The translations under genes were made by a program, and so were the position numbers. Below are positions 1 through 64,000 of a DNA stretch of 64,000 nt, one piece after another. The notes below the pieces were generated by a model, which saw only the letters and a program-made list of their open reading frames with translations, was not told the origin of the DNA and did no database searches. Numbering within the stretch: position 1 is the first letter of the stretch; every line of letters begins with the position of its first letter. Source of the DNA: Escherichia phage Killian; sequence record OQ446694.1; one strand, given 5' to 3'.

Positions 1-230
1 TCATGATTAAACCAATTATAATCGTACGCCAAATCCATTAGATTATAATATGTAAAAGGCACCGGATTAACATCATTAGTCACAAGCATATAATTAGTAA
101 CTGCTATAATTTCATTGTTTTTAACGAATACAAACCGTGATTGATGTGAATGACCCGGACCCGCGTTTTCACGATTAATGATATAACACTGGGCACCTTT
201 ATATTTGTATGTATCTTTACACTTGTGCAT
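1..230 (-). CDS. hypothetical early protein, C-terminus beyond window edge (T4 61.x-like position)
   Basis: minus-strand ATG at 228-230; frame stays open to the window start. Confidence 0.3.
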   Translation of the reverse strand, partial: MHKCKDTYKYKGAQCYIINRENAGPGHSHQSRFVFVKNNEIIAVTNYMLVTNDVNPVPFTYYNLMDLAYDYNWFNH

Positions 231-241
231 TTGATAGAGCA

Positions 242-535
242 TTATTCACCTACCACTTCAGCGATGATATTTTTATTATTAAAGTTTTTATCGCAATACA
301 GAACATAATTATACTGCATTACACCACCAGACTTAAGTTGTTTTTGCACCTCAGCTTTCATTTCAGGACGATCACGCTCAACGATATTCATAATATCTGC
401 TTCAATTTGAGTTTCAACCTCAGTCTGGTCTGCAGTCATAGACCACTCACACAAATCTTTATCATAACCTGCCATAGCAGGCTGAGCAGCACAAGAAGAT
501 AAAGCAAAAATTGCAGCAAAGATAAATTTTTTCAT
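242..535 (-). CDS. small secreted/lipoprotein-like protein (T4 61.x position)
   Basis: 97 aa ORF; hydrophobic N-terminal signal with LSSC lipobox-like motif. Confidence 0.5.
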   Translation of the reverse strand: MKKFIFAAIFALSSCAAQPAMAGYDKDLCEWSMTADQTEVETQIEADIMNIVERDRPEMKAEVQKQLKSGGVMQYNYVLYCDKNFNNKNIIAEVVGE

Positions 536-593
536 GATAATCTCCTCAGTAGTTTATGTTTATAGTATCTCAATTTCCAATAAAAGTAAACAA

Positions 594-893
594 TTATTTT
601 AAAACTTCTGCATAATCACATGCTACAAACTGTTTCTCTAACTTGACGATTTTACGAAAGTATCTTTTGCATTGACGAATCTGTCGCTTCGTAGGGCGCA
701 CAGCAAACTTAATAAATTCCACTCGACCAAATGGAGGACTTTCTTCTGCTGGAATATCTAATACTAATTCCCACGTATCTGCAATAAGTGCTTTGAATTG
801 AGTATTTTTCCTAACATTATACGGAGTAGGTTTAAATAAAACGATATGCATATTATCCTCGGCAATCCACTTCGCATACTTTCTTGTCATCAA
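594..893 (-). CDS. hypothetical basic protein (T4 61.4-like position, next to dmd)
   Basis: 99 aa ORF; Lys/Arg-rich C-terminal part. Confidence 0.45.
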   Translation of the reverse strand: MMTRKYAKWIAEDNMHIVLFKPTPYNVRKNTQFKALIADTWELVLDIPAEESPPFGRVEFIKFAVRPTKRQIRQCKRYFRKIVKLEKQFVACDYAEVLK

Positions 894-1035
894 TGAAAGC
901 TTTAACTAGTGCTTTATTAACTTCAGCATATTGATTAGTAGCCCAGTGAACGTCATCTTTCATCATTGTGATTTCTTTAGTAAACATGCTTTCATTCTTA
1001 AACCACCCCATAAAAACTACCTTTACCAATTCCAT
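853..1035 (-). CDS. dmd: Dmd antitoxin-like protein (inhibitor of RnlA/LsoA toxins)
   Basis: 60 aa, MELVKVVFMGWFKNE..., matches recalled T4 Dmd in length and sequence; sits immediately downstream of gene 41. Confidence 0.7.
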   Translation of the reverse strand: MELVKVVFMGWFKNESMFTKEITMMKDDVHWATNQYAEVNKALVKAFIDDKKVCEVDCRG

Positions 1036-1093
1036 AACAATCTCCTCATTTAACCAACAAGACTACTATACCATAGTCTTGTCAGCTTGTAAA

Positions 1094-2521
1094 CTAAAAT
1101 TTTAATTCATTTGCCAAAGCATCTAACTGAGCTCGAGCGGATTCGTTTCTTTGATAGCGATTCTGTTCAGCCTGAATCTGCTGTGAACCTGCTACTTCGT
1201 TCACTTCAGTTGGAGTAGAATCTTGTTCAATTTCTACCCATTTCTGATTTCCTTTTTGAACACCCATCAAAAACTTATTCCATTTATTCTTATCACCGTA
1301 TCGTGATTTGATTTGCTTAATGAGTTGTTGTTCAGCAGCTGCTAGCTCCTCGGTTTCAATGACCGCAAGCATAAAATCGGCTGTTGCTGGAAGGCCGGCA
1401 GATTCTGCAATATCGCTCATGTTAACATCAGAAGAGTCCCAAGCTTGTTTACCAACCTGTGCTGCGGTCCAAAGAACAGTTTCGGTTTCAACAGCCAGAG
1501 CACGCAATTCCTCTGCGATAGCTTTAACAGTTGTGTAACTATTTTCTGAATAAACTCTGATGCGGCAAGATTTACAAATACCCAGATAGTCAACAATAAT
1601 GATTGTTGGAACAAAATTCTTCTTGAGCTTCAATTCATTCAAGAGAGACCTGAATGTATTAGCGTCTGCTCCACCAGTAGGATACTGTTTAACGATTAAA
1701 CGTCCAAGAGTAGATTTCTCACGCCATTTTTCCATTTTTCCTTTATACTCAGCGTAAGAAATATGCCCATCATCAATGTCATCAAGAGAAACATCAAGCA
1801 TATTAGCATCAATACGCTTAGCACAGACTTCTTCTGCCATTTCCATGGAAATGTAAAGAACATTATGTCCGAGCTGCAAATAATCTGCTGCCAATGAACA
1901 CAGACCTAATGACTTACCGACGTTAACACCAGCCATTAAAACGTTCAGTGTTCCAGTTTCAGCTCCGCCTTTAGTAATTTTATTTAGAATTTTGAGTTTA
2001 AATGGAACCTTACGAGCTTTATTCATATAAGATAGCCAACGTGCTTCGTAGTCATCCATCCAATCATGACCAACGTAACTATCAAATGAAATTGATAATG
2101 CTTGGCGCATGATGTCAGGAATAGCACCAACATCCGGCATTTTCTTATTTCGTTTTTCCGGAGGAAGCTCAGCATTAGTTTGAATTTCAATTATTTTAGA
2201 TGTGGCGTTAAACATCGCCCTTTGCTGAACATATTTTTCTGTTTCTTTTACTAACCAACTATGGTCTTCTGGCGAATCGGCCAGTTTTGAAATAAGTGTT
2301 TTTACACCAGAATATTCTGTTTCAGTAAATGAACTATTTTCTAATGCAACATTTAACGCATTAATAGATGGAACGCTATGGTATTCATTAACATGAGATT
2401 TAATTAATTTGAATGTATTTTTAGCTGGACCACTTTCAAAATATTCTGAATCCATATATGGCCAAACTTTTGAAAAATAAGCTTGATCAAATATGAGATG
2501 GGAAAGAATAATTTCTACCAC
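1094..2521 (-). CDS. 41: replicative DNA helicase gp41 (DnaB family)
   Basis: 475 aa; Walker A GVNVGKS; same length as T4 gp41 as recalled. Confidence 0.95.
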   Translation of the reverse strand: MVEIILSHLIFDQAYFSKVWPYMDSEYFESGPAKNTFKLIKSHVNEYHSVPSINALNVALENSSFTETEYSGVKTLISKLADSPEDHSWLVKETEKYVQQRAMFNATSKIIEIQTNAELPPEKRNKKMPDVGAIPDIMRQALSISFDSYVGHDWMDDYEARWLSYMNKARKVPFKLKILNKITKGGAETGTLNVLMAGVNVGKSLGLCSLAADYLQLGHNVLYISMEMAEEVCAKRIDANMLDVSLDDIDDGHISYAEYKGKMEKWREKSTLGRLIVKQYPTGGADANTFRSLLNELKLKKNFVPTIIIVDYLGICKSCRIRVYSENSYTTVKAIAEELRALAVETETVLWTAAQVGKQAWDSSDVNMSDIAESAGLPATADFMLAVIETEELAAAEQQLIKQIKSRYGDKNKWNKFLMGVQKGNQKWVEIEQDSTPTEVNEVAGSQQIQAEQNRYQRNESARAQLDALANELKF

Positions 2522-2530
2522 ACTTACTCC

Positions 2531-2893
2531 TTAAAAGAATTTAAATTTTTTCTTTGACCTTTTATTAAATGCATCTTGTAGTTGCATTGTAATACATTTT
2601 TCTACATGAGGAGCTAACTCAGCTTTTCTTTCTTGGTCAAGAACAGCAAAGTCCATTACGACTTTTCCATCAACCCAATCTAATTTTGTCACATACACAA
2701 TGTGTGTAGAACCATCTTCTAGTTTAATGACAATCTCCTGGATAACATTTTCCATGGCAGATTTAATTATCTTAAGAGATTCATTAAAAAGACGTTCTTT
2801 TCTTTCTTCTTCCCCCTCCGAAGAGGGGGATTCATCGATAATTTCTAGATCTAAATCTAAATCATCTTTATTCATTAAATTCTTCCATATCAC
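2531..2893 (-). CDS. 40: gp40 head vertex assembly chaperone
   Basis: 120 aa acidic protein between uvsX and 41, as in T4. Confidence 0.7.
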   Translation of the reverse strand: MIWKNLMNKDDLDLDLEIIDESPSSEGEEERKERLFNESLKIIKSAMENVIQEIVIKLEDGSTHIVYVTKLDWVDGKVVMDFAVLDQERKAELAPHVEKCITMQLQDAFNKRSKKKFKFF

Positions 2894-4049
2894 TTAACTG
2901 ATCTAGGTCAGTTTCTAAATCAGCTGCTGATTTACTTTTACTTTCTGGAGATTTAAATTTTTCAACCTTTGAGTTAATCAATTCATCAACTTCAGCTTCA
3001 ACAATTTCATTACTATCAATAGCACCTAACTGATAAGCACGTTTAATAGCATCTCGGAATGGTTGATGCTTAAATAAAGGACCCCAGAATGTAGTGCAAT
3101 TGGTATCTTTTGCACGCCAAGATTTTTCTTCGCGAATCATCTCGCCAGTTTCTTCGTCAAGAAATTCACGAGCATACCAGCCATTTTTAGGTTTTACCAC
3201 AAATCCTAATTCAAGAGCCATATCTAACAATCCAGAATAAGGATCGATGCCACCGTCAAATTTAACATCAATAAAGAATTTACTTTTTTCTTTAACGGTA
3301 CGAGATTTTTCTACATTTAGAACAAATTGATACCCCTGAAGATCAGAACCATCTTTAATCTGGCGCTTACCGATAATGAATACAGTATCAGCCGAATACA
3401 TTACGCCTGTACCACCTGTCATCACGGTTTTACTAAACATTTCAATTGTTTCAATTGTATGGTTAACCGCAACACACGGAATGTTTTTAATACTAAAATA
3501 AGGAGTAACAATACGGAATAATGACTTCAGTGATTTAGCACGAGTCATATCTGCCACAGATTTTTCATTCAAGGCATCTTCCGTTTCTTTCTTAGAAGCC
3601 ATATTACCAATTGAGTCGATGAATACAATAACTTTTTCACCACGCTCAATAGCTTCAAGCTGATTCACCATATCAATTTTCAGCTGTTCAACTGACTGAA
3701 TTGGTGTATGAATTACTCGTTCCGGGTCAACTCCCATGGATCGCAAATAAGCTGGAGTAATACCAAATTCGCTATCATAGAATAGACATACCGCGTCAGG
3801 ATATTTGTTCAAATACGCCGCAACCATAGTCAAAGACATATTTGATTTAAAGTGTTTAGAAGGACCTGCAAAAATGGTTAAACCAGACTGCATACCACCA
3901 TCAATCGCACCAGAAATAGCGATATTAAGCATTGGGATTTTTGTACGGATTACATCCTTTTCATTAAAGAATTTAGATGTAGTCAGTTCAGCAGTCATTT
4001 TAGAAGTGGAAGCTTTAATCAAACGGGATTTTAAATCTGCAATAGACAT
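2868..4049 (-). CDS. uvsX: UvsX recombinase (RecA/Rad51 family)
   Basis: 393 aa; RecA-like core; T4 position. Confidence 0.95.
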   Translation of the reverse strand: MSIADLKSRLIKASTSKMTAELTTSKFFNEKDVIRTKIPMLNIAISGAIDGGMQSGLTIFAGPSKHFKSNMSLTMVAAYLNKYPDAVCLFYDSEFGITPAYLRSMGVDPERVIHTPIQSVEQLKIDMVNQLEAIERGEKVIVFIDSIGNMASKKETEDALNEKSVADMTRAKSLKSLFRIVTPYFSIKNIPCVAVNHTIETIEMFSKTVMTGGTGVMYSADTVFIIGKRQIKDGSDLQGYQFVLNVEKSRTVKEKSKFFIDVKFDGGIDPYSGLLDMALELGFVVKPKNGWYAREFLDEETGEMIREEKSWRAKDTNCTTFWGPLFKHQPFRDAIKRAYQLGAIDSNEIVEAEVDELINSKVEKFKSPESKSKSAADLETDLDQLSDMEEFNE

Positions 4050-4126
4050 TCATTTTTTCCATAGGCATCATTATATTTTCCTCACTGGTTAAAGATAAAG
4101 TAATTATAACACAATAAATTTAGGCA

Positions 4127-4975
4127 TTAATCAACTGCTATTGGATGAATAGCATTAAACTTATGAAACGCTTCTGATTTTTCTTTGCGCGAAACACACA
4201 TGCGAAGAACCTTTAATGGCTCGTCTTCTTCACCTAATGATTTTCGTTTTTCAATATTAGAAGTTTTCCAACGAGCTTGCTCTGGAAACTCTCTATTGAT
4301 TTGCTCAAGAGCTCTATTATGTTTTGAATTACTACGAATTGAACTACATCCGCCTGGAGCTTGTGCTTTTCCAGATACAACCAGATATTTGAACAAGGCC
4401 AAATGCGGATAACCTTGATTAATTAAATTGAGAAATGCATACATATCTTCGCATAAATCAATTTTTCCATACCCAATTTGTTCTGTCGTAAGTTTTCCAA
4501 GGTCATACCATGTATTCGTGAATCCATATGAATTTTCACGATAATTACCCCAAGATGAAGTAATTTTAAAAATTGGTAAACGAGCATGACCATGATAATA
4601 CCCGCAATCCATGGCATCTTCAACGTATTGAATCAATTCATAGAACTGTTCACGAGTTAATTGATTAATTTTATCTACGCAGCGACGATCATCTTTCTTT
4701 CGCATTGAACTCATACGAATAGTAGTATCATCATCAATCATCCAGATTCGTTGGCCTGCATACATATCAGTAATTGCTTTACGAGTACCAGCAATTCCAT
4801 TAACATCATCAGGAATAGTTATAATTTTGGCTCTAGACCCGTAAGCGTCATAATAAGCTTTTTCTTCGTGTTCACGTACTACAATATGCGGTTCATAATC
4901 AGATGGAAACATATCAAGGGCAGAAACTGCCCCTACGCGTTGATAGCTTGGAATTACGAATTGAATCATTTCCAC
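4127..4975 (-). CDS. putative DNA glycosyltransferase with DxD motif (not T4 beta-gt; possibly T2/T6-type beta-glucosyl-HMC alpha-glucosyltransferase)
   Basis: 282 aa; IWMIDDD DxD motif; occupies the uvsX-42 slot where T4 has beta-gt. Confidence 0.5.
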   Translation of the reverse strand: MEMIQFVIPSYQRVGAVSALDMFPSDYEPHIVVREHEEKAYYDAYGSRAKIITIPDDVNGIAGTRKAITDMYAGQRIWMIDDDTTIRMSSMRKKDDRRCVDKINQLTREQFYELIQYVEDAMDCGYYHGHARLPIFKITSSWGNYRENSYGFTNTWYDLGKLTTEQIGYGKIDLCEDMYAFLNLINQGYPHLALFKYLVVSGKAQAPGGCSSIRSNSKHNRALEQINREFPEQARWKTSNIEKRKSLGEEDEPLKVLRMCVSRKEKSEAFHKFNAIHPIAVD

Positions 4976-5706
4976 TCACCGTTATAATCTTTTTTCGCAA
5001 TATGAGTTTCGCCAGTTTTCCACCAATGGTCAACCAAATAAAAATGACGGGAATACACATGAAGGCTTCCGACATTCCATATAATGGAACCTGCTTTATA
5101 CTGACGAGTTGAATCACCTGCATTCAAATCAGATACTAATTTATCTAGTACGTATTTTTGCCATGCATAATCATTACGGAATCCGAAAACCACGTCATTT
5201 GAACGCATGCTTACTACTGCATTGACTTTCTTATCACGAATCAGGTACTGTACTGTATTAGTACACATGAAATCTGACATACCATCTTTATTGTAGTCAA
5301 ACTGCATGGATGGACGAGTATAAATCATGATACCACGCCGAGAATCAGGATTTTGACCAAGCTCAGCTAAACACATATCATACTGGGCATAGTTATCTTC
5401 TGACCAGATGGCCCAACCATAATTCGAGTTAATTTCGCCTTTAGAAGATGCTACCTGTTGCCAAATCTTTGGTGTTTCACCTGGAATATCTTTAACAAAC
5501 AGACTTTGAGACTTATACCATTCAAGTTCACGTTGAATGTATTCATCATTAAGAGCGCCAAAAATAAACGGTTCATCTGCTACAAATGATGCACCAATAA
5601 TTTCAATAGTTTTAACACCAGTTTTATCAACTACGAAATCTTTTTCCTTTAATGCAAGCCCCAAATGAAGACGGATTTCTTCAACTGTCATAGAGTCACT
5701 AATCAT
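4966..5706 (-). CDS. 42: dCMP hydroxymethylase gp42
   Basis: 246 aa; thymidylate-synthase-like fold; T4 length and position. Confidence 0.95.
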   Translation of the reverse strand: MISDSMTVEEIRLHLGLALKEKDFVVDKTGVKTIEIIGASFVADEPFIFGALNDEYIQRELEWYKSQSLFVKDIPGETPKIWQQVASSKGEINSNYGWAIWSEDNYAQYDMCLAELGQNPDSRRGIMIYTRPSMQFDYNKDGMSDFMCTNTVQYLIRDKKVNAVVSMRSNDVVFGFRNDYAWQKYVLDKLVSDLNAGDSTRQYKAGSIIWNVGSLHVYSRHFYLVDHWWKTGETHIAKKDYNGEWK

Positions 5707-5804
5707 TTAAACCTCAATTGATACATTCATATTTAACTTGTAACAGTAATAAACCCCAACCTATAATAAGTGTCGGAATCATAAGAGGAACTGTTACGCT
5801 ATAG

Positions 5805-5840
5805 TATATACTTATTATAATCATCAAGATTAAAAGCAAT
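5805..5840 (-). promoter_or_regulatory. candidate MotA-dependent middle promoter for gene 42
   Basis: -10 TATAAT with TGCTTTT (MotA-box-like) about 20 nt upstream. Confidence 0.3.
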
Positions 5841-5859
5841 ACTGCTAAAATTTTGCTTT

Positions 5860-6111
5860 TCATTCCTTCTCTCTGATGATAATTACTTGGTTTTGCTGTG
5901 CAGATTTTTTAGTTTCACCCGCAATTGACCAAATAAATGTAATAAACCAACCAATGATTGACCAGTTAAACAGTAAAGATGTGAAAAAGATTCCTACTGT
6001 CGATTTTGACCCACGCATCAAGGCGATGAACCACGGAAGCATGTATATAATAATAGCCAACACGCCTGAAACTAAAACCATAAAAATTGAACCTGCTACT
6101 AAAGTTTCCAT
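5860..6111 (-). CDS. imm: Imm immunity/superinfection exclusion membrane protein
   Basis: 83 aa with two hydrophobic helices; T4 position. Confidence 0.8.
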   Translation of the reverse strand: METLVAGSIFMVLVSGVLAIIIYMLPWFIALMRGSKSTVGIFFTSLLFNWSIIGWFITFIWSIAGETKKSAQQNQVIIIREKE

Positions 6112-6118
6112 GTTTTCC

Positions 6119-6499
6119 TCACTTAGTCAAATTTTTTACGCATGAATTATAAGAATTCACTACATACTCCATTGGAGCATTTTTACCAGTACGCCATTGG
6201 TAATTATTAGCCCAATTAGCCCAAAGTTCGGCGCAGTAGTTTTCAATTTTTTCTTCGCGTGTAATTACATCCGAATTACGATATGCTTGGGCAGATTCAT
6301 CTGGACGAATAGCTTCATCAAAATTCGCCTGCATTTGTTCTACTGTCTGTTTTGGAGCTTCTTTATAACACTTGACGTTAGGATTATAAAATTTGCTTGA
6401 ACAGTTTACAATTTTTCCTACATCAGACTGATTTACTACCGGTCCTTGAGCTACACAGCCAGTAAGACCTAATGCAATAACCAAAATAGCAATTTTCAT
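6119..6499 (-). CDS. lipoprotein (imm.1-like position)
   Basis: 126 aa; signal peptide with LTGC lipobox. Confidence 0.5.
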   Translation of the reverse strand: MKIAILVIALGLTGCVAQGPVVNQSDVGKIVNCSSKFYNPNVKCYKEAPKQTVEQMQANFDEAIRPDESAQAYRNSDVITREEKIENYCAELWANWANNYQWRTGKNAPMEYVVNSYNSCVKNLTK

Positions 6500-6509
6500 A
6501 ATAATTTCC

Positions 6510-6775
6510 TCAAATACAAGTAGTAATTACTCCAGTAGTGCTTACACAGGTATTACCTAATTGAACACCAAGCGTTCCATTAGTATTCATATGAAGATTA
6601 TCATCAATTTTTGTTGATACTTTACCATTCATGTGAATAACAGTATTAGATTCAATCACATTCTGAGTGTCATTTTCAATATCAATAAATGGAACAGCTG
6701 CTAATGCAACTAGAACAACTGCTAATGCAACTAAACACGCTGCTAAACAACCATAAACAATTTTCATTTTATTCT
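6510..6775 (-). CDS. small membrane-anchored protein
   Basis: track ORF 6510..6956 over-extends into gene 43; MKIVYG start at about 6775 has a GGAG Shine-Dalgarno and follows the early promoter. Confidence 0.45.
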
Positions 6776-6794
6776 CCAAATCCGTATCAGTTGA

Positions 6795-6835
6795 TAGTTG
6801 TATAGTACCACGGAAGAACAGGGATGTAAATAGTT
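6795..6835 (-). promoter_or_regulatory. T4-type early promoter cassette (-35 GTTTACA, 17 nt spacer, -10 TACTAT)
   Basis: reverse complement reads GTTTACATCCCTGTTCTTCCGTGGTACTATAC with A-rich upstream region. Confidence 0.6.
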
Positions 6836-6918
6836 TTGTGAAAAAATTTTTAATGAATTTACAGGACCTAGAATCATCTATTTTTCTTAAGTATAGATTT
6901 ATATTACTTGTATGAAAA

Positions 6919-6936
6919 AGGGACCCGGAGGTCCCT
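6919..6936 (-). terminator. stable hairpin downstream of gene 43
   Basis: AGGGACC-CGGA-GGTCCCT inverted repeat. Confidence 0.45.
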
Positions 6937-6948
6937 AGATTTATTCTA

Positions 6949-9645
6949 TCAGCCAAACAGGAAGTCTAACGAAGCTTTTTCTTCATAGTCCATACCCGCC
7001 GATTCACACATGCCCGCAAGCGGTTTAACAAACGATTTTTGGAACAAAGTTGAGTAGTCAATCCAAGACAGTACATCAGAACGAATTTCTTTTGGAAGTT
7101 CTGTGCCTGATGGCCAAGCAATGCACTTGTCACCAAATGGATTTCCTTCACGTAATGGAAGAACCATTACCTTATTTCCATCCAAAATTGGAGCTACACC
7201 TAAACCGCTAACAGCTCGACGATAAGTTAGCACACCACGAATATGGAACGGACATTTAAATCCTGGCCAACCTTTATCATCATATTTCGCTATATCGTTC
7301 GCAGTTTTTACTTCAGCAATAACTTTATAGTCAAGTTGACGATATTCTTTCTCAAAGTTCTTGTAGTATTCTTGGACAGACTCTTCGCCTTCCTGAAGAA
7401 TACGACGAATACTTTCTTCGAGAGCTTCTTGTACTGCTTTTGGTGTTGAACTCTGCTGAGTTTCCATACCCATGATTTTTAGATGTGGTTCAGCAAATCG
7501 CTTATCTTCCATATCATAAACGTTCAGAGCATAACGTTTTTTCGCTTTCCAAAATCCACCAACACCCTTTGAACCAAGCGGAGGACAAGAAATAGCTTCA
7601 CGGTCCATATGCATCAGATGCTCGCGGTTATTCATATAATCACATAACTCACGATATGCAACATCAATCATAGGTTCCATCTTTTTCTTACCAAACTGAT
7701 TCATGAATTCAACTAAATCATTTTGTTCTTTAAAGCGATCAAGACCTACTTTTTCAATTACTTTATCTACACAAACATATACCGAATCAGTATCACCTGC
7801 TGCGATGAAATCTTCACCATTAGTTCCACACACTTTATTTAGATATTCATTAATTTTGCGAGCAATCCACTGAATACCGACTTGACCGAAAATTGTGATA
7901 GCAGTAGCATTTCGCAAATCATAGTAGCGGAAATGAATATTACCAAGAGCACCATAAAGACTGTTAATAAGAATTTTACGGTTCAGCTGATTTGTGTTAG
8001 CAAGTGTAGCAGCTTTTTCACATTCTTCAATCAGACTGTTAAGAACAGATTCGGTGTAATTCGATAATTCGTTTAAGAAATCATCATTGAACTTAACATA
8101 TCGTTCAACTTCCGGTTTAGTTGAACAAGACCCTGCACCTTTCATAATAATCTTTTTAATAGCTTCGGCATTCATTTCTTCAGCGAACATTTTCTTTTTC
8201 CAATCTTTACGCTGGAAAAATACTTTAGCGATTTCCTTTGGAATGATACCTTCTTGATGCTTATCATACATCCATCCATTCGGAGAACAAGAATATTCAT
8301 CACTTGGCTTAGGAGCTGTTCCTGCGATATATTCATGAATTGGATGAACTTTAAATTGCCCGCGAATAGTCTCAGGACTAATGTTAACCTGACGAATAAT
8401 GCTAGGATACAGAGACGTCAAGTCAAAACTCATAATGTATCGACGAGCAATCGGTTTAGGTTCAAACACAAATGCACCTGGAAAACTCTGTTTAACGTGC
8501 GAACCTTGTTGAGGAATAACCTTATGTTCACCTTTCAGTGAGTTAAAAATAATAGCATCCCAAGTTTTAATAGGACTCATTACACCAGAAAAAGGCATTT
8601 TAGCGTAATAAGACATACTTAAAACTAGATCGATAAACCCACGAATTTTATCAATTGCTTGAACTGATTCTACGTCAATGATGTTATAACTAATGTATCG
8701 TTGATGATTAGTCTCACGAAGTTTATTAATAGGACCATCGTACGGCAATTTACCTTTTTTGGTTTCATGTTGAGCAACTGATTCCAAAGAGAACGATGGC
8801 AAATTAGTAAATGCGAATTTCTTGTACAAATCTAAATAATCAAGAATAGATACGCCATCAATAGAATAAATTTCTTTACTACCGTACATATTTTGAATTA
8901 GTTTAGATTTTACTCGACCGATTGGAGAGAAACGTTTCATACTACGTTCACCGAGAACCATTTTAACACGATTCATGATATACGGAACGTCAAATCCCTC
9001 AATATTCCAACCAGTAAAAATAGCAGGTCGTTTCTGTTCCCAGAGATTAATATATTCCATGAGCATATCACGCTCATTATCAAATGGCATATAAATTACT
9101 CGGTCAAGAATTTCTTGAGGAACTTCATCACCACCTTCACAGTCAAGCTTAGCAGCTAACTTTGCGTCCCATTTTGATACTGAACCGTACATTGAATTCA
9201 ACAAATCAAAGACGTAAAAACGATCGTCAATTGAATCATAATGAGTGATAGCATCAATTTCATATTCTGCTTTCATTGGGTCAGGAAATTTATCACCAGT
9301 AACCTCAATGTCACAGTTAGCTACACGAACAAATTTTCGGTCATAAACAATTTCTGAACCATATGTATCACTGATATAAGCGAGTTTAAAATCGTTCATA
9401 CCGAGAGCTTCGAGACCAATGTCTTCCATTCGTTTCATCCAGTCTCGTGCATCTTTCATTGATGGAAATTTTTGAGGAGCACAATTTTTACCATAAATGT
9501 CTTTGTATTTTGACTCTTCCTTACAATGCCTAAACATAGTCGGAAGATATTCTACTTCACGGGTACGTTCCTTTCCATTTTCATCAATATAACGTTCAAC
9601 AATATTATTTCCGACTGTTTCGATAGAGATATAAAATTCTTTCAT
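6949..9645 (-). CDS. 43: DNA polymerase gp43 (family B)
   Basis: 898 aa; exo and pol motifs including YGDTDS; T4 length. Confidence 0.97.
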   Translation of the reverse strand: MKEFYISIETVGNNIVERYIDENGKERTREVEYLPTMFRHCKEESKYKDIYGKNCAPQKFPSMKDARDWMKRMEDIGLEALGMNDFKLAYISDTYGSEIVYDRKFVRVANCDIEVTGDKFPDPMKAEYEIDAITHYDSIDDRFYVFDLLNSMYGSVSKWDAKLAAKLDCEGGDEVPQEILDRVIYMPFDNERDMLMEYINLWEQKRPAIFTGWNIEGFDVPYIMNRVKMVLGERSMKRFSPIGRVKSKLIQNMYGSKEIYSIDGVSILDYLDLYKKFAFTNLPSFSLESVAQHETKKGKLPYDGPINKLRETNHQRYISYNIIDVESVQAIDKIRGFIDLVLSMSYYAKMPFSGVMSPIKTWDAIIFNSLKGEHKVIPQQGSHVKQSFPGAFVFEPKPIARRYIMSFDLTSLYPSIIRQVNISPETIRGQFKVHPIHEYIAGTAPKPSDEYSCSPNGWMYDKHQEGIIPKEIAKVFFQRKDWKKKMFAEEMNAEAIKKIIMKGAGSCSTKPEVERYVKFNDDFLNELSNYTESVLNSLIEECEKAATLANTNQLNRKILINSLYGALGNIHFRYYDLRNATAITIFGQVGIQWIARKINEYLNKVCGTNGEDFIAAGDTDSVYVCVDKVIEKVGLDRFKEQNDLVEFMNQFGKKKMEPMIDVAYRELCDYMNNREHLMHMDREAISCPPLGSKGVGGFWKAKKRYALNVYDMEDKRFAEPHLKIMGMETQQSSTPKAVQEALEESIRRILQEGEESVQEYYKNFEKEYRQLDYKVIAEVKTANDIAKYDDKGWPGFKCPFHIRGVLTYRRAVSGLGVAPILDGNKVMVLPLREGNPFGDKCIAWPSGTELPKEIRSDVLSWIDYSTLFQKSFVKPLAGMCESAGMDYEEKASLDFLFG

Positions 9646-9703
9646 AGATATTCCTTAGTTTATAGCCCGAGTTATTAGGCTCTTGATATATTATACTCCA
9701 AAT

Positions 9704-9721
9704 AAGGGGCCGAAGCCCCTT
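9704..9721 (-). terminator. C(UUCG)G tetraloop hairpin between 43 and regA
   Basis: GGGGC-CGAA-GCCCC on plus, giving UUCG loop in minus-strand RNA. Confidence 0.5.
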
Positions 9722-9723
9722 GC

Positions 9724-10092
9724 TTAATTACCAATCGTATATTTTGGAACGAGTTTCCATTCATGTTTTTGTTTAAAAGAAATAACTCGGAAGTTATTGG
9801 TTAAATCTTTCATAAAAGTTCTTTGACCAGGAACGATTTCAATCAGTCCCCAATCTTCTAACAGCCACGCAATCGAATCACGACGAACTTCATCTTCTTC
9901 TGTCATTTCAACCTGACGGCCATCCATACGAAGCATTTCTTTAAAATGAACGATATAGTATAGTCCTTTTTTCTGAAGAATATGACAGGACTGATACAGA
10001 ACTTTATCTTTATTATTAGCAATTCCCATACGAGTCAAGGTTTCTTTTACTTTCAGAAAATCTTCAGGTTTTTTAAGAGTAATTTCAATCAT
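9724..10092 (-). CDS. regA: RegA translational repressor
   Basis: 122 aa; T4 position between 43 and 62. Confidence 0.9.
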   Translation of the reverse strand: MIEITLKKPEDFLKVKETLTRMGIANNKDKVLYQSCHILQKKGLYYIVHFKEMLRMDGRQVEMTEEDEVRRDSIAWLLEDWGLIEIVPGQRTFMKDLTNNFRVISFKQKHEWKLVPKYTIGN

Positions 10093-10093
10093 T

Positions 10094-10657
10094 TTACCAT
10101 TCCAATGCTAGTTTTTTGAGTTGTTTCTGTTCTTTTACATTCTTAGTCACTTCTTTCAAAAAATCATCCGTGACTAAACCTTTTAGTTCTTTTAATACTA
10201 AAGGAAGTTTTCCATTTTTAGCAAGAATTGATTTATAGTTAATTGCATCATTTGTATTAACTTGATACCGCTTAGCAAGTAACTTAATAATCAATACTTC
10301 AGTAGAATCTTCAACCAGTTTTGCCCATTTACCATATCTTTTACCCCGAGGAACAGCAGCCATCAGATAATTAAAATGGGCTTCATCGCTTAAACCTGAT
10401 CCAATTAAATTCATAGCATATACAGCTGGCATGCACTCAGGAAATTGTGATAATGCATTCTCAACCATGTATTTTGAATAATCTTTTTGAGCAATAGAGC
10501 ATTTAGTTTTATTATTAATAGCTCCAATTATTTCAAAAAATTCATTTTCAGCTTTTTCCTTAAAAGAATCAGCAGCAGATTGGACAGCTGTCCAATCTTT
10601 TGAATACCAAGCAACTTGATGCTCGTTTAATTGAATATCATCTTCAAATAAGCTCAT
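10094..10657 (-). CDS. 62: clamp loader small subunit gp62
   Basis: 187 aa; T4 length and position. Confidence 0.9.
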
Positions 10658-10658
10658 A

Positions 10659-11633
10659 TCACTTCCACTGCATTTCGCATGCTAATTGAATGAAAAGATA
10701 TGCTAAATGTAATTCAGTATTAGCCGCAATTCCGTGATACTGGTTATTTTCACCAACAATTTCATACATACGAATAATACTTTGTGGAGTTACGCGTGTA
10801 TAGATTTCTTCGGCAAGTTTACCTACGAACCACGAATAATCAGCTGCATATTTTGGTGCTAAAGCTCTGAGCTGTTTAACATCTTTATTTTTGAGAGATT
10901 CAAGAACATCATCAATAGCACCACGATCGTTAGTAACCAGTGATAAAATACCAGCATCCAAAACACCTTTAGATGAATAACTATCGAGCTCACCAATAGT
11001 TTTACGAAAATCAGGAAAATTCTTTTTAACCAAAGCTGCTACAACTTTCATATCAGCTATAGCAATTCCTTCATGCTTACAGATTTCAGTCAATCGACGA
11101 ATCATCTGCTTCATCATTTCAATTTTATCTTCATCGGTCGGCTGACCGAACGTAATAACTCGGCAGCGTGACTGAAGCGGTTTAATAATACCATCAATAT
11201 TGTTAGCAGTAATAATAATACTACAGTTTGAACTATAAGCTTCCATAAAGGAACGAAGATGTCGCTGAGACTCTGCTAACCCTGAACGGTCAAATTCATC
11301 AATAACGATTACTTTTTGACGACCATCAAATGAAGCTGCACTAGCAAAATTAGTCAAAGGACCACGAACGAAATCAATTTTACAGTCTGATCCATTCACA
11401 AACATCATATCAGCATTTACATCATGACACAATGCTTTTGCTACAGTTGTTTTACCTGTTCCTGGAGAAGGAGAATGAAGAATAATATGTGGAATTTTAC
11501 CTTTACTTGTAATAGATTTAAAGGTTTCTTTATCAAAGGCGGGAAGAATACATTCATCGATAGTAGATGGACGATATTTCTGTTCAAGAATGTGTTCTTT
11601 TTCATTTACAGTAATCATAATTTCCTCATTCAA
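10659..11633 (-). CDS. 44: clamp loader ATPase gp44 (RFC-like AAA+)
   Basis: 324 aa; Walker [10 protein letters not shown]; arginine finger region. Confidence 0.95.
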
Positions 11634-11649
11634 GTTTTAGTGTAAATTT

Positions 11650-11666
11650 AAGGGCCGAAGCCCTTT
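11650..11666 (-). terminator. C(UUCG)G tetraloop hairpin between 45 and 44
   Basis: AGGGC-CGAA-GCCCT followed by T-rich run. Confidence 0.5.
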
Positions 11667-11667
11667 A

Positions 11668-12354
11668 TTAAAAATCGTGGGTAGAATCAGCTTCAAGAGC
11701 TACTACATAATTCGCGTGTTCACCTTCAAATTTAGCAGCACCTTGTTTACCTTTTGCCCAGAGCAGAAGTTTATAATTTCCTGGTTGCATTTTCATATTT
11801 GCCATATTGATAATGAAATTAAATGTATTTTCACCATCATAATCACCAAGAGTCAAAGAATATTTAACACGGGTCAAAGCAGAATCTTCTACTTTATTAA
11901 AACCGTTAATTACGATTTTACCTTCTTTTACTGTGATAGCAATTGTATCAATCTGCAGACCGCGAGATACACGCAACAGCTGTTGAAGGTCTTCAGCTTT
12001 AATTTCGGTAACAACAGATGCTACCGGGAATGGAATTGGTTTATTAGGAGCAACTACTGTACTCGGATCGGCTGCTGGCCAAAAAATTGTTGAACGAGCA
12101 TCAGCAATTTTAATATTTCCATCTTCTGACTGGGAAATTTCTGCATCGTCATTAACTAGAGACAGAATACCGAGAAAACCGTTCAAATCGTAAATTGCTA
12201 CATCAAAATCAATAGTGTCAGAAATATTTGCTTCCGCATAAGTTGTACCATTAACTGCGCGAGTCATAATAAATTGACCAGATTTAAGCATAATACCAGA
12301 ATTAATAGTAGCGAAATTTTTAAGCAGAGCAGTAGTATCTTTAGACAGTTTCAT
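11668..12354 (-). CDS. 45: sliding clamp gp45
   Basis: 228 aa; T4 length and position. Confidence 0.95.
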   Translation of the reverse strand: MKLSKDTTALLKNFATINSGIMLKSGQFIMTRAVNGTTYAEANISDTIDFDVAIYDLNGFLGILSLVNDDAEISQSEDGNIKIADARSTIFWPAADPSTVVAPNKPIPFPVASVVTEIKAEDLQQLLRVSRGLQIDTIAITVKEGKIVINGFNKVEDSALTRVKYSLTLGDYDGENTFNFIINMANMKMQPGNYKLLLWAKGKQGAAKFEGEHANYVVALEADSTHDF

Positions 12355-12379
12355 GTAATTTCCTTCAATTCAAATGAGA

Positions 12380-12410
12380 TTTAATTTTATAACTAATTTA
12401 ATAAAGCAAT
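12380..12410 (-). promoter_or_regulatory. candidate MotA-dependent middle promoter for gene 45
   Basis: TGCTTTA MotA-box-like element upstream of a TAAAAT -10. Confidence 0.3.
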
Positions 12411-12799
12411 TAACGATTAAAATCGGCAGCAATTGTTTCCGCAACAATTTGAGCAGCAACAATTAGACGTTCATCTGCATTACCGCAATAATCATCTTCA
12501 AGGCGTTCACCACATGAAGTCATAATAAATTTAGCACCAGCATTTAAAGATTCTGTCGTATGTTTGCGCATTAGTTCAATCCATTTATTACTTACTTCAC
12601 GATCGATAGCTTCATAATACGCATGACGAGCAGGTGCAGATTTAATTTTGCTCTGAATAACTTCCATCGCGTTATCAGAAAGAGACAAAACCCATGCTCG
12701 ACGAATTTTATTTTGGTTTTGTGGATTTGATTCAGAACGCACGTGTTTTGGCTGAATATCTTTTACATCAACAGTATAATTCACAGTAATTTTAGTCAT
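12410..12799 (-). CDS. rpbA: RpbA RNA polymerase-binding protein
   Basis: 129 aa; T4 position between 45 and 46. Confidence 0.8.
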
Positions 12800-12808
12800 A
12801 ATACACCT

Positions 12809-12997
12809 TTAGTCATAATAATCAGTAACAGTCCAAGCTTCATTTCTGTTGGACATTATTTTCGTATATTCTGCTTTAAATGCATTCTTAAGCATAGATT
12901 CAGTAACTATATGCTCTTCATTAGAAAAATTATTTCTCAGAATATATCGTTTTATTTCAGGAATAGTTAATAGATGCTGTCCAGTTGAATATTCCAT
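12809..12997 (-). CDS. hypothetical small protein (45.2-like)
   Basis: 62 aa ORF in early operon. Confidence 0.4.
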   Translation of the reverse strand: MEYSTGQHLLTIPEIKRYILRNNFSNEEHIVTESMLKNAFKAEYTKIMSNRNEAWTVTDYYD

Positions 12998-13052
12998 GTT
13001 TTTCCTCCATAGAGATTATACTCTAATAAATTAAAGCATAATCTCTTATAAA

Positions 13053-14735
13053 TTAAACCATTACAGTAAATCGACCAACTTTCTTCATTTGAAGATGCTG
13101 ACCATATGCTTGCGGGTCGTGGTCTCTATGTGAAATAACAAAAACATTAGTATTTTTTAAACTATCTAAAATAGTTGAAATAGCTTTTACACCTTCAACA
13201 TCAGTTGCTGAATCAAAAACTTCATCGAGAATTAGTGTGTTTATTTTAACACCTGAAACTTTTTCAGCAATATCACGCCAAGTAAATAGAAGAGCAATAT
13301 CAATTCGTGCTTTTTCGCCTTGACTGAATGAAGCATAACTAAAATCTTCACGACCACGGGATTTAATTGTCTCATTAAATTCTTCATCTAATGTAAACAC
13401 ATAATCCGCTTCCATTATTTTAAGATAATGGTTAATCTGCTTATTAAATAATGGAATGTACTTTTTAATAATAGCACCTTTAATACCAGAATCTTTGAGC
13501 ATATCAGTCAAAATTCCTCTGTGGTATTTTTCCATTACTAAATTAGTTTTTGTCTTAACAATTTTATCAAGTTCTTCTTGAAGCAGTGCTATTTCATCAG
13601 CATGGTCAATAAACTCGGATGATGCTTTTTCTATAGCCGCTTTAACCTTTTTAGCTTTATCTACCGTCGTGATTAGAGATTGCTTTTTATTGCGAATATC
13701 ATTCGCCAACGTCTGCTGGGTTTTAATATTATCTCGGTATTCATCAACGAGAACTTTTAAATTATCACGATGTGTTGAAAGCTGTTCAAACGAATGCGTG
13801 CATTCAGAAACTTTATCTTTAATTTTAGAAACAACTTTATCACCGGAACTTAATTGTGACAAACAGGTTGGACATAATCCACCTTCGTGATACATATTAA
13901 TGACTTTATTATACGAGTCAATTTTTGATTTAATTAAAAATGCTTCTTGACCGATTTTATTAAATGCATCAGTCGGGTCTTCATCCAAAACAATATTAAC
14001 TAATCTTTCATTAGCTTCTTCTATTTCCGATTTTAACGTTCTAGCTTCTTTCGCCAAATCATCATACATATTCTGCAGACGAGTAAGGTTATCACCAGTT
14101 AATTTTTTCTGACGTTCAACGTTATCATTATATATTTTAATTTGCTGGATAATACTATCTTTTTTAACATCAAGCACTTGGTTTTGTGAATTTAATTCAC
14201 GTATTAGTGCTTTATTAAGCTTATCCATTTCAGCTAATGTTCCTACCTCAAGCAGGTCTTCCACAAGCTTTCTTCGCGCAGGGGTCGACAAACCCATGAA
14301 AGGGGTATACCCTGCTGTACCAAGGACAACAATCTGCTTGAAACTGGCATATGACATTCCGATAAGCTGTTCAAATTCTGCTTGGAAATCTTTACTGCTG
14401 GCAGATTCATTAAGACGTGTACCGTTAACGGTGATTTCGAAAACGTTTGGTTTTTGTCCTCTTTTGATATAGTACTTTTTCTCATCATATTCCATCCACA
14501 ATTCAACTAAAAGTTCTTTCTTATTTGTGCTGTTTATTAATTGACCTTTCTTTACATCACGAAATGGCTTGCCAAAAAGCCCAAATGTGATGGCTTCTAA
14601 CATAGTAGACTTACCACCGCCATTTCGTCCAGTAATAAGAGTTTTTTGAACCTTATCTAGTTGAATGTCAATAGGATTTCCACCTACTGACATTATATTT
14701 TGATACCTAACTCGGTTTAGTTTAAAATTCTTCAC
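13053..14735 (-). CDS. 46: recombination nuclease subunit gp46 (Rad50/SbcC-like ATPase)
   Basis: 560 aa; Walker A GRNGGGKST; coiled coil with CPTC zinc hook; Walker B LILDE. Confidence 0.95.
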   Translation of the reverse strand: MKNFKLNRVRYQNIMSVGGNPIDIQLDKVQKTLITGRNGGGKSTMLEAITFGLFGKPFRDVKKGQLINSTNKKELLVELWMEYDEKKYYIKRGQKPNVFEITVNGTRLNESASSKDFQAEFEQLIGMSYASFKQIVVLGTAGYTPFMGLSTPARRKLVEDLLEVGTLAEMDKLNKALIRELNSQNQVLDVKKDSIIQQIKIYNDNVERQKKLTGDNLTRLQNMYDDLAKEARTLKSEIEEANERLVNIVLDEDPTDAFNKIGQEAFLIKSKIDSYNKVINMYHEGGLCPTCLSQLSSGDKVVSKIKDKVSECTHSFEQLSTHRDNLKVLVDEYRDNIKTQQTLANDIRNKKQSLITTVDKAKKVKAAIEKASSEFIDHADEIALLQEELDKIVKTKTNLVMEKYHRGILTDMLKDSGIKGAIIKKYIPLFNKQINHYLKIMEADYVFTLDEEFNETIKSRGREDFSYASFSQGEKARIDIALLFTWRDIAEKVSGVKINTLILDEVFDSATDVEGVKAISTILDSLKNTNVFVISHRDHDPQAYGQHLQMKKVGRFTVMV

Positions 14736-14995
14736 AAAAGATTCCTTTTAATGTATCTTTTAGACCATTCTATCATATCATCATAATCTAAAAAGTATTC
14801 ATCAAATTCAGCCATGCAAACAACACCTTGTGCTGCTTTTGATGTGATATAAATTATTCCAACATATCTAGAATCTTCTTCGGTGTATTCAATATTTGCT
14901 ATGAATTCATCGTTAATGTCAAATGTCGAAAACTTCACAATATGCATCCTTAATACAAGATACAGCCATATCTTGTAATGATTTAGGTGTGTCAT
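14732..14995 (-). CDS. hypothetical protein (46.1-like)
   Basis: 87 aa ORF. Confidence 0.45.
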   Translation of the reverse strand: MTHLNHYKIWLYLVLRMHIVKFSTFDINDEFIANIEYTEEDSRYVGIIYITSKAAQGVVCMAEFDEYFLDYDDMIEWSKRYIKRNLL

Positions 14996-15182
14996 TATCT
15001 AAAATGTTGAAGTTAAAAGATACAGCCCAGTCAGTGCAGACCGTAACCTTTTTAATACAATTATCTTCAACCTCTAGCGGTTCAAACCAATATTCAATAA
15101 TTTCTTTATGCCCAATATCATCTTTTACTTCGCATTCAAAATGCTGACTCATCATAACATTTTTAAATTCATCAAAAGTCAT
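14919..15182 (-). CDS. hypothetical protein (46.2-like)
   Basis: 87 aa ORF. Confidence 0.45.
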   Translation of the reverse strand: MTFDEFKNVMMSQHFECEVKDDIGHKEIIEYWFEPLEVEDNCIKKVTVCTDWAVSFNFNILDNDTPKSLQDMAVSCIKDAYCEVFDI

Positions 15183-16198
15183 TGTGTTGCCTCTACATAT
15201 AACTGATTTGCATATTGAATAAGTGCTTCGCGGTCAGAATCAGTGATGTCTGGAATTGCATTAATGTATTCTTCCATCAATGTCTGAAGAGATTGAACTT
15301 CAACTTCTTCACTATCATCTGACTCAACAGAGTTATCAATCTTTGACACAACTCGTAATGAATGCACAACTTTTTCTAGTTCAGATTCGAACTTCGTCAG
15401 ATTTTTGTCTACCTCAGTTACTATAACACGTACTGATAGATTTGTAAAATCTTTATAGTCAATTTTTCCCTTAAATGGATATTGAATTCGACGATGCCAG
15501 GTAGTGTTGTTTGGAATAAATTCCATTCGTTCTGTTTCTGTATCAAACATCCAGAACCCACGAGGGTCATTCTCGTCACCTGCAGTTAGTGTCCATGGTG
15601 TCCCAATATATCTGACGTTAGCAGCCTCAGAGATAGTATGGAAGTGACCAGACCACACTTCTTTATAAGTCTTAAGGAAATCAGGTTCAAGACCGTGAGA
15701 TTTCATTCCTTTATAAAAATAAAATCCATTCAGTTCCCAGTGACCAACACAAAAAGAAGCAGATGAAGTTTTGATGTGTTCAAGAATTTCACCAGTATTT
15801 TCTTCACACATCCAAGGAATTAAATCAATCAAACATCCGTCAAAATCTACTGTAGTAGGCTTATCATATACTTTAACATTAGGATATTTAGCCAAAAGCT
15901 CAGTAGAAGCATTTGGATGCATTACATTTTTGTAGTGGAGATCGTGATTTCCTACAATAGTATGTAATGTGATTCCAGCGTCATCAAGCATTTGAACTAT
16001 TTCACGGGCAAACTCCATAGTTTTATGCGTGATCGCTTTTCGTACATCAAAAATATCACCGTATTGAATCCATACAGTAATTCCATTTTTCTTAGAATAT
16101 TCTATCGCTTGCTTAATTCCGTCAAGTTGAATACCGCGAATCCATTCATCATCAGCTTTAACGCCTAAATGCCAATCACCCAAGTTTAGTATTTTCAT
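15179..16198 (-). CDS. 47: recombination nuclease subunit gp47 (Mre11/SbcD-like)
   Basis: 339 aa; phosphoesterase motifs DWHLG, GDIFD, GNHD. Confidence 0.95.
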   Translation of the reverse strand: MKILNLGDWHLGVKADDEWIRGIQLDGIKQAIEYSKKNGITVWIQYGDIFDVRKAITHKTMEFAREIVQMLDDAGITLHTIVGNHDLHYKNVMHPNASTELLAKYPNVKVYDKPTTVDFDGCLIDLIPWMCEENTGEILEHIKTSSASFCVGHWELNGFYFYKGMKSHGLEPDFLKTYKEVWSGHFHTISEAANVRYIGTPWTLTAGDENDPRGFWMFDTETERMEFIPNNTTWHRRIQYPFKGKIDYKDFTNLSVRVIVTEVDKNLTKFESELEKVVHSLRVVSKIDNSVESDDSEEVEVQSLQTLMEEYINAIPDITDSDREALIQYANQLYVEATQ

Positions 16199-16799
16199 GG
16201 TGTCTTTTCCATCCTAATTTAGCTGCTTTTGAAACTAGTTCTTTAATTTTTCCTTTTGTCCATTCAGGACCAGGAGGTTCATGACATAACATTTGCTTAA
16301 CTCCGTTATTATACCATTTTTTACCTTTATTATGTGATGAAGCTTTAAATTTATTTGACCTTCCTTTTACATAACCTTCTGGAATATACGGCAAAAAGGC
16401 AGATTTTCCTGTTAATGGGTCATGTGAATGTATATTTCCTTTACAATTATGAGAACCATATAATGGATGATTTTGTCCTTTAATATCTCTTCCAAATGAA
16501 CCTTTTGGAGCAGCATATGACATATTAAAGAATAATGGATTTTTAACCGCATCATGCAAACGTTGATAATATAGCTCGCATTTAATAGCTTCTTCGCGCG
16601 TATCAAATTCATCTAAAATGCATGAATCAAATAAATGTGGGTTATCTGAAAGTTCTTCATTATAAATTTTCTTATACTTTTTAGATAAAACTGATCCATG
16701 ATATCCGGCTAAATGCCTATCTAAAGATGTAGATCCAATATAAAAAGGAGGAAGTTTATCTCCACTATATATTGTTAAATAAGTTATATATTTTTTCAT
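16176..16799 (-). CDS. freestanding homing endonuclease, GIY-YIG-like with NUMOD-type repeats
   Basis: 207 aa; N-terminal IY...YIG motif; repeated NHPLYG-type motifs; inserted between 47 and a-gt, overlapping the 47 start. Confidence 0.55.
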   Translation of the reverse strand: MKKYITYLTIYSGDKLPPFYIGSTSLDRHLAGYHGSVLSKKYKKIYNEELSDNPHLFDSCILDEFDTREEAIKCELYYQRLHDAVKNPLFFNMSYAAPKGSFGRDIKGQNHPLYGSHNCKGNIHSHDPLTGKSAFLPYIPEGYVKGRSNKFKASSHNKGKKWYNNGVKQMLCHEPPGPEWTKGKIKELVSKAAKLGWKRHHENTKLG

Positions 16800-16802
16800 A
16801 TA

Positions 16803-16936
16803 TCAAGAACCGTCATTGAAATGCAAAATAAAATTATTGAAATAAATCCATCTGGAGTGCTAAAGAACCCAATCCAACACGCTCTAGTAAATAGATAAAA
16901 CGCTAGAAAAAGTATCACATATCCAAGAAATATCAT
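16803..16936 (-). CDS. small hydrophobic peptide
   Basis: 44 aa minus ORF below track threshold, read by hand. Confidence 0.25.
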
Positions 16937-16960
16937 TATATCAAACTCCGTATAAAGCTA

Positions 16961-16977
16961 AAGGGCCGAAGCCCTTT
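16961..16977 (-). terminator. C(UUCG)G tetraloop hairpin upstream of a-gt
   Basis: AGGGC-CGAA-GCCCT. Confidence 0.45.
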
Positions 16978-18178
16978 ATTTTGTAATAATGTCAAACTGT
17001 TCTTTAAAACAGAAGCTTGAATCTTGATGCTGATACAAAAATTCATAAGCTTTTTCGCGTTCACGGTCATAAAGAGTTCGGTCAGATGACAGTTCTTTAA
17101 TACGCTCAAATGTTGATTCCATGTCATTTTCATCAAACCAAACGATACCGCTATCATGAGAAATTAACGGAGTATTATCAACACGGAATTTTAAATTTTC
17201 GCCAGTAGATTTCCAAAATACTGGAATTGTTCCACATGCACCAAGCTCGAGATGAGTATATTCTAAAGAACGTTGTAGATATTTTTTATCCAACTTACTC
17301 AGCTGATAACCAAATCCGGATTTACTCATACGTTCAAGCATTTCGCTATTTACATAACGGTCAAGAATTTGCGTCGGCAAATTAGGAGCAATTTTAATTT
17401 GGTCTACTTGATGAAGACGATAATACTCGTATGGAATTCCTTTTTCTTTAATAGGAATGAACGCTGGAGAACGTTCCAGACCTTCCATAATAGTACTTAG
17501 TCCTGCAGGTTTAAGATGTTTTTCATGAAAATCAAACATCTGATAAAAGCCTTTCCATGTAGTAGTACGACCAATCCAACGGTTGATATTCATGTTAATT
17601 TCAGAAACATCTTTCCAGTAGGTTGATCGAACCTTCGCAATATCCATAGGAGGCTGAAAGTTATATACGGTCGGTGCTTCTTCAATATCATCAAACAGAG
17701 AAACTGTTTCTGGATACCATTCTTTCATTAAAACTTTATTAAAATCGCCATTATCAGAATGACTAAAAATAACATCAGCTCGACGAACAGTTTCTTCTAA
17801 TCCCAAATTTCGGCGTAAAGAAAGAGAAGAATGGTCATGCTGATAAACTACAACACGAACCGAAGGTTTAATATTATCAATAATTTTTTTATAGTTATTA
17901 ATTGTGTCTTCTTCTACTGAAGTAGCAGGAACTGAATTGATAATTAGAATATCACAATCATTTACCAGCTTAAGTGTTTTATCGTATTCTTTTGCCAATA
18001 AAACCGGAATTGAAAATGACTTATAATCATGTGCGCAATTACGAGTAAATGATTTATCTTTAGCATAAACCAAAGTTACTTCATGACCATTTTTAATAAA
18101 CCAATCACGTTGCTCAAGAGAAAATTTAGTTACACCACAACCTTCAAGACCTCGAGCCATAAAAATACATACTTTCAT
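16976..18178 (-). CDS. a-gt: DNA alpha-glucosyltransferase
   Basis: 400 aa, MKVCIFMARGLEGCGVTKF...; T4 length and position. Confidence 0.9.
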   Translation of the reverse strand: MKVCIFMARGLEGCGVTKFSLEQRDWFIKNGHEVTLVYAKDKSFTRNCAHDYKSFSIPVLLAKEYDKTLKLVNDCDILIINSVPATSVEEDTINNYKKIIDNIKPSVRVVVYQHDHSSLSLRRNLGLEETVRRADVIFSHSDNGDFNKVLMKEWYPETVSLFDDIEEAPTVYNFQPPMDIAKVRSTYWKDVSEINMNINRWIGRTTTWKGFYQMFDFHEKHLKPAGLSTIMEGLERSPAFIPIKEKGIPYEYYRLHQVDQIKIAPNLPTQILDRYVNSEMLERMSKSGFGYQLSKLDKKYLQRSLEYTHLELGACGTIPVFWKSTGENLKFRVDNTPLISHDSGIVWFDENDMESTFERIKELSSDRTLYDREREKAYEFLYQHQDSSFCFKEQFDIITK

Positions 18179-18230
18179 TTAATATCCTCATTGTTTTGGT
18201 TTATTTTACCAAAAATTTATAAAGCAATAT

Positions 18231-18246
18231 AGGAGCCGAAGCTCCT
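18231..18246 (-). terminator. UUCG tetraloop hairpin downstream of a-gt
   Basis: AGGAGC-CGAA-GCTCCT. Confidence 0.45.
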
Positions 18247-18418
18247 ATCCGCATAATACGCCATACAGAGGCTCATTAGAGCTTCTAAATTTTATACACT
18301 TATATGTTATAGTTCCTTCTGCTTTAGCTTTATCATGAGACTCTTTAAAACGTCTCATCATTTCTACTTTAGAGGAACGAATTTTATTATAATCTATTTC
18401 AGAAGTCTGGGTGTTCAT
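18245..18418 (-). CDS. hypothetical small protein
   Basis: 58 aa minus ORF read by hand in the gap upstream of a-gt. Confidence 0.3.
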   Translation of the reverse strand: MNTQTSEIDYNKIRSSKVEMMRRFKESHDKAKAEGTITYKCIKFRSSNEPLYGVLCG

Positions 18419-18421
18419 CTT

Positions 18422-18628
18422 TCACAGTTGCCACCATTTTTTGACTTGATAAGAATCAACCCACACTTTCATATTAGGGTCTGCTCTTACAATAGGAGGA
18501 TTAACTTCTTTGATTGAACTATCATGGTATTCTTTTTCAGAAATTTTCACGCAAAGATGACCATTCAAAGATTCAGTAAATCCTGCATTAATTTTAAGAC
18601 GCTTGAATTTTACGTGTGTAAGCATCAA
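18422..18628 (-). CDS. hypothetical small protein
   Basis: 68 aa ORF. Confidence 0.35.
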   Translation of the reverse strand: MMLTHVKFKRLKINAGFTESLNGHLCVKISEKEYHDSSIKEVNPPIVRADPNMKVWVDSYQVKKWWQL

Positions 18629-18911
18629 TCATATCCTCAATCTGCGATCTAGTAGTCTTCCAAAGAATACTAATGAGTTCATCGTTATATGGCTGTTTTA
18701 GAATATCCCGACTTTTCTTGATAGCATATTCGTATTGAGCGAAATTATTGTTTTCAGCTGCAATCTGAGCGTGTTTATAAAGACGGTTCAGTTCGCGTTT
18801 ATTTTTAGACAATAACTTATTTGCTTTTCTTTCTGCTTCAAGACGGTTCTTTTCTTCAATAGAAGAAATAAGCTTTTCCACTTCATCATTAATTTCGGGT
18901 TTATCAGTCAT
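18594..18911 (-). CDS. hypothetical coiled-coil protein
   Basis: 105 aa ORF. Confidence 0.45.
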   Translation of the reverse strand: MTDKPEINDEVEKLISSIEEKNRLEAERKANKLLSKNKRELNRLYKHAQIAAENNNFAQYEYAIKKSRDILKQPYNDELISILWKTTRSQIEDMIDAYTRKIQAS

Positions 18912-18912
18912 A

Positions 18913-19131
18913 TTATTTCTCTAATATAAAATAAAAATCATCATCTGTTAAATGATACCGATAGTTTAATTCTACACCATTAGATTTAAAAGCGGTATCA
19001 TACGGATTTTCTGGATCAATATCAATGTCAAGAGCTAAAACTTCCCTGAGATACATTTTAAGTAAATAGGGAATAGCTTCAACTTCAGGTATTTCTTCCA
19101 AGAATCCGGAGAGGTTAATCGTTAGCCTCAT
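18913..19131 (-). CDS. hypothetical small protein
   Basis: 72 aa ORF. Confidence 0.45.
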
Positions 19132-19678
19132 ATAAAAAATCCAAACTAGGAGAATCGTCTACAACACTTTTCTTTTCAGCCCCTGGTGTTCTATAGGTTG
19201 ATTCTTCGTAATGCGTCATTTTATCGTAGATGTCTTGAATAAAAGTTTCATCTACTAACGCAACCATATCGTCGTCACGACTGTCATAGACATTGTGAAC
19301 GAAGTAACTATATTTCTTTGCAACTTCCTTACGTTCTTTTTTAATACGTTGGACGAATGCATTAAAACAAGCTTGAGTTATATATGCATGTGGGTTTTTA
19401 TATTTCGTTTCATCAAAATTATGAAGTCCCTTAATAGAAGCTTCTATACCATCTGCAATCATTTCTTGTTTCCAAGATTGGGTGTATCCTGAAAAGTTGA
19501 AACGTTTAGATAAGCCTTCTGCAATAAGCATAATGGCTAATCCGATAGTATCATTCTGACGAACTACTTTATTTGGGTCTTTATTATTTGCTAATTCTGT
19601 TTTCCAATCAATAATAGCTTGTAAAAGCTCTTTATTGTTTACGTAATTATATTTAGGCTTAGTTTCTGACATTTTCAC
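19115..19678 (-). CDS. 55: late-transcription sigma factor gp55
   Basis: 187 aa; T4 position. Confidence 0.9.
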
Positions 19679-19750
19679 CTCTTAGCTCAATTCATAGATC
19701 TATTATATCATAATATTTGAAGATCTATCTTAAAGCATAGAGGATATCAG

Positions 19751-20020
19751 TTATCTAAGTAAACAGTATGCTTGGAACACTTTCTCCATCATCTTTTTAA
19801 ATTCATGAATATCTATGTAATGACTAGTTAAATCAGCATGATATAAAAAGTCTAAAAACTTTTCATGTGTGCTAACATATTCGCTTTCATTTAATTCAGA
19901 AACATGGCTTTCCCAATATCCAACACCAGTCTTATTTGGGAAAAATGAAATTTTCATGTATTGGTCAACATAGAAAATTCCATAATTTTCAATAGTAATA
20001 GAAATATTAATAAATTTCAT
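19751..20020 (-). CDS. hypothetical protein
   Basis: 89 aa ORF. Confidence 0.45.
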   Translation of the reverse strand: MKFINISITIENYGIFYVDQYMKISFFPNKTGVGYWESHVSELNESEYVSTHEKFLDFLYHADLTSHYIDIHEFKKMMEKVFQAYCLLR

Positions 20021-20232
20021 GCATTCATCAACTTAGCCGCTTCAAGAGCTGCATCTAGTGAATCAAATTGGTCAACGTATTCAATCAATTCGCCATAATT
20101 GGCGTATAACCACCATTGGCTAAATTCATACTCAAGGATGAATCCATTTCCTTCAATTTGAGTTAAACCAATGCCATTTGTATTTACTTCATATCCGGCA
20201 AGACGCAAATCGTTAATAAGAACTTCGTTCAT
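20017..20232 (-). CDS. hypothetical protein
   Basis: 71 aa acidic ORF. Confidence 0.45.
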   Translation of the reverse strand: MNEVLINDLRLAGYEVNTNGIGLTQIEGNGFILEYEFSQWWLYANYGELIEYVDQFDSLDAALEAAKLMNA

Positions 20233-20234
20233 AA

Positions 20235-20561
20235 TTATGCCTTAGTAATTTTCAGGTCAGCAAATTTTTTCTTGCGTTGATTTTTCATACGACGAATAGT
20301 TTTATCGGAAATTTCATGTTTTTGATAAGCTTTAGATTCTACACCAAAAGCTTTAACATCAAATTCTGACAAAATATATTGAACCAACAATTCACGGACA
20401 GTATTGCGTCCAATTTTCTGATCATTCTGTTTCATCGTCTGATGAAGTTCTTTTTCCCATTTATCCAAAATTTGAGGAGTTACAATATCGCCTTTTTCTA
20501 GCAAAGAAACTACTTTATCATATGCATAAGAATTGATGGCGTTTTTAATTTGAATAGTCAT
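20235..20561 (-). CDS. hypothetical protein
   Basis: 108 aa ORF. Confidence 0.45.
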   Translation of the reverse strand: MTIQIKNAINSYAYDKVVSLLEKGDIVTPQILDKWEKELHQTMKQNDQKIGRNTVRELLVQYILSEFDVKAFGVESKAYQKHEISDKTIRRMKNQRKKKFADLKITKA

Positions 20562-20600
20562 ACATTATCCTCAATTACATTAAAATTTTATTATCCAAAA

Positions 20601-20616
20601 AAGGGCCGAAGCCCTT
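20601..20616 (-). terminator. C(UUCG)G tetraloop hairpin
   Basis: AGGGC-CGAA-GCCCT. Confidence 0.45.
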
Positions 20617-20815
20617 AGCTAAACTGTTTGGCACCCTTCCAGCCTTCGTACATCATTGCGGCTGATATTAATATTGCTCCTGCGCATTTTGAATATTTGT
20701 GATTCCAAAACCAGTTTAGAAAAACTTCGTCATCAATACCTTGAGCTATCATATTTTCAAAGAACTGACGACGAGCTTCAGCAATTCGTTGCGATAATTT
20801 AGATTCAGGATTCAT
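20615..20815 (-). CDS. hypothetical small protein
   Basis: 66 aa ORF following a hairpin. Confidence 0.4.
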   Translation of the reverse strand: MNPESKLSQRIAEARRQFFENMIAQGIDDEVFLNWFWNHKYSKCAGAILISAAMMYEGWKGAKQFS

Positions 20816-20950
20816 TTAAATTTTCCAGTTACCATTTTCATCAATAAATTTAATCCAGTCATTTACTGACCACTTGGTCGTATCGCCTTTTGGAGCAACA
20901 TTTAAAGTGTATAATCCTTGTTTAAAAAGCATGCGTTTGATATTCATATT
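20816..20950 (-). CDS. hypothetical small protein
   Basis: track ORF 20816..21031 trimmed to an internal Met to avoid overlap. Confidence 0.3.
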   Translation of the reverse strand, partial: NMNIKRMLFKQGLYTLNVAPKGDTTKWSVNDWIKFIDENGNWKI

Positions 20951-20954
20951 TTCC

Positions 20955-21248
20955 TCAGCTGTAACGATAGCACTCGTTTGATTTACGCTTAGCAACTCGT
21001 TGAGAAGTATTGTAATCAAAATCATCGTCAATGTAAACTGATTTTTTCAACTTTCTTACTTCACCACGTAATTGGCGATTTAACTCATCTTTAACTTCTG
21101 AATCAATGCCTTTCATTCTACGCCATTTATCAGAGCGAAAAATGTTTTCGACCATATCTTTATGACTTACACCATCAGGAGCTTTACGCTTTCCAAAATA
21201 GTCATAATCACGCACTTTTAAATCTTTACGACGATACGTTTTACCCAT
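20955..21248 (-). CDS. hypothetical basic protein
   Basis: track ORF 20955..21293 trimmed to MGKTYRR start adjacent to upstream stop. Confidence 0.4.
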   Translation of the reverse strand: MGKTYRRKDLKVRDYDYFGKRKAPDGVSHKDMVENIFRSDKWRRMKGIDSEVKDELNRQLRGEVRKLKKSVYIDDDFDYNTSQRVAKRKSNECYRYS

Positions 21249-21423
21249 GGAGTTTAATTTCCTTAGCAACTGAACTAAATACAGCACGATCACAAATCAT
21301 CTGTTTATGTAACTTGAGTATAAGATAATAAACTTCAAAGCCGTTTACATAAGTAACACGAACAACATTACCATTAATAAAATAATACTGTCCCTTTTTA
21401 ATTTCTTTATCAACCACAACCAT
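21241..21423 (-). CDS. hypothetical small protein
   Basis: 60 aa ORF directly downstream of an early promoter. Confidence 0.4.
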   Translation of the reverse strand: MVVVDKEIKKGQYYFINGNVVRVTYVNGFEVYYLILKLHKQMICDRAVFSSVAKEIKLHG

Positions 21424-21449
21424 ATCAATTCCTCAAAGGCAATTCATGT

Positions 21450-21486
21450 GTTAATAATACCACAGTTTGAACTTCTTGTAAACAAC
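21450..21486 (-). promoter_or_regulatory. T4-type early promoter (-35 GTTTACA, -10 TATTAT)
   Basis: sigma70-like hexamers at 17 nt spacing upstream of ORF 21241..21423. Confidence 0.55.
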
Positions 21487-21580
21487 TTTGTGAAAATTAT
21501 TTTAGGGAACGATAAGAAGGGAACGATAGTTAGAATGGTAATATACAGAATGTGAGAAAGAAAGGCCCAGAGGGCCCATC

Positions 21581-21889
21581 TTAGTCTTCTATGATATCTC
21601 TATCATATCCAAGTGAAATGAGAGTTTCTTTGAAGTGTTTAATGTTCTTTTGTCTAGAATCATTGATGAAAATGACTGGATAACGAATGTTAAGAGATGT
21701 GAATCCAGCGCGTTTAGCAAGAGATACAATCAGTGGACGATCATACTCAATCTTACCATTATTTGTAAGAACTTTATAGAAAGTAAAAGGAGCATTGAGC
21801 TCCTTTAGAAGTTTTGTAACTGATTGACATCCAGGACAACGACCTACTTCATCTGGAATTCCATAGACTTCAATCTTGTTTTGTTTCAC
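21581..21889 (-). CDS. nrdH: NrdH-like glutaredoxin
   Basis: 102 aa; CPGC redox motif. Confidence 0.75.
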   Translation of the reverse strand: MKQNKIEVYGIPDEVGRCPGCQSVTKLLKELNAPFTFYKVLTNNGKIEYDRPLIVSLAKRAGFTSLNIRYPVIFINDSRQKNIKHFKETLISLGYDRDIIED

Positions 21890-21891
21890 AA

Positions 21892-22104
21892 CTATTCCTT
21901 ACTAAGAGCAGCATTCAGCTTATTAGTAATTTTATCCAGACGCTCATTGAACTCGCTAGAAGATAGTCCTTTTTCTGGAGAAATTAAGCTAATCACGAAA
22001 AATATAGCAATAAAAGGAATAAGAAAAATAGCACCAACTGCCATAAACAAAAAGAACGTTACAGTTGTAAGAAAATCAGCTAAACCTTTACGAAATTTAT
22101 ACAT
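21892..22104 (-). CDS. small membrane protein
   Basis: 70 aa with one hydrophobic helix. Confidence 0.4.
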   Translation of the reverse strand: MYKFRKGLADFLTTVTFFLFMAVGAIFLIPFIAIFFVISLISPEKGLSSSEFNERLDKITNKLNAALSKE

Positions 22105-22219
22105 ATTTTACCCTTAATTGATTAACCAAGCATTGATAAGCACTAAACTATATTGTGAATAAAATTCTGGACCAAAATGAAAAATCATATCATTTATAGT
22201 GTCCATAATATAATTCAAT

Positions 22220-22690
22220 TTAATCATGTTTCCACACCCCATCGGTATTTGACCAAAGTCGCTGATTATCTGATCCTCGCCACAGCTTTTTGGTCGGAAG
22301 ATTTTTCTCATACTTCCCATCAATAATAACATCAACATATTTAAGCATTTCTAGTTGTTTAATATCCTCAAACTTATATCCTGTCCACAACCAAATGCTT
22401 TTATTTGGATAAAGATTTTTTACTGTTTGAACAATGCAATGAACAACATCTCGGTTATCAGGATAGAGAGGGTCTCCTCCAGTTATAGTTAATCCTTCTA
22501 TATAATCATTATTCAAACATTCAATTAATTGTTCCAGTGTTTCACCAGTGAATGGAACGCCATTTCTAGCATTCCACGTTGATTTATTATAACACCCTTC
22601 GCATTTATGCAAACAACCTGTAACGAAAAGAACGACCCTGCATCCAGGGCCATTCACAAAATCGCAGGGATAAAATCTATCGTAATTCAT
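22220..22690 (-). CDS. nrdG: anaerobic ribonucleotide reductase activating protein NrdG (radical SAM)
   Basis: 156 aa; CxxxCxxC cluster motif CLHKCEGC. Confidence 0.9.
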   Translation of the reverse strand: MNYDRFYPCDFVNGPGCRVVLFVTGCLHKCEGCYNKSTWNARNGVPFTGETLEQLIECLNNDYIEGLTITGGDPLYPDNRDVVHCIVQTVKNLYPNKSIWLWTGYKFEDIKQLEMLKYVDVIIDGKYEKNLPTKKLWRGSDNQRLWSNTDGVWKHD

Positions 22691-24504
22691 TGGTGTTTAA
22701 CCCTATGCATGATTTCTTTATTTTTGCCGAGATTAAATCCGCGTTCATTCGGATTTCCCAAATAACCACAAGTTCTTCTTATTGTGTTCATCTTTTTAGG
22801 ATCAGTTTCTCCACAAATAGAACAAACAAACCCGTTTTCAGTAGGAGTCATTTCATGGGTACTTCCGCATGTAAAACATTTATCTACTGGCATATTAACA
22901 CCAAAATAATCTAAATGTTGTGCAGCATAATCCCATACAGCCTCAAGACCTTTTAGGTTATTTTTCATATCAGGAAGTTCAACATAAGAAATGTGACCAC
23001 CTGTCGCAATGAAATGATATGGGGCTTCGCGAGAAATCTTTTCAAATGGAGTAATATTTTCTTCTACCGAAACGTGGAAACTGTTAGTGTACCAGCCTTT
23101 ATCGGTAACATCTTTTACACTTCCATATTTTTCGGTATCAAGTTTACAGAAGCGATAGCACAGGTTTTCAGCAGGTGTAGAATACAAACTAAAAGCAAAA
23201 CCGGTTCTTTCAGTCCACTGCTTAAGATGAGCATTCATTTTAGTTAAAATTTCTTGTCCAATATCACGACCGACAAGAATATTCAATTCGTGAATACCAA
23301 TGTATCCTAGGGACACTGAACTTCTACCGTTTTTAAATAACTCAATTATATCGTCATCAGGTTTAAGACGAACCCCGAATGCACCTTCTTGATAAAGAAT
23401 AGGAGCAACAGTCGCTTTAACTCCTTTTAAGGAACTAATTCTACACATCAAAGCTTCAAAACACAAATCCATTCGTTCATTGAACAATTCAGCAAATTTC
23501 TGTTCATTGAACTGTGTTCCAATATAAGAATCTAGTGCAATGCGAGGAAGATTCAGTGTTACAACACCAAGATTATTACGTCCATCAAGAATTTCATTAC
23601 CAGTCGAATCTTTCCATACACCCAAGAAACTACGACAACCCATTGGAGAAACAGGAATAGATGAACCGGTGATAGCTTTATTGTTCTTAGCTGAAATAAT
23701 ATCAGGATACATTCTTTTGCTTGCACACTCTAGAGCAAGCTGCTTAATATCATAGTTTGGATCGTCTTTATAAAGATTAACACCTTCTTCAACGAACATA
23801 ACAAGCTTAGGGAAAATAGGAGTTATCCCATCACGACCAAGACCTTTAATACGATTTTTCAGAATTGCTTTCTGAATCATTCGTTCAGTCCAGTCAGTTC
23901 CCGTACCAAATGTAATTGTTACAAAAGGCGTTTGTCCGTTTGAACTAAAGAGAGTATTTACTTCATATTCATAAGCTTGGAATGCATCGTATACGTCTTT
24001 TTCTGTTTTAGACTGGGCGTAATTCAACGCATCAGCGATTTGCCATTTTTCTGCGTCCTCAATATGTTTTGCGTAGGTGCGTTTAACATAAGGAGAAAGG
24101 ACTTTATCTACATTCGCAAAAGTCGTTCCGCCATATTGATGGGAAGCAACCTGCGCAGTAATTTGTGCCATAATTGCAGTAGCAACGCCGATTGATTTAG
24201 GAGTTTCAATCTGCGCATTACCGAGCTTAAATCCATTCTCAAGCATTCCTTTTAAATCGACTAAACAGCAATTAGTAAAAGGCAATGATATACTGTAATC
24301 TAAATCATGAAAATGAATTAATCCAACATTATGTGCATTTACAATATGACTTGGAAGAATACGACAAGCGATATGTTTAGAAACAATACCGGCCATTAAA
24401 TCTCTTTTTGTTGGAAAGACACGAGAATCTTTGTTGGCGTTTTCGGTATTTAATTCTTTATCTTTATTTGAAATAAAATTTAAAACATCTTTCTCTAAAG
24501 ACAT
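22687..24504 (-). CDS. nrdD: anaerobic ribonucleoside-triphosphate reductase NrdD
   Basis: 605 aa uninterrupted; C-terminal glycyl radical motif RRTCGYLG and Zn-ribbon cysteines. Confidence 0.95.
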   Translation of the reverse strand: MSLEKDVLNFISNKDKELNTENANKDSRVFPTKRDLMAGIVSKHIACRILPSHIVNAHNVGLIHFHDLDYSISLPFTNCCLVDLKGMLENGFKLGNAQIETPKSIGVATAIMAQITAQVASHQYGGTTFANVDKVLSPYVKRTYAKHIEDAEKWQIADALNYAQSKTEKDVYDAFQAYEYEVNTLFSSNGQTPFVTITFGTGTDWTERMIQKAILKNRIKGLGRDGITPIFPKLVMFVEEGVNLYKDDPNYDIKQLALECASKRMYPDIISAKNNKAITGSSIPVSPMGCRSFLGVWKDSTGNEILDGRNNLGVVTLNLPRIALDSYIGTQFNEQKFAELFNERMDLCFEALMCRISSLKGVKATVAPILYQEGAFGVRLKPDDDIIELFKNGRSSVSLGYIGIHELNILVGRDIGQEILTKMNAHLKQWTERTGFAFSLYSTPAENLCYRFCKLDTEKYGSVKDVTDKGWYTNSFHVSVEENITPFEKISREAPYHFIATGGHISYVELPDMKNNLKGLEAVWDYAAQHLDYFGVNMPVDKCFTCGSTHEMTPTENGFVCSICGETDPKKMNTIRRTCGYLGNPNERGFNLGKNKEIMHRVKHQ

Positions 24505-25316
24505 AATTCTAATTTATCCTTTTGAAATTCTTCGTCTAAATATGGGTTCCAACCCATTTTAAACCTTTTGATGAAATTATCAATTCTAAATTTCGGTAAG
24601 TTTAAATCCGCAAAAATAGATGATTTACTTTTAAAATCTGGACCTAAATAATCATATAAAATTTCTGCGTATTTTAACCATAATATACAAGTACCAGATT
24701 TAATTGCTCTCGGAGTTTTCCAAGGTTTTACACCATACATCGGATTTCCACTTCCTTTATGCCTGATAGAAGATGAAATTCCAATTTTAATTTTAGCTTC
24801 CTTTGTATGCGAAAATCCACGATGCGGATTTTCTTTCCAGTATTTTTTAGAAGCTTCTGATATTTTCTTTCTGGCTAAATTAGTATGATGCTTTCCATAA
24901 AATCCATGATTTTTGCCTTTATTACGATTTCTTTTAATCATGGTTATTGATTGCTTTTCTCTAGTTTCTTTAGAAGGAGAAATACCATATGTCGTAAATT
25001 TGCCATCAGCATATGCTAAATTAAAATACTCTTTATTCCATACATCTTTTTCTATATTCTTTTGAAATTCAGCTTCAATGCTAGTTATTTGTTCATCTCC
25101 GACTAATTGAAAATATAATATTTCAACTTTCGGCGTTTCTTTCAACAGGGCTTTTTGAAATTCGGAAGATGACGAAGACGAATAATAAAATTTACCATTT
25201 TTATCAATAATATTCGTTCCGTCAAAAGTGCAATTGGTTTTACTTCCAATATAATAATATGGTGGGGTTTTAGCATTAATTCTACTAATAAATGATAGTT
25301 TATATACTACATTCAT
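24495..25316 (-). CDS. freestanding homing endonuclease-like protein (GIY-YIG-like N-terminus, NUMOD-type repeats)
   Basis: 273 aa; YYIGS motif; repeated NHGFYG/NPMYG motifs; between nrdD and 49. Confidence 0.55.
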   Translation of the reverse strand: MNVVYKLSFISRINAKTPPYYYIGSKTNCTFDGTNIIDKNGKFYYSSSSSSEFQKALLKETPKVEILYFQLVGDEQITSIEAEFQKNIEKDVWNKEYFNLAYADGKFTTYGISPSKETREKQSITMIKRNRNKGKNHGFYGKHHTNLARKKISEASKKYWKENPHRGFSHTKEAKIKIGISSSIRHKGSGNPMYGVKPWKTPRAIKSGTCILWLKYAEILYDYLGPDFKSKSSIFADLNLPKFRIDNFIKRFKMGWNPYLDEEFQKDKLELCL

Positions 25317-25786
25317 TTTAAACTCTTTCTAAGCTGCTTCTTAAATGAAGCTATTAATTGTGTTTTAGTGTCAGATTCATTATATTCAAATCCTCTTTGA
25401 AGCATCTCAGCCATCATTTCCTCTTTTCCTAAACGAGAAAATTCCTTTGATTTATCTCCAACGAAGTTAGGGTGAATATTATTTTGGGTGTAATCGGATT
25501 TTAAATAAGTAAGTAAATTTTCTAACCATTCAAGATAATCAACGCCTTGTCCCTTTAAGCCAGAACGATTAAATTTGTGTTTCATTTGACCTTCCGCTGC
25601 ATTGCAAAGATTACAGAGCAATCCACGTACCTTTCCTGCTTTTGGTCCATTTAATTCATGGTCATGGTCGAGGTGATTAGCTTGAACATCAGGATTTAGT
25701 TCTCGTTGGCAAATTAAGCATTTACCGTTTTGTGCATTATAAAATTTTTGTTTTTCTTCTTTGTATAATTTGCCAGTCAATAACAT
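25313..25786 (-). CDS. 49: endonuclease VII gp49 (Holliday junction resolvase)
   Basis: 157 aa; Zn-binding cysteines and HLDHDHELN His-Me finger. Confidence 0.9.
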   Translation of the reverse strand: MLLTGKLYKEEKQKFYNAQNGKCLICQRELNPDVQANHLDHDHELNGPKAGKVRGLLCNLCNAAEGQMKHKFNRSGLKGQGVDYLEWLENLLTYLKSDYTQNNIHPNFVGDKSKEFSRLGKEEMMAEMLQRGFEYNESDTKTQLIASFKKQLRKSLK

Positions 25787-25828
25787 AATTAAACCCTTAC
25801 CTTAAATAGATAAGGGTATTTATTATTT

Positions 25829-26332
25829 TCAAGTATTGTAAAACATTTGATGCAATCGCTTATATTGCCGAATCTTTTGGTCAGAAAAAGAAATTTGAGT
25901 TTCAAGCCATTCAATATATTCTGCTGCAGCTTGCATTAAATTTCCTTCATAACCATCATTATTTTCTTGTGCAGCTAATTTAGCTAATGCATATGAAATA
26001 CGTTCACCTTGAAAAGCGGCTTTAGGTTTATGAAGAGCTTGATCAACTCGTTCTACAACTTCTTCAATTTCGCCATTTTCCGCTGATTCAGTATTCCACA
26101 AGCACCAATACGTAATTGGCTTATCATAGATGTTAATAATCTTTCCATCAGAAAGTTCAATTTCAATAATTCCAGTATCAGGTTCTATATCATCTTCGCA
26201 TTCTTTTGCAAGTTCACGAACTTTAAAGACAGTACCTGCACTAAGTTCCGGCCAGTAATTACACAGCCCTTTATCAGCACGATTAATTCTAAACCACTTA
26301 TCTACTGCAATCATGTCCCATCTCCATATCAA
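25829..26332 (-). CDS. hypothetical protein (pin / 49.x position)
   Basis: 167 aa ORF. Confidence 0.45.
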   Translation of the reverse strand: MIWRWDMIAVDKWFRINRADKGLCNYWPELSAGTVFKVRELAKECEDDIEPDTGIIEIELSDGKIINIYDKPITYWCLWNTESAENGEIEEVVERVDQALHKPKAAFQGERISYALAKLAAQENNDGYEGNLMQAAAEYIEWLETQISFSDQKIRQYKRLHQMFYNT

Positions 26333-26437
26333 TTAAGTCGTTTATCGTCGGTTCATTATATACTGTTTCTTCATCAGTGTAAACCGGTTCTTCCGGCTCT
26401 GGCTCTACTGTTTCCCATCTAGCCGCCCACCAAGGTT

Positions 26438-26758
26438 TTATAGCGTAATCCATTCTCGTACTGTCTGAGTTACTACACGTTCACGGGGCTCGACTAGTTC
26501 AACAGTCGGAACTGCATAATACCAGTCAGAATGATAAGAACCTGAGCGAGATTCATTTACGGAAACATGTACATTGTGTTTTGGACTAAAATAAACACAC
26601 TGACGATATTGGCATTTACCATCTTGCACCCAGTCTTTTATTTCGACAGGTTTAAGATAATCCGAAAAATCGAAATCATAATTTTCTGAAAATGCATCAT
26701 GGTCTTCGATGATTTCACTCAGAACTGCATCAACATCTAATTTATTTTCAATATTCAT
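26438..26758 (-). CDS. hypothetical protein
   Basis: 106 aa ORF. Confidence 0.45.
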   Translation of the reverse strand: MNIENKLDVDAVLSEIIEDHDAFSENYDFDFSDYLKPVEIKDWVQDGKCQYRQCVYFSPKHNVHVSVNESRSGSYHSDWYYAVPTVELVEPRERVVTQTVREWITL

Positions 26759-26768
26759 TTTTCACCAA

Positions 26769-27158
26769 TTAATTTCGCAATTTATTAAGTTCTTCATAAT
26801 CAATCCAGGATTCTAGTCCTGATGGCAAATCAGATTCAATTTCCCAAAGAAGTTCTTCAATTTTCTGAAGACGATCTAATTCTTCAGCAGGAATAGTAAC
26901 CATTGACGGAGTTCTTGATACGCTAATATCGTAAATCATATTTACCCCCAGTTTGACCATACAATCGCCATATTTCCATTTAGAAATAGACTTTTCACCA
27001 TTAGAATAATAAACTTCAAGTTTAGCACGATTATTTTTAATTTGAATAACCTTTGCTGTCATCAAAGTTCCATACCCATAATAAACTGCAACCTCATCAC
27101 CTACATATACCGCGCTTCCGCGGTAGTCATGGATATAATCAGTTCCTTCGAGCATCAT
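26769..27158 (-). CDS. hypothetical protein
   Basis: 129 aa ORF. Confidence 0.45.
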   Translation of the reverse strand: MMLEGTDYIHDYRGSAVYVGDEVAVYYGYGTLMTAKVIQIKNNRAKLEVYYSNGEKSISKWKYGDCMVKLGVNMIYDISVSRTPSMVTIPAEELDRLQKIEELLWEIESDLPSGLESWIDYEELNKLRN

Positions 27159-27418
27159 TTAAAGTATTCCCGCAATTGGTCAAATCCACCAATATGACTT
27201 CCATCAGGAGCAAATACTTGCGGCATTGTCAAACCAATTTGAGTATCACGACCTAGTTTCGTCAGAAGCTCAGCGATTTTCTCATCATCAAAAACACCTT
27301 TTTCCGGCATAATATTGATAAATTCAAACGGTTGTTTCTTAACAGTCAAAAGACGTTTTGCATTATCACAATACACGCATTTATGGATACTGCTATCATA
27401 ACCATATACTTTAAACAT
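27155..27418 (-). CDS. nrdC: glutaredoxin NrdC
   Basis: 87 aa; CVYC active site. Confidence 0.85.
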   Translation of the reverse strand: MFKVYGYDSSIHKCVYCDNAKRLLTVKKQPFEFINIMPEKGVFDDEKIAELLTKLGRDTQIGLTMPQVFAPDGSHIGGFDQLREYFK

Positions 27419-27419
27419 A

Positions 27420-27710
27420 TTATTCCTTAATTCCTAGTACTTGTTTAAAAGTCTCGTCGTAATCAAGACTTTGGCCCGTTTGTTCTTTATGTTTGTATAT
27501 AATATCACTTACTTCTGATAGCATATTTTTATATGAACGGGTTAAAGCAGATTTAAGCACGCTGTATCTATCAGGAAATTTACCATGTTCATTATAATAA
27601 GCTATTGCTAATTCACGGACTGCCTTTTCAGCAGTCTCCATATATTCTTTACGCTTGGTCATTTTCTTCTCGGTTAAATCGGTGTTTGCAATGACGACAT
27701 TTATATTCAA
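27420..27710 (-). CDS. hypothetical protein (start uncertain, possibly internal Met near 27638)
   Basis: 96 aa ORF overlapping the next ORF by 62 nt. Confidence 0.4.
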
Positions 27711-27966
27711 GCTCTGGTTTACGCCAGTTAATCAATTGGACCTGTTCAGTACCACATTTTGGGCAGTTCGGAACATTCTTAGAAGCCCTTTCGCGACGTT
27801 CAACCATAGCCATAATGGCATCCCAAGCTGGAGGTTTAAAATCTAAATCGTCACAACCATGAATCTTTCCACGCATTTCCAGATCGTCTTCTTCACCAGC
27901 CATAATAATTTTAATTAGACTGGAATTACTTGAAGCTGCAATATCTTCTAATAAGCGCTTTTTCAT
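27649..27966 (-). CDS. Zn-ribbon protein
   Basis: 105 aa; CPKC...CRHC four-cysteine ribbon. Confidence 0.5.
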
Positions 27967-28892
27967 TTCAATACCTCAATAGCATTACGTAAACCATTTG
28001 CTTTTGCATTAAGAGCTTTTAACAATTTGGTGTGCTCTTCAATCTGTTTTTCAACTTCAATTAAACGTGTATTAAGATATTCGCGTTCTTCACTCAGGTT
28101 ATCAATCTTTTCTACTTTAGGTTCTTTTACAACTGGCTTATATGTATTAGGGTTCTTCAGTTTAATTAGAATGCGTGAACTGTACAGCATTGAACCATTA
28201 TCTTCGGTTTCGTCATACATTTCAACTACGTCCATCATCTCCACCATCGTGCAGAGTTTATAAGACAACGAACGAATAGTTTTGTTGTGCTTATTAATTT
28301 CTCTAGCTGTCATGGTGCCGAGATTACGTGAGTAATAATAAGGAACCTGGATATTAATTAATACTGATGAACCACCTGGCTTGTGTGTTACTTCATCAGC
28401 AATAACCCAGTCCTTAACATGAACTGTATTTGTACGGTCATCACCTGCAGTAAATAGTTTACGAGCATGCTTAAAAAGCATATTCACTTGGTCATTGAAT
28501 TGACAAGCAAATTTATCAGCAAATTTAGTTTCAGGAATGGTAGATAACCAATCAGCCAAATGGGTCTTTTTAACATCGTTAACAATAGTAAATTCAACCA
28601 AATCAGTTATAGATGTCTCAGATTTAATAAAGCTCGGCTTCATAAAGTTTTTAATGTTATCACGAGCTATCACAGAAGATAGTAATCGGGAACGTTTGAA
28701 CCACTCTAGCAAAGAACCAAGAGAATGTGAATACGCATTTTGTGTATCTTTACAAATATGGTTTTCCCATCCAATATAGTCTAAAAAATCACGAAGAATA
28801 TTATTGATTACTGCTCTGTGTCCTATCTGATAATTACGATGTTTAGTAATAAGACTGTCAAAATAATCAATATAATGTTTACGAGTTTTCAT
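27963..28892 (-). CDS. uncharacterised protein with C-terminal coiled coil (array member A)
   Basis: 309 aa; heptad-rich C-terminus. Confidence 0.5.
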   Translation of the reverse strand: MKTRKHYIDYFDSLITKHRNYQIGHRAVINNILRDFLDYIGWENHICKDTQNAYSHSLGSLLEWFKRSRLLSSVIARDNIKNFMKPSFIKSETSITDLVEFTIVNDVKKTHLADWLSTIPETKFADKFACQFNDQVNMLFKHARKLFTAGDDRTNTVHVKDWVIADEVTHKPGGSSVLINIQVPYYYSRNLGTMTAREINKHNKTIRSLSYKLCTMVEMMDVVEMYDETEDNGSMLYSSRILIKLKNPNTYKPVVKEPKVEKIDNLSEEREYLNTRLIEVEKQIEEHTKLLKALNAKANGLRNAIEVLK

Positions 28893-28944
28893 GTTCTTCT
28901 CACTTAGTTAATGATTTATACTCCGAGCCATCCTTGGCTTTAAA

Positions 28945-29946
28945 TTACTTAATTAACTGTAAAGCTTGTTCAAGACGATCCAGGCGATTAACAGATTCTT
29001 CCCAAATCCTTTTAGCCTGCTCATATTCTTTCTGCGCTTTATTAGAAATTTCTAGAGCTTCTTTATAAGCTTTTTCTAATGCAATAACTTCTGGACGAAT
29101 TTCTACCGATTCAGGTGAATCATCAAGATTATCCATTAGTTCCTCAAGGGTAGTTTCTTCTTTAGGAGTATTCACAATTTCCTCACATTTTTGTTGATAA
29201 ATTTCTTTATCAGTCGGTGAGTACGCGCACTTTACTTCACGAAGACTAACTACAATTTTGTATCCTTCCCAACCGCGCATATTTTTAAAAGGATAAGTAT
29301 AAATATTTTCTACTGTTTCCATACAAAGTAATGCGGTTTCTAATTGACGAGTTATAGTGCTAGCAATTGAGAAAAATTTATTAATATTCTTTTGGTTAGC
29401 GTCTGGTGTAAAAAATTCATAATTCACAAAAATAGCTGCTTTATTTTTATCAAGCTCGTATTCTTTTATGATAATCATATCAGAAGCCCAAGGATGAATT
29501 TGACGATAATCGCCATAGCATAATTTAGAAGCTGATTTTAGAATTTGCTTTTTGAAAAGTCTGAAATTACTAATCCAACGACGAGTAAAAATATTCTCAG
29601 GGTCTTCTTTATTATTAAGATGATAAGAATTAACATCACCGAACCAATTATATCCTACTACATCTTTGGTTCGTTTAATTTCTTTCCCAAAATTACCAAG
29701 AATATCTCGATTAACCAAATATGAAAGAAGACGAGACTCTTTAAAGGTTTTCTTGATAACATCTTTATCTACACGGCTAGAAATTTTACGAATTTCATGA
29801 ATAAATTTAGTAGAAGAAACAATACCTGCATCAACACTATTGAGCCATTGATTGATAATAGAAATAACGCTATTTTGACCAAACATCGGTATAGCTTTAT
29901 CATCAATAACACTATTGAATGATTTGATATATTCGTTACGAGTCAT
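28945..29946 (-). CDS. uncharacterised protein with C-terminal coiled coil (array member B)
   Basis: track ORF 28945..29997 trimmed to MTRNEY start with GAGGAG Shine-Dalgarno. Confidence 0.5.
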   Translation of the reverse strand: MTRNEYIKSFNSVIDDKAIPMFGQNSVISIINQWLNSVDAGIVSSTKFIHEIRKISSRVDKDVIKKTFKESRLLSYLVNRDILGNFGKEIKRTKDVVGYNWFGDVNSYHLNNKEDPENIFTRRWISNFRLFKKQILKSASKLCYGDYRQIHPWASDMIIIKEYELDKNKAAIFVNYEFFTPDANQKNINKFFSIASTITRQLETALLCMETVENIYTYPFKNMRGWEGYKIVVSLREVKCAYSPTDKEIYQQKCEEIVNTPKEETTLEELMDNLDDSPESVEIRPEVIALEKAYKEALEISNKAQKEYEQAKRIWEESVNRLDRLEQALQLIK

Positions 29947-29971
29947 ATTAATCTCCTCAGTAGAAAGTAAG

Positions 29972-30006
29972 AACATTATACCACATCCTTGTGGCAAAGT
30001 AAACTA
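29972..30006 (-). promoter_or_regulatory. T4-type early promoter (-35 GTTTAC, -10 TATAAT)
   Basis: consensus hexamers plus GAGGAG Shine-Dalgarno before the MTRNEY start. Confidence 0.55.
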
Positions 30007-31032
30007 GTTCAGTGCATTTAGTGCATTGTTCAGTTTAGAACGTTGCTTTGTCAGATTTTGAACCCTTGACTGAGCTTGTTCTAACACCTTTTCAGCTTCT
30101 AGCACTTCATTGGTCGCTTTAACGAGTTCATCATCTACTGCCTTAAGAGACTTCTCAATCGCGTCAGCGTGCCATTTTTCTACAGGTTTAAAATTTGAAT
30201 TTTCAGTAGGAAGAAAACTCACTTTATTAAGTTTACATGCATCTATATTGCTTGAGCTATACATCCAAAATTTAGGATCGTTTGATGAGTAATTGGATAA
30301 ATTTAAATTTAAGTTATCTTGCACTTCCTGCTTTTTCTCTTGCGTGACTTCGTCCTTTCTCAAAAAATCGTATTTAAATGAAACGATCATATCAAGTTCA
30401 TACGTTGTTGTATGTTCCCAATTTCGCTCAAAACGAGGTAAAATCTTAGACTGAACAGCGGCAACAACATCCATATACTTAAATGCTTCTGTCAACTGTG
30501 ATTTAAGGCATTCGCAAATTGAAAGAGAATTTTTTGTATTAGGTTTAAAGCTAATTCGTGCAGTTCTATTATTTTCTTTTAATGGTCTTACTTCCATCTG
30601 AAGAGTATAACCATCAAATTTCAGGTTCTTTAAGTTAATGTCAGAACCTTTTAATCGACTAGCCGTCGACAAAATTTGCTTTAATTGTCTACGGAACAGA
30701 GCAATAAATCTCCATTCAATACGATAATGATTTGGATTGAAAAATCCAGATGATAAATCGACCTTACTTTGACCAACGCCTTGAACAAATAGAGGATTTT
30801 TATAATCAATAGTTTTACAGAAATCGGTGAGCTGCTCACGAGCCGTCATTTGTGTAATATACCCTGCTTTACTAAAATTACGCACCCATTCACTGCTATT
30901 CGTATACTTAAAGTGATGAATAACACGATTAACTTTATCAGGGTCTAAATTATTTTCACACAAAAATGTCATAACATCACGAGTATAACTGGCATTACGA
31001 ACCATATCTTCAATTTGAGAACGAGTTTTCAT
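30004..31032 (-). CDS. uncharacterised protein with C-terminal coiled coil (array member C)
   Basis: 342 aa. Confidence 0.5.
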   Translation of the reverse strand: MKTRSQIEDMVRNASYTRDVMTFLCENNLDPDKVNRVIHHFKYTNSSEWVRNFSKAGYITQMTAREQLTDFCKTIDYKNPLFVQGVGQSKVDLSSGFFNPNHYRIEWRFIALFRRQLKQILSTASRLKGSDINLKNLKFDGYTLQMEVRPLKENNRTARISFKPNTKNSLSICECLKSQLTEAFKYMDVVAAVQSKILPRFERNWEHTTTYELDMIVSFKYDFLRKDEVTQEKKQEVQDNLNLNLSNYSSNDPKFWMYSSSNIDACKLNKVSFLPTENSNFKPVEKWHADAIEKSLKAVDDELVKATNEVLEAEKVLEQAQSRVQNLTKQRSKLNNALNALN

Positions 31033-31040
31033 GGTGTTCC

Positions 31041-31967
31041 TTAAGATTTAAGTAAATCAACAATTTTAATTAACTTTTCACGCTCAGATTTAGCTTTACT
31101 ACTCAATCCAGATAGTCTGAAAATTTCATCATCATATTGTTGAATAGAAATATTCAGCTCTTCAATCTGTTTATTAAAATAATCAATTTGTTCAGAATGT
31201 TTTTCGTTACTACGAACTGGTACAGGTTTCGTAGGCAATTTAGTTGAACTGGATTCATCCGGGCGATAAATTAAAATACAACTTGAACCAATAGGGCATT
31301 TTGCACCAGATGAATATTCTAATGTTCCAGCTTCTTTTAAAACTTCAAAAGCTAAACAGAGATGATGCCCCATATTAACATAATCTGTAGAGTGAGCTCT
31401 GATGTAATAATCGTCTCCACGAATACTAAATTTAAAGCATTTAAGGTCTTCTGTATTATTGGTCTTAAAAATCATTTGTTTATCTAGACCTTTAGCTAAT
31501 CGAGCGCCCAATGCTAATAATCGGCGTTGATTTTCCCACAAATCCGCAATCATTTGATCGAATGATAATTTTGGCATCAGTCGACCATAAAGGTCATATC
31601 CTTTATTATAATTACGAAGGATTTCACTCGCGTTAATACGAGACAATGCTCCAATTTTATTAAGGGCTTTCATAATGCGATTAGATAAACTCATTCCAGA
31701 CCCATTTGTTCGCTGCAAATGTTTTTCTAATCCAAATCCAATATCAACTTTAAACTTATCTAAAATTTCTGCATGAACATCTCTGTCAATAACATTCAAA
31801 TCCAAAGTTGGGTTAAATCTATGAAAAAATTTATCTGGCTCTCCACGGCGAAATACAGTCCATTCATTCATCATTTTTTTATTAGCTAAAGATTTAATTA
31901 CTGCATTGACATTATTAATTACTACTGACATATTTTCCTCACTCAATTTCAATTTTACTAAATACAC
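31041..31967 (-). CDS. uncharacterised protein with C-terminal coiled coil (array member D)
   Basis: 308 aa. Confidence 0.5.
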   Translation of the reverse strand: MYLVKLKLSEENMSVVINNVNAVIKSLANKKMMNEWTVFRRGEPDKFFHRFNPTLDLNVIDRDVHAEILDKFKVDIGFGLEKHLQRTNGSGMSLSNRIMKALNKIGALSRINASEILRNYNKGYDLYGRLMPKLSFDQMIADLWENQRRLLALGARLAKGLDKQMIFKTNNTEDLKCFKFSIRGDDYYIRAHSTDYVNMGHHLCLAFEVLKEAGTLEYSSGAKCPIGSSCILIYRPDESSSTKLPTKPVPVRSNEKHSEQIDYFNKQIEELNISIQQYDDEIFRLSGLSSKAKSEREKLIKIVDLLKS

Positions 31968-32346
31968 AGAATATGATTGAACAGACTACATAAGCGCCAC
32001 ACACAGATTGAACTAATACCATCCCAAAGAACCAAACAATATTATCAAACAGTGTCTGTTTTACGTCGAAAGGACGTAAACTTACAGTAATATTATCACC
32101 TTTTTCTATTGAAGAATACATCTCTGGGGAAATATATTCACTAAATCTATAACCGTCTTTAAGTTCATATACGGCAATAAACGATAAACTAGACCCTTTT
32201 CCTTGTGTTCCTGTAATGGTATTAACTACAGTAACATCATAATCTTTATAATGCATATAATCATTAATAGCATAATAACCGTATGCAACTACTACACATA
32301 AACAACATATCAATAAATTCAATCTTTTAATTATCAACCGTTTCAT
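31939..32346 (-). CDS. membrane protein (two predicted TM helices)
   Basis: 135 aa. Confidence 0.45.
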   Translation of the reverse strand: MKRLIIKRLNLLICCLCVVVAYGYYAINDYMHYKDYDVTVVNTITGTQGKGSSLSFIAVYELKDGYRFSEYISPEMYSSIEKGDNITVSLRPFDVKQTLFDNIVWFFGMVLVQSVCGAYVVCSIIFCVFSKIEIE

Positions 32347-32401
32347 AATAATCTCAATTAAAAGGGCTTAGAACCATTATACCATCCTTGGTATAAAGCG
32401 G

Positions 32402-32929
32402 TTATGCGAGTACCGTCTTTAACCGTTCTTCAAACTTCCGAAGAGTATTTTGGCGTTCAGCTCTTTGCTTTTTGTAAGTTTCAATACGCTCTGAAATGAG
32501 AGTGTATCGTTCATTTACTGATTCTTTCATAAAATCAGGAATTTCACGAGAAGCTTTAATCTCATCAAATTTATCAATAACAGCTTGCTCTTCAGCAATT
32601 AAGTTATCATACATTAAAATATCTTTCTTGATGAACTCAATATCTTCTTGAGTTACACGAGATAATTTAGATGCTTTATCCTTTTTGTACTGTTCGTTAG
32701 TATCACGAGACCAGTGTAATGTACGATTTTTATTCGTATTTTTGTAAATTTCTACAATACCAATCTCATCAATAATAACGATCCAATTCCAGCGGGATTT
32801 GTAAATTTGTCCTCCATCAACTGTGATTTCACCTCCGATTGAGATGTCGTTAAAGAACTTGCTTTGTGCTTCAGATTTAAATTTACCATCATTGTAATTT
32901 ACCAGGTTGAAAATATCTTTAGCGTTCAT
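32402..32929 (-). CDS. hypothetical protein
   Basis: 175 aa; starts directly downstream of an early promoter cassette. Confidence 0.5.
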   Translation of the reverse strand: MNAKDIFNLVNYNDGKFKSEAQSKFFNDISIGGEITVDGGQIYKSRWNWIVIIDEIGIVEIYKNTNKNRTLHWSRDTNEQYKKDKASKLSRVTQEDIEFIKKDILMYDNLIAEEQAVIDKFDEIKASREIPDFMKESVNERYTLISERIETYKKQRAERQNTLRKFEERLKTVLA

Positions 32930-32949
32930 TTTCTGTTCCTCCGTAGTTG

Positions 32950-32988
32950 ATAGTTGTATAGTACCACAGAGGAACAGTCTTGTAAACC
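32950..32988 (-). promoter_or_regulatory. T4-type early promoter cassette
   Basis: same GTTTACA...GGTACTATAC architecture as at 6795 and 50042. Confidence 0.55.
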
Positions 32989-32989
32989 A

Positions 32990-33304
32990 CTAAAAGAAAC
33001 TTCTTTCACAATTTTTTCCACTGAACCATGCGCTCACTGCTTTCTTAGTCTCAGGAGCAGTGTTATCCATAAACCATTCAAAGGCAGCCTTTTTATGATT
33101 CTGGAGGGCTTCTCGGGCTTTAATCTGCTCACGGTCTATTAACACTAACATATGAGCCTTTCTTGTCACCATGGGCTTCTTATGATTTTTTGAATACTCC
33201 CAGTCATTTGTCCATCGCATTGTCGTTGCGAATTGAAATACAGCTTCTTTAATCTTAGTTTCGTAAATTTCACGAGCCTTTGAGTATAACATCACTACCT
33301 CCAT
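32990..33304 (-). CDS. hypothetical protein
   Basis: 104 aa ORF. Confidence 0.45.
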   Translation of the reverse strand: MEVVMLYSKAREIYETKIKEAVFQFATTMRWTNDWEYSKNHKKPMVTRKAHMLVLIDREQIKAREALQNHKKAAFEWFMDNTAPETKKAVSAWFSGKNCERSFF

Positions 33305-33393
33305 TCACCAGTTTAATTCTAGTCATCTTTTTAATGGCAGTCCATATAATCTATTTCTGAACTGCCTTTTTGTCATAGAAGTCCTCTTATGAA

Positions 33394-34380
33394 TTATTTC
33401 AGAAGAGTAACCTCAGCAATTTCTTCCCAACCGTTTTTGTCGGTCATAATAAAGTCAGCAAGATAAAGAGCAGTACGCAGTGAAACATTGCGTAAACGAT
33501 TAACATTAACTTTCATCCATGATAATGCTTTATAAGTTTCTTCATCAGAAAGACCGCGCTTTTGCATCATGTCAGTTGAAAGAATAACATCTTCAACCCT
33601 GACCATAATTTCTTCATTAGTATGAACACCCAAATCCAAATAAACTGAGCGGGACACTAATGCTTGTAAGTGTGGAGCAAGTTTAGTACCACGGTCTAAT
33701 TCGCGGTCAATGTCAACGTTTGTGATAAAAACAATCGTTCCTTTAAATTCAAACTCACGCTCAATGCCTTTTTCTTCTAAGTAAGAAGATGCAGTGCTCC
33801 AGCAGACTTTACGGGTTTCTCCGGTGTCCAGAGCGGCTTTTAGAAGATTAAGAATGTCCATATCAGAGAAAACATCCACATCATCAATCAAAAGGACAGA
33901 ATTCTCTTCACGATTATTCCAAAGCTGTTCATAAAGACCAATACCAGAGATTTTACCATTAATGCTTTTATATTCAATGTATCCAATATCATTTGCTTTA
34001 TTTAAAGCTTTATCTAAAGAATACGTTTTACCAATACCTGCTGCGCCAGAGATAATTAATGAACGAATATTTCCATTAATAATACCGTTCGTCATCATTC
34101 CCATAACATTAAATCTTTTATTAATGCGGGTTTTCATATCTTCATATGATTCTTTAACTTCTTCAACTTTTACACCATCATATGAAATATCTGATTTGTA
34201 AACCCAAACACCGCGACGTTTACCGTCAATTTCAACAAAAACTTTACCATCTCCTTGTGCATCTACCGGAGCATTATCTGGGAACCATTCGCCTAAGAGC
34301 TCAAAAGTTCCAGAGATTTCTTTACCGAAGTAGATACCCTTATTGATAGTTACAGTTTTCATTTTATTCTCCAATTTCAC
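33394..34380 (-). CDS. P-loop NTPase (AAA-like ATPase) with N-terminal extension
   Basis: 328 aa; Walker A GAAGIGKT and Walker B VLLIDDVD. Confidence 0.6.
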   Translation of the reverse strand: MKLENKMKTVTINKGIYFGKEISGTFELLGEWFPDNAPVDAQGDGKVFVEIDGKRRGVWVYKSDISYDGVKVEEVKESYEDMKTRINKRFNVMGMMTNGIINGNIRSLIISGAAGIGKTYSLDKALNKANDIGYIEYKSINGKISGIGLYEQLWNNREENSVLLIDDVDVFSDMDILNLLKAALDTGETRKVCWSTASSYLEEKGIEREFEFKGTIVFITNVDIDRELDRGTKLAPHLQALVSRSVYLDLGVHTNEEIMVRVEDVILSTDMMQKRGLSDEETYKALSWMKVNVNRLRNVSLRTALYLADFIMTDKNGWEEIAEVTLLK

Positions 34381-34393
34381 ATTTGTTTTGATA

Positions 34394-34430
34394 GGGTAAT
34401 AGTATCACACTACTACCCTACTGTAAACAA
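34394..34430 (-). promoter_or_regulatory. T4-type early promoter upstream of the ATPase gene
   Basis: GTTTACAG...TACTATTACCCTATCAA family, also seen at 54660, 54958, 55288. Confidence 0.5.
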
Positions 34431-34431
34431 T

Positions 34432-34695
34432 TTATTTTAATGTTCGCCAAATTTTTACTGCTTCGCGACGAGATACTTCTACAGCTCCAAGTTCTACGGC
34501 TTTTTGGCGGCGGCGCGCGTGTAAGTCATAATGTTTAATGCGTTTATCTTGAAACCAAGAGCGTTTCATTCCTATTGCTTCTGCCATTTCATGAAGCTCT
34601 TCAATATCTCCATCAGTGAACATATGACAATTTTTAGTTGGATGACCGCGAAGTTTCCACCCATGATTCATTAAAACATCTACGTAAACTGTCAT
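34432..34695 (-). CDS. hypothetical small protein
   Basis: 87 aa ORF. Confidence 0.45.
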   Translation of the reverse strand: MTVYVDVLMNHGWKLRGHPTKNCHMFTDGDIEELHEMAEAIGMKRSWFQDKRIKHYDLHARRRQKAVELGAVEVSRREAVKIWRTLK

Positions 34696-34841
34696 TGATT
34701 CTGCTCCAAATATGTTTCTATAATTTTCTGAGCGAGATAAACTGCGTTATCTTCAGTTGCATCTTCTAAGAAATTTTCAAAACAAGCTGAAATCTCTTCT
34801 GTGTCAATCAACTTTTTTACTTCAATTAACGTAGTTTTCAT
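34692..34841 (-). CDS. hypothetical small acidic protein
   Basis: track ORF 34692..34886 trimmed: the MVLYNYQL prefix is the translated promoter -10 region; MKTTLIEV start has a Shine-Dalgarno. Confidence 0.4.
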   Translation of the reverse strand: MKTTLIEVKKLIDTEEISACFENFLEDATEDNAVYLAQKIIETYLEQNQ

Positions 34842-34869
34842 TTTATTCCCCCAAATCCACATCAGTTGA

Positions 34870-34908
34870 TAGTTGTATAGTACCATAAAGCTTTATGCTT
34901 GTAAACAA
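34870..34908 (-). promoter_or_regulatory. T4-type early promoter cassette
   Basis: GTTTACA / TACTATAC elements. Confidence 0.55.
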
Positions 34909-34935
34909 CTTTGTGACGTCATTTTAAACAAAAAA

Positions 34936-34953
34936 AGGGAGCCCGAAGGCTCC
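34936..34953 (-). terminator. UUCG-type hairpin downstream of the nucleotidyltransferase-like gene
   Basis: GGGAGCC-CGAA-GGCTCCC. Confidence 0.45.
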
Positions 34954-34956
34954 CTA

Positions 34957-35970
34957 TCATTTATAATAACTTCGGTGGTTTTCAAGATATACCTCTTCAA
35001 CGAACTTGTCCCAGAACTTCATGTCTACCTTATCAGGCATACCGTTCTTAGCTGCCTGGATGGCTAGGACTTCAACCAAATCAACAGTATCTTCAAGAAG
35101 TTCTTGAACTTCTTTAAATGGTAATTCACCGGCTTTAATCAGCTTAATGATAGAGGCTTCGCGCAATGGGAACGCCAAATCACCTGTTTGGTAGATTTCC
35201 ATCAATTGATACCCTGCGCGATAAGCATGACTCAGAGCTTTCCAGTCAATACCTTCATTAGCTTCAGCCTTACGAGCACGTTCACCATATTCCGCATCGA
35301 GCTTATTCAGAGATTGCTTGAGCTCGATTAAAGACAAGGTGGTTTGGTACTTACGTCCAAGAACAGTATAGAACGTTTGAGGACCTGTTTTCTCGTGGTT
35401 ATGGAATACCCATTCACAGAACTCGTTTTCAGGAAGCCGATGTTTAATATCTACAATTTTAGTACGACGTTGTCCTTGTGTTCCATCTTCTCGGTAATCA
35501 ACCCACTGGTCAGGAATTTGATTAACTACTTTCAATACATCACGTAATGCGGCCAAACGAGAACCCTTAACACCATATTTAGAAGCTTGCTTGCGGACAT
35601 ATCCTAAATAGGATTTCATGTTAGTCGTATAAAACCGTGAACGATTGTCTTGAATAAACTTCCATACATCAGGCAAATCAGATTTAACTACTAGTTCAGG
35701 TGGAGTGTGGAGCATATCCAATGCTACAGTTTCACCATCTGCTGCTAATTTAAAGAAATATTTAAGACTGTATAGTTCATGGTCAATATCATCTTTAGTG
35801 TTTTTAGATGATGTGTTGTTAGTGTTTTTACTCATATGCTCTTTAACATTTCCGATAAGAATATCGCGAGCAGGAGGAACAAAGATTTCTTTAAAATCTA
35901 CATCAGATTCTGGAGTAGAAGTTCCATAAAGATGACTACCAAAATAGCTTTTCATTACTGTTTTCATCAT
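34957..35970 (-). CDS. polymerase-beta-superfamily nucleotidyltransferase-like protein
   Basis: 337 aa; N-terminal GSHLYGTSTPESDVDF fits the G[GS]x(9-13)DhDh nucleotidyltransferase signature. Confidence 0.5.
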   Translation of the reverse strand: MMKTVMKSYFGSHLYGTSTPESDVDFKEIFVPPARDILIGNVKEHMSKNTNNTSSKNTKDDIDHELYSLKYFFKLAADGETVALDMLHTPPELVVKSDLPDVWKFIQDNRSRFYTTNMKSYLGYVRKQASKYGVKGSRLAALRDVLKVVNQIPDQWVDYREDGTQGQRRTKIVDIKHRLPENEFCEWVFHNHEKTGPQTFYTVLGRKYQTTLSLIELKQSLNKLDAEYGERARKAEANEGIDWKALSHAYRAGYQLMEIYQTGDLAFPLREASIIKLIKAGELPFKEVQELLEDTVDLVEVLAIQAAKNGMPDKVDMKFWDKFVEEVYLENHRSYYK

Positions 35971-36440
35971 TCAGCCTTATATTCAATAACAGGACATACT
36001 TTAGCTTTACGAGCTTTTAAAAATTCGACGATAATAGATTTCTTGGGTTGAATAGGAGGTAAACCTTTATACGCCCTATCAATATTTTCTACATGTAAAG
36101 CATAATCCTTTTTCCATTTATAATCTTTATATTTTTCATGCAATTGTGCAGGAATAACAAATGAACCGATAATAAGTAAAACAAGCAAAATGGCAAGTAT
36201 AAATGCTGCTGGAATAAGAGTCCATAAACTACCAAAAATAAGCCATTTCTGTATGATTTCTGCACAGATGATAGTTAGACCTGCGAGTATAGTACATCCG
36301 AAAAAAGAAACGAAAAATGTAGGAATAACAATAGACCAAAAATACGCGCATAGTGTCTTAGGCCGTTTCCATTCATCATTAAACATTTTGAATAATTTAT
36401 AGTGCCAAGAGCTTTCATTAATAATCATAATTATAATCAT
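35967..36440 (-). CDS. membrane protein (about four TM helices)
   Basis: 157 aa hydrophobic ORF. Confidence 0.5.
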   Translation of the reverse strand: MIIIMIINESSWHYKLFKMFNDEWKRPKTLCAYFWSIVIPTFFVSFFGCTILAGLTIICAEIIQKWLIFGSLWTLIPAAFILAILLVLLIIGSFVIPAQLHEKYKDYKWKKDYALHVENIDRAYKGLPPIQPKKSIIVEFLKARKAKVCPVIEYKAE

Positions 36441-36958
36441 CCTTTCATTGAAGGTGTAACAGTTGTTAAATACTTAATCATAGCTTCAGCTTCTGATTTT
36501 GATAATGAAATTTCTCCATTGTTTTGACGAATAGAAATAAAATCTGGATGACGGTCACCACCAGCTTTCAAAACACACATATAAGTATCAGTTTCATCTT
36601 CAATATTTGAAATGATTGAAGCAGTTCCACATGAATGCGGTTTTTGATAAATCAATACGGCTTTTCTTCCACCGTTTGACTGTTCATAAACTTTTAACAC
36701 ATCAAACAAATCACTTCTTTTATCAATAGCTAAGATGTTGTTTTCATCTTCAATGTTAAATCCTTCGGATACTTCATAAAGTGTCACCCATAAATCACCT
36801 ATATCGATAGTAGCATTTTCCTTTCCATGACTTTCAAGAGTATGACAAATTTTCTTGATTTCGTCATAACTCATTTTAATAATATCATCTCCTTGAATAA
36901 GGAAGATGTCATTTTTAAATTCAACACGAATTAAACCACTTTCACTTGAAATAAACAT
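36437..36958 (-). CDS. hypothetical protein, tandem paralog 1
   Basis: 173 aa; C-terminus ISLSKSEAEAMIKYLTTVTPSM resembles the neighbouring ORF. Confidence 0.45.
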   Translation of the reverse strand: MFISSESGLIRVEFKNDIFLIQGDDIIKMSYDEIKKICHTLESHGKENATIDIGDLWVTLYEVSEGFNIEDENNILAIDKRSDLFDVLKVYEQSNGGRKAVLIYQKPHSCGTASIISNIEDETDTYMCVLKAGGDRHPDFISIRQNNGEISLSKSEAEAMIKYLTTVTPSMKG

Positions 36959-36964
36959 ATTTCC

Positions 36965-37522
36965 TCACTTTGAAATCATAGTTGGAATGACAGAATCAAG
37001 ATAAGTCTTTAGCGCAATAGCTTCGTCTTTGGTAAATGTGACAATATGTGATCGAAAATCGTCAATTTGACGAATAGTTAAGACATCTCCCTCTTCATAA
37101 CATTTTGATACATTTAAAACAGTTTCATAATTTTGATTACAAGCGTTAGTAATAATAGCATTGCAATTTTTAAACCATTTTAAACTATGTTTTCTTTCAT
37201 TAGAATAATAAAAATATTTAATCTTATCTATAAAACTATCCCAATGGATAACTGATAAACACATTGACTCACTTTTAATATTAAATCCTGGGCATAAAGA
37301 ATAAAAATGAATTTTATGCTCATCATTAATGCTTACAATTTTATCAGTGTAAGGTTTTTCAATTTGGGTTAAATGAATAATTTCGCTAGGCGTAAAATAT
37401 AGCATATCGTCTTCTTGCGTCAAACGATACATATTATTTACTTTTTCTATAGCCAATTCACCAAAAAGTGAACTAACTTCTAGTACTAATCGTTTCATAT
37501 TGATTCTCTTCGACTCACTCAC
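36965..37522 (-). CDS. hypothetical protein, tandem paralog 2
   Basis: 185 aa; C-terminus VTFTKDEAIALKTYLDSVIPTM; start appears to be GTG preceded by AAGGAG. Confidence 0.45.
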   Translation of the reverse strand: MSESKRINMKRLVLEVSSLFGELAIEKVNNMYRLTQEDDMLYFTPSEIIHLTQIEKPYTDKIVSINDEHKIHFYSLCPGFNIKSESMCLSVIHWDSFIDKIKYFYYSNERKHSLKWFKNCNAIITNACNQNYETVLNVSKCYEEGDVLTIRQIDDFRSHIVTFTKDEAIALKTYLDSVIPTMISK

Positions 37523-37654
37523 AATTACATACTCCTTTGAATAATATCAATAATGTTGTTTACCAGATTATAAGTAAACATTGGGTAATTATATTGAATC
37601 ATCACATACACAACAAACAAAACTTTCATTCTCTTCTCCTTGGCAGTTGACAAG

Positions 37655-37690
37655 ATTACTATACCATAACCTTGCCAACTTGTAAACCAT
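37655..37690 (-). promoter_or_regulatory. T4-type early promoter
   Basis: -35 TTTACA and -10 TATAGT at 17 nt spacing. Confidence 0.45.
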
Positions 37691-37852
37691 TAAATGACGT
37701 TTTCAATAAAATTCTGAAGCTTTGTGTGAGCATCAACCATGATTTTCATTTCTTCCTTTGCAAAAGCTGTACCTCTTTCACGAGAAGAATACTCATAGTC
37801 AGAAACTGCATTAGCGTATTCTTCAATTAGCTTCATTAAAAACATCTGCTTT

Positions 37853-38047
37853 TCAGTTTTCATTATTCCACCTAATCATTTCAAGATATTGAACTAACTT
37901 AGCTTTGGATTTATCCAAATCCTTTTTAGCTGCTTCTATACCATCGTATGAATATCCTTCACAATGCTCAACTGCCAATTGGTATGAATCTATTTCAATA
38001 TCACGTGCTAATTTAATGATTTTTTCAAACTGTTCACGTGTTAGCAT
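37853..38047 (-). CDS. hypothetical small protein
   Basis: 64 aa ORF. Confidence 0.4.
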   Translation of the reverse strand: MLTREQFEKIIKLARDIEIDSYQLAVEHCEGYSYDGIEAAKKDLDKSKAKLVQYLEMIRWNNEN

Positions 38048-38049
38048 AC

Positions 38050-38289
38050 TTAAACTCTCGTATTATGATCGATAATTTCATCAAGAAACATATCTAAAGC
38101 TTCTACAGCATTATCAACTTTAGCTTCAAGTTCTTCAGCGCCTTTATTTGCAATGCCTGCCGAAAACCAAGCAAAGTCACTAAGTTCCTCATCTGCTTTG
38201 CGAATTAAAGCTACCAATTCTTTAATTTTATCTGCTTGTTCGATACTAATCATTATTCCACCACATATGAAAGAGAGAATATTGCACAC
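38050..38289 (-). CDS. hypothetical small protein
   Basis: 79 aa ORF. Confidence 0.4.
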
Positions 38290-38441
38290 GCCATATGAGT
38301 TGCAGCTTCATCACACATATCATAACGTTTCTTAAGAAGTTCTACAAGTTCTTCACTTGTAACTTCATCCATGTCGACGAAAAAATCACCATTAATGATG
38401 ACGTAAATATTTCCTTCTTGATTAAGTGCTTCAATTTTCAT
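38253..38441 (-). CDS. hypothetical small acidic protein
   Basis: track ORF trimmed to MKIEAL start downstream of an early promoter. Confidence 0.4.
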
Positions 38442-38464
38442 GATGTTCTCCTCTTTATCCGATG

Positions 38465-38501
38465 GTTGTATAGTATCACAACTCAAATGGAAAGTAAACC
38501 G
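38465..38501 (-). promoter_or_regulatory. T4-type early promoter
   Basis: GTTTAC / TACTATAC elements. Confidence 0.5.
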
Positions 38502-38513
38502 GTAAAATGAAAA

Positions 38514-38532
38514 AAGTCTCCCGAAGGAGACT
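38514..38532 (-). terminator. UUCG-type hairpin
   Basis: AGTCTCC-CGAA-GGAGACT. Confidence 0.45.
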
Positions 38533-38536
38533 AATG

Positions 38537-38923
38537 TTATTCGAGGGAAAGAAGATATTTGCTCTGGTAAAACATTCCAGTAATATCATCTATCGTGCTT
38601 TGAATGGCTGGAGGCATTTCTTTATAAATGCTGTTAGATTGGTCTAGTATGCGATCAATCATTTTAATTGTGTCGGTAGGAAGTTTACTAGCATCTGGAA
38701 TTGAAGGTGTGTATTTTCTACCAGAATACCCCAAATATTGCTCGCCAAATTTATCAATCAAATCTGGCAACTCAGAGAAAATAAAATCGTATGCCTTGTG
38801 TCTAACATAACTTTTAGTTTCAAAATGCGCAGAATGAAAATAAGCTTGTGCAGCCATTAATAAACCTAAGTATTCATCTGCCTTTGAAGGTTTTCCACTT
38901 TGTGAAAAGTCGCTGAATTTCAT
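38537..38923 (-). CDS. hypothetical protein
   Basis: 128 aa ORF preceded by a UUCG-type hairpin. Confidence 0.45.
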
Positions 38924-39213
38924 TCAGTCTCCAATTTAATGTTCATAATTCTAGCGTATGATTGTGCCATCTCCGCGCCTCGTTCTATACATTCAAAATC
39001 GGAAGAGCACGGGTCATTTTTATAGGTCGTTCGCATAAAACTATAGAACTGTTCAGATGATTCTACGCTTTTATTTTCAAAAAGCATATAAACATGTCTA
39101 ATACCAGATTCCATAAATTTATCAAAATGAGGATCGACATTCGCTTCAATCGGTGGAGATAAAGCAAATGCTAATCCTAGCATGGCAAATAATGCCGTTG
39201 CTTTTAAGGCCAT
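38920..39213 (-). CDS. secreted small protein
   Basis: 97 aa; N-terminal signal peptide. Confidence 0.45.
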   Translation of the reverse strand: MALKATALFAMLGLAFALSPPIEANVDPHFDKFMESGIRHVYMLFENKSVESSEQFYSFMRTTYKNDPCSSDFECIERGAEMAQSYARIMNIKLETE

Positions 39214-39225
39214 AAAGGCCTCCTA

Positions 39226-39438
39226 TCATTTTTGTCCTGTATTTACTTTATGCCGATGCACGGCCTTAACTTTATCAAGGTATTTTTCAAAATTTCGCAA
39301 TCTAGTATAGTCTGCCGGAGATTGGTTGAGTGATACTTCTCGACGCAAAGCTGAAATGATATTTCCAACTTCCCTACGAATTTCATCTAATTGAAGAACA
39401 GTAAGATTGCGAAGTTGCTTTTCAGTTAATTGTAGCAT
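39226..39438 (-). CDS. hypothetical small protein
   Basis: 70 aa ORF. Confidence 0.4.
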
Positions 39439-39480
39439 ATATACCCCTTTAGTTAGATAAACCTATTTATAACTTTTGCA

Positions 39481-40062
39481 CTAACCGAGCTTTTTAGTTA
39501 ATTCATTCCAATGTTTTCTGCACAAAGAAACATAAATTTCATCACCAATACAGATTTGATTACCTTCTTTAACTGGTGTTCCATCTTCCATTAATCGAGC
39601 CGTCATAATCGCTTTTTTACCGCAATGACAAACTGCCTTTAGTTCAATAAGTTTATCTGCAATCGCCAAAAGTTCTTTAGAACCTTCAAATAATTTTCCG
39701 GCGAAATCAGTCCTTAGACCATAAGCCATAACAGGAACATTATATGTATCAACAATTCGACTTAATTGATGCACCTGTCCAGTTTTTAAAAACTGGGCTT
39801 CATCTACAAATACACAATGAATATCTTTTTGTGCTTCAGCCCATTTATAGAACTCAAAAATATCCATATCATCCGTAATAATATTCGCTTCCTGCTTAAT
39901 TCCAATACGAGAAACGACTTCACAGACAGAATCGCGAGTATCAATAGCAGGCTTAAGAACTAATACACCCATTCCACGTTCTTTATAATTATGCGCAGCA
40001 GTCAAAAGAGAAGCAGATTTTCCAGCATTCATTGCTGCATAAGTAAAAATTAAACTCGCCAT
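39481..40062 (-). CDS. tk: thymidine kinase
   Basis: 193 aa; P-loop AMNAGKS; C-terminal Zn cysteines; T4 length. Confidence 0.9.
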   Translation of the reverse strand: MASLIFTYAAMNAGKSASLLTAAHNYKERGMGVLVLKPAIDTRDSVCEVVSRIGIKQEANIITDDMDIFEFYKWAEAQKDIHCVFVDEAQFLKTGQVHQLSRIVDTYNVPVMAYGLRTDFAGKLFEGSKELLAIADKLIELKAVCHCGKKAIMTARLMEDGTPVKEGNQICIGDEIYVSLCRKHWNELTKKLG

Positions 40063-40071
40063 ATCACCTTC

Positions 40072-40257
40072 TTAAAGCGTATTCACATAAGCTATTAATT
40101 CGTTTTCTTTCTTATCAAACCGATCAGCAAATTCTTCTTGTTGATCGGGAGATAGCGGGCCGTATTCATCATAAAAGGTGTTTGCTTCTGTATGCTCATC
40201 TAGAAGTTCATGGATAAGCTCAAACAATTTATCTTTTTGTTCTTTACTCAGACTCAT
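40072..40257 (-). CDS. hypothetical small acidic protein (tk.1-like)
   Basis: 61 aa ORF. Confidence 0.45.
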   Translation of the reverse strand: MSLSKEQKDKLFELIHELLDEHTEANTFYDEYGPLSPDQQEEFADRFDKKENELIAYVNTL

Positions 40258-40427
40258 ATATTAATTTCCAGGAGTTTTAAAATAATTCGCTTTTGCTTAA
40301 ATATTTCCATAGTTAAATGACCAGTATCTTTTTGACCGATTCCAATGGCAAAACCTTTATTGACAGCGAGTTCAATTAAATTATCAAGCTCACGTAACAC
40401 TTCATATTGTAACTCAAAACTATTCAT
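40254..40427 (-). CDS. hypothetical small protein
   Basis: 57 aa ORF read by hand; ATGA start/stop overlaps on both sides. Confidence 0.35.
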   Translation of the reverse strand: MNSFELQYEVLRELDNLIELAVNKGFAIGIGQKDTGHLTMEIFKQKRIILKLLEINI

Positions 40428-40636
40428 TTCGGTTTACCTTCTTTAACGAAATCGGGATAAGGATAAAATCCTGAATAAAATCCTTCACCTTTATGATTGA
40501 TGCATCCTTTATTAGAACAATAGCACCAATAATCGAAATCACAAGCCATTTCATCATTACATAAAGCAAAAACAACTGGCCATTCACACTTTTCGCAGTG
40601 GGCATTTTTAAGAATACTTGTTTGGCTCATAACCAT
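40424..40636 (-). CDS. Cys-rich small protein (putative Zn-binding)
   Basis: track ORF 40424..40651 trimmed; CEKCEW...CYCSNKGC cysteines. Confidence 0.4.
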   Translation of the reverse strand: MVMSQTSILKNAHCEKCEWPVVFALCNDEMACDFDYWCYCSNKGCINHKGEGFYSGFYPYPDFVKEGKPK

Positions 40637-40839
40637 GTAACCTTTAAACAATATTCTTCTACGTGTTGTTTACGACCTTTCTTATCAATAAAGTTATATT
40701 CAACGAATGTTCCAATATAGTCTTTATCTACACCATGTGGACTATTAATTGGGCATTTAGTACGGCAAATGCGTTCCCATTGACGAATAATTTCCACTTT
40801 GTTTTTAGGATCAAACGGATGCGGGTAATGTACTTTCAT
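40627..40839 (-). CDS. hypothetical small protein
   Basis: 70 aa ORF. Confidence 0.4.
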   Translation of the reverse strand: MKVHYPHPFDPKNKVEIIRQWERICRTKCPINSPHGVDKDYIGTFVEYNFIDKKGRKQHVEEYCLKVTWL

Positions 40840-41290
40840 AATCCACCACTATTAAATCAATATCAGGAGTAAACATGTCGATTAATTTAGAAACCTTATC
40901 CCAATCGCCGCCAGCAATACCGCAACCTATACGTGGAATGTAAATTACTGGTTTAAACAAAAGGGTTTCTGCCTGTAGATTTAATTCTATCATGCAGTTT
41001 ACTAAAGCACCATAATCAAGATTAGGACCCGGTTCGTATTGTGTATACAGGTTATAGCATATACTAAATCCCGTAGGACTATGTTTAAAAACAATAGACA
41101 TATCGCCTAATTTATCACGAGAACCGTACTCGGTAGTGGTTTTATCTATTTCTAAAATTTTGGGATAGGCTCTTGCTAATTGACCCGCTACGCCAGAGCC
41201 CATTGTGTGGAAGCAATTGCACCCGTGCGCAATAATATTACCTTGAAGAAATAGGGCGACAATATCGCCCTTGATATATTTTACAATCAT
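40811..41290 (-). CDS. macro domain protein (ADP-ribose binding/processing family)
   Basis: 159 aa; GCNCFHTMGSGVAGQ resembles the macro-domain nucleotide-binding signature. Confidence 0.6.
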   Translation of the reverse strand: MIVKYIKGDIVALFLQGNIIAHGCNCFHTMGSGVAGQLARAYPKILEIDKTTTEYGSRDKLGDMSIVFKHSPTGFSICYNLYTQYEPGPNLDYGALVNCMIELNLQAETLLFKPVIYIPRIGCGIAGGDWDKVSKLIDMFTPDIDLIVVDYESTLPASV

Positions 41291-41634
41291 CTAGTACTCA
41301 ATCCTCGATTATAAGAATCTACTAAACGGTCAACCATTGAATGACAAGCGGCTTTATCTTTCTCCTCCGCAACTGAACATTCTAAGGTATTCCACTTTTT
41401 AGCATATCGTTTTAACAATGTATCATTTTTGTATCTGCTTGATTTATCTCTTTCTCCGTCTTTATATGCATATATTAATTTCTGCGCAAATTCAGCTTGG
41501 CATGCTTTATTTTTCCCACAATAATCCGCGGCAGTACGGTTTACATACTCTCTAATTTCAGTATATGATGTATCTGCTAACGCAGAAGCAGAAAATGAAA
41601 TTAATCCTATACATAAAACCAAAATTTTAGTCAT
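41287..41634 (-). CDS. vs: Vs valyl-tRNA synthetase modifier-like protein, with signal peptide
   Basis: 115 aa (T4 Vs length as recalled); position between tk.x and regB. Confidence 0.5.
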   Translation of the reverse strand: MTKILVLCIGLISFSASALADTSYTEIREYVNRTAADYCGKNKACQAEFAQKLIYAYKDGERDKSSRYKNDTLLKRYAKKWNTLECSVAEEKDKAACHSMVDRLVDSYNRGLSTR

Positions 41635-42172
41635 TTACTATTTCCAAAAGTTTATTATTTTTAAGGTAATTAGCCTTTTCTAGGACTTCAGAAGCATATT
41701 TAGAACCTGCTTTAACATTCCATCCCGAATTATAAGAGGATATTGCTTTTCTTATATCGCCCTTATGTATATTTAACCAATAAGAAAGTTCAATGTACGC
41801 CCAGGAAGCTGAATTGGACCGTTTATTCAACATTCTTTTTATTTCAGCATCGGTCATATTATAACCAAGTTCCTTAACTCTCGCTCGCATAGTAGGCAAA
41901 TAATTTTGGAACATTCCATAGGCATGATGCTTTGGTTTAGATTTTAAATTAACTCCGGCAGAGCTTTCTTGCCACAAAATAGCAGCCATTATATGACCTA
42001 ATCCGCTCTTGTGGATATTTTTGTGTGTTTTATATTTTCCATCCTTAGAAAATTGTTCCCCGAATTGATATGCGTAACGCATGTTATCGAGTTGGACATT
42101 ACTGAAAGTATGCTCGGAGCTATGCGCCATCATTGAAATGGCCAATAGACCAGCGAGTAGTGCTTTTCTCAT
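41627..42172 (-). CDS. secreted lytic transglycosylase-like protein (vs.1-like)
   Basis: 181 aa; signal peptide; ILWQESSAG and SYNSG motifs typical of SLT domains. Confidence 0.55.
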   Translation of the reverse strand: MRKALLAGLLAISMMAHSSEHTFSNVQLDNMRYAYQFGEQFSKDGKYKTHKNIHKSGLGHIMAAILWQESSAGVNLKSKPKHHAYGMFQNYLPTMRARVKELGYNMTDAEIKRMLNKRSNSASWAYIELSYWLNIHKGDIRKAISSYNSGWNVKAGSKYASEVLEKANYLKNNKLLEIVND

Positions 42173-42179
42173 GCTTACC

Positions 42180-42641
42180 TCATTGAGTTTTAATTACTGC
42201 TTTAGAAGCCTTTCCTGGTAAACGACGACTGTTAATAATTGCCATCCTACATTGAAGTGACGGGTCTTTGAACTTCGCATTAGGTTTACAAACTGTAAAT
42301 CCAAGCCAAAGATTTCCATCTGTGATTTCTAAACGTCCAGGACGGTATTCAACCCCATCAATAAAATCCTCATCAATGTCAGGCCGCGGAGGCATACTCA
42401 GGAATTCATTAACTTCTAAAACATGGTCTTTTATTTTGTGGAATAATTCAAAAACATATGTCTCATCAATCTCCCGCTGAATTGCACGATCAAGAAGATG
42501 CTGAGAATATTTTAGATGAAACGATGAGACTCCTGCTGCTTTTGATGCCTCACGAATCTCATTGTTAATTTGACGAAACTCCGACTCAAAATGACGACGG
42601 AGTTTATTTCGACGGATAAAAACTTCTGTGTTGATAGTCAT
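42180..42641 (-). CDS. regB: RegB site-specific endoribonuclease
   Basis: 153 aa, MTINTEVFIRRNKLRRHF...; T4 length and position. Confidence 0.7.
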   Translation of the reverse strand: MTINTEVFIRRNKLRRHFESEFRQINNEIREASKAAGVSSFHLKYSQHLLDRAIQREIDETYVFELFHKIKDHVLEVNEFLSMPPRPDIDEDFIDGVEYRPGRLEITDGNLWLGFTVCKPNAKFKDPSLQCRMAIINSRRLPGKASKAVIKTQ

Positions 42642-42666
42642 GTTATTCTCCTCTTAACTGATAGAA

Positions 42667-42700
42667 AAATTATACCACAGTCAAGAGGAAAAGTAAACAG
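42667..42700 (-). promoter_or_regulatory. T4-type early promoter upstream of regB
   Basis: -35 GTTTAC, -10 TATAAT. Confidence 0.5.
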
Positions 42701-42979
42701 TTATTCTTTAAATCTAATCAATTTATTCATAGACTTTGAAACTTCTGCACGAACCTCATGTAAATTTTTGAGTTGCTCAAGACGCTGCGCATAGTAAGCA
42801 ATTTCATCTTCTTCGAGACAGTCCTGTGAATCTTCTTTAAGATAACGCGCATAGTCCTGGAAAGCGTTACGGACTACTTCCTGGAAGTCATCAAGACTTT
42901 GAATTTTCTTAGGAGCAACAGATACACGACGAGGGGCAGTATAATACTCATAACCAAACCCTGCGCTTAATTGAGCCAT
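42701..42979 (-). CDS. hypothetical protein (vs.3 position)
   Basis: track ORF trimmed to [13 protein letters not shown] start. Confidence 0.4.
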
Positions 42980-43245
42980 TAATATTTTTCCTCTGGTTGG
43001 AACACAGCACGACAAGCCCACATACTGGCTTCTTTGAGTTTCGTTTTAGCAATAGTTAACTGATCAAGACTTTCAGCATAATTCTTCGCGAATTCACAGT
43101 CTTCACAATTATCTAGCGCTTCCCAGAATTCATCATATAAAGCATCAAAGATAAGTCCTAAACGAACTTCAGCATCTTTGATAGCATTCACTTTACTGAT
43201 TTTATCGTCAGTATGTGGCTTATAACCTTTAATGTCTTCAATCAT
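42979..43245 (-). CDS. candidate Acb2-like cyclic-oligonucleotide sponge (vs.4 position)
   Basis: 88 aa; second ORF after regB, as T4 vs.4; assignment by position and size only. Confidence 0.4.
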
Positions 43246-43459
43246 ATTTTACTTCCTCACCTGTTCCCAAATCGTATTCAACTAAACGAATAGGTTCATG
43301 AATGCCATATCCTTGAACAGAAATTTCTGTCGTAGGATAAATTCCATTAATATCACCCATGTTCCACGCTTCATTAAATTGCTGTTCGCCTGAATTACTA
43401 AACCACTCGGCGAAAGCATTTAGCACATCTTCAGAACCTTCAATAATTATCTTTGCCAT
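43238..43459 (-). CDS. hypothetical small acidic protein (vs.5 position)
   Basis: 73 aa ORF. Confidence 0.4.
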   Translation of the reverse strand: MAKIIIEGSEDVLNAFAEWFSNSGEQQFNEAWNMGDINGIYPTTEISVQGYGIHEPIRLVEYDLGTGEEVKYD

Positions 43460-43833
43460 TACAAACTCTCAGTAAAGGTACGAGCAATAACGTCGCGTTG
43501 CTGCTCCGGAGTCAGAGAGTTAAAGCGAACTGCGTATCCGGATACACGGATGGTCAGCTGCGGATATTTTTCCGGATGCTTAACTGCATCTTCCAGAGTT
43601 TCGCGACGCAGAACGTTTACGTTCAGGTGTTGACCACCCTCGATTTTAACTGTAGGTTGTGTTTCAATTTCAATTTCACGGGCATGCAAACCATAGAAAA
43701 TTTCTGGGTCTACAAAAGAGTCCTCTTTAAAGGTTTTAGAGACAATAATTCGTGCTTGAATACCATCTTCAAAATAAATAGTACCTTTATGTGTGCCTTC
43801 AAGAATTTGATATGCTTTCATATACCCTCTCAA
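43459..43833 (-). CDS. autonomous glycyl radical cofactor GrcA/YfiD-like protein
   Basis: 124 aa; C-terminal [17 protein letters not shown] glycyl radical motif. Confidence 0.8.
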
Positions 43834-44210
43834 TTAGAAAATAAATTTATCCAAGATTGCTCTTTAATTAAAAATGGCTCAGAATCATATGCCATCAAAC
43901 TTTGGGTGATTAGTCCTTTAAAAGGTCCATCAATAAATTCCATGGTAAAATATGGAATTTTATTCATTAATCTTGCATTAGGAGCAGTGCACAAAACTCT
44001 GCATCCTTTGAATACGCCTTTTTGTAATTTGTATTGCTTAGGATAAAATTCGCTCAAGACGTTGTTATTTGCCAAAATTTCAAAATGATTCACCAACTTA
44101 TTTTTAATAGTTTTTGGTGAAAAATAAAGATATTCGAAAAGCTGTGTGTCTGTCATCATTGCATTCCGATTACGAAAAACTGCGGACGAGTAATACCACC
44201 GATGCAGCAT
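43830..44210 (-). CDS. hypothetical protein (vs.7 position; start uncertain)
   Basis: 126 aa ORF overlapping the next ORF. Confidence 0.4.
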
Positions 44211-44698
44211 TTACTATTGCAACAGTATTGTACAGTTTCAATATGAATATCGTAAATTTTATCCATATCAGGAGATTTAACAGGCTCATCGATTATATAC
44301 AGAATTCGAGAAAGCGTTAAACCTCTGAACTTGCTACCTCTATTACCAACAAAACTACGGACAGAATCAGTAAATAAACGGAATCGAATATCATCGCTAG
44401 AATAACGAGAAAATTCTTTTTTAATGTGGTCCGCAGAAATTTTAGCGTAAGATGAAGTATTAGAAAGAACAATAACTGTTCCACCGTCATACAACCAATT
44501 AGCAGCAAAGTTAGTCACAGCAATTGATTTACCGGATTGACGTCCACCATCTAGTCGAAGTGTGCAGTATTCTTTAAATAAATGTGGCGAATCAGGTACA
44601 TAAAATCCACTATTACAAATTTCTTCTACTCTAGCATCAGAATGGTGTGTAAAAGCATTCATCAGGGATAGATAAGGACCAGTTAAAAATGTTCTCAT
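44156..44698 (-). CDS. hypothetical protein (vs.8 position)
   Basis: track ORF 44156..44746 trimmed to MRTFLTG start. Confidence 0.4.
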   Translation of the reverse strand: MRTFLTGPYLSLMNAFTHHSDARVEEICNSGFYVPDSPHLFKEYCTLRLDGGRQSGKSIAVTNFAANWLYDGGTVIVLSNTSSYAKISADHIKKEFSRYSSDDIRFRLFTDSVRSFVGNRGSKFRGLTLSRILYIIDEPVKSPDMDKIYDIHIETVQYCCNSKCCIGGITRPQFFVIGMQ

Positions 44699-44708
44699 TT
44701 TGTTATCT

Positions 44709-45260
44709 CTAAATTTGGGCCATTCCATGGCGCATGAATTTTCCATTTCTGTATTTACCCATTACCGCACTTGGGCTCGACCTTATTACAGGTTGGCGGG
44801 AATCCCTCATAGAATCATGAGGTCCAGCTTGTTCCCATGTTATTTGAATGTAAATATTTTTGCCGTAGTATTTATACCAGTGTGGCTTCATTAAAATTTT
44901 TTCATCGAGTCGTTGTTGACTCAACTTAATAGCTGATTTGCATGGGTTATAATCATTTTTCCATTCTGCTGGAATATCGCTGATGTCAGGAACTTCAGTA
45001 TCTTTTATACTAAACCCACGTTTTAAGCATTCCATTATAATGTCTGATTGACGCTTTCGCAAAAATTCTAACTTATCGTAAAAGAACGTGACATGACCAG
45101 AACCTAAAATAAACTCGGAAGATATTTTAAAATCTTTAACCCGTTTACCATTTGCCACGTGTTTACGAACTATACCAAAAACACGTGGCAATTCACGGTA
45201 TTCTGCAATTAAATGTTGGTCAGCAAGTTCAGATACTAAAGTCAAATTAATACGAGTCAT
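44709..45260 (-). CDS. denV: endonuclease V DenV (pyrimidine dimer glycosylase), apparently C-terminally extended
   Basis: N-terminal 135 aa [17 protein letters not shown]... matches recalled T4 DenV; frame continues about 45 aa past the expected stop. Confidence 0.85.
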
Positions 45261-45282
45261 TTTATCTCTCCAAGTAACTGTG

Positions 45283-45317
45283 AATATACTATCACAATTC
45301 TAGGAGAAAATAAACTG
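45283..45317 (-). promoter_or_regulatory. early promoter upstream of denV
   Basis: -35 GTTTATT, -10 AGTATA. Confidence 0.4.
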
Positions 45318-45620
45318 TTATTTACCTTTAATTACTTTAGCTGCTTCGATAGCCGCTTGCTGAAGGTCATCCATAGACATACCGAATTTAGAAGCAAAGT
45401 TATCAATTTTCTTTTCGACAGCATTCAAAGGCTTGGCCTGTTTACCTTCATTAGCGCCAGGAAGAGCGAGAATACGCTCTTTGTCAATATAAAGGCTTAC
45501 AAGTTTCTTACGGTCTTTATCGGACAAATCGTGAAATGAATGGGCCTTTTTATTTATAGCGGCTTCTAATTTACCTGCACTCACTCGCGCTTCAGTAATA
45601 AATTCTTGATATGTTTTCAT
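45318..45620 (-). CDS. ipII: internal protein (IPII-like) with capsid-targeting N-terminus
   Basis: 100 aa; MKTYQEFITEA N-terminus matching the IP capsid-targeting/prohead-protease cleavage consensus. Confidence 0.6.
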   Translation of the reverse strand: MKTYQEFITEARVSAGKLEAAINKKAHSFHDLSDKDRKKLVSLYIDKERILALPGANEGKQAKPLNAVEKKIDNFASKFGMSMDDLQQAAIEAAKVIKGK

Positions 45621-45651
45621 ATGTTTCCTTTAAATATTTTAATTAGTAATT

Positions 45652-45690
45652 GTGAATATATTATCGCAGTTTTAGGAGAAAATAAACAAC
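45652..45690 (-). promoter_or_regulatory. early promoter upstream of IPII-like gene
   Basis: -35 GTTTATT and -10-like element, same architecture as at 45283. Confidence 0.4.
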
Positions 45691-45691
45691 T

Positions 45692-46222
<531 letters not shown>

Positions 46223-46678
46223 TTAAAAGAGGTTGTTCATTATTCTGTAAAGTGAAGGACCCATCACATATTGCCACTGAGTACGAGGAATAAGAGCAAA
46301 AGCATCCATCTCTGGAATCATAACGCCATCTTTATTTTCAAAATAAGACTCGCAATGGCAATTTCTAAACATCTCATGCTCTACTGGAATCGTATAATAA
46401 AATAACTGTAAGTCTTTATTACTAGAATATTTAAATACACCTAAGTCTTCTAGAAGGTCTGGATTATAATTGCTAAAGCCAGTCTCTTCTAAGCATTCTC
46501 TTCGTGCTGCATCTAGTGCGCTTAAATCAGAACTTTCTACACGCCCCTTTGGAATATCCCAGCGATGTGCCATCATTCCAGGCTTACGAGAACCAGTAAC
46601 CCGTCCCATGAATAAATCTTTATCTTCTGTCATAAAGATAATACCAGCTGATAGTGTTTTCATTTTAATTTCCTGCAT
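46223..46678 (-). CDS. nudE: Nudix hydrolase NudE
   Basis: 151 aa; Nudix box GRVESSDLSALDAARRECLEETG. Confidence 0.8.
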   Translation of the reverse strand: MQEIKMKTLSAGIIFMTEDKDLFMGRVTGSRKPGMMAHRWDIPKGRVESSDLSALDAARRECLEETGFSNYNPDLLEDLGVFKYSSNKDLQLFYYTIPVEHEMFRNCHCESYFENKDGVMIPEMDAFALIPRTQWQYVMGPSLYRIMNNLF

Positions 46679-47148
46679 TCAGTGATAAAGTTATTTAAAT
46701 TTTGAGTATATTTCTTTTCATCAAAAATCTTTTGTTGTCTGCGCATCCGCCATGGCATTTCAATGAACATGTACCATATTCCTGATAATATTGATGCTGT
46801 AAAAATATTAACAAGTATGGTTAAAAGAATCCAATCTCCTATTCTGTCCATTGGATTTTTTATAAAAAAGTAAAATACGAATGATGACACAGGAAGACTA
46901 ATGATATACCACAGAATCATAATCTTATCTGTGAACCATTCAGCATTCGTTAACTTAGCACGACCATTATGAATACACACGAATTTATCATCTGTTACAG
47001 TAGATGGCTTAACTGCTTGATATCCCATTCTAAACTCCCTAATTAATCGTTTCTTTGTATCTTCAGAACAGCCGCTCCAGTCAACTCTATCAACTGAAAT
47101 GCCATCGTCCCCATCATCTAAATCATACCAGTGAGTTTTTAAAATCAT
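46660..47148 (-). CDS. membrane protein (e.x cluster)
   Basis: 162 aa with hydrophobic helices. Confidence 0.45.
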   Translation of the reverse strand: MILKTHWYDLDDGDDGISVDRVDWSGCSEDTKKRLIREFRMGYQAVKPSTVTDDKFVCIHNGRAKLTNAEWFTDKIMILWYIISLPVSSFVFYFFIKNPMDRIGDWILLTILVNIFTASILSGIWYMFIEMPWRMRRQQKIFDEKKYTQNLNNFITECRKLK

Positions 47149-47519
47149 TTAATTTTCCTACAATCACTCACAAACTCTTCCATTGATTCTTTTTCAATAT
47201 AAGACATATAGCTATTATATTCCTTTAATTGTATTTTGTAATCCTTTTTTCTTTGCCAATTTATTTTAAAATTATCATAATGAAAATATAACATGGTACC
47301 AAAGAATGAAAATAATGAAATTGCTATAGTATAATGAAGTTCACTCCAAACTTCTATTATATCTACTATACCGCTGACGTTACTGCGGATGTTTAAAATA
47401 AAACAGTCAATTAACAATCCAATAAAACTACCCGCAAGAGCTGCAGCCAATGCCACAGCAAAAATTGAAAATGACTCAGAAAAAGAATATTTGACTTTAT
47501 TTAGTTTTGGCTTTTGCAT
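47145..47519 (-). CDS. membrane protein (e.x cluster)
   Basis: 124 aa with hydrophobic helices. Confidence 0.45.
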   Translation of the reverse strand: MQKPKLNKVKYSFSESFSIFAVALAAALAGSFIGLLIDCFILNIRSNVSGIVDIIEVWSELHYTIAISLFSFFGTMLYFHYDNFKINWQRKKDYKIQLKEYNSYMSYIEKESMEEFVSDCRKIK

Positions 47520-47914
47520 CGTGATTCCTTAACAAATTTCATAATTTCATCAAATTCATACATATCTAGCTTAAGCTGGTGTTCCTTTTTAATCTTTTTA
47601 CACTGAGCTTTCCAATCACGTACACGTTTACGATAATGTCTTCCTTGATACCAGTATCCTACCCAATTTACAGGTACTAATAAAAGCGGAACTACCAATG
47701 GAAGAATTAGTGTTGCTCCAAATATTACACCAGATTCAATATCAGTCATAACGTCTATAACCATTCCAGCAATCACCAAAATCACAAATGATACAGCTAC
47801 CACAGGACCTATTAACACATCAGTAGAAATTAGCTGACGCTTTGGTTCATACTTCACGGGTTTACTTGGAAGGTATAGTGATGGCTTTGACATATTCTCT
47901 ACATTCCTTAACAA
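47501..47914 (-). CDS. membrane protein (e.x cluster)
   Basis: 137 aa with hydrophobic helices. Confidence 0.45.
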   Translation of the reverse strand: MLRNVENMSKPSLYLPSKPVKYEPKRQLISTDVLIGPVVAVSFVILVIAGMVIDVMTDIESGVIFGATLILPLVVPLLLVPVNWVGYWYQGRHYRKRVRDWKAQCKKIKKEHQLKLDMYEFDEIMKFVKESRCKSQN

Positions 47915-48476
47915 ATTTTTCTAATAATAAATCGCTTTCAAAATTGGGATTTTCTACGAATTTATCAAAAAGATCATCAACAATAGTTAAGATATTCTTT
48001 TTACTAAGAATACGCTTATTTTCATATTTTGTTTCAGAGTCAACTATAAGAGTAAAGAAATATTTCTTTCCCTGAAATTTTACCGTAGTATCAATATAAA
48101 ATAAATTTGATTTTTGTAAATTACGTTTAAACCATGCATCACTTAAACTATAAACGCCAAGATAATCATAATCGTCGTTTAAATAACAAACCGTCCATTC
48201 AGGAGAAATGAAATCAGTAAATTCAACATCAAAATCACACGTCAATGAATGAATTGATTCAATACTGTTAATGAGTATTCCAGGACGTATTAAAGACTTT
48301 TTACCTCTATAAAATCTTCCAGAAAGACTTTCATCAGTTTCATATGAAGACCCCCAATAGTAATTACGTCCTTCTGCCATGCGTTTAAGAGCATTTAGTA
48401 ATTGGTCTGGAACATCAACCTGTCTTTGGAACTCTTCAAACATTGAATTGAAATCACTTTGCATTTTCATTTTCAT
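47862..48476 (-). CDS. hypothetical protein
   Basis: 204 aa ORF. Confidence 0.45.
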   Translation of the reverse strand: MKMKMQSDFNSMFEEFQRQVDVPDQLLNALKRMAEGRNYYWGSSYETDESLSGRFYRGKKSLIRPGILINSIESIHSLTCDFDVEFTDFISPEWTVCYLNDDYDYLGVYSLSDAWFKRNLQKSNLFYIDTTVKFQGKKYFFTLIVDSETKYENKRILSKKNILTIVDDLFDKFVENPNFESDLLLEKFVKECREYVKAITIPSK

Positions 48477-48495
48477 TCCTATTTACTCCAAGTAT

Positions 48496-48513
48496 AAGGG
48501 GCCGAAGCCCCTT
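48496..48513 (-). terminator. C(UUCG)G tetraloop hairpin
   Basis: AGGGGC-CGAA-GCCCCT. Confidence 0.45.
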
Positions 48514-48517
48514 ATCA

Positions 48518-49111
48518 TTATTTCAGAGAATTAATGTATTCCTGAACATCGGCAGAGGTAGTTTCAACCCCAGAAATATTACCATTAAAGGTTTCAACTC
48601 GAGCAAGGGTATCTTCAATATCAACCTTAGTCAGTGCTGCAATTTCAACTACATCATCGGCAGTACTAATTCCAAGGGCATTTGCCGCACGAGTTTCACG
48701 GATATATTCCAATTTAACTGCAAGCTCTTGACGAGCATCATCTAACTCAACTACTTTCTTGGCGATTTCAATTCGCATTTCAGCATAACCGTCAGCCTTA
48801 GTAGTCAACTGCTCAGCTGTTCGACGATATAGTAAACCGAGTTTAGCATGCATTGTTACATCTTGACCTTCGGAAAGAAGTTTACGAATTTCACGCTCTT
48901 TTGATTCAGCCTGTCGATTCTTTTCGACAATAAGTTCACGAATACGTTTTTCTTCATTAATAGATTTAACAGAAGCAGTTTTTAGATCTTTAATTTTATC
49001 AAGCAGTTTTGCTGCTGCAGCAGTATACTGTTCTTCAACAGATAGATTTTTAGCCATAGCAGAACCAAGTTTAGTGCGAATAAACTCAACAATTTTCTTT
49101 AGTGTGTTCAT
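48518..49111 (-). CDS. coiled-coil protein (weak PspA/IM30-like character)
   Basis: 197 aa, largely helical with charged heptads. Confidence 0.4.
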
Positions 49112-49153
49112 AGTATTTCCTTAAGTTGATTAAAAATAAAATCTGTGAAAGAA

Positions 49154-49684
49154 TTATATCATACTATTTAAGAGATGTAAACTATTTTTAATTTTACAAA
49201 TTCGTTCAGCTTCTTCAACAGCGGCGGCGATAATGCTTTTAGCTATAGGAGTATTAATACTAGTAGCTTTTACACTTAACACGATTTCTTTATCTTTACT
49301 AGGCCAACCCCACGATTTTTCACCATGAGTGCCTTTAATTACAGCAGACACCTCAAGTGAGCATCCATTATCACATGTTTTTACATTAACAACCCAAGGG
49401 TCACTTTTCTCAACCGGTTTATCAATCGGTTTATCCCAGTAAATATTAAGAATACGTGGGACATCAAATTTAGCAGGGCAAATCTTAACCGTAAGACCTT
49501 CGCTTTCTAGCCAATTAATAAGAGGGCGTTCATACATGCGGCGATGTGGGCTTCGGACTCGACAAGCCTTGTGCCCATTGCTTGCGGCTTCACTAAGCTG
49601 TTCTAATACCTGCTTTTGCATTATTGATAAGATACCATCAAAAGATTTTTCGGAAGTTTCATTCAGTTCTGTATAAAGAGACAT
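49154..49684 (-). CDS. hypothetical protein
   Basis: 176 aa ORF. Confidence 0.45.
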   Translation of the reverse strand: MSLYTELNETSEKSFDGILSIMQKQVLEQLSEAASNGHKACRVRSPHRRMYERPLINWLESEGLTVKICPAKFDVPRILNIYWDKPIDKPVEKSDPWVVNVKTCDNGCSLEVSAVIKGTHGEKSWGWPSKDKEIVLSVKATSINTPIAKSIIAAAVEEAERICKIKNSLHLLNSMI

Positions 49685-49707
49685 AACGGTTTCCTCAAGT
49701 TACAGGC

Positions 49708-49741
49708 TCATAATATCTCAATCATGAGCCTGTGTAAACTT
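49708..49741 (-). promoter_or_regulatory. early promoter overlapping a hairpin
   Basis: -35 GTTTACA, -10 ATATTAT; embedded in inverted repeat CAGGCTCAT...ATGAGCCTG. Confidence 0.4.
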
Positions 49742-50003
49742 ATTTCATATTATTAAAATATTCTTCTGCGATTTCGTCGTTATCATGGTAAACTTTAGAA
49801 GACAGTTTAACATAACCTTCAGCAGTGAACATGTTAATCACAACATTTACAGTATACCACTGACCATCTTCATTACCCATTACTGCGTAAGTTTCAAACA
49901 TCGGATGATCAGGACCGATAACTTTAATATCATTCACTGTACGACCGAAATCTTCTGAAACGCATTTCATAAAGAAGTTGAACAGTTCGCCGTAATTATC
50001 CAT
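49740..50003 (-). CDS. hypothetical protein
   Basis: track ORF 49740..50057 trimmed: MVLYNYQL prefix is the promoter -10 region; MDNYGELF is the probable start. Confidence 0.4.
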   Translation of the reverse strand: MDNYGELFNFFMKCVSEDFGRTVNDIKVIGPDHPMFETYAVMGNEDGQWYTVNVVINMFTAEGYVKLSSKVYHDNDEIAEEYFNNMK

Positions 50004-50041
50004 TTCATTCTCCAAGTTGTTTTTCTGTATCAGTAGTTGAT

Positions 50042-50079
50042 AGTTGTATAGTACCATGGAAGAACAGGGATGTAAACAG
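50042..50079 (-). promoter_or_regulatory. T4-type early promoter cassette
   Basis: near-identical to the cassette at 6795 including the spacer. Confidence 0.6.
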
Positions 50080-50215
50080 TTTTGTGAAAAATTTTTTAAA
50101 AAGTTTTAGGGAATTCTAGGGAAGGGAGGGGCAATTAAAGGATAGGATAATATATTATAAAGGGTAGAAACTAAATGATGCTTAGAGAGGTCCAGAAAGG
50201 CCTAGATACCAAAAA

Positions 50216-50234
50216 GCCCTATCATTTAGATAGG
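50216..50234 (-). terminator. rho-independent terminator after IPIII-like gene
   Basis: CCCTATC-ATTTA-GATAGGG followed by a U-run on the minus strand. Confidence 0.5.
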
Positions 50235-50243
50235 GATTTAAAA

Positions 50244-50807
50244 TTATTTATCTAGTTTAGTTATTATAGCTTCTGCGGCAGCTTTTAGCTTAGATGCAGT
50301 GTTAATACGATTTTTAATTTCAGTATACGCATCGCCAAGAACATCAAGGCTATCAGAATAAACACTTACACTATTGCGTTCGCTATTTGAAATAAAACCT
50401 TTAGTTTTACGATCAAAATCGGTGTACACGTCTTGAAGATCACGGGCAGCCTTCTTTGCATCATCCAATGCATCAAGAGCTTTATTCAAAGCATTAACAT
50501 ATTTTTTAGTGTCAAACATATTCTTAGAAATTTTAACAGGTGCACGTTCAGGAGTAGCTAAGGCAGATTTAGGAACCTGAGCGCCAGATGCCAATTTCTT
50601 AGAAATTTTGAAAAACGCTTTATTGAATTTATTTTCTTGACTCATCGTAAAAGAACTATTATCGATGTTATACATTTCAATAGCTTTAGCTTTCCACTTA
50701 AGAAAATCGCCACGGTCTTTTGGGTCTAATTGAAAGAATACTTTAGTAAGATCTGCTTCAGACGGTAATTTTGCTGCTTCGGTCAAAAATTCGGCATAGG
50801 TTTTCAT
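50244..50807 (-). CDS. internal protein-like (IPIII-like) with capsid-targeting N-terminus
   Basis: 187 aa; MKTYAEFLTEA N-terminus. Confidence 0.55.
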   Translation of the reverse strand: MKTYAEFLTEAAKLPSEADLTKVFFQLDPKDRGDFLKWKAKAIEMYNIDNSSFTMSQENKFNKAFFKISKKLASGAQVPKSALATPERAPVKISKNMFDTKKYVNALNKALDALDDAKKAARDLQDVYTDFDRKTKGFISNSERNSVSVYSDSLDVLGDAYTEIKNRINTASKLKAAAEAIITKLDK

Positions 50808-50897
50808 TTAAAATCCTTGAAATAATTTATCGGTTGGTTATTAATTATTTATTACTTTGTTATTATCCGCAACAGCATTCTCTATGTGATTCAAACT

Positions 50898-50925
50898 AAA
50901 AAGCCCCAACCTTTCGGTCGGGGCT
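50898..50925 (-). terminator. rho-independent terminator ending the tRNA/small-RNA transcription unit
   Basis: minus strand GCCCCGACC-GAAA-GGUUGGGGC followed by UUUUU. Confidence 0.6.
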
Positions 50926-51235
50926 AAGCCTTGCGGCAACCTTGTCGGGGTTCCACCTGCTAAGGCAAGTGTTTGTACGAAACGCCGGGATTTGAACCCG
51001 GTTATTAAGCAGTTGACGCTACTCAATATTTTTAAAAGGCCATATCTCGACCATATCCGAACGTTCCGTCAAAAACGCTACTCGGCTTACGGCAAAGATA
51101 TTTCCTCGAATCGATAATTCGGTGCGCCGTTTCTGCTGTGATGTAAGAGGGCATCAACAAATCATAAAGATTTATTAACGCAATTCCTTACCCAGGGAAC
51201 ATCAGTCCGACGACTTACCGGTAGCGACCCGGCTT
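50926..51235 (-). ncRNA. putative stable small RNA(s), analogous to T4 RNA species 1/2
   Basis: ORF-free region between tRNA-Arg and a GAAA-tetraloop terminator; contains tRNA-like T-arm CCGGGTTCAAATCCCGG. Confidence 0.35.
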
Positions 51236-51241
51236 CTTGTC

Positions 51242-51318
<77 letters not shown>

Positions 51319-51321
51319 TAA

Positions 51322-51987
51322 TTAAAATTTCATTTTTCGACCTTTAAACCATCCTTCTGGAATTGGGTCAGTTTTCTTAATACGTTTAGAAACTTTTTCA
51401 TCTAATGAATGAATCCACATCATACCAAATTGGGAATTCTTTTCGCCCTGTTGATGTTTATTTCTGGCGTGAGATTCTTTCATTTTATTAATAGTTTCAG
51501 GAGTATGGGTCTTGCCCAAGAAAGATTTAGTATTTAAAAATTTCTCTCTATACTTAGGATTATCCCAAAGCTGTTTAAACCTTTCTGAACCCATTTTACG
51601 ATATTTTTCTTTAAGGTCTGGGTCGTTCTCAAATCTGGTTTTAAAAGCGGCAGCTCCTTTTAAGGAAGCTTCTTTCTTTTTATCCAAATATTCTTTAGTG
51701 TTTAAATGGTCCCAACCACCTTCACCACCTAATTTCAAATTATAAACATCAGGGCGCTTTAAAAACTCTTCAGTCACAATATTCTTTTCTGACTCAAACA
51801 TAGAGGTTTTATCGTCAAAGAACTCTAATATTTCTTTAGAAAAATTTTCTATACCATACTTATCTTGGGCTCTTTTTAATAATTTACCAGAACCCATATA
51901 TCCATCATCTAAATTTTCGGTAGAATGAGCGCCTATATAGATTTTATTATTAATTTTATTTGTTATTTTATAAATGTAATGGAACAT
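51322..51987 (-). CDS. segB: GIY-YIG homing endonuclease (SegB-like) inside the tRNA island
   Basis: 221 aa; YIYKITN...KIYIGA GIY-YIG motif; lies between tRNA subclusters as T4 segB does. Confidence 0.65.
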   Translation of the reverse strand: MFHYIYKITNKINNKIYIGAHSTENLDDGYMGSGKLLKRAQDKYGIENFSKEILEFFDDKTSMFESEKNIVTEEFLKRPDVYNLKLGGEGGWDHLNTKEYLDKKKEASLKGAAAFKTRFENDPDLKEKYRKMGSERFKQLWDNPKYREKFLNTKSFLGKTHTPETINKMKESHARNKHQQGEKNSQFGMMWIHSLDEKVSKRIKKTDPIPEGWFKGRKMKF

Positions 51988-52028
51988 AAATATCTCCTAT
52001 TTCTAAGAGTATTTATGTTCCCAAAATA

Positions 52029-52100
52029 TGGCCCTGGGTGGAATTGAACCACCATCTGGCGATTATGAGTCGCTTGCTTGAACCTTCCAGCTACAGGGCC
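52029..52100 (-). tRNA. tRNA with CAU anticodon (Ile-lysidine type or Met)
   Basis: hand-folded; acceptor GGCCCTG/CAGGGCC; anticodon loop CTCATAA. Confidence 0.6.
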
Positions 52101-52106
52101 TTGATA

Positions 52107-52179
52107 TGCTGATTGACGGAATCGAACCGCCGACATCCTCATTACAAGTGAGGTGCTCTACCTACTGAGCTAAATCAGC
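52107..52179 (-). tRNA. tRNA-Thr (anticodon UGU)
   Basis: hand-folded; anticodon loop CTTGTAA; T-arm GGCGGTTCGATTCCGTC. Confidence 0.7.
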
Positions 52180-52186
52180 GAAATTA

Positions 52187-52273
52187 CGGAGGCGATAGGA
52201 TTTGAACCTATGAGTCGCCGGAGCGACTGCCGGTTTTCAAGACCGGTGCATTAAACCACTCTGCCACGCCTCC
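52187..52273 (-). tRNA. tRNA-Ser (anticodon UGA)
   Basis: hand-folded; long variable arm; anticodon loop CTTGAAA. Confidence 0.7.
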
Positions 52274-52275
52274 AG

Positions 52276-52349
52276 TCTCCGCGGCAGGATTTGAACCTGC
52301 GACATTCTGCTCCCAAAGCAGACGCTCTACCAAACTGAGCTACACGGAG
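52276..52349 (-). tRNA. tRNA-Pro (anticodon UGG)
   Basis: hand-folded; anticodon loop TTTGGGA; T-arm GCAGGTTCAAATCCTGC. Confidence 0.7.
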
Positions 52350-52361
52350 TAAATTAAATTT

Positions 52362-52433
<72 letters not shown>

Positions 52434-52439
52434 AAACTT

Positions 52440-52526
52440 TGGTACGAGAAGTGGGACTCGAACCCACAAGGAAATCATTCCGCAGCATTTTAAGTGCTGT
52501 GCCTTTACCAATTTGACCATTCTCGC
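52440..52526 (-). tRNA. tRNA-Leu (anticodon UAA)
   Basis: hand-folded; long variable arm; anticodon loop CTTAAAA; CCA encoded. Confidence 0.7.
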
Positions 52527-52532
52527 TCTATA

Positions 52533-53165
52533 TTATTTATTACGTGAAAAAGATTGTTCTATCAATTCTGGACACTTTCGTTCTATCCATTTTCTAGCTT
52601 TTTGTGGGCTTATACCTATTATTTTAGCAGCTTTACTAACCCATCCAAATTTAGAATAATCGATTTTAACTAATTCTTCGTAAATTTCATCAGTTAAAAT
52701 CTTTTCATTAATATTTACCAGTAAATGATATAATTTATTATCATTAGCAATTTTAATGAATCTTTTATAGTTTCCGCCTTTACTTAAACCTAATGAAGTA
52801 ATTGCAGATGATATAGTAGCCGAATTTAATAGTGCGTTTAAAATTTCTTCATCACTAACATTATAACGCTTTTTATTATTTTTAATATTTTTACCAGCAA
52901 AAGTATCAGTTTGCGAATGGCAATTTGGACATAATAATCTTAAATTTGATTTAAGATGATTTTTGTTATTTCCATCAATATGGTCTAATTGCAGAACAAT
53001 ATGCTTATTTTGCCATTTTGAAATTTTACAAATTGCACACTCATATGGAAAAATATTTTCTTTTATTATTTTGTCTTTCAGCTTTCCTGTACTAAAATTT
53101 GGATGTTTTCCTTCAAAAATTTCAGCTAATTTAGTATCCATAATATAATTCCCAATTATTAACAA
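52533..53165 (-). CDS. HNH homing endonuclease
   Basis: 210 aa; CxxC...HIDGNNKNH...CPNCH HNH/Zn motif; abuts tRNA-Leu. Confidence 0.65.
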   Translation of the reverse strand: MLIIGNYIMDTKLAEIFEGKHPNFSTGKLKDKIIKENIFPYECAICKISKWQNKHIVLQLDHIDGNNKNHLKSNLRLLCPNCHSQTDTFAGKNIKNNKKRYNVSDEEILNALLNSATISSAITSLGLSKGGNYKRFIKIANDNKLYHLLVNINEKILTDEIYEELVKIDYSKFGWVSKAAKIIGISPQKARKWIERKCPELIEQSFSRNK

Positions 53166-53240
53166 AGGCTCTCAAGCAAGAACCCTTGATGATAGAGGGT
53201 ATTAATCAGTGCGATATGAGTTAATAATAACAAATAATTC

Positions 53241-53756
53241 TTAAAGCAAATTAAACATTTTAACGGTCGGCAAAACAATTTCTTCTTCTATATAAGAGTA
53301 TTTAACACTCTCAACTACACGCAAAAAATCATAATCATAATACTCAGAAGCATTACCTAAAATATTAATAAGTCCTTCAAGCACCTTATTACTATTCACA
53401 AAGAATAAGTCAAATACACGTTCTTCATCTTCTTCAGATTTATTACCAAGATCAACTTCTATGCGAAAGACCTTTTTAATGAATTCTGGATAAAGCTGGT
53501 CTGAGAACAGTCCTTCAACCAAGTATTCATAAATAAAAAGAGATTGCTCGCTGAACAAACCATTACCGCAATAGCGCTCAATTTTAGTACTAGAATATCT
53601 GCTTTTAAATTTCTTTAAAAGATACTGAAATTGTAAGATTTCATGCTCTTCTACGCCAAACAGTGTTTTAGTTTTATAGTTGTCACCATCATTTTCCCAG
53701 GTAGTGACATCAATTACGTAGCCCTGCGGAATTGTAGTACCTAAACAAATATTCAT
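53241..53756 (-). CDS. hypothetical protein
   Basis: 171 aa ORF. Confidence 0.45.
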   Translation of the reverse strand: MNICLGTTIPQGYVIDVTTWENDGDNYKTKTLFGVEEHEILQFQYLLKKFKSRYSSTKIERYCGNGLFSEQSLFIYEYLVEGLFSDQLYPEFIKKVFRIEVDLGNKSEEDEERVFDLFFVNSNKVLEGLINILGNASEYYDYDFLRVVESVKYSYIEEEIVLPTVKMFNLL

Positions 53757-53759
53757 TTT

Positions 53760-54050
53760 TCACCACGCTGCGTTAATGTAAGTATATTTAATACATTCAA
53801 GACCCAAAGGATTCTTGAAAATATCATATTCAAGAGGACCTTTTTCTGTTTCAATAAAGAAATCAAAATTTACTGTATTAAATTTACGTTCTTCCTTCAC
53901 TAATTTAACTTGAGAAGATGAACGGTCAATGTAAACCCTTTCAACTTCAAAACATGTTAAAATGCCATAATCATCAATCAAAGCTTTAGCCGCGTCTTGA
54001 TCATATTTATATCCATTTTCAATGGATGATACTTTCGCATAAAGAATCAT
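53760..54050 (-). CDS. hypothetical protein
   Basis: 96 aa ORF. Confidence 0.45.
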   Translation of the reverse strand: MILYAKVSSIENGYKYDQDAAKALIDDYGILTCFEVERVYIDRSSSQVKLVKEERKFNTVNFDFFIETEKGPLEYDIFKNPLGLECIKYTYINAAW

Positions 54051-54052
54051 TA

Positions 54053-54451
54053 TCAGCCTTCATCAACAATAGTGTGAGTATTGGCATTTACGATTTGCCA
54101 CCAGTCAAATCGATTAGAACCCATCGGTTTGTTTTCATTTTCTTTGATAATGTCACGGAGTTCATCTTCAGAGAATGCTTTAGCGATTAAATCGGTATAC
54201 CCACCACGGGGATAATAATTATCACCTGCAAACAAAAGGAAATTTACCTTCCCGGAAGCAACATATGCTTCCTTAGGATACTTGTTTCCTGCGTGGTCAA
54301 CCACTTCAATATAACGGTAAGGAATATCGGTTCTTTCAACCCATTGCCATGCCGCCGCAGGGGAATCGAAAGCATCTACACCTAAACGATTATCTTCATC
54401 TTTAGACGGATTATTTTCGTAATCCGCATATACATAATATTCAACGTTCAT
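54053..54451 (-). CDS. hypothetical protein
   Basis: 132 aa ORF. Confidence 0.45.
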   Translation of the reverse strand: MNVEYYVYADYENNPSKDEDNRLGVDAFDSPAAAWQWVERTDIPYRYIEVVDHAGNKYPKEAYVASGKVNFLLFAGDNYYPRGGYTDLIAKAFSEDELRDIIKENENKPMGSNRFDWWQIVNANTHTIVDEG

Positions 54452-54636
54452 TATTCACCTTTAGAAATTTTATCCATAACGATAGCAATTAAACCAATTA
54501 AAAATGCTACTACAAGTGAAAAAACATTTTCTGCCGTAGTCAATAATCCGCATATAAATCCAACAAACATTGAAAAACTGAAAGCGGAAGCAGAAATTGC
54601 AATAGCAACATTTCGAATTAATTCACAACGTTTCAT
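54451..54636 (-). CDS. small membrane protein
   Basis: track ORF 54451..54777 trimmed to MKRCEL start downstream of a promoter. Confidence 0.4.
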   Translation of the reverse strand: MKRCELIRNVAIAISASAFSFSMFVGFICGLLTTAENVFSLVVAFLIGLIAIVMDKISKGE

Positions 54637-54659
54637 TTTATTCTCCTCAGTAGTTGATA

Positions 54660-54697
54660 GGGTAATAGTATCACTACCCCATCTAAAAGTAAACTTA
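54660..54697 (-). promoter_or_regulatory. T4-type early promoter (IP locus family)
   Basis: TTGATAGGGTAATAGTATCAC...GTAAAC cassette. Confidence 0.5.
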
Positions 54698-54928
54698 TTT
54701 TTTACGAAAAATTGATTTATTTTCTGCTGCCCATTTTTCAATAACTGCAACAGGACCAGTAACAACAATTTTATCACCGTAATCTTCTGCGGCGAGTTGA
54801 CCGAAATTATCTAATGCATCACGAAGAACTCCATGAGGCATTTCACCCATTTTATCTTTCTTGCCGGTGTAAATAAACTCAGCTTTTACATCAGAAGATT
54901 CAGCGATAAACTCTTTGAAAGTTTTCAT
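54695..54928 (-). CDS. internal protein-like (ipI-locus family) with capsid-targeting N-terminus
   Basis: MKTFKEFIAES start (second Met of track ORF 54695..54940). Confidence 0.55.
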   Translation of the reverse strand: MKTFKEFIAESSDVKAEFIYTGKKDKMGEMPHGVLRDALDNFGQLAAEDYGDKIVVTGPVAVIEKWAAENKSIFRKK

Positions 54929-54957
54929 TTTGATTTCCATTTGGTTTTGTTTTGATA

Positions 54958-54994
54958 GGGTAATAGTATCACAGCTAAAACCCTATGTAAACAA
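54958..54994 (-). promoter_or_regulatory. T4-type early promoter (IP locus family)
   Basis: cassette repeated before each IP-like gene. Confidence 0.55.
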
Positions 54995-55004
54995 CTTTGT
55001 GAAA

Positions 55005-55262
55005 TTATTTTAAATCTTCTAATCGTTTCTTCATCTTAGAACCATTCTTAGCGATTTCTCCTGCATCAGAGCATAATGCTAAAAGCGCTTTAACTTTAGT
55101 TTGGTCTCCTTTAAAAGATGAAGGATCGACTGCAGCAGCAAGTTCTTTAATACGAGAGAAAAGACGCTCGGCTTCAGCTAAAGCCATTCCAAGCTTTACT
55201 TCCATACCGTGGGAAGATTCAGTGATAGTAGTTTTTGTAGCAAACTCTTTGAAAGTTTTCAT
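55005..55262 (-). CDS. internal protein-like (ipI-locus family) with capsid-targeting N-terminus
   Basis: 85 aa; MKTFKEFATK N-terminus; own early promoter. Confidence 0.55.
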   Translation of the reverse strand: MKTFKEFATKTTITESSHGMEVKLGMALAEAERLFSRIKELAAAVDPSSFKGDQTKVKALLALCSDAGEIAKNGSKMKKRLEDLK

Positions 55263-55287
55263 TTTATTTTCCTAATTAATTTTGATG

Positions 55288-55324
55288 AGGTAATAGTATC
55301 ACTACTAAAACCCCGTGTAAATAA
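55288..55324 (-). promoter_or_regulatory. T4-type early promoter (IP locus family)
   Basis: cassette repeated before each IP-like gene. Confidence 0.55.
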
Positions 55325-55334
55325 CTTTGTGAAA

Positions 55335-56019
<685 letters not shown>

Positions 56020-56020
<1 letters not shown>

Positions 56021-56745
56021 TATAGTACCTTTAGTGTATTTTTAATTTTAGAAAAAAGTTCTTCAAGAGAACCATCGTTTGTAATTACTAAATCGCCATC
56101 ACGAATTGGCAATCCAGCTTCTGTAATATGAGTATCATTGGATTTTTGACCAGGACGAACTACATGAATTACTGTAGCACCCATCGCCCTAGCCGCATCC
56201 ATTTCATGGTCTTGACGAGTATCAGGAACGATATAATAATCATAACCTGAGTTAAATTTATCAAGATAATCTAAAGCAAATAATTTTACCCAATACATGC
56301 GGTCGAAGTTATTAACAATCAAATCCGTACCTAGGGCTTGCATCAGACGACGGACTGACCATTGATCTTCAATATTATTTATAACGTCAGCAATCTTGTT
56401 AAATGCTACGAAAGTAACCGATTCTTTTCCTTCGTCATCAAAAACAAACACGCCTTTAATTGGGCTTTTACTATTAAGATAGCAAAATGCTTGTTCCATA
56501 ATCGTAATTACTTCTAATTTAGTCAGATTTAAATTAGTCTCGCGATCATAGTCAATTCCTTCAAACTCTTTACGAGTTAAACAAGGATAGTCAGTGTTTG
56601 CTGCAAATACGCCCCATGCATAAGCCAATGCATCTTTAATAGGACCAGCAAGTTGATATTTAACTGCAGAATAATTATTCATGATAAAATCTGCAGTAGT
56701 ATCTTTTCCACTACGCTTTACACCACTTAAAAAGATTAGTTTCAT
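56020..56745 (-). CDS. 1: deoxynucleoside monophosphate kinase gp1
   Basis: 241 aa; P-loop GVKRSGKDT; T4 length. Confidence 0.9.
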
Positions 56746-56794
56746 ATGTTTCTCCTCAAATTTAGTTAAGATTATAACATATGAAACTGAAGCA

Positions 56795-57325
56795 TTAAAC
56801 TTCTGCTATAATTTTGCCATCTTTTTCTACTTGAAAATACGTATAAGGAATCGTTGCTGTACATACTAAAGCCGGGTCTGAATCTTCCGTGTAGCTAAAT
56901 TCTACTTCAGACAGGTCAGAAACCCAAGGCTTATAAAAATTTATTGACATCACGATTTCAGTTTTACTATTATCTAAAATGTAAAGCGTAATGTATTCAG
57001 GACCTGTTTTTTGGGCAGTATTTTCACCTGTAAGATAGTTACTAGTTCCTAGCATCCATTCATACATTCCTATCCACGACTTAAGTTCTTCATCAACTAT
57101 AAATCTCACAATGAGTGGGTCGTACTCAAATGTAACACCTGGACGTTGTGCTCGGCCTAGTCCAAACGGCCCAGTCACGGTATCAGTAACAGGTATCCTA
57201 ATTCCTGGAATAGGAACTGACTGAGCATTTAAAGTAAAAGCAGATGTAGTATTACTATGTGGTATTGATACTACAAAGTTAGTTGTATTTGCTTGGTTAA
57301 AAATTTGTTGCAGAGCTTGTGACAT
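56795..57325 (-). CDS. 3: gp3 tail completion / sheath stabiliser
   Basis: track ORF 56795..57406 trimmed to MSQALQQIF start, giving the 176 aa I recall for T4 gp3. Confidence 0.8.
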   Translation of the reverse strand: MSQALQQIFNQANTTNFVVSIPHSNTTSAFTLNAQSVPIPGIRIPVTDTVTGPFGLGRAQRPGVTFEYDPLIVRFIVDEELKSWIGMYEWMLGTSNYLTGENTAQKTGPEYITLYILDNSKTEIVMSINFYKPWVSDLSEVEFSYTEDSDPALVCTATIPYTYFQVEKDGKIIAEV

Positions 57326-57431
57326 ATATTCCTCATAATGCTTTATAAATGTTGGTGGTATAATGGGTTTAAGTCCCTTCCATTCAATTCCAATTAGAAC
57401 AAACAATAGAAAAGAATGGAAGATAATAGAA

Positions 57432-58256
57432 TTAGATATTTGACCAGACTTTGTTTGCAGAGAAACGTTTTCCTTTTGAAACGAACTGCTGAAGTGGCAT
57501 TAATACAACGTTCGCCCAGTCTTTCGGGGCGATTTCAACTAGGCTACCCATAATATTACCAGGTATATATGCCTTAATCATTTGGTCTGCACCCCTAAAT
57601 CCTTTCACTTGACTCCAATCAATTTTTAATTTCGTTTTATTAGTAATAGTAGGTGTATTTGAATATTGCTTTAAAAGCTCTTCTAGAAATTGCTGACGAG
57701 CTTTAGGTGGAATATAGTGCAAGTTCAATCCATACATTAAATTATGTTTACCTAAACCGAGGTAAATTATCAAAGGAAATTTATCCCAATAAGGAAGAGT
57801 TTCTTTGTGTTTAGCATCATAAGCAAAAGCATATATTCGTCCCGGCTGCGGGCGAACAACCTTATGTCCTTTTACTTGCTTAATAGTTTCAGCAAACCAC
57901 TTTCTGGTTTTATTATTAATTGCTGCACCTTCATTACGAATTTTATCACGCAATGTTTGCCTGAATGAATTTATCATAAGCAGTTGTCTTTCTTGCTTAT
58001 TGAGTTTATTCATTGGTTTTGATTCAAGCTTTTGAATCTTTTCAGCTGTTTTAATTCCTGAAGCATATTTTGACATTGCTGAAGTAAACGTAGAGTATTT
58101 GATTCCTCTTTCTTCAGCAAATTGCTTTCCTGTCATTCCTTTTGCTTTGGCCTTTTTGTATTCAAGACCTATCTGAATCCATTTCTTTTCGTTTAATGAT
58201 TGCTTAACCTTTGGAACTTGGGGAGTGCTTTCATTAATTATTTGAAAAATAGCCAT
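57432..58256 (-). CDS. 2: gp2 DNA end protector protein
   Basis: 274 aa; T4 length and position. Confidence 0.85.
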
Positions 58257-58708
58257 TATGCCCCCTTAAAGCCAAGAGCTCGTAATCCATCTTCTGTTAA
58301 AATTCTAAATTTTATTCCACGCTTTTCAGCTAAAGCTTGTGCTGCTTTCCATTTGTCAGTATTAACGGAATATGTATAAATTTCATTCATAAATCTTTTC
58401 TTCGCTGCAGTTGTTAGATGTGCTGGTTTAACTGGTGGTTGTGTTTCTTTTTTAGGTTTTATTTCAATAAAAAATTCTTGTCCAGAAGAATCTTTCATCC
58501 AAATATCCATGAAGTATCTACGTTTTTTCCCTTCTGCATTACAAAAATAAGGAATTACTGCCGTTTCACTACCCCATGCAATAATTTCTGGATTTTTATC
58601 TAACCATTCAAAAAAGAATTTTTCCCAATTTGATCTATACGTAATTTTTTTAGGGTCACCTCTATATTTTGATATATTTTTAGGAACCCATTTTCCAGAA
58701 TATGCCAT
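58256..58708 (-). CDS. 4: gp4 head completion protein
   Basis: 150 aa; T4 length and position. Confidence 0.85.
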
Positions 58709-58719
58709 TGGATTCTCCT

Positions 58720-58727
58720 TATAAATA
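58720..58727 (+). promoter_or_regulatory. late promoter TATAAATA for gene 53
   Basis: exact late consensus about 30 nt upstream of the gene 53 ATG. Confidence 0.7.
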
Positions 58728-58734
58728 GATAATA

Positions 58735-58742
58735 TATTTATA
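58735..58742 (-). promoter_or_regulatory. late promoter TATAAATA for gene 4 (divergent from gene 53)
   Basis: plus strand TATTTATA; about 30 nt upstream of the gene 4 start. Confidence 0.65.
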
Positions 58743-58755
58743 AACAGGAGGGCCC

Positions 58756-59346
58756 ATGCTCTTTACATTTTTTGATCCGATTGAATATGCGGCCAAAACG
58801 GTGAATAAAAACGCGCCGACTATTCCTATGACAGATATTTTTAGAAACTATAAAGACTATTTCAAACGTGCTCTTGCGGGATACCGCTTACGTACTTATT
58901 ATATTAAAGGTTCACCGCGCCCGGAAGAATTAGCAAATGCTATATATGGAAATCCGCAGTTGTATTGGGTTTTATTGATGTGTAATGATAATTATGATCC
59001 GTATTATGGATGGATTACTTCGCAAGAAGCTGCTTATCAAGCATCTATACAAAAATACAAAAACGTAGGTGGAGACCAAATAGTATATCATGTGAATGAG
59101 AACGGTGAAAAATTTTATAATTTAATATCATACGATGATAATCCATATGTTTGGTATGACAAAGGCGATAAAGCTAGAAAATATCCTCAATATGAAGGAG
59201 CACTTGCTGCGGTCGATACGTATGAAGCTGCTGTTCTTGAAAATGAAAAACTTCGTCAAATAAAAATAATAGCAAAATCAGACATCAATTCATTTATGAA
59301 CGACCTTATACGTATAATGGAGAAATCTTATGGAAATGATAAGTAA
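58756..59346 (+). CDS. 53: gp53 baseplate wedge protein
   Basis: 196 aa; first plus-strand late gene; T4 length. Confidence 0.9.
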   Translation: MLFTFFDPIEYAAKTVNKNAPTIPMTDIFRNYKDYFKRALAGYRLRTYYIKGSPRPEELANAIYGNPQLYWVLLMCNDNYDPYYGWITSQEAAYQASIQKYKNVGGDQIVYHVNENGEKFYNLISYDDNPYVWYDKGDKARKYPQYEGALAAVDTYEAAVLENEKLRQIKIIAKSDINSFMNDLIRIMEKSYGNDK

Positions 59347-61057
59347 TAACCTTAATTGGTTTGTTGGTGTTGTTGAAGATAGAATGGACCCATTAAAATT
59401 AGGTCGTGTTCGTGTTCGTGTGGTTGGTCTGCATCCACCTCAAAGAGCACAAGGCGATGTAATGGGTATTCCAACTGATAAATTACCGTGGATGTCAGTT
59501 ATTCAACCTATAACTTCTGCAGCAATGTCTGGAATTGGAGGCTCCGTTACTGGTCCGGTAGAAGGAACTAGAGTCTATGGTCATTTTTTAGACAAATGGA
59601 AAACTAACGGAATTGTCCTTGGCACGTATGGTGGAATAGTTCGCGAAAAACCTAATAGACTTGAAGGATTTTCTGATCCGACTGGACAGTATCCTAGACG
59701 TCTAGGAAATGATACTAACGTATTAAACCAAGGCGGAGAAGTAGGATATGATTCGTCTTCTAATATTATCCAAGATAGCAATCTAGACACTGCGATAAAT
59801 CCTGATGATAGACCACTATCAGAGATTCCAACTGATGATAATCCAAATATGTCAATGGCTGAAATGCTTCGCCGCGATGAAGGATTAAGACTAAAAGTTT
59901 ATTGGGATACTGAAGGATATCCGACAATTGGTATTGGTCATCTTATCATGAAGCAGCCAGTTCGTGATATGACCCAAATTAATAAAGTTTTATCAAAACA
60001 AGTTGGTCGTGAAATTACCGGAAATCCAGGTTCTATTACAATGGAAGAAGCGGTAACTTTATTTGAACGTGATTTGGCTGATATGCAACGTGACATTAAA
60101 TCACATTCTAAAGTTGGCCCAGTTTGGCAAGCAGTTAATCGTTCTCGTCAAATGGCATTAGAAAATATGGCATTTCAGATGGGCGTTGGCGGTGTAGCTA
60201 AATTTAACACAATGTTAACTGCTATGTTAGCCGGAGATTGGGAAAAGGCATATAAAGCTGGTCGTGATTCATTGTGGTATCAACAAACAAAAGGCCGTGC
60301 ATCTCGTGTTACCATGATTATTCTTACAGGTAATTTGGAATCATACGGTATTGAAGTGAAAACACCGTCTAGGTCTTTGTCAGCAATGGCTGCTACTGTA
60401 GCAAAGTCTTCTGATCCAGCTGATCCTCCTATTCCGAATGATTCGAGAATTTTATTTAAAGAACCTGTTTCTTCATATAAAGGTGAATATCCGTATGTTC
60501 ACACGATGGAAACTGAAAGCGGTCATATTCAGGAATTTGATGATACCCCTGGGCAAGAACGATACAGATTAATTCATCCGACTGGAACATATGAGGAAGT
60601 ATCACCCTCAGGAAGAAGAACAAGAAAAACTGTTGATAATTTGTATGATATAACAAATGCTGATGGTAATTTTTTGGTAGCCGGTGATAAAAAGACTAAC
60701 GTCGGTGGGTCAGAAATTTATTACAACATGGATAATCGTCTCCACCAAATAGATGGAAGCAATACAATATTTGTACGTGGCGATGAAACTAAGACGGTTG
60801 AAGGTAATGGAACTATCTTAGTCAAAGGTAATGTTACTATTGTAGTTGAAGGTAATGCTGACATTACAGTTAAAGGAGATGCTACCACTTTAGTTGAAGG
60901 AAACCAGACTAATACAGTAAATGGAAATCTTTCTTGGAAAGTTGCTGGGACAGTTGATTGGGACGTTGGTGGTGATTGGACGGAAAAAATGGCATCTATG
61001 AGCTCTATTTCATCTGGTCAATACACAATTGATGGATCGAGGATTGACATTGGCTAA
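59330..61057 (+). CDS. 5: gp5 baseplate hub with lysozyme domain (cell-puncturing device)
   Basis: 575 aa; central lysozyme domain similar to gene e product; C-terminal VxGxxxxx beta-helix repeats. Confidence 0.95.
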   Translation: MEMISNNLNWFVGVVEDRMDPLKLGRVRVRVVGLHPPQRAQGDVMGIPTDKLPWMSVIQPITSAAMSGIGGSVTGPVEGTRVYGHFLDKWKTNGIVLGTYGGIVREKPNRLEGFSDPTGQYPRRLGNDTNVLNQGGEVGYDSSSNIIQDSNLDTAINPDDRPLSEIPTDDNPNMSMAEMLRRDEGLRLKVYWDTEGYPTIGIGHLIMKQPVRDMTQINKVLSKQVGREITGNPGSITMEEAVTLFERDLADMQRDIKSHSKVGPVWQAVNRSRQMALENMAFQMGVGGVAKFNTMLTAMLAGDWEKAYKAGRDSLWYQQTKGRASRVTMIILTGNLESYGIEVKTPSRSLSAMAATVAKSSDPADPPIPNDSRILFKEPVSSYKGEYPYVHTMETESGHIQEFDDTPGQERYRLIHPTGTYEEVSPSGRRTRKTVDNLYDITNADGNFLVAGDKKTNVGGSEIYYNMDNRLHQIDGSNTIFVRGDETKTVEGNGTILVKGNVTIVVEGNADITVKGDATTLVEGNQTNTVNGNLSWKVAGTVDWDVGGDWTEKMASMSSISSGQYTIDGSRIDIG

Positions 61058-61067
61058 TATACTTCCA

Positions 61068-61586
61068 ATGAGCGCTGATTTAGGAGAATCCATGGAAGGT
61101 TCTTCTATCGACGTCACCTTTACCGCTCAATTAGAAACAGGTGAAACGTTAGTATCTATAAATATAACTAGTTACGAAGAAACTCCTGGAGTTTTAGTAG
61201 AAGAAAATCGTTTATATGGAACGTATGAATCTGTATTTGGATTTGGAAATGATGCGTTGAAATATCGTTTAGATAATGAATTTAAAACTGCTGCTTCATG
61301 GGAAGACCTTCCAACTGATTCTAATACCCAATTGTATTTATGGAAAGCTCCTCAGAACCTCCAGAAGACATTCACTTACGAAGTAACATTAATATATGAC
61401 TACCAAGAACAAAGTGAATCTGGAGGTTCTGGTAGTAATTCTAGGTCATCTTCTGATACCACTGAACCAACTGATCCTCCAGCTCCAATAAGAAAAACTC
61501 TTGTTAAAAATTACACAAAAACTATAGTTGGAAATTGGAGTCGTTGGGCTAATAAATTGAGAAGCTACGTGTATGAGAGGCAATAA
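61068..61586 (+). CDS. hypothetical protein (5.1-like)
   Basis: track ORF 61029..61586 trimmed to first Met after the gp5 stop. Confidence 0.45.
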
Positions 61587-61880
61587 ATGTCAGGATTAAG
61601 CTATGATAAGTGTGTTACTGCTGGCCATGAAGCATGGCCTCCAACAGTTGTGAATGCTACACAAAGTAAAGTATTCACTGGAGGAATTGCTGTTCTCGTA
61701 GCAGGCGATCCAATTACAGAACATACAGAAATTAAAAAGCCATATGAAACACATGGCGGAGTGACACAACCTAGAACTTCTAAGGTATATGTCACTGGAA
61801 AGAAAGCTGTTCAAATGGCTGATCCAATATCATGCGGTGATACTGTGGCTCAGGCATCATCTAAAGTATTCATTAAATAG
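61587..61880 (+). CDS. 5.4: gp5.4 PAAR-repeat spike tip protein
   Basis: 97 aa; T4 length and position. Confidence 0.8.
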
Positions 61881-61888
61881 GATTTAAA

Positions 61889-63871
61889 ATGGCAAATACC
61901 CCTGTAAATTATCAATTAACAAGAACAGCAAATGCTATTCCCGAGATATTCGTCGGGGGTACATTTGCTGAAATAAAACAAAACCTCATTGAATGGCTTA
62001 ATGGCCAAAATGAATTTTTGGATTATGATTTTGAAGGCTCAAGATTAAACGTTCTGTGTGACCTTTTGGCTTATAATACATTGTACATTCAGCAGTTTGG
62101 TAATGCTGCCTTGTATGAAAGCTTTATGCGTACTGCTAATTTACGTAGTTCAGTAGTTCAAGCTGCACAAGATAATGGATATTTACCTACTTCAAAATCA
62201 GCTGCTCAAACTGAAATTATGCTAACTTGTACAGACGCATTGAATAGAAATTATATTACTATTCCTCGTGGTACTCGCTTTTTAGCATATGCAAAGGATA
62301 CTTCCGTTAATCCTTACAACTTTGTATCTACCGAAGATGTTATTGCTATTCGTGATAAAAATAACCAATATTTTCCACGTTTAAAATTGGCCCAGGGACG
62401 TATAGTAAGAACTGAAATCATTTATGATAAATTAACACCTATTATCATTTATGACAAAAATATAGATAGAAACCAAGTTAAACTATACGTTGATGGAGCA
62501 GAATGGATTAACTGGACAAGAAAGTCAATGGTTCATGCTGGTTCTACATCAACAATTTACTACATGCGTGAAACTATTGATGGAAATACTGAGTTTTATT
62601 TTGGTGAAGGCGAGATTTCTGTTAATGCGGCAGAAGGAGCATTGACTGCTAATTATATTGGAGGTCTTAAACCTACCCAGAACTCTACGATTGTTATTGA
62701 GTACATCAGTACTAACGGTGCAGATGCGAATGGCGCAGTCGGATTTTCATATGCAGATACATTAACAAATATAACTGTCATCAACATTAATGAAAATCCA
62801 AACGATGACCCAGATTTTGTTGGGGCAGATGGCGGCGGTGATCCAGAAGATATTGAACGTATTCGTGAATTGGGTACTATTAAACGCGAGACCCAGCAAC
62901 GCTGCGTAACTGCGACTGACTATGATACATTCGTTTCAGAGAGATTTGGTTCTATTATTCAAGCAGTTCAGACTTTCACTGATTCTACTAAACCTGGTTA
63001 TGCATTTATTGCCGCTAAACCTAAATCAGGACTATATTTAACTACTGTACAGCGCGAAGATATTAAAAATTATCTCAAAGACTATAATTTAGCTCCTATT
63101 ACGCCATCAATTATTTCTCCTAATTACCTTTTTATTAAGACTAATTTAAAAGTCACATATGCTTTAAATAAGCTGCAAGAATCCGAACAGTGGCTCGAAG
63201 GTCAAATAATTGATAAAATTGATCGTTATTATACCGAAGATGTAGAAATTTTTAACTCATCTTTCGCTAAATCTAAGATGTTGACATATGTAGATGATGC
63301 AGATCATTCTATCATTGGCTCATCAGCGACAATTCAAATTGTTCGTGAAGTACAAAACTTCTATAAAACGCCTGAAGCAGGTATTAAATACAATAATCAA
63401 ATAAAAGATCGTTCTATGGAATCTAATACGTTTTCATTTAATTCTGGACGAAAGGTTGTAAATCCTGATACTGGTTTAGAAGAAGATGTATTATATGACG
63501 TTCGCATAGTATCAACAGACCGAAATTCTAAAGGAATTGGTAAAGTTATTATTGGTCCATTTGCTTCTGGCGATGTTACAGAAAATAAAAACATTCGTCC
63601 ATATACAGGAAACGATTTTAACAAATTAGCAAATTCTGATGGACGCGACAAATACTATGTTATCGGTGAAATAAATTATCCAGCTGATGTGATTTATTGG
63701 AATATCGCTAAAATTAATTTAACATCTGAAAAATTTGAAGTTCAGACCATTGAATTATATTCTGACCCAACCGATGATGTTATCTTTACTCGCGATGGTT
63801 CACTGATTGTATTTGAAAATGACTTACGTCCACAATACTTAACTATCGATTTGGAGCCTATATCACAATGA
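61889..63871 (+). CDS. 6: gp6 baseplate wedge protein
   Basis: 660 aa; T4 length and position. Confidence 0.9.
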   Translation: MANTPVNYQLTRTANAIPEIFVGGTFAEIKQNLIEWLNGQNEFLDYDFEGSRLNVLCDLLAYNTLYIQQFGNAALYESFMRTANLRSSVVQAAQDNGYLPTSKSAAQTEIMLTCTDALNRNYITIPRGTRFLAYAKDTSVNPYNFVSTEDVIAIRDKNNQYFPRLKLAQGRIVRTEIIYDKLTPIIIYDKNIDRNQVKLYVDGAEWINWTRKSMVHAGSTSTIYYMRETIDGNTEFYFGEGEISVNAAEGALTANYIGGLKPTQNSTIVIEYISTNGADANGAVGFSYADTLTNITVININENPNDDPDFVGADGGGDPEDIERIRELGTIKRETQQRCVTATDYDTFVSERFGSIIQAVQTFTDSTKPGYAFIAAKPKSGLYLTTVQREDIKNYLKDYNLAPITPSIISPNYLFIKTNLKVTYALNKLQESEQWLEGQIIDKIDRYYTEDVEIFNSSFAKSKMLTYVDDADHSIIGSSATIQIVREVQNFYKTPEAGIKYNNQIKDRSMESNTFSFNSGRKVVNPDTGLEEDVLYDVRIVSTDRNSKGIGKVIIGPFASGDVTENKNIRPYTGNDFNKLANSDGRDKYYVIGEINYPADVIYWNIAKINLTSEKFEVQTIELYSDPTDDVIFTRDGSLIVFENDLRPQYLTIDLEPISQ

Positions 63872-64000
63872 CAGTAAAAGCACCTTCAGTCACTAGTCTC
63901 AGAATTTCCAAGTTATCCGCAAATCAGGTGCAAGTACGCTGGGATGACGTTGGTGCTAATTTCTACTATTTTGTAGAAATCGCTGAGACAAAGACAGACT
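63868..64000 (+). CDS. 7: gp7 baseplate wedge protein, N-terminal fragment
   Basis: ATG overlaps gp6 stop (ATGA); frame open to window end. Confidence 0.7.
   Translation, partial: MTVKAPSVTSLRISKLSANQVQVRWDDVGANFYYFVEIAETKTD

Follow-up and report, generated by a model that had tools for sequence, protein, structure and literature searches.

The closest described relatives of the RNAs considered here are the species 1 and species 2 RNAs of bacteriophage T4, encoded by rnaC and rnaD, which were first found in the 1970s and whose role has been an open question for about 50 years. In T4, eight tRNAs and the species I and II RNAs are all derived from one primary transcript of about 1.75 kb, and transcription of the tRNA operon stops past the species I RNA gene (PMC2330249). 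The T4 RNAs accumulate late and are visible on Northern blots, rnaC being observed as a discrete stable RNA of about 140 nt (PMC9697503). The roles of RNAC and RNAD have been called unknown (PMC3014915), and the accessible literature still says so (PMC3014915, PMC9697503, PMC12685909), in agreement with a previous sequence-only reading of the DNA analysed here.

We have carried out an analysis of the corresponding locus in the window, meaning the whole stretch of 64,000 nucleotides from Escherichia phage Killian (OQ446694.1). The window is from a T4-like phage; among the phages of the collection searched, Escherichia phage OMNI12 (genus Tequatrovirus, 98% identity) is closest to it, while T4 is about 95% identical over the region. 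The locus is shown to be the 3' end of a phage tRNA operon, which encodes on the minus strand orthologs of rnaD and rnaC followed by a trailer and a terminator. The element is already known and the locus is textbook T4 biology, so that its presence in a T4-like genome is expected; the comparative structures of rnaC and rnaD are new in this work. Leaving function aside, we consider the identity, the biogenesis and the secondary structure of the two RNAs as described below to be highly probable.

Layout of the locus and distribution among phages

All relevant features lie on the minus strand. Using ARAGORN and Rfam we find seven tRNAs, of which Leu, Gly, Pro, Ser, Thr and Met(CAU) are located at 52526..52029, and the operon's last true tRNA, tRNA-Arg (anticodon UCU), at 51318..51242 (ARAGORN; Rfam RF00005, 69.2 bits); the gap before the latter is filled by a GIY-YIG homing-endonuclease gene similar to T4 segB (51987..51322). 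The encoded CCA of tRNA-Arg stops 1 nt short of the rnaD ortholog (T4 species 2 RNA), which covers 120 nt at 51240..51121. The rnaC ortholog (T4 species 1 RNA) covers 139 nt at 51114..50976, and between the two stands a 6-nt spacer, GAAUUA (51120..51115), which is what separates the two T4 genes when their annotation is projected onto the window, and which would be removed in processing. A 3' trailer of 50 nt (50975..50926) follows, with small hairpins such as CACUUGCC-UUAG-GCAGGUG and others; it is invariant in the window, T4, RB3 and OMNI12, is found directly 3' of rnaD in Dhakavirus, and probably belongs to the precursor only. The intrinsic terminator of the tRNA operon (50925..50898, 28 nt) comprises a 10-bp stem with 7 G-C pairs, a GAAA loop and a T-run (U-run in the RNA) at 50925..50902, reaching 50898. 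Trailer and terminator together fold better than shuffled sequences (z = -3.8), none of 200 shuffles being as good.

The assignment of the two RNAs follows from annotated genomes. In the T4 record MT984581, rnaD ('small, stable RNA; species 2 RNA') is annotated 1 nt past tRNA-Arg and rnaC ('species 1 RNA') 6 nt past rnaD, and both are annotated likewise in RB3 (KM606994). We have transferred these annotations to the window through gap-free alignments, the transcript ends given here being thus those of T4. The rnaC ortholog is 97.8% identical to that of T4 and 99.3% to the annotated rnaC of RB3/RB27 over 139/139 nt, the rnaD ortholog is 94% identical to T4-annotated rnaD, and the order tRNA-Arg, rnaD, rnaC, terminator is the same in the window, T4 and RB3. 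Judged by homology and synteny, the predicted RNAs of the window belong to the T4 rnaC and rnaD families.

Most of what the sequence-only reading had proposed for this region is borne out. It had described the interval 50926-51235 as free of credible ORFs, and between tRNA-Arg and the terminator there are indeed only TTG-start ORFs of 36–61 aa; the GAAA-tetraloop terminator that it had indicated is confirmed on the minus strand at the position given above. Its suggestion that in T4 this position holds species 1 and 2 is corroborated, as the region can be aligned base for base to both genes as annotated in T4 and in RB3, where their order is identical, and the comparison with the T4 genes that it had recommended yields about 98% (rnaC) and 94% (rnaD) identity. 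The region is also structured as it had supposed, but begins at 51240, 1 nt past the CCA of tRNA-Arg, rather than at 51235, and is made up of four units (rnaD, rnaC, trailer and terminator) instead of a single one. Searching Rfam at the gathering threshold and at E values up to 10, we have retrieved only tRNAs; Rfam 15 is without a family for rnaC or rnaD, and the weak matches (isrK, plastid UTR elements) either lie on the opposite strand or coincide in part with tRNA-Arg.

Both RNAs are widespread. There are 745 phage records matching rnaC, of which 680 reach an identity of at least 95% with the window copy, and 734 matching rnaD, which is more variable than rnaC. Using BLAST, two rounds of covariance-model search and pattern scans, we have found diverged homologs of rnaC in Gaprivervirus (VR7), Mosigvirus (RB69), Karamvirus (PG7), Kanagawavirus (IME523, PEi26, Kosakonia 305), Moonvirus (KM16), Gelderlandvirus (Melville, Proteus ABTNLPp2), Mosugukvirus (PM2), Marfavirus (F48, PWKp18) and Jiaodavirus (JD18 and 137 further records). 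The two RNAs are thus present in many T4-like genera, also in phages stripped of most tRNAs: both are kept almost unchanged in RB69, which has two tRNAs, and in VR7, for which one tRNA is annotated in the stretch compared, and in PEi26 rnaC is found alone, 3' of an ORF, the rnaC of Kosakonia 305 being likewise 3' of an ORF. The retention in RB69, VR7 and PEi26 we count in favour of the RNAs being selected independently of the tRNAs. In Dhakavirus rnaC is lost and rnaD is joined to the trailer, from which it follows that the two RNAs can exist separately.

Outside the phage records, a metagenome scan returned only two more copies, both of the Marfavirus type, and a loose DNA pattern scan of IMG/VR gave mostly chance matches. 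When the genomes of bacteria and archaea were scanned for a pattern, 106 stretches resulted, and the model matches none of the 80 examined. We have also observed that GenBank records often miss or mislabel both RNAs, which appear as hypothetical proteins, as 'tRNA-Met', or are left unannotated (RB69 RefSeq record).

Comparative structures of rnaC and rnaD

Covariation shows that rnaC is built around a four-way junction, has cloverleaf topology and is devoid of an anticodon loop. The 7-bp acceptor stem (51113..51107 with 50984..50978) pairs CGAUUCG with CGUUUCG and has two central U.U positions. The D and anticodon arms of a tRNA are replaced by two hairpins: hairpin 1, of 70 nt and closed by GG/CC (51106..51037), stands in place of a D/anticodon arm and is connected through an A-rich linker to hairpin 2, of 26 nt (51028..51003), which has a 10-bp stem and a 6-nt loop. 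A canonical T-arm (51001..50985), CCGGG-UUCAAAU-CCCGG (CCGGGUUCAAAUCCCGG), is joined without spacer to the 3' strand of the acceptor stem; this is the tRNA-like T-arm element that had been pointed out from the sequence, and it is now placed as the T-arm of the tRNA-like module of rnaC. The 3' end consists of a discriminator U at 50977 and then A at 50976.

The fold is supported by thermodynamic as well as comparative criteria. Compared with shuffled sequences, the window rnaC folds with z = -4.2 and none of 200 shuffles is as good, and our covariance model (R1) scores it at 158.7 bits. In an alignment of 16 distinct sequences from about 10 genera, 91.5% of the cells are paired, against 37–48% when the pairing partners are slid, and double-sided changes are observed in 35 of the 48 pairs; none of 500 shuffles reaches the observed values. 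For example, acceptor pair 3-70, which is A-U in the window, alternates between A-U and G-C among the relatives, and the two U.U positions of the acceptor stem become Watson-Crick pairs (U-A, A-U) in PM2 and JD18. Clearly, the comparative alignment, which the sequence-only reading had named as the place where its proposal might fall, favours a conserved structure.

Another feature of rnaC is the relation between its two apical loops. Loop 1, UUGACG (51072..51067), at the apex of hairpin 1, is the exact reverse complement of loop 2, CGUCAA (51018..51013), at the apex of hairpin 2, each being 6 nt long, and the two are proposed as kissing partners. This pair of sequences is found in the T4 type and in most genera; Marfavirus has UUGGCG and CGCCAA, Jiaodavirus UUGCAG and CUGCAA, and in PM2 (GAGACG and CGUCA) only 4 of the 6 pairs form. 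Compensatory loop changes have thus taken place independently in two lineages, Marfavirus and Jiaodavirus. Over the 16 sequences the loop-loop helix is 98.9% paired, with pair 49-108 being A-U in 12, G-C in 3 and C-G in 1, and pair 50-107 being C-G in 15 and A-U in 1. This is good, if not overwhelming, evidence that the two loops would pair, within one molecule or between two, as an intramolecular kiss and a dimer leave the same covariation. In geometrical terms, the intramolecular kiss would need hairpin 1 to be bent back at its internal loops, whereas reciprocal pairing of two molecules would close free of strain.

A distinct architecture results from the analysis of rnaD, which covariation shows to be shaped like a rod, its core almost invariant and enclosing a hairpin that varies freely, and which is without an acceptor/T-arm module. 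It starts with a 5' hairpin (51233..51217) with the loop GUCGCUA, followed by an invariant long-range helix P1 (51214..51208 with 51129..51122; GUCGUCG/CGGCG(C)AC), helix P2 (UGUU/AGCA), a short helix P3 and a long variable hairpin (about 51193..51142). The latter exists in at least three unrelated sequence versions whose base pairs are kept (RNAalifold). Against shuffles rnaD folds with z = -2.5, 3 of 200 shuffles being as good, and the corresponding covariance model (R2) scores the window rnaD at 140.9 bits. In the alignment, which includes distant homologs from Marfavirus, Moonvirus, Mosugukvirus and Karamvirus (32–40 bits, E values of 1e-6 to 1e-9), 93.2% of the cells are paired, against 30–45% in the slid controls, and 16 of 25 pairs have double-sided changes (16 sequences in each case). 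The core motifs UAAGUCGUCGG, UCCCUG, CACA and ACGGCGCA are conserved across all genera compared, and this conservation exceeds what structure alone demands.

Two further possibilities raised by the sequences were rejected. A hammerhead ribozyme reading of rnaD (CUGAUG ... GAAAC) finds no Rfam match; the invariant catalytic core that such a ribozyme requires (CUGANGA ... GAAA, with three helices around it) is not conserved in the homologs of KM16 and PG7, in which the same columns form part of helix P2 and co-vary, reasons for which we discard it. Pairing between the two RNAs, in which the rnaD loop GUCGCUA would meet UAGCG in rnaC, involves sequences neither of which is conserved in other genera.

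A recent study offers a connection with phage growth. In a 2025 evolution experiment, one convergent SNP, placed in rnaD, was present in all phage BW-1 lines adapted to E. coli ECOR34 (PMC12685909). In our mapping its position, 164264, falls on nt 78 of rnaD, numbered from the first nucleotide of the R2 match, where it is an A-to-G change in the RNA that converts CACAG-UUUUA-CUAUG into CACAG-UUUUA-CUGUG. A C-G pair is thereby restored in the apical stem of the variable hairpin, and the same pair is also present in SV76 and JE01. The SNP would link the structure of rnaD, as modelled here, to fitness on one host.

Proposed release from the operon transcript and possible function

The processing scheme that we propose is drawn from the anatomy of the locus and from published T4 work. 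A single long transcript would run through the tRNAs, segB, tRNA-Arg, rnaD and rnaC and stop at the terminator. In T4, the p2Sp1 precursor is known and its processing depends on RNase P. By virtue of its tRNA-type acceptor stem, T-arm and discriminator, rnaC would be cut out by the tRNA-processing machinery in the manner of a tRNA, through RNase P action on the 5' side and then 3' trimming, possibly with CCA repair. The piece left over, bounded by the tRNA-Arg 3' end on one side and by the RNase P cut on the other, would be rnaD, which would survive because it is folded into a closed rod. We thus infer that tRNA-processing enzymes release both RNAs from the operon transcript, with RNase P probably recognising the acceptor/T-arm of rnaC.

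The context of the homologs can be read alongside this scheme. In PG7, KM16 and Proteus/Melville-type phages rnaC is flanked by tRNA-Trp and tRNA-Gly at a distance of about 5 nt, which is the context of a tRNA-processing substrate, and in T4-type phages, PG7 and Marfavirus the 5' end of rnaD adjoins the 3' end of a tRNA. The annotated 5' end of rnaC has one extra U ahead of the 7-bp stem. The sequence past the discriminator is ACA in T4-type rnaC, the tail being U-ACA and not U-CCA, while U-CCA is encoded after the acceptor stem in three lineages (PM2, Marfavirus and Jiaodavirus). Regarding separate initiation, a T4 late promoter just upstream of rnaD or rnaC was rejected, as no late-promoter box (TATAAATA) upstream of them is nearer than 54004. 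A sigma-70 promoter behind the TTGACG of the loop sequence was discarded as well: the scan finds none there on the minus strand, and the loop changes are compensatory in the RNA.

As to function, rnaC may be a non-decoding tRNA mimic, acting as a decoy or competitor that occupies a factor, of the host or of the phage, by which the acceptor/T-arm end or the elbow of tRNAs is recognised, and both RNAs may be accessory factors needed in some hosts only. Such a mimic, acting in some hosts only, is a tentative proposal that we regard as possible rather than probable, the argument for it being entirely one of shape and host dependence. T4 mutants in which this region is deleted grow on laboratory strains, and therefore any function is dispensable there. 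A more detailed and more speculative version, rather unlikely as a whole, would have rnaC as a mimic of a tRNA end, perhaps CCA-tailed, whose loops either lock its body or form a homodimer displaying two tRNA-like ends, and which together with rnaD would serve as a host-specific counter-measure, titrating a bacterial factor by which the acceptor ends or elbows of tRNAs are recognised or attacked, such as a tRNA-targeting immunity nuclease or a 3'-end-modifying toxin.

A comparable standing, that of a possibility to which we give a low probability, is held by the view that the two RNAs are functionless by-products of processing, i.e. structured spacers that provide an RNase P site, a block to 3' exonucleases and a hold for the terminator, and that accumulate because they are hard to degrade. 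The location of both RNAs at the 3' end of the operon agrees with this, as do the rnaD-like elements directly 3' of tRNAs in several genera, the freely varying sequence of the central hairpin of rnaD, the complete loss of rnaC in Dhakavirus and the dispensability of the region in laboratory hosts. However, the rnaC loops, the A-rich linker and the rnaD motifs UAAGUCGUCGG, UCCCUG and ACGGCGCA are nearly invariant across genera although they are not needed for stability, RB69 and VR7 retain both RNAs despite the loss of most tRNAs, and a single adaptive SNP that mends a stem of rnaD raises virulence on one host.

It is clearly unlikely that the two molecules are regulatory small RNAs base-pairing with phage or host mRNAs, even if the literature loosely speaks of 'small regulatory RNAs'. 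They are abundant and stable and accumulate late (PMC9697503), and rnaD has invariant single-stranded stretches as well as an invariant 7-nt hairpin loop, GUCGCUA; yet this 5' loop is not conserved in distant homologs, and the most conserved loops of rnaC pair and co-vary with one another and are therefore not free seed regions. No target has been identified, and in Rfam no Hfq-dependent sRNA family matches significantly, the best being isrK on the wrong strand with E = 0.46. An Hfq-dependent sRNA is expected to have a terminator hairpin with a U-tail at its own 3' end; for rnaC as for rnaD, annotation places the 3' end upstream of the terminator.

The two remaining readings are disfavoured. 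That rnaC is a decaying tRNA pseudogene, disrupted by insertions and free of selection, could be thought from its acceptor stem and T-arm, from its location inside tRNA clusters and from the fact that in PG7 both ARAGORN and the GenBank record label its 3' 95 nt as 'tRNA-Met'; it is nonetheless very improbable, since an identity of at least 95% to the rnaC of the window is found in 680 of the 745 records, compensatory substitutions maintain the non-tRNA arms in about 10 genera and the Rfam tRNA model does not match rnaC. Indeed, the 'short tRNA' fold behind that label, formed by the internal ACGGAACG and the 3' end, was rejected, as its acceptor pairing is without covariation support: 78.9% is paired, the same as the average of the shuffled sequences, and an equal or higher value is obtained in 425 of 500 shuffles. 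We give hardly any credence to a coding role of the region for one or several small proteins, such as automatic CDS annotation has placed in many GenBank records ('hypothetical protein' over rnaC/rnaD), because the ORFs of 41–61 aa that do exist are all TTG-initiated, the longest (51026..50841) crosses the terminator into sequence not conserved in T4 or RB3, substitutions are governed by base-pairing rules and not by codon positions, and the products were identified as RNAs in the T4 work.

Returning to the proposal of a non-decoding tRNA mimic and to the question of role in general, the comparative models make the latter more directly testable, as they offer a tRNA-type module, a 6-bp loop-loop pairing, invariant rnaD motifs and a host, ECOR34.

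Comparison with known RNAs

The RNAs of the window are like T4 rnaC and rnaD in sequence (about 98% and 94%), in order after tRNA-Arg, in terminator and in lengths, and only point differences set them apart: the rnaC T-loop is UUCAAAU in the window and UUCGAAU in T4, a G replaces the T4 A just 3' of rnaD, and there are a few changes in the variable hairpin of rnaD.

With canonical tRNAs (RF00005), rnaC shares the 7-bp acceptor stem, the 5-bp T-stem with its UUCRAAU loop, the discriminator, the four-way topology and the position in the tRNA cluster. In contrast, it lacks a D-arm, a 7-nt anticodon loop and the 2-nt linker past the acceptor stem, and the window rnaC is not detected as a tRNA by ARAGORN, nor by Rfam at the gathering score or at E values up to 10. 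It has therefore the acceptor and T-arm of a tRNA but is not itself a member of the tRNA family, because the D and anticodon arms are absent and the tRNA models do not detect it.

The tRNA-like domain of tmRNA provides a second comparison, as it has in common with rnaC an acceptor stem and a T-arm set on a non-tRNA body, closure through tertiary pairing and no anticodon. However, rnaC is far smaller, is without a tag reading frame, for which 139 nt leave no room, and is without G3.U70, except by chance in PM2. The identification of rnaC as a tmRNA was rejected, since ARAGORN reports none and pair 3-70 is A-U in the window.

Partial imitation of tRNA by a non-coding RNA is also known from YrlA, the bacterial and phage Y-RNA-like family, some members of which are phage-encoded. 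The arrangement is different: YrlA has its tRNA-like part in the interior and builds the Ro-binding stem from the two ends of the molecule, whereas in rnaC the ends form the acceptor stem, and the YrlA family gives no Rfam match to the window RNAs at E values up to 10.

Finally, ROOL and GOLLD are large RNAs of phages and prophages, often found beside tRNA genes, which assemble through intermolecular kissing loops. They are 4–6 times larger than rnaC, have unrelated folds and give no Rfam match to the window RNAs, but they share with rnaC the phage origin, the association with tRNA clusters and a conserved loop-loop pairing, and it is conceivable, as a possibility only, that rnaC multimerises as ROOL and GOLLD do.

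A homing endonuclease gene and a possible second one at the tRNA cluster

The tRNA-Gln gene that lies directly upstream of tRNA-Leu in T4, RB3 and OMNI12, the last of these being the closest relative, is absent from this place in the window, where the sequence is unrelated to that of these phages from the exact 5' end of tRNA-Leu upstream (region 52527-53165, minus strand). The unrelated sequence abutting tRNA-Leu belongs to an ORF of 210 aa (53165..52533, minus), whose 3' end it forms and which has a weak HNH-endonuclease match (17 bits, under the Pfam cut-off); tRNA-Gln may have been displaced in the window by a mobile endonuclease gene. Further along the minus strand, a gene for a 221-aa GIY-YIG homing endonuclease (51322-51987, minus) occupies the T4 segB position between tRNA-Met(CAU) and tRNA-Arg, its stop codon being placed 4 nt ahead of tRNA-Arg.

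Repeats in rnaC and around the terminator

Within rnaC (species 1 RNA), the 9-mer GAGUAGCGU occurs twice (51075-51083 and 51016-51024, minus), and each copy forms the 5' strand that leads up to an apical loop, one copy for either loop. The pair, which is conserved only among T4-type, Karamvirus and Moonvirus sequences, may be the remnant of a duplication within rnaC. As to public records, the 3' 95 nt of rnaC are labelled 'tRNA-Met' both in the PG7 record and by ARAGORN (L004 1246-1340; L labels denote comparison stretches, each with its own coordinates), the RB69 RefSeq record annotates neither rnaC nor rnaD, the species 2 RNA (both within L267 24157-24426), and in many further phage records 'hypothetical protein' CDSs are laid over the two RNAs.

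Downstream of rnaC, the motif CCCCGAC is present in the trailer (50944-50950, minus) and again in the 5' arm of the terminator (50917-50923, minus). Pairing of the trailer copy with the terminator 3' arm (GGUUGGGG) could give an alternative, larger terminator hairpin. The next gene past the terminator in the window (50807..50244) encodes a 187-aa product for which no Pfam match was found. In OMNI12 the terminator is separated from the next gene by an additional ORF of 474 nt (L003 1982-2455), which is absent from the window (compared at about 50810-50900).

Rearrangements around rnaD in other phages

In SV76 (L151 252-602), SP18 (L152 362-601), BW-1 (L157 1037-1387) and RB69 (L267 24421-24765), tRNA-Arg and rnaD are separated by an inserted ORF of ~80-117 aa, so that rnaD does not always adjoin the tRNA. 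At the same place, phage vB_EcoM_005 has an element of ~70 nt (L156 730-800), consisting of a hairpin followed by AAGCCGUCGU ... GGACUGAU ... CCGGCGCAAC, which looks like an extra, shortened copy of rnaD. The Dhakavirus phages B-01 (L154 799-960) and UP19 (L155 881-1040) are without rnaC, and their rnaD runs directly into the hairpin trailer (ACUUGCCUAGCAGGUGGAACCCCGACAAGGUU) that T4-type phages have after rnaC.

In the distant Providencia phage PSTCR6, a segB-like endonuclease gene, tRNA-Arg and a copy of rnaD are found together (L150 3259-4205). No rnaC was detected by the rnaC covariance model across the 8-kb locus, and rnaD is immediately followed by tRNA-Ile. This rnaD is 82% identical to that of the window, and the segB-like/tRNA-Arg/rnaD block looks like an import through endonuclease homing.
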